From Pseudomonadota bacterium (GTDB lineage: Bacteria; Desulfobacterota; Desulfovibrionia; Desulfovibrionales; Desulfovibrionaceae): a stretch of DNA of 64,000 nt. The first letter of the stretch is position 1, and every line of letters begins with the position of its first letter. The notes beneath the pieces were generated by a model, which ran no database searches, was not told the DNA's origin, and was given only the letters and a program-made list of their open reading frames with translations. The stretch covers positions 1 to 64,000 of the forward strand of contig JAHIUW010000023.1 in NCBI GenBank assembly GCA_018816865.1, read 5' to 3'. The position numbers were made by a program, and so were the translations under genes. Shown here one piece after another: positions 1-64,000 of the stretch.

Positions 1-203
1 CTTCTTCCTCGTGGTCATGACGTTCTCCTGGCTTGAGGTTTCGGTGAAGTTTCGCAACTCCAGCCGTACCCCAACCAAGGGCGGCATGACCACGTTCACT
101 TTTGTGGCCAACTGTCAGGTGATAACCATCTCACTACAGTTGGTCTGCCCCATCGTAAGCCCGCCACCCCTGTTCCCAAGGATTGATCCATCGGCCACGC
201 CCC

Positions 204-1571
204 TCACCCCACCATGCGTTCCAGTTCCGGGCGCACCCGCTCGAACAGGCCCGCCAGCTCCACGCGCTCCAGCCCGGGCTGGTCTCCCTGGGCCTCGGGC
301 CAGATCAGCTGGGCCCGGCCCAGGCCGTCCACACGCAGCCGCAGCTTGAGGACCATGGCCCTGTCCAGCAGTTGGCCGTATTCGTCCGAGCCCAGGGTGG
401 GCAGTTCATCAAAGCCCAACTTCCGCACCTGGCAGGCCTGCCTGCGCAGTACATGCCCGGGCAGCCCGGCCAGGGCCCAATCCCGGATCGCCAATTGCCC
501 CACTAGGTCCCCCTGATCTTTGCCCAGGCGGCGGGGCACAGGCCAGCGCACGGCCTGGGGGTAGACCCTGTTCCAGGCAAATCTCCAGGCCCCGCGCGGA
601 GCAAAGTTCCAGGCCATGCGTGCCCCGGCCTGGTCGTTGTCCACCCCCACCAGGATCAGCTCGGCCCGGGTCAGGATCTCATGGGCCTCCTCATCCGGCG
701 CGTGCGAGGTGGAGCGCGTGGCCATCACCCCCAGGCCCAGGGCCCGCAGCTCCTGGAAGACCAGCATGGCGTCGCGCTCGGTCTCCAGCACCACCCAGTG
801 TCGCACCCGCGCCGGGTCGCCCAGCACCATGTAGCGGGTCTCGCTGCCCGGGATCTCGCGGTACTTGGAGCCCCCCTCATGTTCGGGCTCGTCCTGGCGG
901 ATCTTCAGCTGCACCACCTCCCCGTCAACGAACCAGGGCAGCACCAGCCCCGGCGGCAGGTAGATGCAGCGCTCGCGCCCCTGGTGGTTCTCGGCATAGG
1001 GCAGGCCCCAGCTGGTATAGGGCCGAAAGACCTTGTCCGGGTTCAGGCCCATGCGCAGCTCCCCGGCCGTGGTGCGCAGGATTCCCCAGCGCGTGCGCAG
1101 TTTCTCCAGGGCCTCGGCGTCCTGCTGCAACCGGGCCGCGCAATCCAGGGCAAAGGCCGTGGCCTTGGTCCGCCAGATCCGGGGCGCGAACTCCCTGCGC
1201 CGCGGGGCCCAGGCCTGGGGCGCCGCCCCCTCGATGCCCCGGCGCTGTCCGGGGCTCAGCTTGTGGCCCTGGCCAAAGGCCTTCACGAACAGCCTGAAGC
1301 CCTCGGGGTCGTCCTGGTCCCGGCCCTGGGTCACGTTCCACAGCCCGATCAGGTCCGCGCCCTGGCCGCAGGAATAGCAGTGGCCCCAGTCCCGCTCATA
1401 GTCGTAGCGAAAGGCCCCGCCCGGGGACCGCTCGCTGTGCAGCGGGCAATAGGCCCCCAGGGCCGTGGCCGTGCCGTGGCGTTGGCAGATCGCTTCCCCC
1501 ACGCCGCTCAGGATGTCCTGGGCGATGGCCTTGCGCTCCATGGCCGACAACAGCTCTAGTGCCGCCCCCAT
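204..1571 (-). CDS. Phage/plasmid DNA primase with CHC2 zinc-finger and TOPRIM domains (P4 alpha-like N-terminal module). Track ORF extends to 1598; the ATG at 1571 has a GGAGG RBS.
   Basis: CHC2 zinc-finger motif CPLHSERSPGGAFRY...GHCYSCG; acidic TOPRIM-like stretch LILVGVDNDQAG; a GGAGG lies 6 nt upstream of the internal ATG. Confidence 0.75.
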   Translation of the reverse strand: MGAALELLSAMERKAIAQDILSGVGEAICQRHGTATALGAYCPLHSERSPGGAFRYDYERDWGHCYSCGQGADLIGLWNVTQGRDQDDPEGFRLFVKAFGQGHKLSPGQRRGIEGAAPQAWAPRRREFAPRIWRTKATAFALDCAARLQQDAEALEKLRTRWGILRTTAGELRMGLNPDKVFRPYTSWGLPYAENHQGRERCIYLPPGLVLPWFVDGEVVQLKIRQDEPEHEGGSKYREIPGSETRYMVLGDPARVRHWVVLETERDAMLVFQELRALGLGVMATRSTSHAPDEEAHEILTRAELILVGVDNDQAGARMAWNFAPRGAWRFAWNRVYPQAVRWPVPRRLGKDQGDLVGQLAIRDWALAGLPGHVLRRQACQVRKLGFDELPTLGSDEYGQLLDRAMVLKLRLRVDGLGRAQLIWPEAQGDQPGLERVELAGLFERVRPELERMVG

Positions 1572-1598
1572 CCCCCTACCTCCGGTGTTCTCGGTCAA

Positions 1599-1917
1599 GG
1601 TCGATGAGCGCGGGCGCGCCCGGGCCCCAGACCATGGCCCCAGACCTTTGTGCCCTGTTTCCGTAGACCTTTGTCATGGTGTTTTCCTCGCTATTTCGCA
1701 GGCTTGTTTCCAGGCCCAGACCTTGGAGACCTTTGGCCCGACCCTTCTTCCCTTTTTTCATTTCCCTCTTCTTCTCTCTTTCCTTTCTCATTTCTTTTCA
1801 GAATAAGGTCTAAAAGGTCTAAAAAGAGCAAAGAGGGGAGTTCAACACGCCGGAATCCTGTTCCTTTTTCAGCCAGACCTTGACGCTGCCAAGGTCGATC
1901 CCATCCTCTGCCAGGGT
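1599..1917. promoter_or_regulatory. Iteron-like repeat region between the primase and helicase genes; candidate replication origin or regulatory region of the integrative element.
   Basis: At least seven copies of AGACCTT(T)G or its reverse complement AGGTCT, e.g. agacctttgt twice, agaccttgg, agacctttgg, and aggtctaaaaggtctaaaa; plus a roughly 100-nt CT-rich tract. Confidence 0.5.
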
Positions 1918-3942
1918 CTAGTCCCGGGCCTCGTCGTCCTGGCGCTCGCCCAGGGTCCTGCGCCAGTCCTCCTTCAGGCGCAGGCCGTGATATTCCACGA
2001 TATTCGTGCGCCGCGAGCGGAAGCGGGTCTTCATGTCCGTGCCCCACTTGCGTTGGGACTGGACCATCTTCACGGGGATGGATTTCTCGGTCACGCACCA
2101 GAATTTGAAGCTCTCGTACAGGGCCTTGGACTGCTCGAAATTGTCCGCCGGGTGGTTCACGCAGTTCTCGATCCACTCGCCCACCAGGTCCTGTTCCGCG
2201 GTGTATTCCTCGGTCTCGGCCATGACCCCGGCCGGGGCCGCCAGGTCCTCCTCGCGCAGATAGCGGTGGGCGCAGCGCACCAGATAGGCCAGGATCCCCG
2301 GCCCCTCGGCCCGGTACTTGCGCTCCACGTCCTTCATGTTTCCGGCCTGGTAGATGTGCTTGGCCGGGTCCAGCAGCGAGCGGTCGCGCGTGAACTTGGC
2401 CCGAAACGGGATCAGCCGCAGCCTGCGGTAAAAGGCCGGGTCGTTGCCCTTGCACTCGGGCATGTAGTTGGTGTGCAGCAGGATCTTGGCCGTGTTGTGG
2501 AAGTCCACCAGGTCCGCGAACAGCCCGCGCGCGGACATGGTGTCCCCGCCGGTCAGGCTCTTGATGGTCGAGACGTTGAACTTGGAGCCTTGCTCGGCCT
2601 CGGAGAAGATGGCCAGCCGCAGGCCCATCAGCTTCATCAGCTCCGGGTCCGGGCCCCCGCCCTTGCGCATCTCGGTCAACAGCGACACGGGCACGGTCTC
2701 GGCCATGTCGCCCATGACCCAGGCAATGGTCTCGCACCACGAGCTCTTGCCGTTGTCGTGGGTCGGGCCATAGGCCGCCCAGAGCTGCTTGTGGCTCAAA
2801 AGCCCCGTGACCATGTAGCCCAGCACCCGGTCCAGGTAGTCCACTAGGTCCGGGTCGTAGCACATCATGCGCCACAGGCTCTCCTCAAAAAACGGGGCCT
2901 CCAGGTGCGGGCCCAGGTACTCAATGGGCGAGGCTTGGCGGATGTACTGCTCGGGTCGGCCCGGGTGCAGACGCATGGTCTCCAGGTCGATCACCCCGTT
3001 GGCGCAGGCCAGCAGGGTGGGGTGGCGGTCCCAGATCTCGCTGGTCACCCCCAGGGTCCCGCGCCCGGCCACGGCGGTCTGCAGGATCTTGCGCACCACG
3101 GGCAGGCGGCGCAGGTCGTCGGCTCGCGAGCTGTAGGGTTTCACCGCGGCCACAAGGTCCTTGTGCTCGGGGCTGCCGGGCTTGAGCCCGTCCCTGATCC
3201 GCTCCTGGATGCCCTTGCGCCGGCGGATGGCCTCGCGCTCAAAGGGCAGGGCCAGATCCATGACTTGGCGCTGGGCGTCGCGGTACTCGTCGGGTCGCCA
3301 GCGGATCCCGTCAAAGATCATCCAGTGGTCGCTCTTCTGGCCGTCGGCCTTCTTGGTCACGTCCAGCTCGCAGCAGATCCGGTCCCGGACCTTGGCCATG
3401 TACAGTTCGGCCAGGCCCAGGTCGCTGCGGTTGATGGCCGCCTGCAGCTCCTTGGCCGAGGGCGCCCAGTTCTCTTTGCCTGGGGCATCCTGCTGCTTGT
3501 TCTTCTTTTTGTCCTTATACCCCTGACCTGTGTCCGCGCCCCGGCCTGTGCCCGTGGGAGTGCCCTCACGCCCCTGACCTGTGTCCGTGCCCCGGCCTGT
3601 GCCCGTGGGAGTGTCCTCACGCCCCTGACCTGTGTCCGCGCCCCGGCCTGTGCCCGTGGGAGTGTCCAGACCGTCTTGGTCCTTGCCCGGAACACGGCCC
3701 CCTTGCTTGCCCTTCTTTCTGTCTCCGCGCTCCTTGTCTTGGCCAGTGTCCAGGGCCAGCATGGCCCGGCGCTCGTTCTCCACCTCGCCCAGGATCTCGG
3801 CCCGCAGCTCCTCGTCGCGCCACGCGCAAAGGTCAAACTCCCCCTTGCCCGAAACACAGCCCCGAGCGTCAAAGGCGTTTGGTCCCCTGGGCGCGTTGGT
3901 TACGTTGGACGCGTTGGTATGATCCTTTGAGGATTCAGGCAT
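1918..3942 (-). CDS. Phage/plasmid primase C-terminal D5_N/P4-family NTPase (helicase-like) protein. Probable start is the ATG at 3942, with an AGGGA RBS.
   Basis: Walker A GPTHDNGKSS. Conserved D5/P4 primase C-terminal region (VDYLDRVLGYMVTG...FNVSTIKSLTGGDTMSARGLF). N-terminal low-complexity repeat region. Confidence 0.8.
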   Translation of the reverse strand: MPESSKDHTNASNVTNAPRGPNAFDARGCVSGKGEFDLCAWRDEELRAEILGEVENERRAMLALDTGQDKERGDRKKGKQGGRVPGKDQDGLDTPTGTGRGADTGQGREDTPTGTGRGTDTGQGREGTPTGTGRGADTGQGYKDKKKNKQQDAPGKENWAPSAKELQAAINRSDLGLAELYMAKVRDRICCELDVTKKADGQKSDHWMIFDGIRWRPDEYRDAQRQVMDLALPFEREAIRRRKGIQERIRDGLKPGSPEHKDLVAAVKPYSSRADDLRRLPVVRKILQTAVAGRGTLGVTSEIWDRHPTLLACANGVIDLETMRLHPGRPEQYIRQASPIEYLGPHLEAPFFEESLWRMMCYDPDLVDYLDRVLGYMVTGLLSHKQLWAAYGPTHDNGKSSWCETIAWVMGDMAETVPVSLLTEMRKGGGPDPELMKLMGLRLAIFSEAEQGSKFNVSTIKSLTGGDTMSARGLFADLVDFHNTAKILLHTNYMPECKGNDPAFYRRLRLIPFRAKFTRDRSLLDPAKHIYQAGNMKDVERKYRAEGPGILAYLVRCAHRYLREEDLAAPAGVMAETEEYTAEQDLVGEWIENCVNHPADNFEQSKALYESFKFWCVTEKSIPVKMVQSQRKWGTDMKTRFRSRRTNIVEYHGLRLKEDWRRTLGERQDDEARD
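3520..3668. repeat. Near-perfect 3x51-bp in-frame tandem repeat inside the helicase gene, encoding (TGTGRGADTGQGREDTP)x3.
   Basis: Direct read: the unit cccctgacctgtgtccgcgccccggcctgtgcccgtgggagtg(c/t)cctcacg is repeated at 3520, 3571 and 3622. Confidence 0.9.
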
Positions 3943-4470
3943 CCCAGGCTCCCTTGCCGTTGAGGGTGACGCCGTCATAATTTGCTTGGCCGTCTGCCAT
4001 GCCATGAAAAATAGAGGTGATGGAGGTAACACGATCAGGCAGAAGAGTAGTCAGATTGGCCCGCCAGCTCGCGCGGTTCCATCTTTCCATTCCAAAATTG
4101 AAATTGATCCCGCACGCACTTCGTGCTGCTACCGACCCCTGTGGTTTAAGACCATGGGAAGTACCTACGATGTGTGGCCCTGTTGATTTTCGCGGGACTA
4201 GACCTTTCTTTTGTTCTTGTACTGAGGGGGGTGTGGGGTGTGGATGATTTTCACCCGCGTTGAAGCAGTGGTTGCGATCGCTGACGCTCTCGCATCCTTG
4301 AGATTTCGGTAGAGAATATGGGAGTGGCCAATCCGGTGTTGAGGGGACCGGTTTGGGGTCAAAAGTGGGGACAAAACGAGTAGGATATGGGAGCGGTTTA
4401 TGCTTCAGTTGAAGCCGGGAATCCCTTAAGTAAAGGGGCATCGAGGTCTCCCAGCCCGTGTCCTTGCTGC

Positions 4471-4563
4471 CTCTCACGTCGGCAGCAGGGGTTCAAACCC
4501 CCTTGGGGACGCCAACAAAAGCCATGAAAAGTCAGGTAGTTACGCTACCTGGCTTTTCTTCTT
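4471..4563. repeat. Repeat family 1, copy A: a tRNA 3'-half-like segment (T-arm, acceptor 3' strand, discriminator and CCA; 4485-4514) followed by a terminator hairpin (4527-4556). Candidate attR of the upstream element.
   Basis: aggggTTCAAACcccct T-arm, then tggggac-g-cca. No matching acceptor 5' strand or D-arm upstream, so not a full tRNA. Stem gtcaggtag/ctacctggc followed by TTTT. Confidence 0.6.
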
Positions 4564-4629
4564 TTGTGGAAGGGAGAGGTGGGGGCGCGGTGTGCACTCG
4601 TTATGCCGGGAACGGCGCGGTGCCGCGGT

Positions 4630-5667
4630 TCAGGGTGATTCCGGCGTCCACTGGCTGGCGAGTCGTTCGGCTTGGGCTATTTGGTCGGGAGTCATGGACT
4701 GCTCGATATCCTGCGCGATTTGTGCCGCGGCCTCGTTACCTCGCTGGGCTGCCAGCGTGAGCCACATCAAGGCTCGTACGGGGTGGGGGGCGACGCCATT
4801 TCCCTTGGCGTAGGCCAGCCCCAGGTGGAGCTGGCCGGTGGCGTCTCCCTGTTGAGCTGCCCTGTGATACCATAGGGCGGCCATCTCCTTGTCCTGCTCG
4901 ATGCCCTCGCCCAGGTCGTAGGAAACCCCCAGGTTGAATTGGGCCTCGGGACATCCTTGCTGTGCCGCCTCGCGATACCAATGCACGGCCATCTCCTTGT
5001 CCTGCTCCACCCCGTCGCCCAGGTCGTAGGAAACCCCCAGGTTGAGTTGGGCGTCGGTGTCTCCCCCCAGTGCGGCCTTGCGATACCAATGCACGGCTTG
5101 TTCTTTGTCTTGTTCCACGCCTGTGCCGGTGTCGTACATGACCCCCAGGTTGAGTTGGGCGTCGGTGTCTCCCCCCAGTGCGGCCTTGCGATACCAATGC
5201 ACGGCTTGCACCTTGTCCTGCTCTACGCCTTCGCCCAGGGCGTAGGAGACTCCCAGGTTGAATTGGGCGTTAGCATCTCCCTGAACAGCGGCTTCGCGAT
5301 ACCACTGCACAGCCTGGGCCTTGTCCTGCTCCACGCCTTCGCCCAGGTCGTAGGAAACTCCCAAGTTGAATTGGGCGTCGGCGTCTCCTCCCAGTGCGGC
5401 CTTGCGATACCACTGCACGGCTTGTTCTTTGTCTTGTTCCACCCCTGTGCCGGTGTCGTACATGACCCCCAGGTTGAATTGGGCGGTGGCGTTCCCTTGC
5501 TCGGCCGCCTGGCGATAATGTTTTACGGCGAGGGCGTATTCCCCTTGGCTGTAGGCCTTTTTCCCCTCTTGGTAAGGGTTTTGCGTGGTCGCGCAGGACG
5601 TCAGGGCCAGGGCGACAAGGATCAGGGCGCAAGGTGTCAGCAAGGCGGGGATAGTCCTGTTGCGCAT
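4630..5667 (-). CDS. Sel1-repeat (SLR/HcpA-like) lipoprotein with signal peptide and lipobox.
   Basis: About eight tandem AQ(F/L)NLGV(M/S)YxxGxGVEQDxxxAVxWYRKAA units. N-terminal MRNRTIPALLTPCALILVALALTSC; the 36-aa units are also nearly identical at DNA level. Confidence 0.85.
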   Translation of the reverse strand: MRNRTIPALLTPCALILVALALTSCATTQNPYQEGKKAYSQGEYALAVKHYRQAAEQGNATAQFNLGVMYDTGTGVEQDKEQAVQWYRKAALGGDADAQFNLGVSYDLGEGVEQDKAQAVQWYREAAVQGDANAQFNLGVSYALGEGVEQDKVQAVHWYRKAALGGDTDAQLNLGVMYDTGTGVEQDKEQAVHWYRKAALGGDTDAQLNLGVSYDLGDGVEQDKEMAVHWYREAAQQGCPEAQFNLGVSYDLGEGIEQDKEMAALWYHRAAQQGDATGQLHLGLAYAKGNGVAPHPVRALMWLTLAAQRGNEAAAQIAQDIEQSMTPDQIAQAERLASQWTPESP

Positions 5668-6004
5668 GGGGGGGCTCCGTTGGGGCAAACAGTGTTTCGA
5701 GAATGAGGAACTAATAGCAAAGATTTCAGAATGTTTCGAGGAGGATTGGCCTGCCCCGTGCAATGTGTGCTCCGGGGAGGGGCAATGTGCGGGTGTGGCA
5801 GGGTGGGGGTTCCAACGCTGTCAGCGTATAAGTCTTCCACGTTTGGGCAGCTCAACATGCTGCGATATTTGAGGATCTTTTGTTGGTCCGCAGGGGGGCT
5901 GATTTTGCCTTGCCATTTTTCCTCGTGCGTATATAGCCTCCGGGGGTATGATCTGGGGCTGCGTTCTGCCAAGCCCCTTCTCGTACGGGAAATACTGCAT
6001 AAGG

Positions 6005-7552
6005 ATGGTGCCGACAATGAGTGAAGAGACTGAACACAAGCTGCAAACACGCCATCTCTGCATGGACGATTACGAAGCCCTGCGCGGTATCTACAGGCGG
6101 GTCTACAAGGGGGTCGACACCCCGTGGACGCGGGAGCAGATCGCCCTGCTGATCAGCATCTTCCCCGAAGGCCAGGTGTGCATCGAGGACAATGGAGAGC
6201 CGGTGGCCATCGCCTTGTCCATGGTCATCGACTTTAGCCTGTTCGGCGACCAGCACACCTATAACCAGATCATTGGCAACGGCACCTTCAAGTCCCATGA
6301 CCCGGAAGGGGATTACCTCTATGGGATTGAGGTCTTCGTGGACCCGGAATACCGGGGCATGCGCCTGGGGCGTCGGATGTATGATGCCCGCAAGGAGATC
6401 GCCGAAAATCTCAATCTCAAGGGCATCCTGCTGGGCGGACGCATCCCCGGCTACCACAAGGTCTCAAGCGAGATGACGCCCCAGGAGTATATCCTCAAGG
6501 TCAAAAGTCGCGAGATCTACGACTCGGTGCTCACCTTCCAGCTTTCCAACGATTTCCATGTCCGCAACCTGCTCGATGATTACTGGCCGGGCGACCACCT
6601 CTCCCGCGGCAATGCCGTGCTCCTTGAATGGATCAACATCTACTACCAGAAGAAGACTCGACTGGTGGGGCGGACCAAGTCCATCGCTCGCCTCGGCGTG
6701 GTCCAATGGGAGATGCGCCGCTTCGACTCCTTTGACGACTTCATGCAGCAGGTGGAGTTCTTTGTGGACACGGTCAGTGCCTACAAGGCGGACATCATCC
6801 TCTTTCCGGAACTGCTCAACGCTCCGCTGATCCGCATGTACGAGGGCATGAGCCCGTCCGATGCCATGCGCCATTTGGCGGAGCACACCGCTGATATGCG
6901 CCAGGCCATGACGGACATGGCCCTGAGCTACAACATCAACATCGTGACCGGGAGCGTGCCGCAAGTTCAGGAAGACGGCACCCTACACAACGTCAGTTTC
7001 CTGTGCCGCCGCGACGGGACCTGGGACAGCCAGACCAAGCTGCACATCACTCCGGAAGAAGAATCTCACTGGGGTTTCACGGGTGGCCATGATCTGAAGG
7101 TCTTTGACACGGATGTCGGCAAGGTGGGCATCCTCATCTGCTACGATGTGGAGTTCCCGGAACTGGCGCGTTTGCAGACCATGAAGGGCATGAAGATGTT
7201 GTTGGTCCCCTTTTGGACCGACACCAAGACAGGCTACCTGCGGGTTCGGCGTTGCGCCCAGGCCCGGGCCATCGAAAACGAGTGCTTTGTGGCCATCTCC
7301 GGCAGCGTTGGCAACATCCCCAAGGTGGAGACCATGGGAATCCAGTATTCCCAATCCGCCATCTTCACGCCCTCGGACTTCCCCTTCCCCCATGACGCCA
7401 TCGCATCGGAGGTGACACCGGGCATTGAGACAACGCTGATTACCGATGTTGACCTCGACCTGCTCAAGGAGTTGCGCTCCCAGGGCAGCGTGCGCAACGT
7501 CACCAGCCGCAGGACCGACCTCTACGAACTGCGCTGGATCGGGGGCAAATAG
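6005..7552 (+). CDS. GNAT N-acetyltransferase fused to a carbon-nitrogen hydrolase (nitrilase superfamily). Start is 6005 or 6017.
   Basis: N-terminal acetyl-CoA-binding-like region (VFVDPEYRGMRLGRRMY). C-terminal region carries Glu (ILFPEL), Lys and Cys (ILICYDVEFPE) candidates for the nitrilase-superfamily triad. Confidence 0.8.
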   Translation: MVPTMSEETEHKLQTRHLCMDDYEALRGIYRRVYKGVDTPWTREQIALLISIFPEGQVCIEDNGEPVAIALSMVIDFSLFGDQHTYNQIIGNGTFKSHDPEGDYLYGIEVFVDPEYRGMRLGRRMYDARKEIAENLNLKGILLGGRIPGYHKVSSEMTPQEYILKVKSREIYDSVLTFQLSNDFHVRNLLDDYWPGDHLSRGNAVLLEWINIYYQKKTRLVGRTKSIARLGVVQWEMRRFDSFDDFMQQVEFFVDTVSAYKADIILFPELLNAPLIRMYEGMSPSDAMRHLAEHTADMRQAMTDMALSYNINIVTGSVPQVQEDGTLHNVSFLCRRDGTWDSQTKLHITPEEESHWGFTGGHDLKVFDTDVGKVGILICYDVEFPELARLQTMKGMKMLLVPFWTDTKTGYLRVRRCAQARAIENECFVAISGSVGNIPKVETMGIQYSQSAIFTPSDFPFPHDAIASEVTPGIETTLITDVDLDLLKELRSQGSVRNVTSRRTDLYELRWIGGK

Positions 7553-7580
7553 TCGCCAAGGGCCCTCCAGAGGGGCAGCC

Positions 7581-7670
7581 CTCCACGTCCGGCAGGGATT
7601 CAAACCCCCTTTAGGACGCCAGATACAATCACTGAAAAGCCAGAGAGTTACGCTCTCTGGCTTTTCTTAT
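7581..7670. repeat. Repeat family 1, copy B: tRNA 3'-half-like segment plus terminator hairpin.
   Basis: cagggattcaaaccccctttaggacgcca, then aaaagccagagagttacgctctctggcttttctt. About 85% identical to copy A. Confidence 0.6.
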
Positions 7671-7885
7671 TTCAAATTTTTCAGAAACGAAGGACCAGTC
7701 CGCGATCGTGGGGCACCAGACTTTCCATTCACTCCCCATTCGCATAGAGAGGTCCATGCCCATGGACAAGCCGCGACGCCCCCAGGTGGGTTTGGCCCTC
7801 GGTCCTGGCCCTGGTTCCTGGCCGAGCATCCTGCGAGAGTCTCAAATCAATGCAATCCCCGGTTCGAATCTGGAGAGTCACCAAG

Positions 7886-9804
7886 TGAAGATCGTGAACG
7901 TTTTTGGAATGTCCTTAGCGTTGCTCCTCGTGTGCGGGGTGTTTTCTCCGCGGTCTGCTGCCTGGGCGCGGGATACCAGCCAGCCCAAGCCTGAACTCTA
8001 TCAGGCCATTGATCTGGGCGATCTTGCCCGGGCGCGGGTCGCCATCCAGAGCGCCGACGTGAATGCCATCTATGACCGGGATACAATGCTCTGCTGGGCG
8101 CTGCGAAACGAGAACCCGGAGATCACGAAGCTGCTGCTTCAGTCGCCCAGGGTGGACGTCAACAAGCGGGGCATTGGCTATGACGCCTACGGTGATTGGG
8201 AACGCACACCCTTGATCCTTGCCGCACACATGGGCCAGGCCGAGATGGTGGGCCTTTTGCTGCAGCGGGGCGCCAAAGTGAACGCCAGGGACCGCACGGA
8301 CAGCACACCGGAGGCGCGGGGGAACACCGCGCTGCTCAAGGCCGCGCAGAGAGATCACACGGAGGTGATCCGGGTGCTGCTCACCCAGGGGGCGGGCATT
8401 ACAGTCGATGCGCAGACCAAGGATGGCATGACGCCGCTGTGGTTCGTTGCGGAATATGAAAACCTTGAGGCGGTGCAGCTCCTGCTCGCCCACGGCGCAA
8501 AAATCAATCATCCCAACGTCGTGGGCCAGTCCCTGCTTGTGGGAACGTTTCTGCACAAAAAGTACGACGTCTTGGAGTTCCTTGTCGCCCAGGGCGCAGA
8601 CATCAATATGGTGGCAAATAGCGGGCTCACGCCGCTGATGGAGGCCGTCACCGAGCTCGGCGGTAAGAATGCAAAAACGGTCCTCAGGTACATTGAAAAA
8701 TTCATCACCTTCAAGCCCAAGCTGGACCTGGAGCAGATCAAGTCGAACGGTGGCGGCTTTAGTGCCCTGCATCTGGCCGCGCGCTTCGGGTTTGTGGATG
8801 CAGGCAAACTGCTGCTGGACAATGGCGCCAGCATCGACATCAAAGATCTGGCCACGGGCGGCACGCCCTTGCATTCCGCCGCAAGCGCCAACCAGGTCGA
8901 CTTCGCCAGGTTCCTGATCCAGCGCAAGGCCAACCTCGAGATTTTCGACAAAAGCGGCTCGACCCCGCTGATGGTGGCCGTCTATCAGGCTGACGCGGAC
9001 ATGGTGGAGGTCCTGGCGCAGGCCGGAGCGGCAATCAACACCAAATCACCCGTCAATATCCTTGTGACGCCCCTGGTGTATGCCGCCTCGAATCCCGATC
9101 CCTCCAAGCACAAGGACAACCTCTCCATCATCAAAATCCTCGTGGACAACAAGGGCGACATCAACTTCCAGTCCGCCAATGGCAGAACGGCGCTCATGGC
9201 CGCTGCCGCGTGCTCTGACCAAGCGAATGGATACGAGAAAGGGGCCTTGCTGCTCAACCACGGTGCGGACCCCGATGTCGTGAACGACAAGGGAGAGACG
9301 GCCCTGATGCTTGCTGCGGGCGCAGGGAATGAAAAACTCGTTAAGCTCCTCGTGGATAAGGGCGCCGACGTTACAAAAAAGAACGGCGCCGATGAAACGG
9401 TGATGAGCTATGCCAACCGATCCGGCAACAAGGGCAGTACGAGGTTGCTGGAATCCAAAGGCGTCGTGCCTGAAGCCCCCATTGTCAGAAAGAGCGTCAT
9501 TGTCGACGCACTGATCGGAACCTGGAAGGGCTTTCAGGATGGGCTTCCCCAGGCCTTGTACACCGTGGTCCTGAACAAGGACGGCAGCTTTGACTTCACT
9601 TCAAGGTTCACGCCCGAGGCCCTGAAGCAGTTCCCCAAGGGCGCAGTGAATCCGATCATTGCCGCCCAGAAGGGGACGTATACGTTCAACAATGATATCA
9701 TGATCTGGAATCTTGTCGGTGCCCCTCCCACGTCCATGAAGTGGAAGCTGGAGAACGGCGTGCTGGTCATCGACAACAAAATCAGACTGAAAAAGACCAA
9801 GTAA
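7886..9804 (+). CDS. Secreted ankyrin-repeat protein with a C-terminal beta-rich, lipocalin-like tail. Probable GTG start at 7886; the track ORF begins at 7708.
   Basis: Signal peptide VKIVNVFGMSLALLLVCGVFSPRSAAWA. At least eight ankyrin units (TPLxxAAxxGxxExVxLLLxxGAxVN). GGAGAG RBS 8 nt upstream of the GTG. Confidence 0.8.
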
Positions 9805-10029
9805 CCCCAGCAGGGGGCGCGCCAATCGTCCAGAGGCAGGAGAGACCGCACCCCCGCGGGAGCGAACGCCGCGGCCCTTTCAGCAGATGAAAGGCCCCGG
9901 CGAGGGGGCTGGGTGAGCGACCCTTGCCTCTTCCCGAGATGCGTGGCAGTGGGCGGACAGACAGCGTTGATTTCCCGCTCTCTCCAGGGACTGGAGGAGA
10001 TGCGCTTGTGAACAATTCGTAGGACCCAG

Positions 10030-11082
10030 GTGACAATGCCCAAGACCAAAGACTTTTTTTTCAATGAGCACACCAGGCACGGCCTCAAGGTCGGGCTGGC
10101 GAGTGTCTTGGCGTACGTCGCGTCCGGTCTGCTTGGGTTGCCCTATGCGTATTGGGCCGTCATCACCACGGTCATCGTCATGCAGATGCATGTGGCGGAC
10201 TCCATCCAGATGTGTCTGTATCGGTTCACCGGGACGGCCATCGGTGCGGCCATGGGCATCGCCATGATCCTGATCTTTCCGCCCACACCCCTGTTCACAC
10301 TGCTCGGGATCTTTGTCGGGACAAGTGTTTGCGCCTATCTGACGCGGTACAACACGCGCTTCCGCATGGCGGCCATTACCGTGGCCATCGTCTATCTGAC
10401 CAGCCTTGGCGACGCGCATCGCATTCAGTTCACGCTGTTTCGGGTGGCGGAAATAGGCATGGGCGTGCTGTGCGCTTTCTTTGTTTCGGTGGTCGTGTGG
10501 CCCCAAAGGGTCGCCGGAGCCTTGCGGGAAAGGCTGCGAGGTCAGTTTGTCGAACTCGCGGAATTGGCCGCACTGCTCATGGACAACTTTCTCTCTCTGC
10601 AAAAAAAGACCGACCCTAAGCTTTTCGACGATCTCGCGAGGGAGAACGAGAAGAACAGGGAAATGTTCCATAAGGTCTTCGTCACGGAGAGGCGGTTGTT
10701 CCGGGACGACGTGGGGCTGCTCTCCCTGCAGGTGAGCGCGTTCAGTTCCGTGCTGGAGAGGCTGCGGGCCATGCTCATCCTGCTGAATGAAGCGGAGGGC
10801 GAGGGCTTCGAGATCATTATGGCCCCGGAGCTGGGAGAGCTGACGCAGGCGACCGCCGCGGCACTGCGGGACCTGGGGGCGGGACTCACGCATGACTGTA
10901 GCCGCCTGGAGCGCGCCATCAGCGCCATTGAGCCCCGGTTCGTCGAGCTGCGCCGGCAAGGGGTGACGCAGCGCTTTGATGCCCAGCGCCTCTTCCAGGT
11001 GCTTGGGATCATCAATTCGGCGCAACACCTGGGGGACTATGTCCTCGAAAAGCTCAGGCGCGAGGACGCTCCCCATAGCTGA
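10030..11082 (+). CDS. FUSC/ArAE-family (fusaric acid resistance-like, aromatic acid exporter) membrane protein.
   Basis: N-terminal multi-TM region (YAYWAVITTVIVMQ...) followed by a cytoplasmic coiled region; architecture typical of YccS/AaeB-like proteins. Confidence 0.65.
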   Translation: MTMPKTKDFFFNEHTRHGLKVGLASVLAYVASGLLGLPYAYWAVITTVIVMQMHVADSIQMCLYRFTGTAIGAAMGIAMILIFPPTPLFTLLGIFVGTSVCAYLTRYNTRFRMAAITVAIVYLTSLGDAHRIQFTLFRVAEIGMGVLCAFFVSVVVWPQRVAGALRERLRGQFVELAELAALLMDNFLSLQKKTDPKLFDDLARENEKNREMFHKVFVTERRLFRDDVGLLSLQVSAFSSVLERLRAMLILLNEAEGEGFEIIMAPELGELTQATAAALRDLGAGLTHDCSRLERAISAIEPRFVELRRQGVTQRFDAQRLFQVLGIINSAQHLGDYVLEKLRREDAPHS

Positions 11083-11213
11083 GCCTGCCCGGCATCCGAC
11101 TCCCGAAATGGAATCTTCTTTGAAGCTCGTCCTGGAAACGGTTTGGACAGGTAGAAAAGGACGGGCTTGGTAAAGCCGGAGGGCTTCGACCTGGTTCAGG
11201 GAATAAACAACTT

Positions 11214-11304
11214 TCTCATGTCGCCAGTGGGGGTTAAACCACTCTGGGGCGCCAAATAAAATCATCGGAAAGCCAGGGAGTGACGCTCTCTGGCTTTATT
11301 TTGC
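11214..11304. repeat. Repeat family 1, copy C: the most diverged tRNA 3'-half-like segment plus terminator hairpin.
   Basis: gtgggggttaaaccactctggggcgcca, then ggaaagccagggagtgacgctctctggctttatttt. Confidence 0.55.
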
Positions 11305-11422
11305 GTTTCCGGAAACGTAGGTCGAGATCGGGAGGCTTGCTTGGAGAGAATCCCCAGGTCGGGGCGTTTTCCAGGGAGAATGCAGGGACCTTCTCTCCGA
11401 CTGCCTGTCGTAGTGCAAAGGA

Positions 11423-11446
11423 GAGGCCCCGCTGGGGCAGGGCCTC
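11423..11446. terminator. Repeat family 2 GC-rich hairpin (GAGGCCCCGC-TGGG-GCAGGGCCTC) with a conserved TGCAAAGGA 5' flank. Likely terminator of the minus-strand operon ending at 11645.
   Basis: 10-bp inverted repeat. A second copy with 90%-identical flanks sits at 16575-16598. Confidence 0.6.
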
Positions 11447-11644
11447 GGTGGAATCAGGAGTAAAAAGGAGGGGCACTACATCAGGGCCGCACGGCTCCTG
11501 TCTTCCAGGGCCTCTCCTTTGCAACACACCGCCGTCTGCCACGACCTGTCGCAATTCCTGTCGTTATTCGACGGTCCTGGATCGTCCCGCCATCCGAAGT
11601 CAGAAACTCAGACTATAGCCCGGACAGTCACGTCCACCGGGGCC

Positions 11645-12070
11645 TCAGCACTCTTTGGAAGCAGAGCGGCAGGCATTGGTAAGCCTGTTCTCAATATACT
11701 GATAAAACTCGTCATCGAACTCGTAGAGATCGAAACACTTGGCGTCTTCGCCCAACAGGCCTTCGGGGACCTCGTCTCCACGCTGGTCCGGGTCGTCCAC
11801 GAGTTCGTTATAAAAACAGACCGAGAGCCATCGGTCAGCAGGGTCGTCATCGATAATGTCCACCATGGCGAACAGGCTCCGCTTTTGCTGGTTGGCATGA
11901 GAGGCGCGCAACGAATAGGTGATGCCCGGGCGGGCGATAAAAGTGAGGTTTACGTCACTGAGTCCCTCAAGGTGCTCCATGAAGCGAAGGAAGCATCGCT
12001 TGGTCCGATTCGGGTCTTTCGACCAGGATTCAAGGAATAATGTCAGTTCCTCGGTGCAGGTGGCATCCAT
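11645..12070 (-). CDS. Acidic hypothetical protein, last gene of the Cys-rich operon.
   Basis: Intact 141-aa ORF in a lower-GC stretch. The opposite-strand ORF 11519-12040 is less plausible. No recognisable motif. Confidence 0.4.
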   Translation of the reverse strand: MDATCTEELTLFLESWSKDPNRTKRCFLRFMEHLEGLSDVNLTFIARPGITYSLRASHANQQKRSLFAMVDIIDDDPADRWLSVCFYNELVDDPDQRGDEVPEGLLGEDAKCFDLYEFDDEFYQYIENRLTNACRSASKEC

Positions 12071-12124
12071 TGTTTCGGTTCTCCTCGCTTGTTGATTTGC
12101 CTATGTAGTCCACGACTCCAGCCA

Positions 12125-12622
12125 TCAGATATGGGGGATGTTACGGACAAAATCCTCCAGGAATATTTTCAGGTCATCCACCTTTTGGCTGCTGATGGTC
12201 GGGACGTCGGTGGCCAGGGCTTGCACCTTGTCCAGGGGAACGTTGATCGCCTTGTGCACCGTATAGGATTCCACGTCCTCGCCTTCCGGGACTCGGCCGC
12301 AGCCGCCGATGATGCCGATGAATTCATCATTCGCAAAGATGGGGGTACAGATTTTGAGCATTCCCGCGTCGCACTGCTCGAGGATCGTTTTCCCTGTGGA
12401 CCGGGCCTGTTTGGCCATGTGCTGATGCGCTACGGAACAGATCGCCTGGATTCCCTCAGGGTGAGATTTGATCTCGGCGCACAAGGGGTTGATGAAGTTC
12501 TTGAAGCCCGTAAAGGTCATCCCCTTGGCGTCATAGGCGCATGCGTTGACTCCCCAGTTGTTGTGCAGGTTCTTTTCCAGGTCGGCCCATTGATTCTTGG
12601 AAAGCAGGTCAGTCATTTCCAT
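12125..12622 (-). CDS. Cys/His-containing hypothetical protein, possibly ligand-binding (PocR-like?). Family not recognised with confidence.
   Basis: 165-aa ORF 45 nt downstream of the CGGC-like gene. Conserved-looking C...C/H pattern (CAEIKSHPEGIQAICSVAHQH, IGIIGGCG). Confidence 0.45.
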   Translation of the reverse strand: MEMTDLLSKNQWADLEKNLHNNWGVNACAYDAKGMTFTGFKNFINPLCAEIKSHPEGIQAICSVAHQHMAKQARSTGKTILEQCDAGMLKICTPIFANDEFIGIIGGCGRVPEGEDVESYTVHKAINVPLDKVQALATDVPTISSQKVDDLKIFLEDFVRNIPHI

Positions 12623-12664
12623 GGTGATCTCCTTGTTCTCAGATGTTCTGGTGTGGATGAGGCG

Positions 12665-13039
12665 TTAGATTTCAGGGGAGTATCCTTCGGGCAGATGAGC
12701 CGTGCCCTTGATGCAGGGAATGCCGGTGGCTTCGCGCATCTGGGAAAGCAATTGTTCGTGCTTTTCGCAAAAACCATCGCCTTCCAAAACCCACTTTCCA
12801 TCGACCTTGTTTGCAAAAAGACAAGTGGCGACGTGAATAACCTCAGCGCCTTTGGCCTTGAGGATCTTGGCCAGATTGACCACATTGTCCCCAGGGCAGC
12901 GGCAGGTGAAAATGCCTGCAAGCGTTGCCGCATCATAGGACTTGAAGCCCTGCGTTCTTTGCTCCAGGCAGGTGATACAGCCCGTTAACGGGCAGGTAGT
13001 TTCGTTTTTTTCGCAGCGGATGATTCCAATTTTTGTCAT
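12665..13039 (-). CDS. CGGC-domain-like Cys-rich putative metal-binding protein. Start at MTKIGIIRCE.
   Basis: The start MTKIGIIRCEKNETTCPLTGCITC resembles the CGGC-domain family; several Cys pairs (CRCPGD, CLFANK, CEKHE). Confidence 0.45.
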   Translation of the reverse strand: MTKIGIIRCEKNETTCPLTGCITCLEQRTQGFKSYDAATLAGIFTCRCPGDNVVNLAKILKAKGAEVIHVATCLFANKVDGKWVLEGDGFCEKHEQLLSQMREATGIPCIKGTAHLPEGYSPEI

Positions 13040-13070
13040 GCTGTCTACCTGTGTTGAATAGAATGTGTTG

Positions 13071-13517
13071 TTATTTTTCCTTTTCCATACGCAAGGTGCG
13101 TTTGTAGTAATCCCCCACGGCCTCTTGGAGGGCATTTGCCGCTAACGAGGCGCAATGCGCGTCATCGTCGGGAAGGCCTCCCAGGCGATGGAGGATGACC
13201 TTTCCGGTGATGGCGGAGAGGGCGTCGCTGTGTTTGTTCAGGGCGAGTTCCGCAGCCATGGAGCCACAGATCAGACTGGAGCCGCAGCCGGTTGTTTGGA
13301 ACCCGGACTGACAGACCATGTCGTCTTCGATATTCAAGAAAATGGTTATGTTGTCGCCACACTCTCCGGTCATGGAGCCCCGACAGTTGGTCTGTGGCGG
13401 TTCCCCCATGTTGGGAGGATTGCGCCAGCGGTCATAGGCCTTCTGGCCGTAGAGCGCGCTGGTTTCTTTGTCCATGCGATCTTGCAGGTCGTTGACGAAA
13501 TCATTGATGTCAGCCAT
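13071..13517 (-). CDS. NifU/IscU-like Fe-S cluster scaffold protein.
   Basis: The three scaffold Cys motifs GECGD, GCGSSLI and HCASLA at canonical spacing. Confidence 0.8.
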   Translation of the reverse strand: MADINDFVNDLQDRMDKETSALYGQKAYDRWRNPPNMGEPPQTNCRGSMTGECGDNITIFLNIEDDMVCQSGFQTTGCGSSLICGSMAAELALNKHSDALSAITGKVILHRLGGLPDDDAHCASLAANALQEAVGDYYKRTLRMEKEK

Positions 13518-13609
13518 GGCCCGTTCGTCTCCTTTTGATGGAATATATAGCGATCACCAAGCGTGGGCCCGGTGATCGCCGTAGGGTGGGCAGTACTGAC
13601 CGGGAACAC

Positions 13610-13954
13610 CTATTCGGCGTCCCTTTGATCCAGTTCGGCCATGCGCCGTTGGATGGCCTTTAGTTCTGATTCAAGAATCCTTGCTTGGTTTTGTAGGGCC
13701 TGTTGCTCGTCTTGCGGGCTGGGCGTGAATGCGGCCCCGGCAAGGGGAAGGCCCTGCCAGCCTCCGCAGCGGCCACCACGACCTCCCCGGAAGCCAAAGC
13801 CATAACGCAGGCGCATGCCGTTTGGCCCGTAGCCTGCCCCGTAGCCTGCGCCATACCCCCATGGGGTCGGGGCGTTGACGCCGGTGCACCCACCTAGGCC
13901 CCGGCCCGAGGCCGGGCCGATTCCCATAGGACCCGTTCCGTCTCTGCGTGGCAT
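13610..13954 (-). CDS. DUF5320-family protein. Start at MPRRDGTGPMGIGP.
   Basis: The N-terminus MPRRDGTGPMGIGPASGRGLGGCTG matches the DUF5320 signature; Gly/Tyr-rich middle; C-terminal coiled coil. Confidence 0.6.
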   Translation of the reverse strand: MPRRDGTGPMGIGPASGRGLGGCTGVNAPTPWGYGAGYGAGYGPNGMRLRYGFGFRGGRGGRCGGWQGLPLAGAAFTPSPQDEQQALQNQARILESELKAIQRRMAELDQRDAE

Positions 13955-13974
13955 GATTGCCTCCTTTGCTAATG

Positions 13975-14667
13975 TTACGCCCGCACCAGTGGCGCGTGGC
14001 AGTTCGAACATCTTCGTTGCGAGCAGGGGATGCCAGGCACAGCCTCAACCCTTTGTCCGCAGTGTGGGCATCGGCATGAGACCTGTTTCCGGTTCAAGGA
14101 CGATGCCTCCGGCGGTGTGGCGGGTTCCTCGCGCACATTGCCCTCGCCTGGTTCCATGAGTTGACCGCGTCTGTGCGCATGCCTGCCCTGACCCGACCAG
14201 GACTGCCCCCCTCGTCCGAATCTTCCGGCCCAGAGGAGGTTGCCAGCGGTTGGTTGAGAGCCGCGGGTCATGGAAAGCCTCCCGGCGTATCCTGGAACCA
14301 TGAATTGCTGATTGTCGAGTTGGTCGGCCCGCCATGCTGTGATGAGTTCTTCCAGGTCACCCATGAGGAAAGAGTGAACCGTGATGCCTTGCGCGGCAAT
14401 GACGCCGGACAGCTGCCGCGAGATGGCTCCGCACACCAGGACATCCACTCGCCATCTCTGCAACGCGGCGGTGGTGGCGTATGGTGCTTCGGTCGGCATG
14501 CGCACCACGCGGAGTGGTGTTTTGCAACAAGGGTCCTTCGCCACAAGGACGGCCTGCGACGCGACATCAAAGACCGGCGCTATCCGCTCTTCCCAGACGC
14601 TGAAAGCTGCGTTCATGGTGGGGCCTGCTCCTTCTTGCATTGAAAGAGCAGTATCCATGCCAAGCAA
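13975..14667 (-). CDS. NifX/NafY/NifB-type dinitrogenase FeMo-cofactor-binding domain protein (MTH1175-like) with a C-terminal zinc-ribbon extension. Start uncertain.
   Basis: RIAPVFDVASQAVLV...VDVLVCGAISRQLSGVIAAQGITVH matches the Nif_FeMo_cofactor fold. C-terminal CRCPHCG...CSNCH. Confidence 0.65.
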   Translation of the reverse strand: MLGMDTALSMQEGAGPTMNAAFSVWEERIAPVFDVASQAVLVAKDPCCKTPLRVVRMPTEAPYATTAALQRWRVDVLVCGAISRQLSGVIAAQGITVHSFLMGDLEELITAWRADQLDNQQFMVPGYAGRLSMTRGSQPTAGNLLWAGRFGRGGQSWSGQGRHAHRRGQLMEPGEGNVREEPATPPEASSLNRKQVSCRCPHCGQRVEAVPGIPCSQRRCSNCHAPLVRA

Positions 14668-14744
14668 CAGCCCTGCGCCGTTTGTTTCTATTTGGCTGTC
14701 TTTATTGAACTAAAATTGATTTGCAGGAGGGGAATGTCGTTGAT

Positions 14745-14786
14745 GGGTCGCAATGCTGCGACCTTTCGGAGTGAAAGGGTCGCAGT
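14745..14786. promoter_or_regulatory. Array of three alternating GGTCGCA/TGCGACC half-sites between the sigma-54 activator gene and the NifX-like operon. Candidate UAS/operator, with a weak sigma-54 -24/-12-like element overlapping on the minus strand.
   Basis: GGTCGCAatgcTGCGACCtttcggagtgaaagGGTCGCA. On the minus strand aGGtcgcagcaTTGCg has correct GG-N10-GC spacing about 65 nt upstream of the ORF start. Confidence 0.4.
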
Positions 14787-14790
14787 TCTG

Positions 14791-16182
14791 CTACTCGTTC
14801 TCGGGGTTGGGCAAGGCCGAGTTGTTGCCCCGTGGGGGTGATTCGATGCCCAGTTCTTTGATCTTCCGGAACAGGGTGCTTTTGTGAATGCGAAGATCCT
14901 TCGCTGTCTCCAGTCGGTTGCCGCCGGCGCGCTGAAGCGCGTTCAGGATTAGTTGCGCTTCCATGCTCCTCAGCGTCGCGGCCAGACCGAGCGGGGACGG
15001 ACCCAAGGTGGAGGAATCCGGCGTTAAGAATTCTTCGGGCAGGTGACAGGGCTCGATCATCCCCCGATCACAGACGATGAAGGCCCGTTCGATGACATTG
15101 CGCAGTTCTCGAACATTGCCGGGCCAGAAGTGGTAGGTCAGTAAAGCCAGGGTCTCAGGAGCAAGGGCCTCGACTTGCTTGCCCTGGAGTGCGTTGAAAT
15201 GTTGGATGAAATGCATGCATAGCAGGGGAATGTCCTCCTTGCGGCAGCGCAGGGGTGGCAATTCCACTCGGGCTACATCAATCCGGTAGTACAGGTCTTC
15301 GCGGAAACTCCCTTCCTGGACCAGTTCCTCAAGGCGACGGTTCGTGGCGGCGATTATTCGCACATCCGAGGTCACCGATGCGACGCCGCCCAGGGGTTCG
15401 TAGACATGTTCCTGCAGGACCCGCAACAGCCGGACCTGCATGGCCGGACTGATATTGCCCAGTTCATCAAGAAAGAGAGTTCCGCCCGAAGCCAAGGCGA
15501 AACGACCCGGCTTGTCCCTGTGCGCCCCAGTAAAAGCTCCGGCCTTGTAGCCGAAAAGTTCGGACTCAAGCAGAGACTCCGGCAGGGCTCCGCAGTTCAG
15601 CGCCACAAAGGGGGCACCCTTGCGAGGGCTGAGGGCGTGGATGGTGCGAGCGATCAGTTCCTTGCCCGTGCCTGTCTCCCCCTGGATAAGCACGGTGCTG
15701 GAACTGGCGGCGATGGGTTCAAGGGAGGCGAAGATGCGCTGCATCAGCGGACTGCGGCTGACAAGATCGCCAACACGGAATCGTCCCTCGAGTTCGTGGC
15801 GCAGGGCCTCCACTTCGCTCAGATCACGGAAGGTCTCGGCACCTCCGATGACTTCTCCTGCAGCATTGCGCAGGACGGCCGTGGACAAGCTGATGGGAAT
15901 CTGGTTTCCCGAGGCGTCGATGATGTAGCCCGTGCGACCGATCAGGGGCTTGCCGGTGCGCTGGGTTTCGCGCAGACAGCAATGGTCGCCGCACATGGAG
16001 GATCTGAATACTTCCGAACAACGCTTGCCGAGTGCTTCATGGCGGGGGATGCCGGTGATCTCCTCGGCGGCCCGATTGAACGAGAGGATTCGCCAGTCGG
16101 GGTCCACCGTGAACACACCGTCCGAGATGCTTTCCAGGATTGCCTCATACTGGTCGGGTGATGGTATGGGTTTGATGGTCAT
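14791..16182 (-). CDS. Sigma-54-dependent Fis-family transcriptional activator with an N-terminal PAS domain.
   Basis: PAS (SISDGVFTVD). AAA+ sigma-54 interaction domain with GETGTGKE, the GAFTGA motif and ESELFGY. C-terminal HTH. Confidence 0.9.
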   Translation of the reverse strand: MTIKPIPSPDQYEAILESISDGVFTVDPDWRILSFNRAAEEITGIPRHEALGKRCSEVFRSSMCGDHCCLRETQRTGKPLIGRTGYIIDASGNQIPISLSTAVLRNAAGEVIGGAETFRDLSEVEALRHELEGRFRVGDLVSRSPLMQRIFASLEPIAASSSTVLIQGETGTGKELIARTIHALSPRKGAPFVALNCGALPESLLESELFGYKAGAFTGAHRDKPGRFALASGGTLFLDELGNISPAMQVRLLRVLQEHVYEPLGGVASVTSDVRIIAATNRRLEELVQEGSFREDLYYRIDVARVELPPLRCRKEDIPLLCMHFIQHFNALQGKQVEALAPETLALLTYHFWPGNVRELRNVIERAFIVCDRGMIEPCHLPEEFLTPDSSTLGPSPLGLAATLRSMEAQLILNALQRAGGNRLETAKDLRIHKSTLFRKIKELGIESPPRGNNSALPNPENE

Positions 16183-16574
16183 AGCCGAAATCCTTCACTC
16201 CTGTTTCATCTGGCTCTGGCTCAGGCAAGGCTTACGCGGTTTCATCACCTTCTAGGGTCTTCAGGGTGCTCTCAAGCGTTTCACCGGCAGGATTGAAAAT
16301 ATACTTCTCCTGAAAGATTGATGCGTCAAATAGGTGTGTTGATGCAGAGTTGACAATCAACCACCGAAATCCGCCCGAGTCAATTTATCGAAAAAAGATT
16401 CGAAGGTAATCCTTAAGTTGATTGGCTGGATTGGAAGAGCGGTTGGCGAGTGTCCCTTGTCTGATTCGCAGTTCTGGTGCCGTGCGGTTCCGGCACCAGG
16501 GTGGGGGACTTTTGCTGAAAGGACATCTTCCCCTCATTCTTGACTGGTCGAGCGTTGCAAAGAAGAGGCCCCGC

Positions 16575-16598
16575 TGGGGCGGGGCCTCGACGGAGAAC
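16575..16598. terminator. Repeat family 2 hairpin (GAGGCCCCGC-TGGG-GCGGGGCCTC) downstream of modC, with the conserved TGCAAAGAAGA flank.
   Basis: Perfect 10-bp inverted repeat; the minus-strand reading is followed by TTCTTTGCA. Confidence 0.6.
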
Positions 16599-16625
16599 CA
16601 GAAGTGAAGAGGATGGAAAGGGTCG

Positions 16626-17315
16626 TCAGGGTCGCTGGGCGGCCGTCTGCATCCCTGCGAAATCCCCCTGCACGACACGCTGCAACCAGTTCTCCGAAAG
16701 GCAGCCCCGCTCCAGGGCCAGGGTCTGGTCGGCCAGGTAGGCGGCTTCTTCCAGGTCGTGGGTCACGTGCAGGATGGGGATGGGCAGGACTTGCTTCAGA
16801 TCCCGCAGTTCCCGGCGCAGGGAGCGGCGGGTGTCCACGTCCAGGGCCGAGAAGGGCTCGTCCAGCAGCAGCAACACGGGCTCGCGGGCCAGGGCCTGGC
16901 AGAAGGCCGCGCGCTGGCGCTCACCCCCGGAGATGGCCGCCGGGCGCTTGTCCGCCAGATGGCTGATGCCGAAGGTCGTGAGCAACTCCGCCACGCGGTC
17001 CCTGTCCTTGGTGGCGAAGCCCACGTTGTCGCGCACGCTTAAGTGCGGGAACAGCGGATAGTCCTGAAAGACCAGCCCCAGGCCGCGTCGCTGCGGCGGC
17101 AGGAAAGTCTTGGCCGCAGTATCCACGAACACCGTGTCTCCCAGGGTGACCCGCCCCTCATCCGGCTTCTCCAGTCCGGCCAGGATGCGCATCAAAGTGG
17201 ACTTGCCCGCGCCAGACGGGCCGACGATGGCCGTCAGCTGTCCGGGGGGGCAGCTCAGGCAGACCGCAAGGTCGAAGTGGGGCAGGCGTTTGCTGATCTG
17301 AACGTGCAGGGTCAT
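16626..17315 (-). CDS. modC: Molybdate/tungstate ABC transporter ATP-binding protein (ModC/TupC-like, short form without TOBE domain).
   Basis: Walker A GPSGAGKST, signature ISGGERQR, Walker B LLLDEP. ATGA overlap with the upstream permease gene. Confidence 0.8.
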   Translation of the reverse strand: MTLHVQISKRLPHFDLAVCLSCPPGQLTAIVGPSGAGKSTLMRILAGLEKPDEGRVTLGDTVFVDTAAKTFLPPQRRGLGLVFQDYPLFPHLSVRDNVGFATKDRDRVAELLTTFGISHLADKRPAAISGGERQRAAFCQALAREPVLLLLDEPFSALDVDTRRSLRRELRDLKQVLPIPILHVTHDLEEAAYLADQTLALERGCLSENWLQRVVQGDFAGMQTAAQRP

Positions 17316-17971
17316 GAGCGGCTCCCGTTGCCCAGGCGGTTGATGGTCATCAAGGCCGCAAAGCTGATGGGGATCAGCGCCAGGGACAGATACAGGGCGT
17401 CGTCGTAGCGCAGGGCCTCCACGGCCTCGAAGATGGCGATGGAGGCCACCTTGGTGGACCCGGGCATGCTGCCGCCCACCATCAGGATCACCCCGAATTC
17501 CCCCAGGGAATGGGCGAAGACCAGCACCGACGCCGCGCACAGCCCCGGCAGGCTGTTGGGCAGCACCACCCGGAAGAAGGCCGCCGTGGGCGATAGTCCG
17601 AGGACTGCGGCGGCCTCCAGCAGGCGATGGTCGAGCTTCTGAAAGGCGGCGCGCATGGGTTGCACCGCAAAGGGCAAGTTGTAGACCAGGGACGCGATGA
17701 GGATACCCGCGAAGCTGAACACCAGGCGTTGACCGAACAGGGACTCCCAGGCCGCACCCAGAGGCGCCCCCGGACTCATGCAGACCAGCAGGGCGAAGCC
17801 CAGCACCGTCGGCGGCAGCACCATGGGCAAGGATACCAGGGCGTCGGCCACGCTCTTGCCCCTGAAGCGGAAGAAGGCCAGGGCATAGGCGATGGGCGCG
17901 GCCACCAGCGGCAGCAGCAGGGTGGTCAGCAGCGCCAGCTTGGCGGAGATCACCAGAGGTGTCAGATCCAT
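17312..17971 (-). CDS. modB: Molybdate/tungstate ABC transporter permease.
   Basis: Six-TM MetI-type permease with the EAA loop (EAAAVLG...); translationally coupled to modC. Confidence 0.8.
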   Translation of the reverse strand: MDLTPLVISAKLALLTTLLLPLVAAPIAYALAFFRFRGKSVADALVSLPMVLPPTVLGFALLVCMSPGAPLGAAWESLFGQRLVFSFAGILIASLVYNLPFAVQPMRAAFQKLDHRLLEAAAVLGLSPTAAFFRVVLPNSLPGLCAASVLVFAHSLGEFGVILMVGGSMPGSTKVASIAIFEAVEALRYDDALYLSLALIPISFAALMTINRLGNGSRS

Positions 17972-17999
17972 CGATTTACCCTCATCTCTTCATCCTCAT

Positions 18000-18752
18000 T
18001 TATTCGTATCCGAACTTGGCCTTGATGCTCTTGACCTCGGGGCTGGTCAAGAACTCGATGAATTTGCGCGCGGCCTCGGGATGGGGGGCGCTCTTCAGCA
18101 GACAGGCGGACTGGACCACGGGCGGGGCCTCGACCATGGGCGTGAAGCAGCCCTTGCGACCGAGTTCCGTGAACACCGAGGAATAGGCGACAAAGCCCGC
18201 ATCCGCCGCCCCGGTCTGGGCGAACTGGAAGGCCTGGGCGATGCTCTGGCCGAAGACCAGCTTGGGCTGCATGGAGTCCCAGATGTCGGTCTTCTGCATG
18301 GCCAGCATGGCGGCGGTGCCGTAGGGGGCGGTTTCGGTGTTGGCGACGGCGACCTTGATCGCGCTGGCATCCATGGCGGCCTCATGCCAGGGGCGGTTGC
18401 ACAGCTCCTGCTTCAGGGACCAGAACACGACCTTGCCCAGGGCGTAGACAAAGGGTTTCTCCGCCAGACCGTCGGCAAACAGCTTGTTTGGGCGTTTCTC
18501 GTCGGCGGCCAGGAACAGGTCGTGGGGCGAGCCGTTGCTGATCTGGGCGTAGAGCTTGCCGGTGGAGGCGTAGGTGGCCTCGGCCTTGATGCCGCTGGCC
18601 GCCTCGAAGGCCGGGATGATTTCCGCCATGGCGGGCATGAAATTAGCGGCCTGGGCGATGAGCAGATCAGCGGCGCGGGCCGGGGCCGACATCGTCAGCA
18701 TCAGCCCCAGGGCGAGCAGCAGGGCAGCTGTTTTCAGAAAGTTGCGTTTCAT
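18000..18752 (-). CDS. modA: Molybdate/tungstate-binding periplasmic protein. Start MKRNFLK at 18752.
   Basis: Signal peptide MKRNFLKTAALLLALGLMLTMSAPARA; cluster-D SBP fold; operon with modBC. Confidence 0.8.
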   Translation of the reverse strand: MKRNFLKTAALLLALGLMLTMSAPARAADLLIAQAANFMPAMAEIIPAFEAASGIKAEATYASTGKLYAQISNGSPHDLFLAADEKRPNKLFADGLAEKPFVYALGKVVFWSLKQELCNRPWHEAAMDASAIKVAVANTETAPYGTAAMLAMQKTDIWDSMQPKLVFGQSIAQAFQFAQTGAADAGFVAYSSVFTELGRKGCFTPMVEAPPVVQSACLLKSAPHPEAARKFIEFLTSPEVKSIKAKFGYE

Positions 18753-18922
18753 AGTATTTTGCTCCGGTTCTTGCGCTTGTTGAAGGTTTTCTGGATGCTC
18801 CGAATGGTTCGAGCATGTAGCCATAGGGCGCGCAGGCAAAATGGGCAACGCGGTTACGTTTTCATCGGAAAACGTGACCGAACAGCAGCGCAGGGGCGAC
18901 ATGTGCAACCAGGAGCAAGGCA

Positions 18923-20050
18923 ATGAGCGGCGATCAGGACCCAAACAGACCACGGGATACGGTCCCAAAGACAACCCCGGACACGGCACGGGACACGGCG
19001 GAAGCGGCCAGACCGGCGCGGTTGGCGCCGCACAAGTTTTTTACCGTGCCCGATGGGCTGCGCCATCTCGATGCGGGGCAGTTGGCGCAGTTCGAGGCGT
19101 CGTTCCGTACCTGGGTCGAGGGGGCGCGCCGGGCCGATGCGCGCCGCGCGCGGGAACGCACGCGCCTGCTTTTTCTGCTGTTGCGCTACACCGGGGCGCG
19201 GCTGGGCGAGGTCGTGGGCCCGAACGACCTGGGCTATCTGGACCTTGCGGGCAGCAGGGCCGTGTTCGACGCGAACGGCGGCCAACGCCTGGTGCCGCTG
19301 TCGCGCATGCTCTGCCGCGAGCTGAGTCTGTTCCTGGACGGGCCCATGGGCGCGGGTCTCAGCGGCAATGTCTTTGCGGCGGACCCGGGCTATGTGCGCC
19401 GGGTGTTCTATGCCCGGGCCGAGGCCTGCGGCCTGCCCCGCGAGTTGGGCACGCCCCGGGTGCTGCGCACCTCGCGGGCGGTGGAACTGTTGCGCAGCGG
19501 GGTGCCGCTGGCCGTGGTGCGCGACGTGCTCGGCCAGTCCTCGACGTCTCTGTCCACCGTCTACCAGGCCTACAGCAGCGAGGATTCCCAGCACATCGTG
19601 CGTCGCCTGGCCCCGGATGACCTGCCCCTGCGCAGCAGCGCCCGCAACAGCTTCCCCTGCCGTGTGGAACAGGTCCGTTGCGACGGCGTGTTGGCCGAGG
19701 TCCAACTGCGGACCTACGCGGGAGCGCCCCTGTCTGCGGTGATCACGATGGAGAGTTCGCAGAATCTCGGGCTGGAGCCGGGGGTGCCGGTGGTCGCCAC
19801 GATCAAGGCCCCGCTGGTGGACGTGGGTCAGGCGGACGGGGGCAGGGGCTGCATGTGCAACGCCTTGGCCGCCGTGATCACGGAGGTGCGCAGCAACGAG
19901 GTCGTGGCCGAGGTCATGGGCGAAGCCGCAGACGGAGCGAAACTCTGCGCCCTGGTCAGCGCCGGGGCCCTGCACGACAGCGGCGTGGGTGAAGGCGATT
20001 TGGTCCAGTTCCGGTTCAAGGCCCTGGCCGTGGTTCTGGGCGCCTTGTAG
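18923..20050 (+). CDS. ModE-like Mo-responsive regulator: a tyrosine-recombinase-fold N-terminal domain fused to two TOBE (Mop) molybdate-binding domains.
   Basis: Integrase-like box I (YTGARLGE) and C-terminal LRTSRAVELLRSGVPLAVVRDVLGQSS...TVYQAY. Two Mop repeats (SARNSFPCRVEQV...ATIKAPLV and CMCNALAAVITEV...FRFKAL). Confidence 0.8.
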   Translation: MSGDQDPNRPRDTVPKTTPDTARDTAEAARPARLAPHKFFTVPDGLRHLDAGQLAQFEASFRTWVEGARRADARRARERTRLLFLLLRYTGARLGEVVGPNDLGYLDLAGSRAVFDANGGQRLVPLSRMLCRELSLFLDGPMGAGLSGNVFAADPGYVRRVFYARAEACGLPRELGTPRVLRTSRAVELLRSGVPLAVVRDVLGQSSTSLSTVYQAYSSEDSQHIVRRLAPDDLPLRSSARNSFPCRVEQVRCDGVLAEVQLRTYAGAPLSAVITMESSQNLGLEPGVPVVATIKAPLVDVGQADGGRGCMCNALAAVITEVRSNEVVAEVMGEAADGAKLCALVSAGALHDSGVGEGDLVQFRFKALAVVLGAL

Positions 20051-20123
20051 CGCGCTGGTCAGCCAGCGGCAAAGAGAGATTCCGTAACGAATCAGTTCCT
20101 GAGTAAAACAGGTCCGCAACGAA

Positions 20124-22013
20124 TCAATGCCGTCGCGAATCGGCCACCTCTGGCCTTGCCGCTCCATTCCCCCGTCGTCTCACAAATCCGGTCACGGCCA
20201 TCAGGGCCACGGCCAGGATGATCAGCCCGGCGGCCACGGCCGCGATGACCGGGTCCATCTGGTCGCGGATGCCGTCCCACATCTGTTTGGGCAGGGTGGT
20301 CGAGCGCGCCCCGCTGATGAACAGGGCAACGATCAACTCGTCGAAGCTGGCGATGAAGGCGAAGATGGCGGCGGTGAGCAGCCCCGGGCGGATCAGGGGC
20401 AGGGTGACGTGCGCAAAGGTCCGCAGCCGTCCGGCCCCCAGGCTGTGGCTGGCCTGTTCCAGCCCGTGGTCCAGGCCGTGGAGGGTGGTGGTCATGACGA
20501 TGATCACAAAGGGCACGGCCAGCACGGTGTGGGCCAGGACTAGTCCGGTGATGGTGCCGATGAGTTTCAGTTTGGCCATGAAGAAGTACATGGCCACGGC
20601 GTTGATGATGGCCGGCAGGACCAGGGGGCTGATGAACAGGCCATAGGCGGTCTGGCGGGCCGCCCCTTTGAGGCGGGCGATGCCCATGGCCGCCAGGGTG
20701 CCCAGGACCGTGGCCAGGAGCATCACCGGGGCGGCTACGCGCAGGCTGTTCATGGTGGCCCGCATCCAGGGGCCGGAGCTGAAGAACGATTTGAAGAGCC
20801 CCAGGCCCACGGTCTGGGGCGGGAAGCGCAGGATGGTGTCGTTGGAAAAGGCGATGGGCAGGATCACGCCCAGGGGCAGGATCAGATAAGCCGCTCCCAG
20901 GGCGCAGATCGTCCGCAGCCCCCACAGCCCCCAGGGCACCCTGCGCAGCCCCTGGGGCAGGCGGCAGGCCAGGGCTTCAAAGAGCTGTGTGGTCCGGCGG
21001 GTCCATTGCAGGTGGATTGTCTCGCAACTGTCCAGCCAGCGCTCGGCCCCCCAGTGCATGAGCCTGGTCATGAGGGTCGCCCTCAGGCCGCGTCGTGAGG
21101 CGCGCGGGCCGCTGTGGCCCCCGGGCTTGGAGCCGAACAGGGATTCCAGGCCCATGAAGCGCAGGCACAGGGCAAAGAGCAGCATCACCGTCAGCAGCAG
21201 AACCACGCTCAGCACCCCGGCAAAGGCCCAGTCGTTGACGATCTCCAGCTGGGAATTGATGCTCATGGCGATGACGGTCTCCCTGGGGCCGCCCGTGAGG
21301 GTGGGCGTGACAAAGGTGCCCGCGCCGACGATGAAGGTCAGCAAAAAGGCCGCGGCCACGCCGGGCAGGCTCAGCGGCAAAAAGACCCGGCACAGGCGCT
21401 GCAGGGGCGAGGACCCCAAGCTGTCGGCGGCCCGCAGCAGGTTGCGGTCGATGCCCAGCATGACGCTGTGCATGGGCAGCACGGCATAGGGCAGCAGCAC
21501 GTAGGTCAGGCTGAGGTAGACCCCGCAGCGGTTGTACATCAGCTCCAGGGGGGCCTGGGTCAGCCCCGTCCATTGCAGCAGGCTGTTGACCACCCCGAAA
21601 CGGCCCAGGATGATCATCCATGAATAGGTGCGCACCAGCACCGAGATCCAGAAGGGCAGGGTCACGGCGGCCATGAGCAGCGTGCGCCAGGCAGGGCCGA
21701 AAAAGGTCATGCCGTAGGCCAGGGGGTAGCCCAGCAGCACGGCGGCTGTGGTGGCCCAGAAGCTGATCTCCAGCGTGTTCAGCAGAACCTTTAGATAGAC
21801 GGGGTGTCGCCACAGGTTCGCGTAGTGTTCCAGGGTGAAGTCCGGGGAAAACAGGCTTTGCTGCAGCACCCCTGCCAGGGGCAGCAGATAGAAGACCAGT
21901 AGATAGAGGGCCAGGGGCCCGAGCAGCAGAGCCACGGCCCAGTGGGGCCGCAGCGCGTGCAGCAGGGCGGGCCAGAGGCCCGCCCTGCGTGTTGTGGTGA
22001 GGTGGTGTTCCAT
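20124..22013 (-). CDS. ABC importer permease with two fused MetI-type permease domains (FbpB/ThiP/PotBC-like).
   Basis: 629 aa, about 12 TM, internal duplication; operon with the SBP and ATPase below. Confidence 0.8.
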   Translation of the reverse strand: MEHHLTTTRRAGLWPALLHALRPHWAVALLLGPLALYLLVFYLLPLAGVLQQSLFSPDFTLEHYANLWRHPVYLKVLLNTLEISFWATTAAVLLGYPLAYGMTFFGPAWRTLLMAAVTLPFWISVLVRTYSWMIILGRFGVVNSLLQWTGLTQAPLELMYNRCGVYLSLTYVLLPYAVLPMHSVMLGIDRNLLRAADSLGSSPLQRLCRVFLPLSLPGVAAAFLLTFIVGAGTFVTPTLTGGPRETVIAMSINSQLEIVNDWAFAGVLSVVLLLTVMLLFALCLRFMGLESLFGSKPGGHSGPRASRRGLRATLMTRLMHWGAERWLDSCETIHLQWTRRTTQLFEALACRLPQGLRRVPWGLWGLRTICALGAAYLILPLGVILPIAFSNDTILRFPPQTVGLGLFKSFFSSGPWMRATMNSLRVAAPVMLLATVLGTLAAMGIARLKGAARQTAYGLFISPLVLPAIINAVAMYFFMAKLKLIGTITGLVLAHTVLAVPFVIIVMTTTLHGLDHGLEQASHSLGAGRLRTFAHVTLPLIRPGLLTAAIFAFIASFDELIVALFISGARSTTLPKQMWDGIRDQMDPVIAAVAAGLIILAVALMAVTGFVRRRGNGAARPEVADSRRH

Positions 22014-22032
22014 GCCGGGTCCTGGCGTCCCC

Positions 22033-23052
22033 TTACTGCATCTTCCAGGCTTCCCACCTGGCGGTGACTTCCTTGCCGTGCTCGCGGTACCATTCGCCGT
22101 CGATGACCACGGCGTTCTTCATGTTGTCCGGGTGACTGGGCATCTGACGGGCCAGCTCATCGGGGATGTAGTCGTAGGCCTTGAGGTTGGAGGGGCCGTA
22201 ATAGCTGGCCATGGCCAACGCGGCCTGGCGCTTGGGGTCGGTGGAGTACTTGATGAACTTCATGGCCGCTTCCTTGCGGGGGCAGCCCTTGAGGATGACC
22301 AGATAGTCCAGGTCCACGATGGAGCCGTTCCATTCCACGGCCACGGGCACGCCGTCCTTGGCGATGTCCAGCATCCGGCCCGCGGCAAAGCTGCCCGTGT
22401 CGGCCTCGTGGGCGCGCATGACCTGTTGGGCCTGGGCGCCGTTCTTCCAGTAGACCTTGATCTGCGGCTTGAGTTCGTCGAGCTTCTTGAAGGCCCGGTC
22501 CACGTCAATGGGGTAGATCTGGCTGGGCGGCACGCCATCGGCCAACAGGGCGGCTTCGAGGTTGGAATAGGCCGTGTACTTCACGGCCCTGGGGCCGGGG
22601 AACTTTTCGGTGTCCCAGACGTCGGCCCAGGTCTTGGGGCCCTGGCCCGCAGGCCAGACATCGGTGCGGTAAGCGACGTTGTGCGAATAATAGACCGTGG
22701 ACACGCCAAAGGGCTGGATGCCGCCCTTCACGAAGTCCTCCACCGGGATGCCCGTGAGATCCAGGGGCTCGAACAGGCCGTCATGGGCGCCCAGCACGTA
22801 GCCGTTGATGGACGGTTCCACCACATCCCATTCGATGTTGCCGCTCTGTACCTGGGCCTTCATCTTGGCGTAGTTGGGGAAGGAGACGAAGACGACCTCG
22901 ATCCCGGTTTCCTTGGTGAAAGGTTGGGCGATGGCTTCGTCCAGGGCCTTGTTGTAGGTGCCGCCGTAGCTGCACACGGTGATGGTCTCGGCTTGGGCGA
23001 TCCCGGTGGCTGCGAACAGACACAGGGCCACGACGAGTAAGGCGCGTTTCAT
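22033..23052 (-). CDS. Periplasmic substrate-binding protein, cluster D (PotD/FbpA/ThiB-like).
   Basis: Signal peptide MKRALLVVALCLFAATGIAQA; 339 aa; family-1 extracellular solute-binding fold. Confidence 0.75.
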   Translation of the reverse strand: MKRALLVVALCLFAATGIAQAETITVCSYGGTYNKALDEAIAQPFTKETGIEVVFVSFPNYAKMKAQVQSGNIEWDVVEPSINGYVLGAHDGLFEPLDLTGIPVEDFVKGGIQPFGVSTVYYSHNVAYRTDVWPAGQGPKTWADVWDTEKFPGPRAVKYTAYSNLEAALLADGVPPSQIYPIDVDRAFKKLDELKPQIKVYWKNGAQAQQVMRAHEADTGSFAAGRMLDIAKDGVPVAVEWNGSIVDLDYLVILKGCPRKEAAMKFIKYSTDPKRQAALAMASYYGPSNLKAYDYIPDELARQMPSHPDNMKNAVVIDGEWYREHGKEVTARWEAWKMQ

Positions 23053-23101
23053 ATTGAGGACTCCAAAGTGTAAAAGGGTTGCTGCAAATCGATCCCGGCC
23101 A

Positions 23102-24199
23102 TCAGATCACGAAGGTGGCGTCATCGGGCCGCCAGCCAAAGTCGATCCTGTCTCCGGGGAGGAACTTGGGGGTCTCCCCCCGATTGTGCATCTTCATGAC
23201 CACCAATCCACCTGTGCCTTCGCTGTCAAAGCCCTTGGGACGGATGAAATACTTGATGGTATCGCCTTGGTGGATGAGGTTCTCCAATTGCCCCTTCATG
23301 GCGCAGAGGCTGCCCGCATTGCCGTTGACGAAGCTCAGCTTCTCGGGCCGGATGGACAGGAAGCCTTGCTGTCCGGAGTGCAGCAGACAGCAGGTCCGAG
23401 CCGCGGTGCAGTCCCCGTTGGGCATGCGCACCGCCAAGTTCGACTCGCTGGCGTCCAGGGTCGTTGCCCGGAAGAGATTGGTCTCGCCGATGAACTCGGC
23501 CACGAAGCGGTTGGCGGGCGAATCGTAGATCTGGGCCGCCGGACCGAGTTGCTCCACCCGGCCCTCGTTGATGACCGCGATGCGGTCGGACATGGTCAGG
23601 GCCTCCTGCTGGTCGTGGGTCACGTAGAGCACGGTGATGCCCAGACGTCGTTGCAGGTCCTTGAGCTCCAACTGCATGTGCTCGCGCAGGTTCTTGTCCA
23701 GGGCGCTCAGGGGTTCGTCCATGAGCAGTACGGGCGGATTGAAAACCATGGCCCTGGCCAGGGCCACCCGCTGCTTCTGGCCGCCCGAGAGCTGGGAGGG
23801 CATGCGCTCCTCCAGGCCTTCCAGACGCACGGAGGCGATGGTTTCGGCGACCTGTCTGGCGCGTTCGGCCCTGGGGATACGGCGCATGCGCAGGGGATAT
23901 TCGATGTTCTGGCAGACGTTCATGTGCGGGAACAGGGCGTAGTTCTGGAAGACCACGCCCAGGTTGCGCCGGAACGGGGCCAGGCGGGTCACGTCGCGTT
24001 CGCCGATGGCCACGAACCCGGCCTCGGGGGTGGCGAAACCGGCCACCACCATCAGCAGGGTCGTCTTGCCCGAGCCCGAGGGCCCCAACAGGGTCACGAA
24101 CTCTTTTTCCTTCACATCCAGACGGACCTTGTCCAGGGCCGTTACGGGCCCGTAGAACTTGGAGACGTCGTGGATGCGGATTCCCTTAGCAGTGCTCAT
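23102..24199 (-). CDS. ABC transporter ATP-binding protein with C-terminal TOBE-like domain (PotA/FbpC-like).
   Basis: [28 protein letters not shown]. Its start ATG overlaps the stop of the oxidoreductase gene (ATGA). Confidence 0.85.
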
Positions 24200-26292
24200 G
24201 ACTGTTCTCCAGCAAGACCCTCGACGCGGCAGGCCATGCCCCGCAAGGTCGGCGAGCCCAGTTCTCGGCCGCACGGGCCGTCGGCGTCCGTGAGCAGATT
24301 CAGGTTTGCCTGTTGCCAGCCAAAGCCATTGTCCGCTCCCTGTTCCGGAAACCACCAGCCGTGTTCGGCCATCACCACCCGCGGGTCCAGGCGGCTGTCC
24401 AGACGCACCCGTTGGACGATGGTGCCCCGGGCAGTGGCCAGGCGGGCCATGTCGCCGTCGCCCAGACCCAGGGGCCGGGCCGTGTCCGGGTGCAGGCTCA
24501 GGGTCGGTTCGGGGTTCGCCTTGCGCAGGGAGGCCAGTTGGCGACCGCAAGAGTGGTAGAAGGTGGCGGATTTGCGGCTGGCCAGCACCAGGGGGAAGGC
24601 GGTCCCCAGGGGCGCGGGCTCAAGATAGGTCGGCAGGGGGGCGACCCCCCAGCCCTCAAGGGTGCTGGAATACAGCTCCACCAGCCCCGAAGGGGTGGGA
24701 AAGCCATGGGTTTCGTGGGCCCGGGGTTGCCCGGGGCCGTATATCACTCCCTTGGCCCGGAATTCGTCGAAGCTCAGGCCCGAGGGCTGAAGATAGAAGT
24801 CCAGGAACTGGCGCGTGTCCGCAAAGGCCTGTTCGCCGCTGCCCATGCGCCGGGCCAGGTCGTTGCAGATCTGGCCCTCGCTGCGGGTCTGGCCCGGGTC
24901 GGCGGCGCGCTGCTGCACCGTGGCCGCGGGCCAATGCCAGGGCTGTTCCACGCTGTCGTGCTCCAGGTACATGGAGGCCGGGAACACGATGTCCGCCAGG
25001 GCGGTGGTGGGAGTCATGAAATGGTCCGTGGTGGCAAAGAATTCGAGTTTTTCCAGGGCCCGGGCCATGAGCTGCGAGTCGGCGCTGGTGCACAGCAGGT
25101 TGCCGCCCTGGAGATAGACCCCCCGGACGGGGTAGGGCTCGTCGTCCAGGATGGCCTTGGCCACCAACTGGTGGGGCACATAGGGGAAATCGGGTAGCAT
25201 TCCAGCACCGGCACCCAGGCGTTGGGCGGTCATGCCTTGGGGCAGCAGGTCCGGGCGCGTGAACAGGGGGGAGCGGCGTAGCAATTCGCCCTCGTCGGAC
25301 CACAGGATGTCCGAGCCCGGGGCCCCAAGATTGCCCGTCAGGGCCCGCAGGATGCAGATGGCGCGGCAGGTCTGGTAGTTGTTGGGGCCGGATTCCAGGG
25401 CGTTGCCCCAGAGGATGCATCCGGGGCGGATCGTGGCGTAGAGGCGGGCGGCCTTGCGGATGTCCTCGGCCGCGACCCAGGTCATGGCCTCGACCCGTTC
25501 GGGGGTATAGGGTTCCAGATGGGCGCAGAGGCGTTTGAAACCCACGGTCCAGCGCTCGATGAACTCCTGGTCCTGAAGGCCCTCGGTGATGATGACCCGG
25601 GCCATGCCCAGGGCCAGCGCCCCGTCAGAGCCCGGACGCGGCCTCAGCTGGAGTTCGGCTCGCTCGGCCTTGGCGCAGGGGTCGATGACCAGCAGCTTGG
25701 CTCCGGCGGACATGGCCCGAACCACTTCCTGGTGCAGGGCGGGGTGGGTGGCCCGGGGGTTCATGCCCCAGAGGACCATGCACCGGGGTGGGTGCTCCAT
25801 GTCCGGGTAGGCCCAGAAGCCGTAGGTATGCTTGGAGGCCAGGGCGCAGGGTGCGTAGCAGATGGACGAGGTGGTGGAGACGTTGGGCGAGCCGAAGATG
25901 TTTGCCAGGCGGGTCAGATGGTCGTCGCTGGTGCCTTTGGAACCGCCGCGCATGAAGGCCACGGCCTGCGGCCCCAGGCGGTCGCTGACCTGGGTCAATC
26001 CCTGGATCGTGGCGTCCAGGGCCTCGTCCCAGGAAATGGGCTCCCACTGCCCGCCGCCGCGCGGTCCGCTCCGTTTGAGGGGTCGGCGAAGCCGCTGTGG
26101 GTGGTCCAGCATCTCCAGGGCCGCCCGTCCGCGGGGGCAGAGCCTGCCCCGGCTCAAGGGGTGATCCGGGTCGCCCGTGACGTGCACCGGCCGTGCGTCG
26201 CGCACATGAACCAGCACACCGCATCCGTTGTAGCAGAGGCGACAGGTGCTTCTGATGGTCGCGGAGCCCTGTGTCGCGGGCTTGTCCGACAT
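24196..26292 (-). CDS. Cytoplasmic molybdopterin oxidoreductase (MopB/DMSO-reductase superfamily) with an N-terminal [4Fe-4S] motif. Substrate unknown.
   Basis: CRLCYNGCG...C FeS motif. MopB core (ICYAPCALAS..., WGMNPRATHP). No Tat signal. No partner electron-transfer subunit genes adjacent. Confidence 0.8.
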   Translation of the reverse strand: MSDKPATQGSATIRSTCRLCYNGCGVLVHVRDARPVHVTGDPDHPLSRGRLCPRGRAALEMLDHPQRLRRPLKRSGPRGGGQWEPISWDEALDATIQGLTQVSDRLGPQAVAFMRGGSKGTSDDHLTRLANIFGSPNVSTTSSICYAPCALASKHTYGFWAYPDMEHPPRCMVLWGMNPRATHPALHQEVVRAMSAGAKLLVIDPCAKAERAELQLRPRPGSDGALALGMARVIITEGLQDQEFIERWTVGFKRLCAHLEPYTPERVEAMTWVAAEDIRKAARLYATIRPGCILWGNALESGPNNYQTCRAICILRALTGNLGAPGSDILWSDEGELLRRSPLFTRPDLLPQGMTAQRLGAGAGMLPDFPYVPHQLVAKAILDDEPYPVRGVYLQGGNLLCTSADSQLMARALEKLEFFATTDHFMTPTTALADIVFPASMYLEHDSVEQPWHWPAATVQQRAADPGQTRSEGQICNDLARRMGSGEQAFADTRQFLDFYLQPSGLSFDEFRAKGVIYGPGQPRAHETHGFPTPSGLVELYSSTLEGWGVAPLPTYLEPAPLGTAFPLVLASRKSATFYHSCGRQLASLRKANPEPTLSLHPDTARPLGLGDGDMARLATARGTIVQRVRLDSRLDPRVVMAEHGWWFPEQGADNGFGWQQANLNLLTDADGPCGRELGSPTLRGMACRVEGLAGEQS

Positions 26293-26894
26293 GGCTCTGG
26301 CTTGCCACATGCTGTTTCCCCCTCGCCTGTGTCGAAGATGATTGCGTAGAAAAAATAAGTATCAGTAATAACTATCTAAGGTATCATACTGGTCAATAGT
26401 TTGAATTGCAAAAGGTTTGGGCCTTGCTCAAACTCATGCACCTGAATCAAGGGGCTGCATTCTTGAATTCTCAGCAGTGACAAGCTTGTTGATGATGAGC
26501 TGGGCCAAACTTGGTGGTGGGAAGAATTGCCGGGAGAAGACAGGGGGGCAGGCCAAAAACAATGCCGGGGAGCGGACTCTCTGGCTTTTTCCATGACATC
26601 GGAGGAGATCACAGGATTTGTCGGCGCTGCTGATGGGCAGGTGGTCCTCGGCCCGGTTCTGCTGCAGTTCGTCGCGAGAGGTCCTTGCCCGAACGGGCAG
26701 GTCAGAACAGGAAAAACTCTATTTTTGATTTTAAGAGAGCGTGGATTGTCAGTCTTGAGAACTGAGTGTTTGTATCTTTCACAGCGACTTACGGATTGCA
26801 AAGCATATGAAAAGTGGCTAAATATCAAACCACCTATCATGGACGGGGCTGACTGGATCGCGGGTCATCGTGAACAGTACGAGGGGGGGGCAGC

Positions 26895-27485
26895 TTGGGG
26901 TATCTCATCATTTTCATCACCAGTTTTCTGGTGTTTTTGGCCATGAATTTTCTGTCGTTCGACGGAGGGGATGGCGATGTGTCGGACCCCGGGGACGATC
27001 CAGGGGCTGATGTCGCCGACCTGGCCGACGGCGGCGATGATCTGGACGTCACCGAACCGAGCTCCTCGTCCGGGGGGCTTTTCCAATACCTCACCTTTCG
27101 CAACTGCATCAATTTCTTGATCGGCTTCGGTGCAGCGGGATATCTGGCGCAACGCGCGGAGTTGCATCCGGCGTTGGCCGCAAATTGCGGCCTTCTGGGC
27201 GGCACCGTGTCCGCCGTTTTGATGTACAAGCTGATGGCTGCCTTTCACCAGTTGTCCGAAGAACAGCTGGCCGACGGGCGTGAGGCCCTGGGGCAGTTGG
27301 GCCGCGTCTACATCGAGATCGGGGCCAACCGCTCCTGTCGCGGCAAGGTCCTGGTCACCGTGATGAGCGCCCAACGCGAATACCCGGCTGTCACAGACAG
27401 TCCCAGTCCCCTCAAGCTCAACTCCATGGTGCGTATCCTGGACTATGAGGGCGGTTGTTTTGTGGTGGCCCCCGCAGAGGAATGA
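26895..27485 (+). CDS. NfeD-like membrane protein (short form) with a C-terminal OB-fold.
   Basis: Two N-terminal TM helices, an acidic linker, and a C-terminal beta/OB region (GRVYIEIGANRSCRGKVLVTV...VRILDYEGGCFVV). Confidence 0.7.
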   Translation: MGYLIIFITSFLVFLAMNFLSFDGGDGDVSDPGDDPGADVADLADGGDDLDVTEPSSSSGGLFQYLTFRNCINFLIGFGAAGYLAQRAELHPALAANCGLLGGTVSAVLMYKLMAAFHQLSEEQLADGREALGQLGRVYIEIGANRSCRGKVLVTVMSAQREYPAVTDSPSPLKLNSMVRILDYEGGCFVVAPAEE

Positions 27486-27653
27486 TTCGAATCCGCGAAC
27501 CCTTCAATCAATGGCATTGATGGTCCCGTAGCAAGGGCATGGCTGCATTCCTGGGGTGGAACCGGATGGCTCCCCGCCAGCTGGAATGATCCGTACGAAA
27601 GCCCTTCTGAAACCAGCGCCGGGTAACGAAACATACTACCACAGGAGTTCCCA

Positions 27654-29237
27654 ATGTATATCGGATCACTCTTCACCAACATCTCTCTGTTTATTGCGCT
27701 GATCATCATCATTGGCTTTGCGACGTTCATGTCGCTGATAAAATTCTATAAACGCTGCCCCCCTGACAAGATCCTGGTTGTTTTCGGCCGCATGGGCCGG
27801 ACGGCCGATGGGCAAAGCAAGAGCGCCAAGTGCGTCCATGGCGGGGCGACTTTCGTCATTCCCGTCCTGCAGGATTATCGCTTTCTGGACCTGACCCCGC
27901 TGACCATCGACATCGATTTGAGAAGCGCCCTTTCCAGAGAGAATATCCGGGTCAACGCGCCATCCACCTTCACGGTGGGCATCTCCTCCTCTCCCACCGT
28001 GATGAACAATGCCGCAGAGCGACTGCTCGACCTCAGCATGGAGGAGATCGAGAAAACGGCCTCGGACATCATCTTCGGGCAGTTCAGGGCGACCATCGCC
28101 ACCATGAAAATCGAAGAGATCAACGCCGACCGCGAGATGTTCCAGAAGACCGTCATGGAGAACGTCGAAGACGAGCTGGCCAAGATCGGTTTGAGACTCA
28201 TCAACGTGAACATCAAGGACGTCACGGACGAAAGCGGCTACCTGGAGGCCCTGGGCAAACGGGCGGCGGCCGAGGCCATCAACAAGGCCAAGGTCGAGGT
28301 GGCTGAACAGGAGCGCAACGGTTCGGTGGGTGAGGCCATGGCCGTGAAAGAGCGCGACATCAGCGTTGCCGAAGCCTCGCGTGATACTCGCAAGGCCAGG
28401 GCCATGGCCGATGCCGAGGCCGTGAAGGGCGAGCGCGAGGCAAAGGCCATCGAGGCGGATGCCCAAGGTGCCTTGCGTGTGCGCGAGGCCGCTGCGGCTG
28501 CCCACGCCGTCAAGGGTGAAAAGGAATCCATGCAGATCGAAGCCGCCGCCGAAAGCGCCTTGCGCATCAAGCGCGCCGAGGTGGATTCCGATGCGGCCAA
28601 GGCCGAGCGCATCCGCATGGCCCAGGCGACCACCGAGGCCCTGCAGGCAGAAAAAATTACCGAAGAAGCACGCAAGGATCGCGAGGTTGCCGCCCAGTTG
28701 GCGAGCACAATCCCGACTGCCGAGGCCGCCAAGCAGGAGCTGGTCATCCAGTCCGAAGCGCAAAAAATGCAGCGGGTGATCGGTGCCGAGGCAGAGAAGG
28801 AAGCGGCCCAGCGGCGCGGCGAAGGCGCAGGCCTGGAGATTCGGGCGCGCATGGAGAACGAGGCCAAGGGTCTTGAAGCCCTGCTGAGTGCACAGGCCGA
28901 TGGTCTGGGCAAGATCGTCTCCGCCGCTGGCGGTGATGCGGGCAAGGCCTTCATGCTGATGATGGCCGACAAGATGCCCGAGCTTTTCAAGCTGCAAAGC
29001 GATGCCCTGCAGAACCTGCGCATCGACAAGGTCCTGGTCATGGATGGCGGCTCCGGCGCAGGTGTCTCCAAATTCGTGCAGGGCTTTGCCCAGGCCTTGC
29101 CCTTTGCGCACGAGATCGCGAAATTGGGCGGCGTGAAATTGCCGGGTCTGTTCATGGGTGACGACCCTTGCGAGGAGGAGTGCGTTGTCGACAAGGACGC
29201 GCAGGAAGCGACGGGCGAGGCCGAGGGCGGCAAGTAA
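27654..29237 (+). CDS. Flotillin-like SPFH/band-7 protein (FloT/YuaG/YqiK-type).
   Basis: N-terminal membrane anchor, SPFH domain, long Ala/Glu-rich coiled coil; paired with the upstream NfeD gene. Confidence 0.85.
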   Translation: MYIGSLFTNISLFIALIIIIGFATFMSLIKFYKRCPPDKILVVFGRMGRTADGQSKSAKCVHGGATFVIPVLQDYRFLDLTPLTIDIDLRSALSRENIRVNAPSTFTVGISSSPTVMNNAAERLLDLSMEEIEKTASDIIFGQFRATIATMKIEEINADREMFQKTVMENVEDELAKIGLRLINVNIKDVTDESGYLEALGKRAAAEAINKAKVEVAEQERNGSVGEAMAVKERDISVAEASRDTRKARAMADAEAVKGEREAKAIEADAQGALRVREAAAAAHAVKGEKESMQIEAAAESALRIKRAEVDSDAAKAERIRMAQATTEALQAEKITEEARKDREVAAQLASTIPTAEAAKQELVIQSEAQKMQRVIGAEAEKEAAQRRGEGAGLEIRARMENEAKGLEALLSAQADGLGKIVSAAGGDAGKAFMLMMADKMPELFKLQSDALQNLRIDKVLVMDGGSGAGVSKFVQGFAQALPFAHEIAKLGGVKLPGLFMGDDPCEEECVVDKDAQEATGEAEGGK

Positions 29238-29351
29238 CGCACCCCGGCCCTCACGCTGTTCGGCCCTCTGGGCGACACATTGGGCGACAGCCCGACGGGC
29301 ACACAGGCCGACACCCTGGTCGGCAATGATGCCTTCAGGACGCAGAATAAG

Positions 29352-29383
29352 AAACGGGTTGCAGCAGACGCTGCAACCCGTTT
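29352..29383. terminator. Bidirectional intrinsic terminator between the convergent flotillin and radical-SAM genes.
   Basis: AAACGGGTTGCAGC-agac-GCTGCAACCCGTTT: perfect 11-bp stem with A/T tracts on both sides. Confidence 0.8.
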
Positions 29384-29482
29384 CATCTCGTTCCCTGTTC
29401 AGGAAAATTTCTGAATCTCCATGCCACCCAATCCAATGTCCCTTGTCCGGTTTTTCAGCTGTGGCAGGCGGTTGAGGCTGTC

Positions 29483-30499
29483 CTATTCTCCATAGGTCTG
29501 GGGCGGGGCAAGCTGCTCCGGGAAAGATGCGCGCAAGGCCTTGCGGGTCAGGTAGCAGAGGTGGCAGGCGTCCACATAGCCCTGGGCAAAGCCGTGCTCG
29601 CGGTCCAGGCCGTGCTCGCGGTCCAGGCCGTGCTCCTGGGCCAAAGCCGCCGGGCCTCCGCGCAGCAGGGGACCGCAGATCGGGTGCTCCTCCGGGACAT
29701 AGGCGGCCATGATCTCGGTCAGAGGGCGTTCCCAGACATTGCCGATGCAGATGCCCTGGCAGAGGTGCACGAAGCCCAGGGCGTCGATGTGCACGCGCCC
29801 TGGCGCGGCAAAGTCCTCATCCGGGCACTGGCCGAAGCTCTGCCAGTCGGTCAGGGGCAGTCCGCCCGTGAGCTTGTCCACGGCCCGCCCCCGGAAGCGG
29901 ACGTCGCCCCCGACAATGGGCGCGCCCTTCTCCCTGCCCTGGGCAGACGCTTCGGTCACGCAGGGTGGGTCGATGCGAAAGGCATGATTCTGCATCTGCA
30001 GTTCTTGGGCAGCTTGCAGTGCGGCCTTGGCCGGGGAAGGGGTCGCGTCACCGTGATGGAACTCGTCGTCACTGACGTTCAGGATGGTCAACCCGGCCTG
30101 GACCAGCGGTTCCAGCCAGACCTTGGCGTCCTCGCTGTCCTGCGCCCAGTAGCCGTTGCTGATCACCTCGACCTCGAAGCCGAGCTTGTGGGCATATTCG
30201 ATGCCGCGCAGCATGGTGGGGTAGAACAGAAAAGGCTCCCCGCCCTCGATGGAGATGCGACGTACGGTCGTCAGCTCCGCGGCCTGGTCCAGCAGGCGCG
30301 TGAGCTGCGCGAGGGTAAAGGTGCCCTGCGAGCCGGGCGAACAGTGCAGAAAGCAGTGGTCGCACTGATAAAGGCATGTGTAGCTTAAGAGTATGTGTAC
30401 ACCGGTTAGCATGGATATGCCATAACCGATGGTCGGAGCGGATGCAAGGGGGGAGGGGGAAGAGTGAGACGCAGTGTTCTTGCCCAGCGCGGAGTTCAC
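29483..30499 (-). CDS. Radical SAM domain protein. Alternative start at 30412.
   Basis: CLYQCDHC (CxxxCxxC); Gly-rich SAM-binding stretch ISIEGGEPFL. Confidence 0.7.
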   Translation of the reverse strand: MNSALGKNTASHSSPSPLASAPTIGYGISMLTGVHILLSYTCLYQCDHCFLHCSPGSQGTFTLAQLTRLLDQAAELTTVRRISIEGGEPFLFYPTMLRGIEYAHKLGFEVEVISNGYWAQDSEDAKVWLEPLVQAGLTILNVSDDEFHHGDATPSPAKAALQAAQELQMQNHAFRIDPPCVTEASAQGREKGAPIVGGDVRFRGRAVDKLTGGLPLTDWQSFGQCPDEDFAAPGRVHIDALGFVHLCQGICIGNVWERPLTEIMAAYVPEEHPICGPLLRGGPAALAQEHGLDREHGLDREHGFAQGYVDACHLCYLTRKALRASFPEQLAPPQTYGE

Positions 30500-30589
30500 T
30501 GAAGGTGGTCGGAAAAAGGGCGTGGGTGTCGCTTATGAAGCAACCCACACCCTGTTGTGACATATCCATCTGGAATTCTGTCGGAAACT

Positions 30590-32104
30590 CTACTCCACCC
30601 AGTCAAAGGTCCGTTGCACGGCCTTTTGCCAGCCGTGGCAGGCCGCGGCACGGGCCTCGGCCTCCATGGCCGGTTGCCAGGTGCGATCCTCGGCCCAGTT
30701 CTGCCTGAGTTCGTCCAGCCCGCCCCAATAGCCCACGGCCAGCCCGGCGGCATAGGCCGCGCCCAGGCAGGTGGTCTCCGAGACCTTGGGCCGGATCACC
30801 GGCACGTCCAGAATGTCGGCCTGGAACTGCATCAGCAGGTTGTTGGCCACCATGCCGCCGTCCACCTTGAGGCTGGTCAGGTCTGTGCCCGAGTCGCGGT
30901 TCATGGCCTCAACGATGTCCCGGGTCTGGTAGGCGTTGGCCTCCAGCACGGCGCGGGCGATGTGGTTCTTGGTGGCGTAGCGGGTCAGGCCGCACATCAC
31001 CCCGCGGGCGTCGGGCCGCCAGTAGGGCGCGAACAGGCCCTGGAACGCGGGCACGATGTACACCCCGCCGTTGTCGCCCACCTTGGCGGCCAGCTCCTCC
31101 ACCTCCGCCGAACTCTGGATCAGGCCCAGATTGTCGCGCAACCACTGCACCAGGGCCCCGGCAATGGCGATGGAGCCCTCCAGGCAATAGCAGGGCTTCT
31201 GGCCGCTCATCTGGTAGGCCACGGTGGTGATCAGGCCCTGGGTGGAGGGCACGGGCGTGTTGCCGGTGTTCATCAGCAGGAAGCAGCCGGTGCCGTAAGT
31301 GTTCTTGGCCTGGCCCACGTCGAAGCAGGCCTGACCCACCAGGGCCGCCTGCTGGTCGCCGAGCGCCCCGCACACGGGCACCCGCGCCCCCAGCGGTCCG
31401 TCCTCCATGGTCGGGCCCCAGGATTCGCCGTCGGACGATGGCACGATGCGCGGCAAACAGTCGCGCGGGATGCCAAGCTCGCCCAGGATGGCGTTGTCCC
31501 AGGTCAGGGTCGCCAGGTCCATGAGCATGGTCCGGCTGGCGTTGGTCACGTCGGTCACGTGCGCGCCGCCCTTGGGCCCGCCGGTCAGCCACCAGATGAT
31601 CCAGGTCTCCATGGTGCCGACAATGGCCGTGCCGTCGGCCACGGCGTGGGCCGCCTCGGGCACGTTGTCCAGAATCCATTTGATTTTTGGGCCGCTGAAA
31701 TAAGTGGCCACGGGCAGGCCCGTGGTGGCGCGGAAGCGGTCCTGCCCGCCGTTGGCGATGAGCTGTTTGCAGATCTCGTGGGTGCGAGTGCACTGCCAGA
31801 CGATGGCGTTGTAGAAGGGCTTGCCCGTGCGGCGGTCCCAGATCACGGTGGTCTCGCGCTGGTTGGTGATGCCGATGGCCGCCAGGTCCGAGCCTTTGAG
31901 GCCCGCCTTGCGCAATGCACCCTGGATGACCTCGCCGGTGTTCTTCCAGATCTCCATGGGGTCGTGCTCGACCCAGCCGGGCTTGGGGAAGATCTGCTTG
32001 TGTTCCTTCTGGTCCACGGCCTTGATGCGGCCCTTCTTGTCGAAGATGATGAAGCGGCTGCTGGTGGTGCCCTGGTCCACCGCGCCGATGTACTGCTGTG
32101 CCAT
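30590..32104 (-). CDS. glpK: Glycerol kinase.
   Basis: Full-length FGGY kinase with hallmark motifs ([32 protein letters not shown]). Confidence 0.95.
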
Positions 32105-32212
32105 GTCTTTTCTCCTCATCAATCTGGGGATTGCTCTGTCACTTCGTGGGGTTAGGGGTGCGTTGCCCACCGCTTCTGATTTGTGGCGCCCTGCCCGGGC
32201 CTGGGATTTGGT

Positions 32213-33229
32213 TCATCCTTCATGCCCCAAGGACGAGGGATGGACAAGGGGGGCGGGCAGTTCGGTCAACCCCAACTCCTCGGGCGAGAGTCCGATGCCC
32301 AGGCCGATGAGCTGCGCCGCCAGCATCGCCGGGGGCATGGCTCCTTGTGGCTGGTCTTCGGCCAGTTGCGTGGCTGCAGAAGGCCAGGGTCGTGCGCCGG
32401 GTTGGTCATCGTTGGCGTCAACAGTGGGGCTGCCCTGAGCCTGTGTATCGCGTGCTTCAGGAGCCGTGACCTGTTGTGCGATCGCCGTGTCGAGGGGCGG
32501 GCTGGTCTGGTTCTCATCCTGTTGCGCGAACTGCATCTGGCAATAGGTGCAGGCCGTGACCAGCAAGTGCGCCCCGGCGTCGCGGGCATCAATCAGCTTG
32601 CGGGCCTTCAGGGCCAGGGAGAGCTTGTCGCGCTTGCCGCGCAGCGGGTGCCCGCAGCATTCCAGGCGCAGGGCCCAGGGCACGGGCATGGCCCCCACCC
32701 GGCGCAGCAGGCGCTCGAAGACGCTGGGGTTCAGGGGGTCGTCGAAATTCGTGACATTGCCCGGGCGCAGAGCATGGCAGCCGTAATGTGCGGCCACGCG
32801 CAATCCGCAGAGCCGTTCCCCGGCGCGGGCCGCCAGTTCGTCGGGCTGCAGGTCCCGGTCCAGGACCGTGAGCAGGTGCAGGACCTGCGGCTCCTCGGGC
32901 AGGACCAGACCTTCCTCGGCCAGGGTCGAGGCCACCAGGGAGCGCAACTCGCGGTTTTCGCGCAGCCAGTAGGCCGCGTGCTTCAAGGACCCGAAACAGC
33001 ACTTGCAGGGGGTCATGATGGCCAGTCCGGCTTGCTGGGCCAGGGCCAGATTGCGCCCGGCGGACTGGGCCCAGGCCTCGAAACTGCGGTGGCGCAGTGG
33101 CTCGCCGCAGCAGTTGAACTCCAGGGGTGTCAGCCCGATGTCCAGGGCCGCGCACAGGGCGGTCACGGCCTGACCGTAGGCGGGCAGATGGTGGGGGATC
33201 TTGCAGCCCGGAAAATAGGCGTAGCTCAT
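32213..33229 (-). CDS. CCG-domain (HdrB/GlpC C-terminal-like) cysteine-rich protein. Start at MSYAYFPGC.
   Basis: Two CCG domains: YFPGC...NCCGEP and HYGCH...ECCGHP. Confidence 0.8.
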   Translation of the reverse strand: MSYAYFPGCKIPHHLPAYGQAVTALCAALDIGLTPLEFNCCGEPLRHRSFEAWAQSAGRNLALAQQAGLAIMTPCKCCFGSLKHAAYWLRENRELRSLVASTLAEEGLVLPEEPQVLHLLTVLDRDLQPDELAARAGERLCGLRVAAHYGCHALRPGNVTNFDDPLNPSVFERLLRRVGAMPVPWALRLECCGHPLRGKRDKLSLALKARKLIDARDAGAHLLVTACTYCQMQFAQQDENQTSPPLDTAIAQQVTAPEARDTQAQGSPTVDANDDQPGARPWPSAATQLAEDQPQGAMPPAMLAAQLIGLGIGLSPEELGLTELPAPLVHPSSLGHEG

Positions 33230-35118
33230 GCCTCGTCCCCCTTGGTTTCGGGCTCGGGTTGGGTCCCGGCAAGGGTGCTGGGCATCGGCTGGATCGTCGG
33301 CGCATCTGCGGTTCGGGACATGGCTCTGGCTGCGTGGTCCCCTCTGGCAGCGGACCACGCATCGCGCCCGGTTTCAACGCTGCGCTCACCCCCGGTTGCA
33401 TGTCCGGTCCCGGCTGTCGCTCCGGTCTCGGCCCAGGCCTCGGGGTGTTCGCGCAGCCGCGCCCAGGCCAGGGTGCGCAGCTCGTAGAGCACGTCGGCCA
33501 CACGCACGCCCTGGGGGCAATTTTCCTGGCACTTGTAGCAGGTCACGCAGCTCCAGACCATTTCCGCGCCCAGGGCCTCTTCCTTCAGGCCCATGCGCAG
33601 CATGTTCATGATCTGTTGCGGGGTCAGGTCCAGCTCGCGGGCCGGGGCCTGGCTGGCGGCCACCACCGGGCAGACGCTGGTGCAGGTGGTGCACTGGATG
33701 CAGCCCCAGAACGAGGCGCGGTTGTCGCAGAGCTTCACGCTGCGCGCGGCCTCGACCCTGGCCGGGGGCAGGCTGCGGAAGGTCGCGGCCCAGTCGCGCA
33801 GGGGACGCTGGGCGAGAACCAGGTGGGGCTCGCCCGGGCCGGTCTCGCGCAGCCGGGTCCTGGACTGCATCCATAGGTCCTGAAGATCGATGCCCGAGGG
33901 GCAGAGGGTGGTGCAGCGTAGGCATTCGGTGCAGATCTGGCTGCCCTCGGCAAAGGCCCGTAGGGCCGGGCCACGCAGCCGGGCGGCGGCGTGACGCTTG
34001 AGGGAAGAAAGCTTTTCCGAGGGCAGGATGTCCGGCGTGCCCAGGGCCAGGAAGGCCGGGGCCACGGAACAGTGTTCGCTGCAGGCCCCGCAGTGGGTGC
34101 AGGCGTCCAGGCCCAGGGGCCGCAGCACCGCGGCCAGGGCCGGGGGCTTCGTGCCTGTGTCGCTGCTGGTCCTGCCCTGGCGCAGGGTCAGGTTGAGCGG
34201 GGCGGACAAGGGGTGCATGAACTTGCCCCAGGGCAGCAGCGCCAGCCCCAGAAAGCACAGGCCCACGTGCAGATAGTAGAAAAGCAGGTCCGCGCGCAGA
34301 TTGTTCAGGGCGTCGCCCAGCGGGGCCATGGTCTTGGCCAGGGGGTAGGACACAAAGGCCGAGGTGGGCCGCGAATGGCAGTAGACGCAGCTGCCCTCGT
34401 GGGCCTCGCGTCCTTGGGCCAAGGCCTCGTCCGAGTGCGGCGGCGGCATGAGGAAGATCACCCCGTATTCTTCGGACCACAGCAGGCGCAGGTCGTTGAT
34501 TTCGGCCTCGTCGTCCGTGCCCAGGTACTGCTCGACCATGGAGTCGAAGACCTGGGGCGAGATGATCTTCGCGGCCTCCAGGCCCAATCCCGAGATCATG
34601 ATCCCGCCCAGCAGCGCGATCAGCGCCCAGTCCTGGGCGCCCGTGGTGCGCCTGACCCGGGGCAGCATCCTGCGTCGCCACACGGCCACAGCCAGCCCTC
34701 CCAGGGTCAGGACGCCGAACAGGTTGCGTAACCACTGGTAGGGATCAAGGGCCGGGGCGTAGCCCGCGAACCAGCGCTCGCTGGTCAGTTCGTCCAGGCC
34801 GTGCATGATCAGCAGGCCCATGAACCCGGCGAAGATGGCCAGATGCATCAGCCAGCGCTCCACGCCGTTACCCGCGATACGCCGTTGCAGCAGTCCGTCC
34901 ATGACCAGGGCGCGGCCCCAGCGAGCGGCGCGGTGCGGCGCAAGATTGCGCACCAGGCTTCGGGCCAGGGCGCTGAGTCGAGCGGCCATGCCTGGAGGCG
35001 GTCCCGGGGCGATGGTCAGCCGCAGCCAGGACAGGGCTTTGGCACCCAGACCCAGGCCCAGAGCCGTCAGGGACAGCGCAAGCCCCGTGTCGAAGAAGTC
35101 CATGCCGCCCCAGATCAT
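33226..35118 (-). CDS. Membrane-anchored Fe-S oxidoreductase: an HdrE/NarI-like polytopic N-terminus fused to a 2x[4Fe-4S] ferredoxin domain (HdrC/GlpC N-terminal-like).
   Basis: Five or six TM helices, then CTHCGACSEHC, CTECLRCTTLCP, CIQCTTCTSVCP and CVTCYKCQENCP; start overlaps the CCG-protein gene. Confidence 0.8.
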   Translation of the reverse strand: MIWGGMDFFDTGLALSLTALGLGLGAKALSWLRLTIAPGPPPGMAARLSALARSLVRNLAPHRAARWGRALVMDGLLQRRIAGNGVERWLMHLAIFAGFMGLLIMHGLDELTSERWFAGYAPALDPYQWLRNLFGVLTLGGLAVAVWRRRMLPRVRRTTGAQDWALIALLGGIMISGLGLEAAKIISPQVFDSMVEQYLGTDDEAEINDLRLLWSEEYGVIFLMPPPHSDEALAQGREAHEGSCVYCHSRPTSAFVSYPLAKTMAPLGDALNNLRADLLFYYLHVGLCFLGLALLPWGKFMHPLSAPLNLTLRQGRTSSDTGTKPPALAAVLRPLGLDACTHCGACSEHCSVAPAFLALGTPDILPSEKLSSLKRHAAARLRGPALRAFAEGSQICTECLRCTTLCPSGIDLQDLWMQSRTRLRETGPGEPHLVLAQRPLRDWAATFRSLPPARVEAARSVKLCDNRASFWGCIQCTTCTSVCPVVAASQAPARELDLTPQQIMNMLRMGLKEEALGAEMVWSCVTCYKCQENCPQGVRVADVLYELRTLAWARLREHPEAWAETGATAGTGHATGGERSVETGRDAWSAARGDHAARAMSRTADAPTIQPMPSTLAGTQPEPETKGDEA

Positions 35119-36554
35119 TTGCCGCTCCTGTTGGTACGGGCACTGATTATCTGGCTCTGAATCAAAAAACTATGGCTGTTCAGGCTCTGGCTCGATTCAC
35201 TGCCGTGCGGTGCAGTGCCGTCAGTTGGAATCTCTTCAGGGGTCGCCCGGCTTGGGGGCGCTGGTTTCACGGCGGTGGGCTTCAGGGCCTCCCGGGCCGA
35301 GGCCACGGCCTGGAAGGCCGTGGTGATGGCCAGCCCGGCCCCGCATTTCTGGCGCATCCAGTCCTGGTGGGCCAGGATGGACCCGGCCGCAAACAGTCGG
35401 GGATGCACGGCTTTGCCGTGGTCATTCAGCGGACGCAGGGCGTTGTCCGTCTCCACGCCCGTGTTGTTCAGTTCGTGTCCCCGGGGGTCGTAGAATTCCG
35501 GGCTATGCCAGGAGTCGCGCTTGCCGGGCTGGTACAGCGGAAGGTCGAAGACCGCCTCGCGCACCCGGCCCCGGTCGGCCACAAGCCCCTTGCCGAAGAA
35601 ACGGCCCGTGGCCAGGATCACCGCTTTGGCCTGGATCGTGGTCTCGATGCGCTCCTTGCCCAAACCGAGGCGAAAGCCGCCGTCGGGCAGGGGCTGTTGG
35701 GAGAGGACCATGCGCTGGGAATAGAGATGCACCCCGCGCCCGGGCAGGCCCCGGTCAAAGGCCGCGCGCAGCCGCGAACCGGCCAGGGACGGTGGCAGGG
35801 TGGGGATCTCGAAGACCCGCGCGCCCAGGAGGGTCTCCAGATCCGCGCGCACGACCTCGGCCTGTTCGCGGCCCAGCAGTGCCGGGAAACCGACGAATCG
35901 GGCCTCGGCCAGATGCGGGCGCACGGTATCGGCCAGGGCGCGGCGCAAGGCGGGTTCGTGCAGGGCCGTTGCCATGTGCTCGGGATACAGCTCCTCCTTC
36001 CAGCCGGGGAAGGGCACCCGCAGGGTTCGCAGCCCGGGCCAATCGGCCCCGGCCACCTCGCGGATCTGCACGGCGGAAAAGCCTTTCAGGCCCTGGAAGT
36101 CCACCAGCAGGCAGGGAGCCTTGCCGCTCAGGGCCTCGGCCCCGGCCCACATGGAGCGCGGGGCGCGGAAGGTGTGCTTGGCCGTGCCCATGGCCGTCAG
36201 GATGCGGGTGTTCTTCCTGGCGTGGCCCTCCATGGGCATGCCCATGTCGCCCAGAAAGGCGCAGAATTCGTCCATGGCCCGAGCCATGGTTCCGGAATCA
36301 AGGCGGGCATAGGGGTGCTGCGGGCTGTGCTCGCGCAGGGCCTCGATGCAGGCCCAGGGGTCGTCCCAGACGCGGCCTTCTTCCAGGGGATGCACGGCCA
36401 GGAGGTCGATCAACCCGGTGCTGAAGTCGATGCCGCCCACGGACCCGGCCAGGGCCACGGACAGCCCCCGGTTTGATGCGAAGAGAGCGGCGGCCATGCC
36501 CGCCATGCCCGCGCCCATGACCATCAGGTCGAAGGTGGTTTTGTCGCGGCTCAT
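35115..36554 (-). CDS. glpB: Anaerobic glycerol-3-phosphate dehydrogenase subunit B.
   Basis: FDLMVMGAGMAGMAAAL FAD motif plus GlpB-like overall sequence; coupled to glpA. Confidence 0.85.
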   Translation of the reverse strand: MSRDKTTFDLMVMGAGMAGMAAALFASNRGLSVALAGSVGGIDFSTGLIDLLAVHPLEEGRVWDDPWACIEALREHSPQHPYARLDSGTMARAMDEFCAFLGDMGMPMEGHARKNTRILTAMGTAKHTFRAPRSMWAGAEALSGKAPCLLVDFQGLKGFSAVQIREVAGADWPGLRTLRVPFPGWKEELYPEHMATALHEPALRRALADTVRPHLAEARFVGFPALLGREQAEVVRADLETLLGARVFEIPTLPPSLAGSRLRAAFDRGLPGRGVHLYSQRMVLSQQPLPDGGFRLGLGKERIETTIQAKAVILATGRFFGKGLVADRGRVREAVFDLPLYQPGKRDSWHSPEFYDPRGHELNNTGVETDNALRPLNDHGKAVHPRLFAAGSILAHQDWMRQKCGAGLAITTAFQAVASAREALKPTAVKPAPPSRATPEEIPTDGTAPHGSESSQSLNSHSFLIQSQIISARTNRSGK

Positions 36555-38293
36555 GGTGTGTCCTCTTCGGATAGTGGCCCGCCCGGAACGATGCTGTCCC
36601 CCGCGGACCCGTGCGAGCCGGTCTTATCCGGGAGATGCTCTGCTGCGGTGCCTGTCAACGGGGGTGTCTGTGTCCCGTCTTCCTTCAACGAGGGGTCTTC
36701 AGAGGCTGGGTCATGCGCTGCTTGGGCTGTGGGCTCGGGTCCGGGGGGGGCGAGTTCCAGCTCGAAGACCCCGCAGTGCAGGGCCTCCTGTAATTCGGCC
36801 TGCATCAGGTCCGTGCCCCAGAGCACCGGGGCCTTGCCGCGCCAGCGGCGCTGGATGAAGCGCTTGAGTTCGTGGATGCCCTGGTCCCCGTCGAGTTGCC
36901 CGATGTCGTAGAGGTGCGAGGTCACGCGCGGGCCGCAGAATCCGCCCTGACACGGGCCCTTGCCCATCCGGCTGCGCAGGCCGATGGCCGTGAGGGCCGA
37001 ACGCCCGCGCATCTCGCCCAGTTCATCGACAATGGCCGTCACGGTGTCGCGCGAGACCATCTCGCATTCGCAGAGGATCACGTCGTTGCGCCGCAGGCGG
37101 TCCACCCAGGCCCGGGCCGATTCCCCCGCTCGGGTCCAGCGGCCGTTGGCCGACGGGGGCAGCGGTTCCGTGCGCGTCAGGCAGGGGGCGCTCACGTTCA
37201 GCTTGCGGCAGACCAGGTCCGTGGCCCGCTCGGCCATCAGGCGGTAGGTGGTCAGCTTGCCGCCGGTGATGGTCAGGCAGTTGTCCACCCCGAAGCGGGC
37301 ATGGTCGATCAAGTCGAAGCCCCGGCTCACGGCGCGATCGTCTCCGGCCTCGCCGTGGGAGACCAGGGGCCGGACCCCCGCATAGGCGCGCATGTAGCGG
37401 GTGCTGTCCAGCACCGGGATCATGGCCCGGGCGTCGTCGATCATGCGGTCCACCTCGGCCACGCTGGGCCGGCAGAGATCCGGGGAGTCGATGCGCACCG
37501 AGGTGGTGCCCAGGATGGAGACCGTGCCCCCGGGCACCAGGATGTCGGCGTCCGTGGGCGGGCGCAGGCGGTTGATGGCGCGCCGGGTGATGCGATCCTG
37601 GGTGATGGCCAGGGTGCCTTGGGAACAGTGGACATTGATTTCGGCCCCGGCCATGCGAGCCAGGGGGCCGGACCAGGCCCCGGCGGCGATGATCACCTGC
37701 TCGGTCTGGATGGAAAAGGGCTGGCCCGTGGTCTCGTCCATGAGCTGCACGCGGGTGATGCACGCCCCGTTACGCTCAAAGGACAGCACGCGGGCGTTGC
37801 GCCGGACCCGCGCCCCTAGGCTCAGGGCCTGGGCCAGATTGTCCAAGGAGAGCATGAACGGGTCCACGCTGGCGTCGTCCACCTCGAAGGCGGCGAACAC
37901 CCGCTCGCACAGGGCCGGCTCCAACTCCCTGGCCCGGGCCGGGTCGATTTCGCGGCAGGGCACATGGTTTTGTTCGCAGAGGACCGGAAATTGATGCGCA
38001 AAGGTCTCGTCGTCACCGTCCACGGCTACGAACAGCCCGCCGCAGTCGTCGATGCAGTGCGGGGCCAGGCGCTTCAGGAGCGCGCCCTCGTCGCGGCATT
38101 CGATTGCGGCCTCGGGATCCGAGAGTACGTAGCGTGCGCCGCTGTGCAGCAGACCGTGGTTGCCGCCCGAGGCCCCGGCATTGACGTCGCGTTGTTCGAC
38201 CACCAGGCAGGACACGCCGCGCAGGGCGAGATCCCTGGCGATGCCGGTGCCCGTGGCCCCTGCGCCGATGATCAGTACGCTGGTTTGCATCAT
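36551..38293 (-). CDS. glpA: Anaerobic glycerol-3-phosphate dehydrogenase subunit A (FAD, BFD-like [2Fe-2S]).
   Basis: VLIIGAGATGTGIARDLALRG dinucleotide fold; BFD-like CECEMV...CQGGFC; GlpA-like length and order. Confidence 0.9.
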   Translation of the reverse strand: MMQTSVLIIGAGATGTGIARDLALRGVSCLVVEQRDVNAGASGGNHGLLHSGARYVLSDPEAAIECRDEGALLKRLAPHCIDDCGGLFVAVDGDDETFAHQFPVLCEQNHVPCREIDPARARELEPALCERVFAAFEVDDASVDPFMLSLDNLAQALSLGARVRRNARVLSFERNGACITRVQLMDETTGQPFSIQTEQVIIAAGAWSGPLARMAGAEINVHCSQGTLAITQDRITRRAINRLRPPTDADILVPGGTVSILGTTSVRIDSPDLCRPSVAEVDRMIDDARAMIPVLDSTRYMRAYAGVRPLVSHGEAGDDRAVSRGFDLIDHARFGVDNCLTITGGKLTTYRLMAERATDLVCRKLNVSAPCLTRTEPLPPSANGRWTRAGESARAWVDRLRRNDVILCECEMVSRDTVTAIVDELGEMRGRSALTAIGLRSRMGKGPCQGGFCGPRVTSHLYDIGQLDGDQGIHELKRFIQRRWRGKAPVLWGTDLMQAELQEALHCGVFELELAPPGPEPTAQAAHDPASEDPSLKEDGTQTPPLTGTAAEHLPDKTGSHGSAGDSIVPGGPLSEEDTP

Positions 38294-38560
38294 CGATCTC
38301 CGGTCCTGGTCAGGCAGGACTGTTCACGCGGCTTGACGTGATGCCGGTTGCTTGATCGCGCAAACAATATTGCTTCCTCATGAACCAATATTTCTTTTCG
38401 CTTGTGACGAAAGTGTGAACGTGCTACGATTTATCCGCATTTCCGAATCTATTTTTATCTCAAATTTGGCCTTATAGTAGCGTAAAACGAACATTGCGTC
38501 ATCTGCTTTCGAGTTTGAACATAATATGACCTGTTTTCTTTCGAAAGCGAAACGAATGAC
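38294..38560. promoter_or_regulatory. AT-rich divergent glpR/glpA promoter region with repeated TTTCG...CGAAA palindromes (candidate GlpR operators).
   Basis: CTTTCGAAAG perfect palindrome; ttttcgcttgtgacgaaagtg; acgaacattgcgtcatc; cgaaagcgaaacgaa. Confidence 0.45.
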
Positions 38561-39409
38561 GTGCAGGAGTGGTGGTTGTCGAGTCATGTAGATGCGGACA
38601 GGTCCTTTGCTGGAGGCGGCAGGGCCGTTTCCCAAGGCAAGCATGCGGCGGTCAGGCGGCGGCACGAAAAGATCCTGGAACTGATCCAGGTGGGCGGGTT
38701 CGTGGCCGTGGGCGATCTGGCCGGGCGATTTTCCGTGACGCCCCAGACCATGCGTCGGGACATCAACATCCTGGCCGAACAGGGGTTGTTGCAGCGTTTT
38801 CATGGCGGGGTGGGGCCCGCGCTGTCCACGGAGAACGTGGCCTACACCGATCGCAAGATCCTCTGCCGCGACGAGAAGCGGCGCATCGCCCGGGACATGG
38901 CCCAGTTCATCCCCCCCAAATCCTCGTTGTTCATCAACATCGGCACCACCACCGAGGAAGTGGCTCAGGCCTTGATGAACCACGAGCGTCTGCGGGTGAT
39001 CACCAACAACCTGAACGTGGCCAAGATCCTGACCGGGCACTCCAATATCGAGCTCATCGTGGCCGGGGGCGTGGTTCGGCACCGCGACGGCGGGATCGTG
39101 GGCGAGGCCGCGGCGGACTTCATCCGCCAGTTCAAGGTGGATTTCGGGATCATCGGCATCAGCGGCATCGACATGGACGGCACCCTGCTGGACTACGACT
39201 ACCGCGAGGTCCGCGCGGCCAGGGCCATCATCGAGAATTCGAGAAAGGTCTTTTTGGCCACGGACCATACCAAGTTCGGGCGCAACGCCATGGTTCGCCT
39301 GGGCCATCTTTCCGAGATCGACGCATTGTTCACCAACAGGATGCCCCCGGCGGCGCTGGAGGCCGTCCTGAAGGAAGCGGAGGTCGCCCTGCATGTGGCG
39401 GGCGGGTAG
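38561..39409 (+). CDS. glpR: DeoR-family transcriptional regulator (GlpR-like). Start uncertain.
   Basis: HTH ILELIQVGGFVAVGDLAGRFSVTPQTMRRDINILAEQGLLQRFHGG, then a DeoR C-terminal sugar-phosphate-binding domain. Confidence 0.85.
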   Translation: MQEWWLSSHVDADRSFAGGGRAVSQGKHAAVRRRHEKILELIQVGGFVAVGDLAGRFSVTPQTMRRDINILAEQGLLQRFHGGVGPALSTENVAYTDRKILCRDEKRRIARDMAQFIPPKSSLFINIGTTTEEVAQALMNHERLRVITNNLNVAKILTGHSNIELIVAGGVVRHRDGGIVGEAAADFIRQFKVDFGIIGISGIDMDGTLLDYDYREVRAARAIIENSRKVFLATDHTKFGRNAMVRLGHLSEIDALFTNRMPPAALEAVLKEAEVALHVAGG

Positions 39410-39510
39410 GGACTCCCGCCCCGGCGCGCGGAACGACCGGCATATTCACGGCAATCAGGCCTCAATCCGTGCCCCTTCGGCGCGGCGGGCCACAGACTGG
39501 GAGATGACAG

Positions 39511-40593
39511 GTGGGGCTGAGACTCACGGATATCAGTAGAACCGTCGGCCAGGAGATGCATCTTGCGGATGTGAATCTTGAGCTCAAGACGGGCTCGCGG
39601 TATATCATTCTGGGGCGGACCCTGGCCGGCAAGACCTCGCTGTTGCGGATCATGGCCGGGTTGGATCGCCCGGGCACGGGGAAGGTGCTGGCGGACGACA
39701 AGGACGTGACCGGGGTCTCCGTGCGCAAGCGCGATGTGGCCATGGTCTACCAGCAGTTCATCAACTATCCCTCGCTGACCATCTATAAAAACATCGCCTC
39801 TCCCCTGAAGATCGCCGGAGTGTCCAGGGCCGAGGTCGACCGCCGTGTGCGCGAGGTCGCCAGGACCCTGCAGCTTGATCCCTTGCTGGATCGGCTGCCG
39901 GCCGAGCTGTCGGGCGGGCAGCAGCAGCGCACGGCCATTGCCCGGGCGCTGGTCAAGGAATCGCATCTGCTGCTCCTGGACGAACCCCTGGTCAACCTGG
40001 ACTACAAGCTGCGCGAGGAACTGCGCGAGGAATTGCAGCACATCTTCATGGAGCGCGAATCCATCGTGGTCTACACCACCACCGAGCCCACCGAAGCCCT
40101 GATGATGGGCGGCAACGTCGTGGTCATGGACCAGGGGCGCATCCTGCAGATCGGCAAGACCACCGAGGTCTTCAACCACCCGCGGAACATGAAGGTGGCC
40201 GAGGTCTTCAGCGATCCGCCCATGAATTTCATCCCGGCTCGGATCGTGGACGGCCAGGCCCGCCTGAGCGCCTGCATGCAGGCACCTCTGGTGGGCGGTT
40301 TGCAGGGGCTGACCCCCGGTGAATACACCTTTGGCGTACGAGCCAGCCGGGTGTTCCTGAACCAGCGGCACGAGTCGGACATCAGCCTGTGCGGAGAGGT
40401 TGCGCTGAGCGAGATCAACGGCTCGGAGACCTTCATCCACGTGGGCTGCGGCAGGATCAAGCTGGTGGCTCAGGAGGACGGAATCCACGGGATCAAGGGC
40501 GGCAGCAACCTGCCCCTGTTCATCAACCCTGAGGACTTTTACGTCTTTGACGCGAACGGCGATCTGCTGATTGCCCCGACCGCGATGGACTAA
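39511..40593 (+). CDS. ABC ATPase paralogue with a degenerate Walker A (GlpS-like); first of two ATPases in a glycerol-type ABC importer.
   Basis: GRTLAGKTS in place of GxxGxGKST. LSGGQQQR and LLLDEP retained. MalK-like C-terminal domain. Confidence 0.8.
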   Translation: MGLRLTDISRTVGQEMHLADVNLELKTGSRYIILGRTLAGKTSLLRIMAGLDRPGTGKVLADDKDVTGVSVRKRDVAMVYQQFINYPSLTIYKNIASPLKIAGVSRAEVDRRVREVARTLQLDPLLDRLPAELSGGQQQRTAIARALVKESHLLLLDEPLVNLDYKLREELREELQHIFMERESIVVYTTTEPTEALMMGGNVVVMDQGRILQIGKTTEVFNHPRNMKVAEVFSDPPMNFIPARIVDGQARLSACMQAPLVGGLQGLTPGEYTFGVRASRVFLNQRHESDISLCGEVALSEINGSETFIHVGCGRIKLVAQEDGIHGIKGGSNLPLFINPEDFYVFDANGDLLIAPTAMD

Positions 40594-40606
40594 GCGGAGG
40601 CCGACA

Positions 40607-41692
40607 GTGGCGCGAATCGACCTGGTAGAGGTGGCGCACAGCTACCACCCCCGGCCCAAGGGCCCTGAAGATTTCGTCTTCAAGCGCATCCACACCACCT
40701 GGGAGGACGGCGGGGCCTATGCCCTGCTCGGCCCTTCCGGATGCGGCAAGACCACCATGCTCAACCTGATCTCGGGCCTGCTGGCCCCGTCGCACGGCAA
40801 GATCCTCTACGACGAGCGCGATGTGACCCGCCTGCCGCCCGAGCAGCGCAACATCGCCCAGGTCTTCCAGTTCCCGGTGCTCTACGACACGATGAGCGTC
40901 TACAACAATCTGGCCTTCCCCCTGCGCAACCGCGGAATGAGCGAGACCGAGGTCAGGGAGCGCGTGGGCATCGTGGCCGAGATCCTGGGCCTGTCCGCCG
41001 ACCTGGACAAGCGTGCGGCCGGGCTGGCCGCCGATGCCAAGCAGAAGATATCGCTCGGTCGGGGGTTGGTGCGCAGCGACGTGGCGGCCATTCTGTTCGA
41101 CGAGCCCTTGACCGTCATCGATCCGCACCTGAAGTGGCAACTTCGCAGGAGTCTGAAGGAGATCCACAAGGAATTCGGGCTGACCATGATCTATGTGACC
41201 CACGACCAGGTGGAGGCCATGACCTTCGCCGACAAGGTCGTGATCATGTACGACGGTGAACTGGTCCAGACCGGGGCCCCCGACGAGCTGTTCGAGACAC
41301 CGGAACACACCTTTGTGGGCTATTTCATCGGCAGTCCGGGCATGAATTTCATGGACTGCACCCTGGAGGGTGGCGTGGCCCACGCCAATGGTTCAGCGAT
41401 CCCCGTGGACGCCGAGTACGCGGCCCGGGCACAGGCCACGGGCAGTTCCCTGAAGATGGGCATCCGCCCCATGTACCTGGAGGTGCGCGAGTCCGAGGTC
41501 ACGGGCAGCGTCCCGGGCCGGGTGACCCATGTCGAGGATCAGGGGCACTGCAAGATCGTCACGATCAAGCTGGGCGAATTGACCCTCAAGGCGCGCATCA
41601 TGGACGGCCGGGCCATTCCCGCCGGGAGCTGCCACCTGGTGTTTCCGCCTGAAAAGATCAAATTCTTCGCTGATGACCGGCTGGTGAAATAA
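40607..41692 (+). CDS. Canonical ABC ATPase (GlpT/UgpC/MalK-like). GTG start with GGAGG RBS; the track ORF starts at 40571.
   Basis: GPSGCGKTT, LGRGLV, FDEPL; C-terminal TOBE/MalK regulatory domain. Confidence 0.85.
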   Translation: MARIDLVEVAHSYHPRPKGPEDFVFKRIHTTWEDGGAYALLGPSGCGKTTMLNLISGLLAPSHGKILYDERDVTRLPPEQRNIAQVFQFPVLYDTMSVYNNLAFPLRNRGMSETEVRERVGIVAEILGLSADLDKRAAGLAADAKQKISLGRGLVRSDVAAILFDEPLTVIDPHLKWQLRRSLKEIHKEFGLTMIYVTHDQVEAMTFADKVVIMYDGELVQTGAPDELFETPEHTFVGYFIGSPGMNFMDCTLEGGVAHANGSAIPVDAEYAARAQATGSSLKMGIRPMYLEVRESEVTGSVPGRVTHVEDQGHCKIVTIKLGELTLKARIMDGRAIPAGSCHLVFPPEKIKFFADDRLVK

Positions 41693-41703
41693 CGGAGACC
41701 GAT

Positions 41704-42573
41704 ATGGAAAAATGGGAAAGCAACAAGGCCTGGTTCCTGATCCTGCCCGTCATCGTCATCGTGGCCTTTTCAGCCATCATCCCCCTGATGACGGTGGTCA
41801 ACTACTCGGTCCAGGACATCTTCGGACCCGGGCAGCGGATGTTCATCGGCACCGAATGGTTCAAGGATGTCCTCTCGGACACGCGCCTGCACGACGCCTT
41901 GGGGCGTCAGCTGATGTTCTCGGGTCTGGTGCTGCTGATCGAGATGCCGCTGGGGGTGCTCATCGCCCTGGGCATGCCCAAGAAGGGCTGGGGCTCGTCC
42001 CTGTGTCTGGTGCTGCTGGCCCTGCCGCTGCTCATCCCCTGGAACGTCATTGGCACCATCTGGATCATCTTCACCCGGCCCGACATCGGGCTGTTCGGCG
42101 CGACCATCAATTACCTGGGACTGAGTTTCGACCATACGGCCCATGCCCTGGATGCCTGGGTCACGGTGATGCTGATGGAGGTCTGGCACTGGACGCCGCT
42201 GGTGGCTTTGTTGGCCTACGCGGGCCTGCGGGCCATCCCCGACGCCTTCTATCAGGCCGCCAAGATCGACGGTGCGTCCCGCCTGGCCGTGTTTTGCTAC
42301 ATCGAACTGCCCAAGATGCGCGGGGTGCTGACCATCGCGCTGCTCTTGCGGTTCATGGACAGTTTCCTGATCTATGCCGAGCCCTTTGTGCTCACTGGCG
42401 GCGGCCCCGGCAACGCCACCACCTTCTTGTCCATCTATCTGGTCAAGGTCGCGGTGGGGCAGTTCGACCTGGGCCCGGCGGCGGCCTTCTCGCTGATCTA
42501 CTTCCTGATCGTGCTGCTGTTCTGTTTCCTGTTCTATCAAGCCCTGCAGTCCGTCGGGAAGGGGGAGCGCTGA
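41704..42573 (+). CDS. ABC importer permease (GlpP/UgpA-like).
   Basis: Six-TM MetI family permease. Confidence 0.85.
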   Translation: MEKWESNKAWFLILPVIVIVAFSAIIPLMTVVNYSVQDIFGPGQRMFIGTEWFKDVLSDTRLHDALGRQLMFSGLVLLIEMPLGVLIALGMPKKGWGSSLCLVLLALPLLIPWNVIGTIWIIFTRPDIGLFGATINYLGLSFDHTAHALDAWVTVMLMEVWHWTPLVALLAYAGLRAIPDAFYQAAKIDGASRLAVFCYIELPKMRGVLTIALLLRFMDSFLIYAEPFVLTGGGPGNATTFLSIYLVKVAVGQFDLGPAAAFSLIYFLIVLLFCFLFYQALQSVGKGER

Positions 42574-42574
42574 G

Positions 42575-43378
42575 ATGAAAATCAAGAAGAAATACTTCGT
42601 CCTGGGCTTCTATCTGCTGTTGTTGATGCTGCCCATCTACTGGATGCTGAACATGAGTCTGCGGACCAATGCGGATATCCTGGGCCATTTCGCCCTGTAC
42701 CCCAGCGAGCCCACCCTGGCCAACTATATGAAGATCTTCGGGGACCCGTCGTGGTATTCGGGCTATATCAATTCCATCATCTACGTCAGCATCAACACCG
42801 CGATCTCGTTGTTCACGGCGCTGCCCGCGGCCTACGCCTTTTCGCGCTACCGTTTCATCGGCGACAAGCACGTCTTCTTCTGGCTGTTGACCAACCGCAT
42901 GGCCCCGCCGGCGGTCTTTCTGCTGCCGTTCTTCCAGCTCTATTCCACCTTCGGGCTCATCGACACCCACATCGCCGTGGCCCTGGCCCACTGTCTGTTC
43001 AACGTGCCCCTGGCGGTCTGGATCCTGGAAGGCTTCATGTCCGGGGTGCCCAAGGAGATCGACGAGACCGCCTTCATCGACGGTTACAGCTTCCCGCGCT
43101 TCTTCCTGACGGTTTTCATCCCGCTGATCCGGGCCGGCATCGGCGTGACCGCATTCTTCTGCTTCATGTTCAGCTGGGTGGAGCTGCTCCTGGCGCGGAC
43201 CCTGACCACCACCAACGCCAAGCCCATCGCCGCCATCATGACCCGCACCGTGAGCGCCTCGGGTTTGGACTGGGGCCTGTTGGCCGCGGCGGGGATCCTG
43301 ACAATCGTGCCCGGGGCATTGGTGATCTGGTTCGTGCGCAATCATCTGGCCAAGGGCTTTGCCCTGGGCCGGGTCTAA
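42575..43378 (+). CDS. ABC importer permease (GlpQ/UgpE-like).
   Basis: Six-TM MetI family permease; translationally coupled. Confidence 0.85.
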   Translation: MKIKKKYFVLGFYLLLLMLPIYWMLNMSLRTNADILGHFALYPSEPTLANYMKIFGDPSWYSGYINSIIYVSINTAISLFTALPAAYAFSRYRFIGDKHVFFWLLTNRMAPPAVFLLPFFQLYSTFGLIDTHIAVALAHCLFNVPLAVWILEGFMSGVPKEIDETAFIDGYSFPRFFLTVFIPLIRAGIGVTAFFCFMFSWVELLLARTLTTTNAKPIAAIMTRTVSASGLDWGLLAAAGILTIVPGALVIWFVRNHLAKGFALGRV

Positions 43379-43396
43379 CCCCCAAGGAGCACCATC

Positions 43397-43675
43397 ATGC
43401 AACTCGAATGGATGGCCTGGACTCCGGTGACCGCGGGGTTCTTCATCGTGATCGTGGTCATGCTCATCGGCATGACAACCTGGGAGGTCGTTTCCCCCAA
43501 TATCGAACGCAAGGGCTTCTTGCCCATCGCCACCACCCGTGGGGATCGCCTGTTCATCGGGCTGCTTGGCAGCGCCTATATCCATCTGGCCTGGATCGGC
43601 CTGACGGATCTGAGTCTTTGGATCGCCACTGTCATCTCGGTTGGGTTCATGGTCGGTCTGATGCGTTGGGGCTAG
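43397..43675 (+). CDS. DUF2160-family small membrane protein (GlpU-like).
   Basis: 92 aa, two TM helices; WEVVSPNIERKGFLPIATTRGDRLFIGLL is typical of DUF2160 proteins found in glycerol ABC loci. Confidence 0.65.
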   Translation: MQLEWMAWTPVTAGFFIVIVVMLIGMTTWEVVSPNIERKGFLPIATTRGDRLFIGLLGSAYIHLAWIGLTDLSLWIATVISVGFMVGLMRWG

Positions 43676-43766
43676 GCCCCGACGCCATGCAGAGCCGACG
43701 AAGAGGGACAGGGGGTCCTGTTGTTAACGGGAGTCTGTACGAAACGTGCAAACGAGGAGGATGATC

Positions 43767-45506
<1,740 letters not shown>

Positions 45507-45528
45507 GAACGATCAACTGAACCAAGCA

Positions 45529-45559
45529 AGGGCGCTCCCGCGAGGGGGCGCCCTTTTTG
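45529..45559 (+). terminator. Intrinsic terminator after the SBP gene.
   Basis: GGGCGCtcccgcgagggGGCGCCC followed by TTTTT. Confidence 0.8.
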
Positions 45560-45824
45560 CTGGCGTCGCATCTGCAACGCGGCCTTCGGATCGTCGCCGG
45601 GGGCTTGAAGAACATGGTTTCCGGGTATAGAATTGAAGCGATGCGTTGTGTCCCGGGCCAGGGACCGCAGCGCGCGGCCTTGTTCTGCTCCACCCTTCCG
45701 CCGGGCCTGTCCGGCGACCTCCTTCTCCGTCTGCCCACTGCGCCCGCCCGCTGATCGCTGTGTGCCAGATCTTTAAGTCTCTTTGGCCGGAGCATGGATT
45801 GCGGTTCTAAGAAGGAGGTGCGCC

Positions 45825-46844
45825 ATGAGTACCGTCCCCGATGCGGCCCAGGAACTGCCGAGTGTCGACGCCCTGCGCCAGGCCCTCAAACCGTATGCCA
45901 AACCTGCCTTGGCACCCGCCCTGTGGCAGTTGTCCAGCACCTTGGGGGCCTATCTGGCCCTGTGGGTGCTGATGGCCGTGTTCGTGCGCTACGATCTGCC
46001 CTTCTGGGCGTTCATCGTGCCCGTGGCTTTGGCCGCGGGGCTGCTGGTGCGGCTGTTCATCTTCTTCCACGACTGCACCCACAGTTCGTTTCTGCCCTCA
46101 CGCCGGGCCAACCGCTTGGTGGGCTATCTGACCGGAGTGTTGACCTTCACGCCCTTCGAATCCTGGGGGCGGGCGCATCTGGTGCACCACGGCACCTACG
46201 CAGACCTGGACCGGCGGGGTCAGGGCGACATCTGGACCCTGACGGTGGAGGAATACAGGGCGGCACCCTGGTACAAGCGTCTGGGCTACCGCTTGTTCCG
46301 CAACCCGTTGGTCTTTCTGGGGGTCGGCCCGGCCTATCAGTTCCTGATCGTCAACCGGCTGTACGTCAAGGGCCAGGGGGCCAAGGAGCGGCGCAGTGTG
46401 AACATCACCAATGCGCTGATCCTGGCCATGATCGCCCTTGGGGGCTGGACCGTGGGCTGGGGGGCCTATTTCGCCCTGCAACTGGCCGTGATGCTCATGG
46501 CCGGGGTCCTGGGCGTCTGGCTGTTCTATGTGCAGCATCAGTTCGAGGGCGGCTATTGGGCGCGCCACGAGCAGTGGGACCCGGTGGCCGCGGCCCTGAA
46601 GGGCTGCTCGTACTATAAGCTGCCCCGGGTCTTGCAATGGATTTCCGGCAATATCGGGTTGCACCATGTGCACCACCTGCTGCCGCGCATCCCCAACTAT
46701 CGGCTGCAAGAGTGTTATGACGAGGTGCCCGTGCTGCAACAGGTCGCGCCCCTGACCCTGCGCGCAAGCCTCAAGTCCCTGTGGCTCAACCTCTGGGATG
46801 AGCAACGTGAGCGGCTGGTCAGTTTCCGTTCGTTGAAGGCCTAG
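45825..46844 (+). CDS. Membrane fatty-acid desaturase (di-iron, three His boxes).
   Basis: HDCTHSS, HLVHHGTYADLD and HHVHHL; GAAGGAGG RBS. Confidence 0.85.
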   Translation: MSTVPDAAQELPSVDALRQALKPYAKPALAPALWQLSSTLGAYLALWVLMAVFVRYDLPFWAFIVPVALAAGLLVRLFIFFHDCTHSSFLPSRRANRLVGYLTGVLTFTPFESWGRAHLVHHGTYADLDRRGQGDIWTLTVEEYRAAPWYKRLGYRLFRNPLVFLGVGPAYQFLIVNRLYVKGQGAKERRSVNITNALILAMIALGGWTVGWGAYFALQLAVMLMAGVLGVWLFYVQHQFEGGYWARHEQWDPVAAALKGCSYYKLPRVLQWISGNIGLHHVHHLLPRIPNYRLQECYDEVPVLQQVAPLTLRASLKSLWLNLWDEQRERLVSFRSLKA

Positions 46845-46897
46845 GCCGTACCGCGGCGACGGAAGAGGGCCTCGCCGCTTGTTGCCTGGAGTGGAGT

Positions 46898-47444
46898 CTA
46901 ATCCTGTCGTGCAGAGGGATCTGGGAGCGGTTCATCCTGTGGCAAGGCGGTGTCCTTGTCTCCCTCGGGCGCATGGACCGGCGTGGCGTTCTGTGCGGTT
47001 GCCGGGGCGCCCTTGGCAGCGGAACGCTTGTACATGATTCGGCCCACGATTCCGGCGATGACAGTGGTGCCGATGACGATGCCCATTTTAGTCGCTCCAA
47101 TAGTTGCGGTTACTGCCCAAGGTCGGCGGGGCTTCACCATGCTCATGGCGGGCCTTCACGTAGCGCTTCCAGCCCGGACAGAACGAGGTGTGCCAGACCC
47201 AGAGCTTGCCCAGGAATGAAAACGGTGATTTGTCTGCCAGGCGTCTGAAGGGGCAGGCATCGCACGACATCTTGGGGCAGGGGCTCGATTGTGGCGTGTC
47301 GGTCATGGCCTGTCTCCCTGGGGTCGAGGTGTTTCGCGCTGATCGCCGTGGCGGCGCCCAATGACCCTTGGGCTTGTTGCGAATTGGTTGGAAATCTCTT
47401 TGGTCACGGGGAATGGCGGACCATGAAGGGGGCGACGTCTGCAC
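46898..47444 (-). CDS. One or two small ORFs (Cys-containing MSCDACPF...; membrane-anchored MSMVKP...). Possibly a frameshifted single small protein.
   Basis: Only ORF evidence; the overlapping frames 47088-47444 and 46898-47146 are both minus strand. Confidence 0.25.
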
Positions 47445-47481
47445 CGTGCGGCATCACCCGCGCCGGGTTGGCATCGGGCCC

Positions 47482-48102
47482 TTAGCGGTCGGCCAGGGCC
47501 AGCCGGATCCCGAAGTAGAGCATCATCCCGCCCAGGGCCTTGGTCAGCAGCCCCTGCACCCGGGACAGGCCCGCCTTGACGCGCGGGTTGGTGACCACGG
47601 TGCCCAGGAACAGAAACCAGCCCGTGACCACGACGACGCTTTCGGCCCCGTAGAGCAGGCGGATGCCGCGGGGTGTGTCCGGTGTCAGAATCACGCTGAA
47701 CAGGGCGATGTAGAACAGCGGGGCCTTGGGGTTGAGCAGGTTGCACAGGAACCCTTGGCGGAAGGCTTCGCGTGCGGGCAAATCCCTGGGCTCGCGCGGC
47801 ACGTCACAGGGCTGCGGGCCGCCGCCCTTGGCCAGCAGGCTGCGGATGCCCAGCCAGCAGAGGTAGGCCGCGCCCAGGTACTTGATGATGGTGAAGGCCA
47901 GGATGGACTTGGAGATGATCACGGCCAGGCCAAGCAGGCTGTAGGTGGTGTGGACAATGAGGCTCGCACCGATGCCCAGGGCCGTCAGCCAGGCGCTCTT
48001 GCGGCTGTAGAGCATGGAATTCTTGATCATCACGGCAAAGTCGGCGCCGGGTGCCATGGCCCCCAGCAGGAAGAACAGGGTCACGCCGAGAAATTCCATC
48101 AT
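47482..48102 (-). CDS. LysE/RhtB-family amino-acid exporter.
   Basis: 206 aa, six TM; GAMAPGADFA N-terminal motif of the RhtB/LeuE family. Confidence 0.8.
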   Translation of the reverse strand: MMEFLGVTLFFLLGAMAPGADFAVMIKNSMLYSRKSAWLTALGIGASLIVHTTYSLLGLAVIISKSILAFTIIKYLGAAYLCWLGIRSLLAKGGGPQPCDVPREPRDLPAREAFRQGFLCNLLNPKAPLFYIALFSVILTPDTPRGIRLLYGAESVVVVTGWFLFLGTVVTNPRVKAGLSRVQGLLTKALGGMMLYFGIRLALADR

Positions 48103-48138
48103 GTCGCTGTACCTCGAAAAGCGGGATTGTGGAGCACC

Positions 48139-49035
48139 TCAGGCGGATAGCATGGACGGCCCACCTCTGACCAGGGCCTGGGCCAGGGCAGAAAGCAGCG
48201 GGGAGTCCAGGTTCCAGCAGTGCCAGGACAGGGTCACGGGCAGGGGATGGTCCGGGGCCAGATCCACCAGCGCCCCGCTCGCAAGTAGTTCGCGGCTTTG
48301 TTGTTCGGGCAGGGTGCCATAGCCCCAGCCGGCTGCGATGACGTTTACGAACTGCTCGGACGAGGGCACGTAATGCGTGGGATAGGGTGTGGGGACTTGG
48401 CCGAAGACGCGTCTCAGGATGACGTTGATGGACTCGTCCACCCGGTTGAAGGTCACGGCCGGGGCCCGGCGCACGGCCTCCATGGTCAGGCCCTGGGGGA
48501 ACCAGCGGTGCGCGAAGCCAGGTGCGGCCAGCAGCCGGTATTCCATGCGGCCCAGGGTCGCCACGCGGCAGCCCTGCATGGGCTCGGCCCGGGCGCTGAC
48601 GCAGCCTACCACATCCCCGTCGCGCAATAGCTTGTGCGTCTCGTCCTGGTCATCCACGCGCAGGTCCAACAGCACTTGGTGCTGATGCACAAAAGGTTGC
48701 ACCGCGGGCAGGAACCAGGTGGCCAGGCTGTCGGCGTTGACGGCCAGGGCCAGGGTCCGGCCATACTCTGCGCCGTTTTTGTCTGCACCGATTTCCGGGT
48801 CCAGATCGCCTTCCAGGAGTCTGACCTGACGGTAGTGCTTGAGCAGTCGGACACCCGCCGCAGTGGGGGTGGGCGGCGCACTGCGGGCCACCAGAATCTG
48901 GCCGGTCTGTTCCTCCAGCAGGCGCACCCGCTGGGACACGGCGGATTGCGTCAGATTGAGGACCCGGGCGGCCCGTTCGAAACCGCCCTCGGTGACCACG
49001 GTCCCCAGGGCTTCGAGCAGTTTGTAGTCGAGCAT
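48139..49035 (-). CDS. argP: LysR-family regulator (ArgP/IciA-like), divergent from argO.
   Basis: HTH FERAARVLNLTQSAVSQRVRLLE; ArgP-like C-terminal domain; synteny with ArgO. Confidence 0.75.
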   Translation of the reverse strand: MLDYKLLEALGTVVTEGGFERAARVLNLTQSAVSQRVRLLEEQTGQILVARSAPPTPTAAGVRLLKHYRQVRLLEGDLDPEIGADKNGAEYGRTLALAVNADSLATWFLPAVQPFVHQHQVLLDLRVDDQDETHKLLRDGDVVGCVSARAEPMQGCRVATLGRMEYRLLAAPGFAHRWFPQGLTMEAVRRAPAVTFNRVDESINVILRRVFGQVPTPYPTHYVPSSEQFVNVIAAGWGYGTLPEQQSRELLASGALVDLAPDHPLPVTLSWHCWNLDSPLLSALAQALVRGGPSMLSA

Positions 49036-49135
49036 GGTTGATTATTAGCAATTCTAATGCAAGATGAAAACTATTCATTTTGCTGTTGTCTGCCTCCGCC
49101 CTAGGATGTCCTCAAACACATCAGGGAGTAGCACA

Positions 49136-49750
49136 ATGGTTTCACCGTATCTTCAGGGCATGGCCGTGGGCGGCGGACTGATCGTGGCCATCGGGGCCCA
49201 GAACGCCTTTGTGCTGACCCAGGCCGTGCGGCGCAAGCATACCCTGGCCATCACCCTGGTCTGTTGCCTGTGCGACGTGTTCTTCATCGGTCTGGGCGTG
49301 ACCGGAGTGGGGGCCGCCGTGGCCGCCAACCCCGCCCTGGCCCAGGCTGCGGCCTGGGGCGGGGCCGTTTTCCTGGCCTGGTACGGCTGGGGGGCGTTTC
49401 GTTCGGCCTTGCGGGGCGGGACCCTGGAGGCCAAGGGCGAGGGTGCCGGTTCCCTTGGCGCGACCCTGGTGGCCTTGCTGGCCGTGACCCTGCTCAACCC
49501 GCATTTCTATCTGGACACCGTGGTCCTCATGGGCAGCATCAGCGGCCAGTTCGCCCCGGATGCCCGGACCCTGTTCGGGGCAGGGGCCATCACCGCTTCG
49601 TGCCTCTGGTTTAGCGCACTGAGCCTGGGTGGGCGCATCCTGGCCCCGGTCTTCGCCCGGCCCCTGGCCTGGCGCGTGCTGGACGGGCTGGTCTGCCTGG
49701 TCATGTGGTCCCTGGCCGTGTCCCTGGTCCGCCCGCAACTGGGGGGTTGA
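49136..49750 (+). CDS. argO: Arginine exporter ArgO (LysE family).
   Basis: MVSPYLQGMAVGGGLIVAIGAQNAFVL typical ArgO N-terminus; AGGGAG RBS. Confidence 0.8.
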   Translation: MVSPYLQGMAVGGGLIVAIGAQNAFVLTQAVRRKHTLAITLVCCLCDVFFIGLGVTGVGAAVAANPALAQAAAWGGAVFLAWYGWGAFRSALRGGTLEAKGEGAGSLGATLVALLAVTLLNPHFYLDTVVLMGSISGQFAPDARTLFGAGAITASCLWFSALSLGGRILAPVFARPLAWRVLDGLVCLVMWSLAVSLVRPQLGG

Positions 49751-49819
49751 GCCAGGGCAATAACTTGCAAGAGGGACTTGCCCAAGGGTAGTATGGTTCA
49801 GCATTGAGAGGAAGAGTCC

Positions 49820-50641
49820 ATGAAACCCCTGCTGAACGTCCATTTTCGGCGCGACGGGGACCTGCCCGGCCTGGAGGTCGCCGAGGTCCGCGAGAGCGCC
49901 CACATCTTCCCCAACCATTCCCATGACCATTACGCCATCGGGATCATGGACAAGGGGGCCAGCTATTGCGTGGGCAAGGGACGCGACGGCACCTGTGTGG
50001 CCAGCGGGCAGGTGGCGCTGATCAACCCCGGACAGGTGCATGCGGGCATGCCCGCCTACGACGGCCGCATCTCCTACCGCATGCTTTACGTCGATCCGGG
50101 CTGGATGCGTCGCTTGGCTCGGGAACTGTGCGATCGTGACGGAGCCGCCCCGGAGTTTCCGCGCTGGGTGGCCCCGGACCCGGTTCTGCATGCCATGCTG
50201 CATCGTCTCTGCCTGCTGGTGGACAAAGGGACCGAGTGCCTGGAAAAGGACTCCGCCATGGTCGGGGCCTTTTCGCGCATGCTGACCGACTGGGGCAACG
50301 TGCGTGACACCCTGCCGGTCAAGGGCCGGGAGCACCGGGCCGTGAGCCTGGTCAAGGAGGTCCTGCGGGCGCGCCTGGGCGAGAAGGTGTCCCTGGACGA
50401 GCTGGCGACCCACGCCGGGCTGTCGCGGTTCTATCTGCTACGGGTGTTCAAGGCCGAGACCGGTCTGGGCCCCCATGCCTTTCACACCCAGCTGCGCATC
50501 GACTGCGCCAAGGGGCTGTTGCTCTCGGGCGCGTCCATCGCGGATGCCGCCTTGGAGTCGGGTTTCTCGGACCAGAGCCACTTCACCAACACTTTCCGCC
50601 GTCTGGTGGGGGCGACCCCGGGCCAGTACCTGTCCCTGTAG
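49820..50641 (+). CDS. AraC-family transcriptional regulator with N-terminal cupin.
   Basis: Cupin HSHDHYAIGI; C-terminal double HTH (LSRFYLLRVFKAETGLGPHAF...HFTNTFRR). Confidence 0.85.
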   Translation: MKPLLNVHFRRDGDLPGLEVAEVRESAHIFPNHSHDHYAIGIMDKGASYCVGKGRDGTCVASGQVALINPGQVHAGMPAYDGRISYRMLYVDPGWMRRLARELCDRDGAAPEFPRWVAPDPVLHAMLHRLCLLVDKGTECLEKDSAMVGAFSRMLTDWGNVRDTLPVKGREHRAVSLVKEVLRARLGEKVSLDELATHAGLSRFYLLRVFKAETGLGPHAFHTQLRIDCAKGLLLSGASIADAALESGFSDQSHFTNTFRRLVGATPGQYLSL

Positions 50642-50934
50642 CGAGGGCGAGTTGTCCGTTCTCCAGCATCTTCCTGTCCCGATTCCCTGAGCCTTGGATC
50701 TTGGCCGAATCTGTTCCCTGGTTATGAGGCCCGGGTGCGGGTGATGGCCCAGTTTTTTGGCCCTGTGCTGCCTGGACGATGTCTTTTGGGGTTGCACTCC
50801 TGGGGATAGACAAGGGGCACTCCAAGGGGCTTCCGGGTCGCTGGAGCAGGGGCACTGGTCTGTGGCTTGGACTGCAATATCCTCCAATACCGGGCCAGGG
50901 GAAAGGTCTAGATAAGACTCAGTGGAGGATATTC

Positions 50935-51867
50935 ATGAGAGAGTTCGCACGTACCCTGTCCCTGGGGCGGCCCGCCGTCCCGAGTCAAACCCTGACCCAA
51001 TGGCTGCCCGTGGCGGCCATCCTGGCCGCCGTGCTGCTGTGGGGCGGGTCGTTTTCGGCCATGAAGCTCGCCGGGCGCGAGTTGGATCCCTGGTCCATGA
51101 TGTGGGCCAGGATGATGGTCGCCCTGATCTGTCTGGCACCCTTTCTGGGCAGGCTCGTGCCCCGGAATTATTCGCCAGGGGACTGGAAGCTGCTGGCACC
51201 GCTGGTGTTGTTCATGCCCTGCCTGTATTTTTATCTGGAGTCCCATGCCCTGACCCACACGACCTCCACCCAGGCCGGGGTGGTCTCGGCCTCGGTGCCG
51301 CTGCTGGTGGCCGCCGGGGCGCGTCTGTTCCTGGGCGAGGCCGTGTCGCGTGGGACCTGGCTGGGACTGGCGCTGTCGGTCTGTGGGGTGGTCTGGCTGA
51401 CCCTGGCGGGCAGTCCGGCCCAGGACGCGCCCAATCCGCTGCTGGGCAACCTGCTGGAGTTGGGGGCCATGGCCAGCGCCGCGGCGTACATGCTGCTGAT
51501 GCAACAGTTGGGCTCGCGCTATAGCCCCTGGACCATCACGGCCATGCAGACTGTGGCCGGGGCGCTTTTCTTCCTGCCCGGGGCCCCGGGTCTGCTGGCC
51601 GCTGCCGGGAGCCTGACCTGGCCTACGGTCCTGGCCGTGCTGTTCATGGGCGCGGGTGCGTCCCTGGTGGCCTTCGGTCTCTACAACTGGGCCATCAGCC
51701 GACTGCGGGCCAGCCAGGCCTCGGCCTACATCAATCTTGTGCCCGTGGTGGCCGTGAGCCTTGGCTGGATCACCCTGGGTGAGGCCTTGAACCCCATGCA
51801 GCTGGCCGGGGCCGGGTGCGTGTTCCTGGGGGTCTGGCTGAGTCAGCGCGGGAGCGTGGGCAGCTAG
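50935..51867 (+). CDS. DMT-superfamily (EamA) transporter.
   Basis: Ten TM helices and two EamA repeats; GGAGG RBS before MREFART. Confidence 0.8.
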   Translation: MREFARTLSLGRPAVPSQTLTQWLPVAAILAAVLLWGGSFSAMKLAGRELDPWSMMWARMMVALICLAPFLGRLVPRNYSPGDWKLLAPLVLFMPCLYFYLESHALTHTTSTQAGVVSASVPLLVAAGARLFLGEAVSRGTWLGLALSVCGVVWLTLAGSPAQDAPNPLLGNLLELGAMASAAAYMLLMQQLGSRYSPWTITAMQTVAGALFFLPGAPGLLAAAGSLTWPTVLAVLFMGAGASLVAFGLYNWAISRLRASQASAYINLVPVVAVSLGWITLGEALNPMQLAGAGCVFLGVWLSQRGSVGS

Positions 51868-52015
51868 GCGTTGGATTGTTGCGAAAGACAAAGCCCTTTG
51901 GTCAAGGCAAAAAAAACAGCAATACCCAAAGACTGCGGCTGCCGGGCGCAAAAGCCGGGTCCGGCCAGTAGGCCAGACCCGGCGGTTCAGGTCTGGGCAA
52001 GGTCCCCTGCAGGGG

Positions 52016-52969
52016 TCAGTCTGCCGTCTCCTTGGCCGGTTCCTCGCTGGTCACGGCCCCGGACTGGTCGTAGAACATGCCGCAACGCAGGTCGAAGTGG
52101 CGGTTGATGCTCATGGTGGGGCAGCTGGCGTTGAGGGCCACTTGGGCCACGGTGGAGCCGAGATAGGCCTCCTCGGGATCCTTTACCTTGCTGTGGTGGG
52201 CCATCAGGATCAGGTCGGCCTTCTTCATCCGGGCGTACTTCAGGATCTCCATGCTGGGCACTCCTTCCCAACATTCGTAGCTGACCTCGTGGATGCCTTC
52301 CAGGCGCGGGCCGAACTCCTGCTCCATGCGGGCCTTGGCCGTGGCGATGCCTTCCTCGATCTCCTCCTGCGAGGGCGTGTCGTGCCCCTGCGGGATATCC
52401 AGGACCGAGAAGACATGCAGGGCCGCCTTGTACTGGCGGGCCAGTTGCCCGCCGTAGCCCACAGCGCATTCGGCCTGGAACGAGAAGTCCGTGGCCACCA
52501 CGATGTTGCTGAACTGCATCCGTTCCTCGGGCACTTCGCGGGCCACGATCATCACCGGGCAGCGGGCCTTCTGGCTGACGCGCTCGATGTTCGAACCGGC
52601 CACGCCCCACATCTTGGCGCGGCGGTGCAGGTCGTCCTTGGTGCAGCAGCCCATGACGATGAGATCCGCATTTCTCTTGCGCGCCAGGCGTAGGACTTCG
52701 GCATGCGGGATGCCCGGAACGACAGTCACCTTGCAGTCCTCGCAATCGGCGAGGTGCTTGGCGTAGTGCTTTTCGATGGCCCCCTTGATCTGGTCCACCT
52801 CACCGGAGGGCATCATGTGTTCGATGGCGCCCCAGCCGTGGGACGGCAGGCCGCAGACATGGATCATTGCCAGGTTGGATTCGTGCTTCTTGGCGAACGC
52901 GAAGGCCGCGTCGGCCGCGCACTGACACACATCGGACGGGGTTACTGCCAAAATGATGTCCTTAAACAT
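52016..52969 (-). CDS. Tandem universal stress protein (two UspA domains).
   Basis: Two Usp folds, each with an ATP-binding G-x2-G-x9-G(S/T)-like motif (VMGCCTKDD..., LMAHHSKVKD...GSTV). Confidence 0.8.
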   Translation of the reverse strand: MFKDIILAVTPSDVCQCAADAAFAFAKKHESNLAMIHVCGLPSHGWGAIEHMMPSGEVDQIKGAIEKHYAKHLADCEDCKVTVVPGIPHAEVLRLARKRNADLIVMGCCTKDDLHRRAKMWGVAGSNIERVSQKARCPVMIVAREVPEERMQFSNIVVATDFSFQAECAVGYGGQLARQYKAALHVFSVLDIPQGHDTPSQEEIEEGIATAKARMEQEFGPRLEGIHEVSYECWEGVPSMEILKYARMKKADLILMAHHSKVKDPEEAYLGSTVAQVALNASCPTMSINRHFDLRCGMFYDQSGAVTSEEPAKETAD

Positions 52970-53091
52970 GTCGATACCCCCTTTGCTCAGGGTTTGCCTC
53001 GGCCGCTGCCCGGACATACCGGGCGATGATGACCCGCCGGTTGGGTGCGCATCCCTTCCGGCAGGCCGCCCCGCAGGGCAGGGATTCGCGG

Positions 53092-54063
53092 TCAGTCGGC
53101 CTCGCCGATCGCGACTCCTTCCTCTTCGGGCACGGGCGGCGGTGGCGGCCCGGCCGTGAACTTGTCCATGAACCCGCGGGTCAGCGCCAGGTTCTTGTCG
53201 AGCATCAATTCATGTCGCGACAGGCCCATGGCCAGCCCCAGCAACTGGGGCAGATAGAGGATGGTCATGGGCTCGCGGATCCCGGCCTGCTTCTGGAAGC
53301 TCTCCAGGTTCATCTGGCACATGGGGCAGACCGTAACGATGGCATCGGCCCCTGTGGCCGCGTCCAGAACCTCTTGGATGCGCGGCAGGGCGGCGGCGCG
53401 GTGCGTGGTGGCCAAGGAGGCCCCGCAGCAGCGTGCCCCCTTGTCCCAGGTGTGGATGTGTGCGCCCGTGGCCGTGAGGATGGCCTCCATGCTCACGGGA
53501 CGTTCCGGATCGTCGAACTGGGCGTAGGGCCGCAGCGTCTGGCAGCCGTAATAGGGCGCGAGGGAAAAGCCCTCCAGGGAGTGGCTGATCTGCCCGGCGA
53601 TGGCGTCTGGCCCCACGTCGAAGGCCAGCACGTCCAGCAGGTGGCGGACCTCGGTGAAGTTCTCCCAGGTCAGACCCTCGGCCAGGAGGACCTCCTCCAC
53701 CCGGGCGGAGAGTGCGCGGTCGGCGCGGGCCTCCTCGCGGGCGGCCAACAGGTTCAGATAGCAGGCGCTGCACGGGGCCAGGACGTCGCGTCCGGCCAGA
53801 TCGCGCTCGGCCAGGGCCAGGTTGCGGGCGGGCAGGGCAAAGGCCAACAACTCGCTCACGGCCTGACCGGCGCTGGCTCCGCAGCAGGTCCAGTCCGGGA
53901 TATCGACCAAGTCCGCACCCAGGCGCGCAAGCAGCGCGCGGGTGCTGGCGTCGAATTCCACGGCCGTGCCGGTCAAGGAACAGCCGGGGTAATAGGCGTA
54001 CTTGATCTGCTTCTTCATGCCCCTGCTCGTTTCGCTCTGATCGTGCTTTTGCTTTGTCATCAT
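53092..54063 (-). CDS. hdrB: Heterodisulfide reductase subunit B (two CCG domains).
   Basis: YYPGCSL...WTCCGAS and YYGCQTL...CCGASL; ATGATGA overlap with hdrC. Confidence 0.85.
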   Translation of the reverse strand: MMTKQKHDQSETSRGMKKQIKYAYYPGCSLTGTAVEFDASTRALLARLGADLVDIPDWTCCGASAGQAVSELLAFALPARNLALAERDLAGRDVLAPCSACYLNLLAAREEARADRALSARVEEVLLAEGLTWENFTEVRHLLDVLAFDVGPDAIAGQISHSLEGFSLAPYYGCQTLRPYAQFDDPERPVSMEAILTATGAHIHTWDKGARCCGASLATTHRAAALPRIQEVLDAATGADAIVTVCPMCQMNLESFQKQAGIREPMTILYLPQLLGLAMGLSRHELMLDKNLALTRGFMDKFTAGPPPPPVPEEEGVAIGEAD

Positions 54064-54623
54064 GGTTGGCCCTCCATCTCGGCGGCCTTGTGGAACAACG
54101 GCTCCAGGCTGGTCACCTCGGGTGCGTGCGGGGCGGTCAGGTGCACCTTGCCCTTGGCCATCAGCTTCAGGCCCAGGGGTGCGAATTGCATGGCCAGGGC
54201 GGGGCTCTTCATGGCCAGGAACCAGCGCTGCATCAGTTCGGTCTCCTGCACGCGGCCGTGGCGGCGTACGTTGTCCATGAAGGTCCGGTAGAAGGCCCCC
54301 TTGCGGGCCAGGGCCTTGTCGCCGCCCTGGGCCGCGATGCGTTTTAAGGCATTCATGGCCCGGGTCAGAGGCAGGCCGCGCGGGCAGCGCAGGCTGCAAG
54401 AATAGCAGTTGGAGCACAGCCAGAAGGCCGTACTGGCGAAGACCTGCTCCTGTTGGCCCAACAGGGTCAGGCGCCACATGCGCCGGGGGCTCATGTCCAT
54501 GGCCTCGGCATTGGGGCACGAGGCGCTGCACGTCCCGCATTGCATGCAGGCCGAGATCATCTCGCGCACCGGTTCCAGCGCGCTGTGGGGTTCTTGGGTG
54601 ACGAGGATCGCTGTCCTGGTCAT
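54060..54623 (-). CDS. hdrC: Heterodisulfide reductase subunit C (2x[4Fe-4S]).
   Basis: CMQCGTCSASCP and CSNCYSCSLRCP. Confidence 0.85.
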   Translation of the reverse strand: MTRTAILVTQEPHSALEPVREMISACMQCGTCSASCPNAEAMDMSPRRMWRLTLLGQQEQVFASTAFWLCSNCYSCSLRCPRGLPLTRAMNALKRIAAQGGDKALARKGAFYRTFMDNVRRHGRVQETELMQRWFLAMKSPALAMQFAPLGLKLMAKGKVHLTAPHAPEVTSLEPLFHKAAEMEGQP

Positions 54624-54640
54624 GGTTCGCCTCCTGGGTC

Positions 54641-57600
54641 TCAGTTCAGGTCGGACAGGGCCGCGTCGATCTCGCGCATGACCTGGCCGTCCTTGAATCC
54701 GGTGAGCACGCTGGCGCTGTTGGGGCAGACCGCCGCGCATGAGCCGCAGCCCTGGCAGAGTAGTTCGTCCACCACGGCCACCCCCGCCTCCAGGTCCAGG
54801 GACCTCGCCCCGTATGGGCAGGCGGGCACGCAGCGCCCGCAGGTGGAGCACAGGCTGGCGCGGACCTCGGCCTTGATGCGCCCGCCGATGACGGTCTCCT
54901 GGGAGAGGATGCGCATGGACCGCGAGGCCGCGGCCTTGGCCGAGGCGATGGTCTCGGACATGTTGCGCGGGCTGGAACAGACCCCGCACAGGAACACGCC
55001 CTGGCGCAGGAAATCCACGGGCCGCCACTTGGACTCGGCCTCCTGGAAGAATCCGTCGCCATTGAGCGGCACCTGGAAGACCTCGGCCATTTCGTCTGCG
55101 CCTGCGGGCTCCATGCCCACGGACAGCACCAACAGGTCCGTGCTCACGGCGATCTCGCGGCCCAGGATGGGGTCCGTGGCCGTGACCGTGGGCCGATGCT
55201 CGGTATCGAAGGTCACCCGCGGCTTGTCCGTGGGCTCGTAGCGGATGAAGATCACCCCCTTCTTGCGGGCCTGGGTGAAGAAGCGCTCGGCAAAGCCGTA
55301 GCTCATGATGTCGCGGTAGAAGACGTACACGGGCAGGTCCGGGTTGCGTTCCTTCAGGGTCAGGGCGTTCTTCAGGGCCGAGGCGCAGCAGACCCGCGAG
55401 CAGTAGTTGCGGGGTTCCTCGCGGGATTCCACGCACTGGATCATGGACACGCCCGAAAGCGCGCCCGTGTCCAGGGAGCCGTCGTTCAATCCGGCCTCCA
55501 GCTCGCTCTGGCGCAGCACGCTCTTATGCACCCGGTAGCCGTAGGAATCGGGCACGACTTCGCTGGCGCCCGTGGCCAGGATGGTCACCCCGTGTTCCAG
55601 GGTCATGGCTGTGCCCTCGTCCATGGCCACGGCGCTCATGAAGCGTCCGGCCCGACCCAGGGAGAGCATGATCCGCGAGTTGAGGAAGGTCTTGATGTTC
55701 GGGTGGCGCTGGACCTGGTCCACCAGGTCCTCCAGGAAGCCGCGTGCGTCGCCTCCGCCCAGGGTGGTTTGTACGTTCAGGGCCAGCCCGCCCAGTTGGT
55801 CGGACTGTTCCACCAGACAGACCTCGTAGTCCTGGTCGGCCAGGGCCATGGAGGCGGTCATGCCCGCTAGGCCACCGCCCACCACCAGGGCGCGCGGGGT
55901 CACGGGGGACTTGCCCAACAGCGGCGAGGGGTCGGCGTCGGCCAGGCGCACGGCGGCCATGGTCAGGGAAATGTAGACCTCCCGCGCCAGGGCGTCGTCG
56001 GAGCTCATGGCCCCCGGGAAGGTCGGGGTGTAGACGTCCACCACGTCCATGAAGGCTGGGTCCAGGGCGATGCGGGCGCCCAGTTCCCGCAGCCTGGGTA
56101 CGTAAGCGTAGGGCATGCAGGCCCCGATCAGGATGCGGTTGGGCAGATGCTTCTCGGCCAGGGCTTGGATCTCGCCCCAGCCGCCACCGCCGCAGGCATT
56201 GCTGATGGAGGCCACGTGGATCACTGTGGACAGGTCCGCCAGTTGGGTAGCCAGGGCGTCCATATCCACGCGGGCCGTCAGGGTCGGGCAGTCCGTGCAT
56301 AGAGCCACCAGCATTCGGGGCTCCTCGCGGGTCACGTCGCGGTATTCGGGCGCAGGCTCGGGTTCGGCCTCGCGCGGCGGCGAATAGATCTTGTAGGTCC
56401 TGGCCGCGCCTAAGGCTGCGGCCCCGGACTGGATAACCGAGTCGGCGATGTCCCGGGGCTGGCCCATGGCCCCTGCGGCGAACACGCCCAGGCGCGAGGT
56501 GCGTGCAGGCTGGAATTCGCCGGTCAGGGCGAAGCCCGTGTCCAGGGTCTCGATGCCAGCGGCCTCGGCCAGTTCGGCCATCTTTGCCGGGGGCCTGACC
56601 CCGGTGGAGAGCACGAACAGGTCGAAGACCTCGGTCTCGAGCTCGCCCTTGTCGTTCACGTAGCGTACGGGCACGCCCTGGGCGTCTGGGCCAGCCTCGA
56701 TGGAGTGCAGGCGGGTGCGCACGAAGCGCACGCCCTGTTCATGCTCGGCGCGGTCGCGGTAACGCTGGAAGTCCTTACCAAAGGTGCGCATGTCCATGTA
56801 AAAGATGGTGGTTTCGGCCTGGCCAGCGGTGAGACGCTTGGCCAAGAGGGCCTCCTTGATGGCGAACATGCAGCAGATGGACGAGCAGAAATCGGCGTTG
56901 CGGTTCACATCGCGGCTGCCCACGCATTGCAGCCAGCCGATCTTGCGGGCGGGTTGGCCGTCCGGGCGCAGCAGCTGGCCGCCCGAGGGGCCGGTGCCCG
57001 AGCACATGCGCTCGAATTCCACGGCGGTCATCACGCCGGGGATGGTCCCGTAGCCCCAGAGCTGGCCGCCTTTGGCGGGGTTGAAGCATTCGAACCCCGC
57101 GGCCAGGACAACGGCCCCGACTTCCAGTTCGTGGCGGATGTCGGACATCATGCGGATGTAGGTCTTGTCCAGCCAGCGCCCCACCTGCTTGCTCAACGGC
57201 GTGACCAGATAGTCCCTGGCTCCTTCCTCGATCAGGCGTTCGGCCAGGTCCTGCTGCTCCGGGTCGATGATCAGCACGACTCGCAGGTCGGGGTATAGCT
57301 CCAGGCCGCGGCGCATGACCTTCTCGAAATCGATGTCCTGTGCAGTCAGATCCAGGAACAGCAGTTGCGTGGGCGTTGCCTCCAGCAGATCGCGGGCCTG
57401 GTCCGTGGTCAGGGCCGCGTGCGCGGGCAGTTTGATCTTGCCGCACCAGCCGGTCAGTTGTTCCCCTAGCTCCTGGCCCGCTGCGATCAGGATGTGGAAG
57501 TCCGGCCGGGCCTCGTCCTTGAAGTCCACGGCTCCGGTGGGGCAGGCCTCGAAGCAGGCCCGGCAGCGGGTGCAGCGTTCCAGGTCCACTACGTAGCGAT

Positions 57601-58066
57601 TGGGGATGGCGTGGGGCACGGGCAGATGAATGGCCGTGCGCGTAGAGAGTCCCGCATTGAATTCGCTGGGCACGCTCACCGGGCAGACCTTGGCGCATTC
57701 CCCGCAGCTGATGCAGCGCTCGGGGTTGACGAAGCTGGACCGCTGCCGCAGCGTCGCCCGGAACTTGCCCGGGTCGCCGGTCAGCGTTGCCAGTTCAGTG
57801 CCGGTCAGGATGTCGATGTTCTTGTGGAACAGACCTTTGCGCATGCAGAACTGGCTGGAGGCGTCCCGGCTGGTCAGCGGCAGCATCTTGCACATGCCGC
57901 AATGGTCGCTGGGGAATTGGTGGTCGAGTTGGGTCAGGATGCCGCCGATGCCGGGGCGCTTGTCGATCAGCGCCACCTTGTGTCCGGACTCGGCCAGGTC
58001 CAGGGCGGAGCGGATGCCCGCGATGCCGGCTCCGACCACCAATGCTGCATAGTGCTTCCTGTTCAT
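54641..58066 (-). CDS. Giant HdrA-like flavoprotein (HdrL-type): two tandem HdrA FAD/Fe-S modules, an internal MvhD-like domain and a receiver-like insert.
   Basis: Two dinucleotide motifs (VVGAGIAGIRSA, LVVGGGLAGMTAS). Two HdrA Cys clusters (LQCVGSRD...CSSICC, IQCVESRE...CSRVCC). Four ferredoxin CxxCxxCxxxCP motifs. MvhD-like CTDC...ACGGGGW...ACMPYAY. Confidence 0.8.
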   Translation of the reverse strand: MNRKHYAALVVGAGIAGIRSALDLAESGHKVALIDKRPGIGGILTQLDHQFPSDHCGMCKMLPLTSRDASSQFCMRKGLFHKNIDILTGTELATLTGDPGKFRATLRQRSSFVNPERCISCGECAKVCPVSVPSEFNAGLSTRTAIHLPVPHAIPNRYVVDLERCTRCRACFEACPTGAVDFKDEARPDFHILIAAGQELGEQLTGWCGKIKLPAHAALTTDQARDLLEATPTQLLFLDLTAQDIDFEKVMRRGLELYPDLRVVLIIDPEQQDLAERLIEEGARDYLVTPLSKQVGRWLDKTYIRMMSDIRHELEVGAVVLAAGFECFNPAKGGQLWGYGTIPGVMTAVEFERMCSGTGPSGGQLLRPDGQPARKIGWLQCVGSRDVNRNADFCSSICCMFAIKEALLAKRLTAGQAETTIFYMDMRTFGKDFQRYRDRAEHEQGVRFVRTRLHSIEAGPDAQGVPVRYVNDKGELETEVFDLFVLSTGVRPPAKMAELAEAAGIETLDTGFALTGEFQPARTSRLGVFAAGAMGQPRDIADSVIQSGAAALGAARTYKIYSPPREAEPEPAPEYRDVTREEPRMLVALCTDCPTLTARVDMDALATQLADLSTVIHVASISNACGGGGWGEIQALAEKHLPNRILIGACMPYAYVPRLRELGARIALDPAFMDVVDVYTPTFPGAMSSDDALAREVYISLTMAAVRLADADPSPLLGKSPVTPRALVVGGGLAGMTASMALADQDYEVCLVEQSDQLGGLALNVQTTLGGGDARGFLEDLVDQVQRHPNIKTFLNSRIMLSLGRAGRFMSAVAMDEGTAMTLEHGVTILATGASEVVPDSYGYRVHKSVLRQSELEAGLNDGSLDTGALSGVSMIQCVESREEPRNYCSRVCCASALKNALTLKERNPDLPVYVFYRDIMSYGFAERFFTQARKKGVIFIRYEPTDKPRVTFDTEHRPTVTATDPILGREIAVSTDLLVLSVGMEPAGADEMAEVFQVPLNGDGFFQEAESKWRPVDFLRQGVFLCGVCSSPRNMSETIASAKAAASRSMRILSQETVIGGRIKAEVRASLCSTCGRCVPACPYGARSLDLEAGVAVVDELLCQGCGSCAAVCPNSASVLTGFKDGQVMREIDAALSDLN

Positions 58067-58084
58067 GATGCCCCCCGGGGTGCG

Positions 58085-59230
58085 TTAGTGCGAGCCACCT
58101 GTGACCTCCGCGAATTCGTCCTCGCGGAAGATGGTCATGGGCGGCGCTTCGTCAGGGTTCATGCCCGGCGTGTAGCCGAAGGCTGCCTGCGTCTTGTGGG
58201 ATACGGTACGGAACAGCTCCATCACGGGCACGTTGTTGGGGCAGGCGTTGGAGCACTGGCCGCAGCCCACGCAGGAGGTGCTCATGTGCGCCAGCCGAGT
58301 CAGGTGGAAGAACACCGTGTCCGTGGGCATCTTCAGGGATCCGTGCTTCTTGGCCCAGCCCAGGTACTGATCGGGCTTGTAGTCGAAGACGTCGGTCAGA
58401 AAGACGCATTCCTTGCAGTAACAGACCGGGCAGGCCGCGCGGCAGTTGTAGCAGTTGATGCAGCTTGAGAGGTGCTCGGCCAGTCCGGCCAAGGTGCTCG
58501 TGGCTGCGTGGGTTGTCTCGAACATGGCGTCGCGGAAGTTTTCGCGCTTGGCCACCACCTCGGCCACGACCGCCTCGCGCGCTCCATTGGCAGGGGCATC
58601 GGAATAGCCCAGCCGGGTCAGCACGCCTTCGCCGCGGGCGGTGTTGGCGATGAGCTGGATCTCCTTGGTCGGGTCGCTGCCGAACAACCCCAGGATCAGG
58701 TCCGCGCCTTCGGGCACGGGATGTTCGCAGGCCTGGCAGGCCTTGGCGATGGGCAGCCCGTCTATCTCGGTCTGGCCTCCCAGGGCCTGGAGCATGAACT
58801 TTTCACTCAGGGCCATGGGCTCGCCCTGGGCCGCGTAGTGCTGGTTGTCCGCGTTGGTCAGTGCGCCCAGGCAATCGCTGCCGATGAGCAGCACATGGTC
58901 CATGCTGCCCTGGTTGAGCTTGACCAGTTCGATGAAGGCCCGGATCTCGCAGGGCCGGAGCACCGCCGCCACGGGCCTGCCCCCTGCGCCCTTGGTCAGG
59001 CGCGAGATCATCTTGGCCGCGTTGAGGGGAAAGGCCGGAGACAGGGGATCGGCCTGCGCCATGTCTGCGGGGTCACTGACCAGGGTGGGCATCACCGCGC
59101 CCTTGATGGGCATGTGGCGGGGCGTGAGAATCGCCGTCGCCTCGCCCCGTTCCAGAAGCTGGACGAGCAGGCCCTGGATTGCGCGCACAGGCCCCTCGGG
59201 TCCGACTTCGATACGTGCTGTGGTCGCCAT
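58085..59230 (-). CDS. FrhB/FdhB-like FAD and Fe-S subunit (coenzyme F420 hydrogenase beta-subunit family-like).
   Basis: C-terminal CINCYNCRAACP and CVGCGQCSNACP. Start MATTARIE with a GGAGGGAGAA RBS. Family call is tentative. Confidence 0.6.
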   Translation of the reverse strand: MATTARIEVGPEGPVRAIQGLLVQLLERGEATAILTPRHMPIKGAVMPTLVSDPADMAQADPLSPAFPLNAAKMISRLTKGAGGRPVAAVLRPCEIRAFIELVKLNQGSMDHVLLIGSDCLGALTNADNQHYAAQGEPMALSEKFMLQALGGQTEIDGLPIAKACQACEHPVPEGADLILGLFGSDPTKEIQLIANTARGEGVLTRLGYSDAPANGAREAVVAEVVAKRENFRDAMFETTHAATSTLAGLAEHLSSCINCYNCRAACPVCYCKECVFLTDVFDYKPDQYLGWAKKHGSLKMPTDTVFFHLTRLAHMSTSCVGCGQCSNACPNNVPVMELFRTVSHKTQAAFGYTPGMNPDEAPPMTIFREDEFAEVTGGSH

Positions 59231-59247
59231 GATTTTCTCCCTCCAGG

Positions 59248-59670
59248 TCAGAGAATGGCCGCTTGTCTGGCTTCGCCGGGACCCATCTCCCGGATCTCGG
59301 CCACCAGATCGTTGACGGTTGCGGCGAATTCGTTGCCCTCGCTGGCCCCGATCCAGGTCAGCTTGACCCGGCGTTCGTCGATGCCGAACTGGGTCAGCAA
59401 CTCTTTGAGAAGCTTCACCCGCCGCCGGGCCTTGTAGTTGCCGTTGATGTAGTGGCAGTCGCCCGGGTGGCAGCCGCTGATGAGCACGGCGTCTGCCCCG
59501 GCGAGCAGTGCCTTGATCACGTACTTGGGGTCCACCATGCCGGTGCACATCATGCGGATCAGTTTCAGGTTGGGCGGCTGGACCATTCGCGAGGTGCCCG
59601 CCAGATCCGCCGCAGTGTAGGTGCACCAGTTGCAGACAAAGGCCACGATGGTCGGTTCAAAATGTCCCAT
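59248..59670 (-). CDS. mvhD: MvhD/FlxD-like [2Fe-2S] electron-transfer protein.
   Basis: FVCNWCTY...MCTGMVDP...GADAVLISGCHPGDCHY matches the MvhD family. Confidence 0.85.
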   Translation of the reverse strand: MGHFEPTIVAFVCNWCTYTAADLAGTSRMVQPPNLKLIRMMCTGMVDPKYVIKALLAGADAVLISGCHPGDCHYINGNYKARRRVKLLKELLTQFGIDERRVKLTWIGASEGNEFAATVNDLVAEIREMGPGEARQAAIL

Positions 59671-59694
59671 GGGTCTCTCCTTGGTCGTCTCCGG

Positions 59695-61698
59695 TTAGGC
59701 CTGCGACTGTGCGCTGGGCACGGTGGTCGGTTCCGGCATGGTGGGGACCTCGTCCAGCAGGCCCTCCAGTTCCGAGAAGACCTGACGCTCGGTGAAGTGC
59801 TTGATCTGGGCCGCTCCGCTGGGGCAGTGCCCGGCGCAGCTGCCGCAGCCCTTGCACATGGCCTCGTTGACCACGGAGACCCCGCGGCGGCTGTCGAACT
59901 CGATGGCCGAGTAAGCGCACAGCCCGATGCAGGCCTTGCAGCCGATGCAGATGTCCGGGTCGATGTAGGACGTGGTGGGCGAGACCTCCACGGTGCCGCG
60001 GGCGGCCATGGCCAGGGATTGGGCCGCCGCGCCCGAGGCATGGGCCACGGCATCGGGGATGTCCTTGGGGCCCTGGCAGCTGCCGCCCAGGAAAATACCG
60101 TCCGTGGCCGTGGACACCGGCCCGAGCTTGGGGTGCTCTTCCAGGAAGAAGCCGTCCCGGCCCTGGGCCACGCCGAAGATGCGGGCCACCTCGGAAGTGT
60201 CGTGGCGACATTCCATGGCTGTGCAGAGGATGGCCATGTCCACGGGCACCTCCAGCAGCTGGGCGGAGAGGGTGTCCTCGGCGATGATCAGCAGCTTGCC
60301 GTCCTGGCGCTGACGGATTTCGGAGGGCCGGCCGCGGACGAAGGTCACGCCTTCCTTCTGCACGCGGACCAGGAATTCTTCGTAGCCCTTTCCGAAACAT
60401 CTCAGGTCGATGTAGAAATTGTAGATGGGCGTGTTGTGTCCTACCTTGTCCTTGATCAGGTGGTCGTACTTCAGGGCGTACATGCAGCAGACCCTGGAGC
60501 AGTATTCGTGGTGATTCACGTCGCGACTGCCCACGCAGTGCAGCACGGCCACGCTGCCCGGAGGCTGACCGTTCTTCATCAGGATTTTGCCGCCCGTGGG
60601 GCCCACGGCGTTGTTCAGGCGCTCGAACTGCAGGGCGGTGTAGACCTCTGGAAAGCGCCCGAAGCCGTATTGGGTGATGGGGGTGGGGTCCATGGCGTCG
60701 TAGCCCGTGGCCAGGATGATGCTGCCCACCTCCAGCTCGATGAGCTGCTCGGTCTGTTGGAAATCAATGGCCCCGGACGGGCAGAACTTCTCGCAGGCGC
60801 CGCACTTCTTGCCGTTCAGGACGCGGCAGTGCTCGGCGTCGATGACCGGGGTCGCGGGCACGCTCTGGGGCGAGTTGCGGTAGATGGCACGGCGCTGGGC
60901 CATGCCCTCCTCAAAGATCGAGTCCACGCGTGTGGGGCATTTTTCCAAGCACAGGCCACAGCCGGTGCACTTGGTGGCGTCCACATAGCGGGGCTTCATC
61001 TTGACCGTGGCCTTGTAGTTGCCCACAAAGCCCTCGACGTGGGTCACCTCGGACCAGGTCAAAAGATGGATGTTGGGGTCCTGGGCCACGGCCACCATCT
61101 TCGGTGTCGAGATGCAGGCCGCGCAGTCCAGGGTGGGGAAGGTCTTGTCGAATTGGGCCATGTGTCCGCCGATGGACGGGGCACGCTCGACGAGATGCAC
61201 CCGGTGGCCCGAACGGGCCACATCCAGGGCCGCCTGGATGCCCGCGATGCCGCCGCCCACGACCATCACGTCGGGGCTGACGGGTACCTCGCGTGAATGC
61301 AGCTCCTGATGCCAGCCCACGCGGGCCACGGCTGCCGCTACCAGGTGCTTGGCCTTGAGGGTGGCCTCGGCGGGGTCTGCGGTGACCCACGAACAGTGCT
61401 CGCGAATGCAGGTCATCTGGAAGAAATAGGGGTTCAGCCCGGCGCGGGCGCAGGCCTTCTGGAAGGTCTTTTCGTGCAGCCGGGGCGAGCATGAGGCCAC
61501 CACCACCCGGTTCACCCCGAGGTGCCGGATGTCGTCAATGATCATGTCCTGACCCGGGTCCGAGCACATGAATTTGTAGTCGCGGCTGACCACGACCCCG
61601 GGCAGGCTTTTGGCAAAATAGGCCACGCCTTCGCTGTCCACCTTGCCCGCGATGTTGGTTCCGCAGTGACAGACATAGACGCCGATTCGCTTGGCCAT
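59695..61698 (-). CDS. hdrA: Heterodisulfide reductase subunit A (canonical, about 660 aa).
   Basis: N-terminal VYVCHCGTNI; FAD motif MVVGGGIAGIQAALD; LHCVGSRD...CSRVCC; four [4Fe-4S] motifs. Confidence 0.9.
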   Translation of the reverse strand: MAKRIGVYVCHCGTNIAGKVDSEGVAYFAKSLPGVVVSRDYKFMCSDPGQDMIIDDIRHLGVNRVVVASCSPRLHEKTFQKACARAGLNPYFFQMTCIREHCSWVTADPAEATLKAKHLVAAAVARVGWHQELHSREVPVSPDVMVVGGGIAGIQAALDVARSGHRVHLVERAPSIGGHMAQFDKTFPTLDCAACISTPKMVAVAQDPNIHLLTWSEVTHVEGFVGNYKATVKMKPRYVDATKCTGCGLCLEKCPTRVDSIFEEGMAQRRAIYRNSPQSVPATPVIDAEHCRVLNGKKCGACEKFCPSGAIDFQQTEQLIELEVGSIILATGYDAMDPTPITQYGFGRFPEVYTALQFERLNNAVGPTGGKILMKNGQPPGSVAVLHCVGSRDVNHHEYCSRVCCMYALKYDHLIKDKVGHNTPIYNFYIDLRCFGKGYEEFLVRVQKEGVTFVRGRPSEIRQRQDGKLLIIAEDTLSAQLLEVPVDMAILCTAMECRHDTSEVARIFGVAQGRDGFFLEEHPKLGPVSTATDGIFLGGSCQGPKDIPDAVAHASGAAAQSLAMAARGTVEVSPTTSYIDPDICIGCKACIGLCAYSAIEFDSRRGVSVVNEAMCKGCGSCAGHCPSGAAQIKHFTERQVFSELEGLLDEVPTMPEPTTVPSAQSQA

Positions 61699-61710
61699 GA
61701 TCTTCCTCCT

Positions 61711-62157
61711 TTACCTCTGTGGCTCCCGGTCCGGATAATCTTTCAGGGCCAGGGTCAGCTCTGCGACGAGTTGCTTGAGTCTTGCGTTCTCGCTCCGGAG
61801 TTCGGCTTCGGCGCGGGTCTTGCGGCCATCCTCGAACAGTCGGGGCAGATTGCTCGTCAGTCTCTCCTGCCACTTGTAGTATTGGCTGGGGCAGATGCCG
61901 TAGTGCTCACACAGTAGGGAGACCGGGGTGCCCTTGATCCCCTGAAGCACGATTTCGGCCTTGGTGTTGGGGTCCCAGCGCCTGCGTCTCACCTTCGCCT
62001 CCGCATCCGCCTGCGCCCCGCCCGTTACGGGCGTGACAACCTCCCAAGAACAAGAAGCGTACCCGTACCGGAATTTGTTTGCCTTTTCAGGGGTTTTTCG
62101 CTGTGGGGTTCCTTGATTGCAGCGGGGACACAAGGGAAAAACTGTCTTGCTGTGCAA
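61711..62157 (-). mobile_element. IS3-family transposase OrfA remnant (no OrfB), abutting the hdrA start.
   Basis: RRRWDPNTKAEIVLQGIKGTPVSLLCEHYGICPSQYYKWQERL HTH and a leucine-zipper tail (LRSENARLKQLVAELTLALK); no transposase catalytic ORF follows. Confidence 0.65.
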
Positions 62158-62419
62158 GATTTATCTTGTCTGGCAAGACTCGAAGCCTTGGGCTGAGGCA
62201 CCGGAAACGCTGAGGATTATCCGAGGGCTGGATATCTTCAGTGCCGGGGGCAGCGGGGTTTGCGCTGGCAGGGTGCAGGTCCTGGCTCCAACTGTCTTGC
62301 CCGACAAGATCATCCCAGTGTTTTCCTGGGAATTCGAGGAAGTTGACATCATGCGCTTTTTCTTCCCATAGTGGACACTCAAAGGACCCCTGGCGCAGCG
62401 GGGAGCGGAGGGAAAGGCC

Positions 62420-64000
62420 ATGGCGAGCTCCAAGCCATCGGGATTAAAGACAGCAGAGACTGTCCGCAGCGAGGACTGGGCCGATCTGACAACCGGCACC
62501 AGTTTCGCACTGCTCATCGCCCCTGACGGGACCATCCTGGCGGCCAATGAGGCCGTGGCTCAGAGGCTGGAGATCCCCCTGTCCAGATTCGTGGGCAGTT
62601 GCATCTACGATCATTTCCCTGTGGAAACCGCCGCGCGCAGGCGGGCCATGGCGGCCATGGCCCTGGAGACGGGTGTCGCCCAGTCCTATGAGGATGTCTC
62701 CAGTTCCGGCAATGTGCTGGACACGGTGATCCATCCCGTGCTGGGGGCGGATGGCAAGGCGGTGACCCTGGCGGTGTTCGCCACCGATGTCACCGGGCAG
62801 CGGCGGATCATGCATGAACGCCTGCGCATGGCCACGGCCATTGAACAGGCCGTGGAGGCCGTGGTCATCTACGACACGGATTTCAGTATCCGCTACGTGA
62901 ATCAGGCCTTTGAGGAGATGACCGGCTATTCCCAGAGCGAGGTCCGGGGCCGGTCCGGAGAGTTGCTCTATCAGGGCCGTCATCAGCAGAAGTCCCTGGG
63001 GCTCATCAGGACAGCCATGGCCGAGGGCGAGGCCTGGACCGGGCGGACCTTCAACACCCGCAAGGACGGGCGGGTGATCCAGGTGGAGAAGACTGTCTCG
63101 CCCATCCGGGGGCGGTTCGGGGTGCCCTTGGGTTGGGTCAGCGTCTGGCGCGACGTGACGCACGTGGCCGTCTTGGAAAAGCAGCTCAGGCAGGCCCAGA
63201 GCATGGAGGCCATCGGCACTCTGGCTGGGGGCATTGCCCACGATTTCAACAATATCCTGGGACCCATTATTCTGCACTCGGAATTGGGTCAGACAATGGT
63301 CCCCGAGGGGAGCCCGGCACACCTGAGCTTTTCAGAGATCCTGGAGGCCGCCAACCGGGCCCGGGCCCTGGTGGACCAGATCCTGTCCCTGTCGCGCAAG
63401 CATGAGGCCGACGAGCCAGTACTCTTCCGTTTGTCCAGTATCTGCAAGGAATGCATCAAGTTCCTGCGGCCTTCTCTGCCCGCCACCATCGCCATCGTCG
63501 AGGACCAGCGCGCCGAGGATGATACGATTCTGGCCGACCCCACGCAGATTCATCAGGTGGTCATGAACCTGGCCACCAACGCGGCCTACGCCATGCGCGA
63601 GCAGGGCGGCACACTGACCCTGGCGGTCCAGGCCGTGGATCTGGACCTGTCCATGCGTTCGCTGTTCCCGGATGCGGGGGTCGGGAGCTATGTGATGCTG
63701 ACCGTCAAGGACACGGGCCAGGGCATGCCCAAAGAGCATCTGGAACGGGTCTTCGACCCCTTCTTCACCACCAAGAAGAGCCTGGGCACGGGCCTGGGCC
63801 TGACCGTGGTCCACAACATCGTGACCCGCCATGGCGGGGCCGTGCGTCTGGAGAGCTCGCCAGGCGTCGGCACGGCCTTTCACGTGCTCCTGCCGCGCAG
63901 CGAATCGCCCGGACTGGTCCCGGCCGAGACCCTGATCGCCAGTCCGATCCTGGGCAGCGGTCAGGTACTGTTTGTGGACGACGAGGCCGCGCTGCGCACG
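62420..64000 (+). CDS. PAS/PAC hybrid sensor histidine kinase, 3'-partial (the receiver domain begins at the window end). Not in the ORF track because there is no stop codon in the window.
   Basis: Own translation from atggcgagctcc. Two PAS domains. H-box GIAHDFNNIL. HATPase G-boxes (DTGQGM, GTGLGLTVV). VLFVDDEAAL is a receiver start. Confidence 0.75.
   Translation, partial: MASSKPSGLKTAETVRSEDWADLTTGTSFALLIAPDGTILAANEAVAQRLEIPLSRFVGSCIYDHFPVETAARRRAMAAMALETGVAQSYEDVSSSGNVLDTVIHPVLGADGKAVTLAVFATDVTGQRRIMHERLRMATAIEQAVEAVVIYDTDFSIRYVNQAFEEMTGYSQSEVRGRSGELLYQGRHQQKSLGLIRTAMAEGEAWTGRTFNTRKDGRVIQVEKTVSPIRGRFGVPLGWVSVWRDVTHVAVLEKQLRQAQSMEAIGTLAGGIAHDFNNILGPIILHSELGQTMVPEGSPAHLSFSEILEAANRARALVDQILSLSRKHEADEPVLFRLSSICKECIKFLRPSLPATIAIVEDQRAEDDTILADPTQIHQVVMNLATNAAYAMREQGGTLTLAVQAVDLDLSMRSLFPDAGVGSYVMLTVKDTGQGMPKEHLERVFDPFFTTKKSLGTGLGLTVVHNIVTRHGGAVRLESSPGVGTAFHVLLPRSESPGLVPAETLIASPILGSGQVLFVDDEAALRT

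Follow-up and report, generated by a model that had tools for sequence, protein, structure and literature searches.

A degenerate CheY-like receiver domain embedded in a tandem HdrA-like flavoprotein of Desulfovibrionales

The window analysed in this work, a stretch of 64,000 nucleotides at the start of contig JAHIUW010000023.1, contains a minus-strand gene cluster encoding Hdr-type proteins, among them a canonical HdrA and a tandem HdrA-like flavoprotein whose first module harbours the domain described here (Table 1). The host organism is a relative of sulfate reducers. Divergently oriented to the cluster is a gene for a hybrid PAS histidine kinase, which is followed by that of a σ54-type response regulator; the kinase, the σ54 regulator and the tandem universal stress protein (Usp) are conserved neighbours of the tandem HdrA gene. 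The HTH_Tnp_1 open reading frame was considered as a remnant of an insertion sequence that disrupts the operon. This reading was dropped since the open reading frame is found in the same place in 12 other loci. A search for σ54 promoters in the region upstream of hdrA (61699-62420) gave no match with two or fewer mismatches, and over the whole window there were fewer matches than chance would give. By eye, a weak GG-N10-GC element can be seen near 62055-62070, from which nothing is claimed.

Table 1. Genes, domains and receiver residues of the tandem HdrA locus (positions in the window).
Feature	Position	Strand	Basis
Tandem universal stress protein, 317 aa, conserved last cluster gene	52016..52969	minus	Pfam, synteny
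HdrB-like protein, 323 aa, two CCG domains	53092..54063	minus	Pfam
HdrC-like protein, 187 aa	54060..54623	minus	Pfam, source contig
Tandem HdrA-like flavoprotein, 1141 aa	54641..58066	minus	ORF, Pfam, NCBIfam, full-length AlphaFold2, Foldseek
Pseudo-receiver (CheY-fold) domain, residues 186-312 (127 residues)	57131..57511	minus	AlphaFold2, Foldseek, profile, Pfam
Helix α5 (QVGRWLDKTYIRMMSDIRH), motif W-L-D-K-x-Y-x-R-x-x-S-D	57131..57187	minus	Conservation, full-length model
T289, at Lys position (CheY K109)	57200..57202	minus	hmmalign; conserved P290 next
I267, at Thr/Ser position (CheY T87)	57266..57268	minus	hmmalign; last residue of β4
D239, at phospho-acceptor Asp (CheY D57, Spo0F D54)	57350..57352	minus	hmmalign, PDB matches; end of β3
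A196-G197, at acidic pair (CheY D12/D13, Mg2+ binding)	57476..57481	minus	hmmalign
Inserted ferredoxin domain, module 1 (residues 110-185)	57512..57739	minus	Pfam Fer4, 5ODC_A alignment
FrhB/FdhB-C-like iron-sulfur protein, 381 aa	58085..59230	minus	Pfam FrhB_FdhB_C, Fer4_8; gene called in source contig
MvhD/FlpD-type subunit, 140 aa	59248..59670	minus	PF02662, E = 4e-53
Canonical HdrA, 667 aa, without insert, same operon	59695..61698	minus	Pfam, alignment
Small HTH_Tnp_1-type protein, 93 aa, conserved first cluster gene	61711..61992	minus	Pfam, locus comparison
Hybrid PAS histidine kinase, divergent	62420..64000 (past window end; 635 aa in source contig)	plus	Synteny

Several electron-bifurcating complexes are built around HdrA-type flavoproteins, and the destination of the electrons is thought to be controlled by the positioning of their ferredoxin domains. 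The 1141-aa protein has the hallmarks of HdrA, that is, an FAD fold with the GxGxxG motif, a CxGSRD...C..CC motif and an inserted ferredoxin domain for two [4Fe-4S] clusters. It was matched to HdrA of PDB entry 5ODC, chain A, by phmmer (E = 2e-84), and its full-length AlphaFold2 model (pTM 0.87) to HdrA chains by Foldseek (E = 7e-48). From the N-terminus, module 1 is followed by a linker resembling the HdrA N domain and then by module 2, and the C-terminus is a ferredoxin domain. Module 1 consists of the FAD fold, the inserted ferredoxin domain and the receiver, and is devoid of the N-terminal and C-terminal domains, while module 2 is devoid of the inserted ferredoxin. The latter domain carries two CxxCxxCxxxCP motifs, is matched by Pfam Fer4 at residues 113-132 and 158-180, aligns with residues 238-313 of 5ODC_A and lies directly N-terminal to the receiver insert; judging from HdrA structures, it is presumably the exit for low-potential electrons.

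Scores of the protein against the NCBIfam equivalog models HdrA2 (644 bits; cut-off 1100) and HdrA (493 bits; cut-off 1400) were below the cut-offs, the best-scoring stretch (residues 819-1138) being a match to HdrA2. It is classed as an HdrA-like paralogue. The label HdrL, under which the protein had been listed in the initial, sequence-only reading of this DNA, is wrong. In HdrL of Desulfobacterium autotrophicum, HdrA is joined to an NADH-binding part of the glutamate-synthase type (PMC2702500), whereas the second half of the present protein consists of a further HdrA-like module and a ferredoxin domain; with two such modules in tandem and no NADH-binding part of that type, identity with HdrL was rejected.

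The sequence-only reading had placed a degenerate receiver-like insert at 57184-57505, between the inserted ferredoxin and the point where the FAD fold resumes. On the minus strand this span indeed translates to PDFHILIAAGQE...GARDYLVTPLSKQ, i.e. residues 188-294, and the location is borne out by the alignment with HdrA, in which residues 7-185 correspond to HdrA residues 145-313 and residues 313-555 to 318-562. The insert thus stands in place of a four-residue linker (residues 314-317 of PDB 5ODC chain A). The proposed extent (residues about 188-295) was too short, as it left out helix α5 (residues 294-311); because this helix lies outside the span, the full domain has the limits given in Table 1. 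As had also been proposed, canonical HdrA has no such insert: both the HdrA encoded in the same window and 5ODC_A run directly from '...AIDF' to 'ELEVG'. A short linker is likewise present at this site in a receiver-less tandem HdrA-MvhD paralogue (locus L011, 14493-17990). Helix α5 continues directly into the strand with which the FAD fold resumes; in the full-length model a helix (294-308) is followed by a strand (310-321) with a pLDDT of 89-94 at the junction. With pLDDT values of 89-95 through both junctions and no flexible linker, the model predicts that the insert is rigidly embedded in the flavoprotein.

The resemblance to a response-regulator receiver was corroborated by fold, profile and PDB matches. 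An AlphaFold2 prediction based on 52 orthologous inserts (pLDDT 94.2) gave the element order β1-α1-β2-α2-β3-α3-β4-α4-β5-α5, i.e. a five-stranded parallel (βα)5 fold, and the same elements were present in the full-length model. The predicted structure is a separate CheY fold and not a simple extension of the thioredoxin-reductase fold, which had been named as the alternative. Foldseek against the PDB retrieved the receivers of Spo0F, CheY and NtrX (TM 0.77-0.85, rmsd 1.6-2.5 Å, probability 1.0). A search with the Response_reg model, suggested in the same reading, also spoke for a receiver, if weakly for this copy: the window copy alone scored 19.8 bits (E = 0.001) and did not reach the Pfam gathering score of 30.2 for PF00072, but 51 of the 52 orthologous inserts were matched by this model (best E = 4.8e-16). 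Of the weak PDB sequence matches of the insert, 25 out of 27 were receivers, aligned in one common register. With the 52-insert profile 271 PDB chains were found (best E = 8.7e-14), and the top 60 were without exception receivers or designed proteins modelled on receivers. The resemblance is thus beyond chance, and by both its ancestry and its fold the insert truly belongs to the CheY-like receiver superfamily.

In a library of 1.84 billion representative proteins the insert profile matched 341,118 proteins, mostly multi-receiver proteins; this search revealed no new architectures and only two to three clusters from the tandem HdrA receiver family. The insert alone as query retrieved nothing from a set of 5.8 billion proteins, in which the word index was too coarse for a fast-evolving segment; a full-length query worked. 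When an alignment of 12 inserts was used for a search of loci, 54 of 80 turned out to be ordinary receivers caught by the β1 pattern.

Phosphoryl transfer in receivers requires the metal-binding Asp and the Lys. The respective positions of the insert were assigned from the AlphaFold2 secondary structure and by hmmalign to CheY and Spo0F, and agreed with the motifs pointed out beforehand: (i) ILIAAGQE, at the position of the acidic pocket, forms β1 and the β1-α1 loop; (ii) LLFLD239, matching the phospho-Asp loop, is the end of β3; (iii) DYLVT289P, matching DYLxKP with Thr instead of Lys, comprises β5 and the Lys-Pro position. The first acidic residue after β1 (191-195) is E199, and the β1-α1 loop is one residue shorter than in most orthologues. 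The description of the domain as degenerate was correct, as D239 is the sole one of the five catalytic residues left in the window copy. Among 120 homologues, the complete quintet was found in none. At the Asp column the residues are D (64), G (43), S (9), A (3) and E (1), so that the phospho-acceptor is missing in 56 of the 120 (47%); only 11 have T or S at the column of I267. By contrast, Lys is present at the column of T289 in 93 homologues, and Thr only in the window copy and a few others. [quoted passage not shown] With four of the five residues missing the insert falls under this definition, and the lack of a complete quintet together with the frequent loss of Asp makes the whole family one of pseudo-receivers. 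The window copy is not an aspartate-less receiver, given that D239 is present. Since neither the Mg2+-binding acidic pair nor the Thr nor the Lys is left, canonical Asp phosphorylation is, to judge from these residues, most likely impossible in the window copy.

Retention of the Asp was compared with the gene neighbourhood in 25 loci. This contig and 15 other loci have the kinase and the σ54 regulator next to the cluster in divergent orientation. Asp is kept in 15 of these 16 kinase-adjacent loci and in none of the nine kinase-less ones (Fisher p = 5e-6, uncorrected for phylogeny), and both features were lost together in two separate clades, which amounts to two independent events. That Asp tracks kinase adjacency is a hint that the role of the domain was linked to phosphorylation, at least in an ancestor. 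The same logic has been applied to DVU0749, in which Asp is changed to Gly and no kinase is nearby (PMC3333781). Along these lines, the insert could be a working phospho-switch in which the adjacent hybrid PAS kinase, directly or via a relay, phosphorylates the retained D239, so that the redox enzyme would be under post-translational two-component control beside the transcriptional control by the σ54 regulator. We consider this quite unlikely in view of the replaced acidic pair, Thr and Lys and the lack of the full quintet in any homologue. Moreover, the association comprises two co-losses only and has one exception (locus L029, with a kinase and Gly at the Asp position), and the kinase already has an obvious canonical partner beside its own gene. 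Derivation of the insert from the receivers of the neighbouring regulators was also rejected: they scored 25-27 bits with the insert profile, below the 51 bits of Spo0F, and thus give no sign of a shared origin.

The insert is present in all of the best 120 homologues (Desulfovibrionales of two families, 54-100% identity) and was lost or truncated in none of them; the four closest genes align without gaps. Its dN/dS is below 1, with 0.16 in the comparison with D. ferrophilus (about twice that of the other domains) and up to 0.76 between close relatives (the highest in the protein), where the high GC content and codon bias of the genome make absolute values unreliable and only the contrast between domains is used. 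The insert is thus maintained rather than decaying. At the same time no other part of the protein evolves as fast: mean conservation is 0.57 as compared to 0.64-0.82 elsewhere, and dN is 3-4 times that of the other domains. Within the insert, conservation is 0.66-0.79 in the N-linker ERxDF, the α1-β2, α3-β4 and α4-β5 loops and helices α3 and α5, and 0.27-0.46 in the active-site loops β2-α2, β3-α3 and β4-α4; α1 scores 0.35. R253 is invariant among the 120 homologues, and at least 90% of them share E256, P259, W298, L299, D300, K301, R305, S308 and D309, helix α5 being the best conserved part.

Low conservation and high dN would also fit a nearly neutral spacer, i.e. a relic of a once-functional receiver that is well folded and tolerated as it does not disturb the enzyme. 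The free drift of the catalytic residues agrees with this, as does the fact that canonical HdrA and the receiver-less tandem paralogue manage with a short linker. Nevertheless, we regard a relic as rather unlikely, because none of the homologues in two families has lost the domain, its surface motifs (WLDK..R..SD, R253, E256 and P259) are strongly conserved, dN/dS remains below 1 and the insert is modelled with very high confidence.

The explanation that we favour, by a modest degree better than even, is that the insert is a pseudo-receiver which acts without phosphorylation as a rigid module docked beside the inserted ferredoxin domain. A single insertion event would have placed a receiver in the short linker through which the chain passes back from the inserted ferredoxin to the FAD (thioredoxin-reductase-type) fold, in the first module of a tandem HdrA, and the domain would then have been retained throughout one Desulfovibrionales family. 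Its 'bottom' face and helices α3 and α5 might pack on the flavoprotein body, a docking face deduced from receiver topology. In this position the receiver would fix or bias the neighbouring ferredoxin domain or, alternatively, offer its surface to a partner subunit, with a conceivable effect on electron flow. The insert may be a regulatory or protein-interaction module, as had been put forward initially. No experimental data on the tandem HdrA receiver family were found in the literature searched.

Two further ways in which such a module could operate were considered. It might bind a small ligand, a redox partner or the neighbouring kinase without being phosphorylated, for example to feed the state of the enzyme back to the two-component system. 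Protein-protein contacts are a common mode of pseudo-receivers (PMC12632262), and the conserved neighbourhood of kinase, σ54 regulator and tandem Usp as well as the way in which conservation of D239 follows kinase adjacency would be in line with this. Such sensing or docking is nonetheless very unlikely, in that the upper face to which a kinase would dock (α1 and the active-site loops) is the least conserved part and no ligand-binding motif was found. Equally doubtful is that the receiver serves as an allosteric gate on the electron-bifurcating enzyme, where phosphorylation of D239 by the neighbouring hybrid kinase, or binding of that kinase, would move the ferredoxin domain and thereby switch the low-potential branch on or off; if true, a two-component system would control electron bifurcation directly, by acting on the protein itself.

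The insert and its host were compared with several groups of known proteins. With CheY and Spo0F (PF00072) it has in common the (βα)5 fold, the Asp ending β3, a Pro that follows the Lys position and, at K-3, an aromatic residue (Y286). It differs from them by the absence of acidic pair, Thr/Ser and Lys, by a lengthened α5 with a family-specific motif and by its location inside an enzyme instead of in an N-terminal module. Like the pseudo-receivers in the definition of Bourret and co-workers (PMC12632262), e.g. FrzS (PMC1974792) and the FleQ-type PF06490, it is receiver-like, lacks catalytic residues and is presumably independent of phosphorylation, and five family members are also matched by PF06490. 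However, it resides in a flavoprotein with multiple clusters, not in a transcription factor or polarity protein, and about half of the family members have kept the Asp. Regulators with enzymatic output (CheB, PleD, RssB and PorX) also have a receiver covalently joined to an enzyme, the closest case being the receiver-thioredoxin-reductase fusions in Galperin's census (PMC5847659), where the flavoenzyme has the same type of fold. The receivers of these proteins lie at a terminus and usually have an intact catalytic site, whereas the insert is nested beside a ferredoxin domain and degenerate. Methanogen HdrA (PDB 5ODC, 7BKB and 8RVY) shares the FAD fold, the inserted ferredoxin and the CxGSRD...C..CC motif with the present protein, but has no receiver and is a single dimerising module instead of two fused complementary ones.

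The receiver is not newly seen in this protein family. An orthologue of Pseudodesulfovibrio mercurii (EGB14598.1) is named 'response regulator receiver modulated heterodisulfide reductase subunit A', and those of D. ferrophilus (UniRef A0A2Z6B1E5), D. retbaense (C8X090) and D. africanus (F3Z2F4) are named 'Response regulator receiver protein', all by automatic annotation in UniProt and GenBank; literature searches for a receiver in HdrA gave nothing relevant and no functional study. The result is thus a correct domain call on an already annotated family, to which are added here the assignment of the whole family to the pseudo-receivers, the precise point of insertion in the structure of HdrA and, as a testable hint, the link between Asp and the neighbouring kinase. 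A signalling-type domain fixed beside the ferredoxin domain and conserved across an order of sulfate reducers offers a handle on the question whether HdrA-type enzymes are under post-translational regulation. The annotated orthologues resemble the window copy in length (1141-1157 aa), tandem HdrA architecture, receiver site and operon, with 55-89% identity. The D. ferrophilus protein is 89% identical to that of the window, and these two copies are the most degenerate, having lost the Lys and one loop residue that are kept in most orthologues.

The sequence-only reading had proposed that the tandem HdrA-like protein carries an insert resembling a CheY-type receiver. Searched alone, the insert matched the Pfam Response_reg profile with E = 0.001 over profile positions 26-103 of 111; its score of 19.8 bits stays below the gathering score (30.2 bits). 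Among its weak PDB sequence matches, 25 of 27 were receiver domains in one common register. All 120 full-length homologues listed (54-100% identity, all Desulfovibrionales) contain the insert. PF00072 was matched by 51 of 52 orthologous inserts (best E 4.8e-16), and a profile of these 52 matched 271 PDB chains with receivers on top (E = 8.7e-14). In a library of 1.84 billion proteins, 341,118 were matched by the insert-family profile. AlphaFold2, run on the insert alignment, returned a model (pLDDT 94.2) with the order b1-a1-b2-a2-b3-a3-b4-a4-b5-a5, which Foldseek matched to the Spo0F, CheY and NtrX receivers (TM 0.77-0.85, rmsd 1.6-2.5 A, probability 1.0). The receiver resemblance was thus confirmed, and the insert is no mere extension of the FAD fold. 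The span originally assigned to it, 57184-57505 (residues 188-294), was correctly placed and ends before helix a5, which belongs to the full domain.

Coordinates of the insert, its host gene and associated features
Feature	Position	Strand	Remarks
Tandem universal-stress-protein gene	52016-52969	-	conserved last cluster gene
Tandem HdrA-like gene	54641..58066	-	1141 aa
Whole receiver insert	57131-57511	-	residues 186-312, including helix a5
Overlapping long ORFs (rejected)	56705-57298; 57267-57596	+	examples
FrhB/FdhB-C-like iron-sulfur protein	58085-59230	-	between mvhD and tandem hdrA
Canonical HdrA	59695..61698		without receiver insert
Small HTH_Tnp_1 protein	61711-61992	-	93 aa, directly before hdrA; Pfam HTH_Tnp_1 (transposase-type HTH)
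Hybrid PAS-HisKA-HATPase-receiver kinase	62420-64000, past window end	+	adjoins hdr operon divergently, together with sigma54-dependent regulator; kinase-regulator region extends past the window (L003 2295-5647)
Second FrhB-like gene, D. retbaense	L001 5187-6254		before hdrA
Second tandem HdrA, Desulfohalobiaceae MAG	L011 14493-17990		1165 aa

In the host protein, Pfam recognised a pair of flavoprotein modules of the FAD/NAD(P)-binding type, the first beginning at residue 9 and the second at residue 726. The four 4Fe-4S motifs that it also marked lie pairwise within residues 113-180 and about 1027-1118. The top NCBIfam matches, HdrA2 and HdrA, were both under their equivalog cut-offs. The label HdrL, attached to the protein earlier, is wrong, as HdrL in its original sense is a different fusion from this tandem HdrA. 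In a phmmer search of the PDB, residues 1-561 matched Methanothermococcus thermolithotrophicus HdrA (5ODC_A) at E = 2e-84; residues 7-185 of the protein paired with residues 145-313 of that HdrA and, in a second block, 313-555 with 318-562. The 127 residues of the insert thus replace a 4-residue linker through which the HdrA chain leaves the inserted ferredoxin domain and re-enters its thioredoxin-reductase-type FAD fold. Overall, the protein resembles an HdrA pseudo-heterodimer made by fusion: module 1 contains the inserted ferredoxin domain and lacks the N-terminal and C-terminal domains, residues of about 585-720 are similar to the HdrA N-terminal domain, and module 2 has the C-terminal ferredoxin domain and lacks the inserted one. 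Many long ORFs cross the gene on the opposite strand or in other frames (e.g. in region 56705-57596); they have no family match and were rejected as high G+C by-products, the real gene explaining the region.

The orthologue EGB14598.1 already bears the automatic name 'response regulator receiver modulated heterodisulfide reductase subunit A', and the UniRef entries A0A2Z6B1E5 (D. ferrophilus orthologue), C8X090 and F3Z2F4 are automatically named 'Response regulator receiver protein'; PF00072 is precomputed on most named orthologues. Receiver-thioredoxin reductase fusions appear in Galperin's censuses (PMC5847659), and literature searches found no paper discussing a receiver in HdrA. The window's insert adds one more member, with heavier erosion, to a family that is annotated yet unstudied. 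Little is new in what it is.

Catalytic positions were assigned by aligning the insert to CheY and Spo0F via the family HMM and cross-checked with strand ends in the insert and full-length models. The acidic pair is replaced by A196/G197, with one residue deleted relative to most orthologues, Thr/Ser by I267 and Lys by T289, the next Pro still being present; the phospho-acceptor D239 alone is kept. The insert had rightly been called degenerate and, judged by these residues, is a pseudo-receiver as defined in PMC12632262. This status extends to the whole family, since all five catalytic residues occur together in none of the 120 listed homologues. Of these, 72 have Asp at the first acidic position, an acidic residue at the second is very rare (Glu in six), Thr/Ser is found in 11 and Lys in 93; the phospho-acceptor column holds D (64), G (43), S (9), A (3) or E (1). 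Most eroded are the window's protein and its D. ferrophilus orthologue (89% identical).

The insert is the least conserved region of the protein (mean top-residue frequency 0.57 versus 0.64-0.82 elsewhere). Its dN is 3-4 times that of the flanking domains, and in the four closest genes, which align without gaps, dN/dS was 0.16-0.76 for the insert versus 0.07-0.34 for the rest. These values fit a reading of the insert as a neutral relic, which is considered unlikely. Conservation is 0.66-0.79 in the N-terminal linker (ERxDF), loops a1-b2, a3-b4 and a4-b5 and helices a3 and a5, and 0.27-0.46 in the active-site loops b2-a2, b3-a3 and b4-a4. R253 is invariant, and conservation reaches 90% or more at E256, P259, G282, A283, P290, W298, L299, D300, K301, R305, S308 and D309. 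In the standard receiver topology, the face opposite the phosphorylation site carries both chain termini and loops a1-b2, a3-b4 and a4-b5. In the full-length AlphaFold2 model (pTM 0.87), pLDDT is 89-95 across both insert junctions, a short helix (184-189) precedes b1, and a5 (294-308) continues straight into the FAD-fold strand 310-321, suggesting a rigidly docked rather than a tethered domain. The best explanation, which we moderately favour, is a phosphorylation-independent pseudo-receiver docked next to the inserted ferredoxin domain, and the earlier interpretation as a degenerate receiver is supported; it may serve as a regulatory or protein-interaction module. A sensing or docking module is the least probable of the readings weighed.

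Twenty-five loci had enough upstream sequence to compare the phospho-acceptor position with kinase adjacency. Asp was present in 15 of 16 kinase-adjacent loci (the exception, L029, has Gly) and in none of nine kinase-less loci, which have Gly (the Pseudodesulfovibrio-type L007, L008, L010, L012, L013, L015 and L016) or Ala (L023 and L026). On a neighbour-joining tree, the co-losses fall into two independent clades. The evidence is far weaker than the raw Fisher p of 5e-6 suggests. Like reasoning was used for DVU0749 of D. vulgaris (PMC3333781). The association leaves room for a phospho-linked role in the family; a phospho-switch that is still active is regarded as very unlikely. The residues of the window's copy argue against canonical phosphorylation chemistry, as the metal site and the Lys are lost.

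In 27 related loci the gene order is the same as in the source contig: a sigma54-type response regulator and a hybrid PAS histidine kinase (both divergent), small HTH, hdrA, mvhD, frhB-like gene, receiver-bearing tandem hdrA, hdrC, hdrB and tandem usp. Among loci that are complete on the usp side, essentially all have the tandem usp gene. The FrhB-like gene after mvhD is conserved in all loci; a second one, absent from the window, occurs in D. retbaense and in related locus L018. The kinase-regulator pair is kept in 16 of 25 informative loci, and in Pseudodesulfovibrio-type loci the regulator remains without the kinase. Both neighbours carry canonical receivers (VDDE..., VDDD...), on which the insert profile scored 25-27 bits versus 51 bits on Spo0F; a recent copy from either was therefore rejected. 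The 93-aa HTH ORF has the look of an insertion-sequence remnant. However, 12 other loci, from several genera, carry it at the equivalent place (43-55% identity), and the gene calls of D. ferrophilus and Desulfocurvus include it. As the first gene of the operon, it probably encodes a small DNA-binding protein that has been domesticated. Just downstream of the cluster in L011, the second tandem HdrA (36% identity) is an MvhD fusion that lacks the receiver insert, so the tandem architecture is either older than the insert or independent of it; for judging what the insert does, this paralogue can serve well as a natural control.
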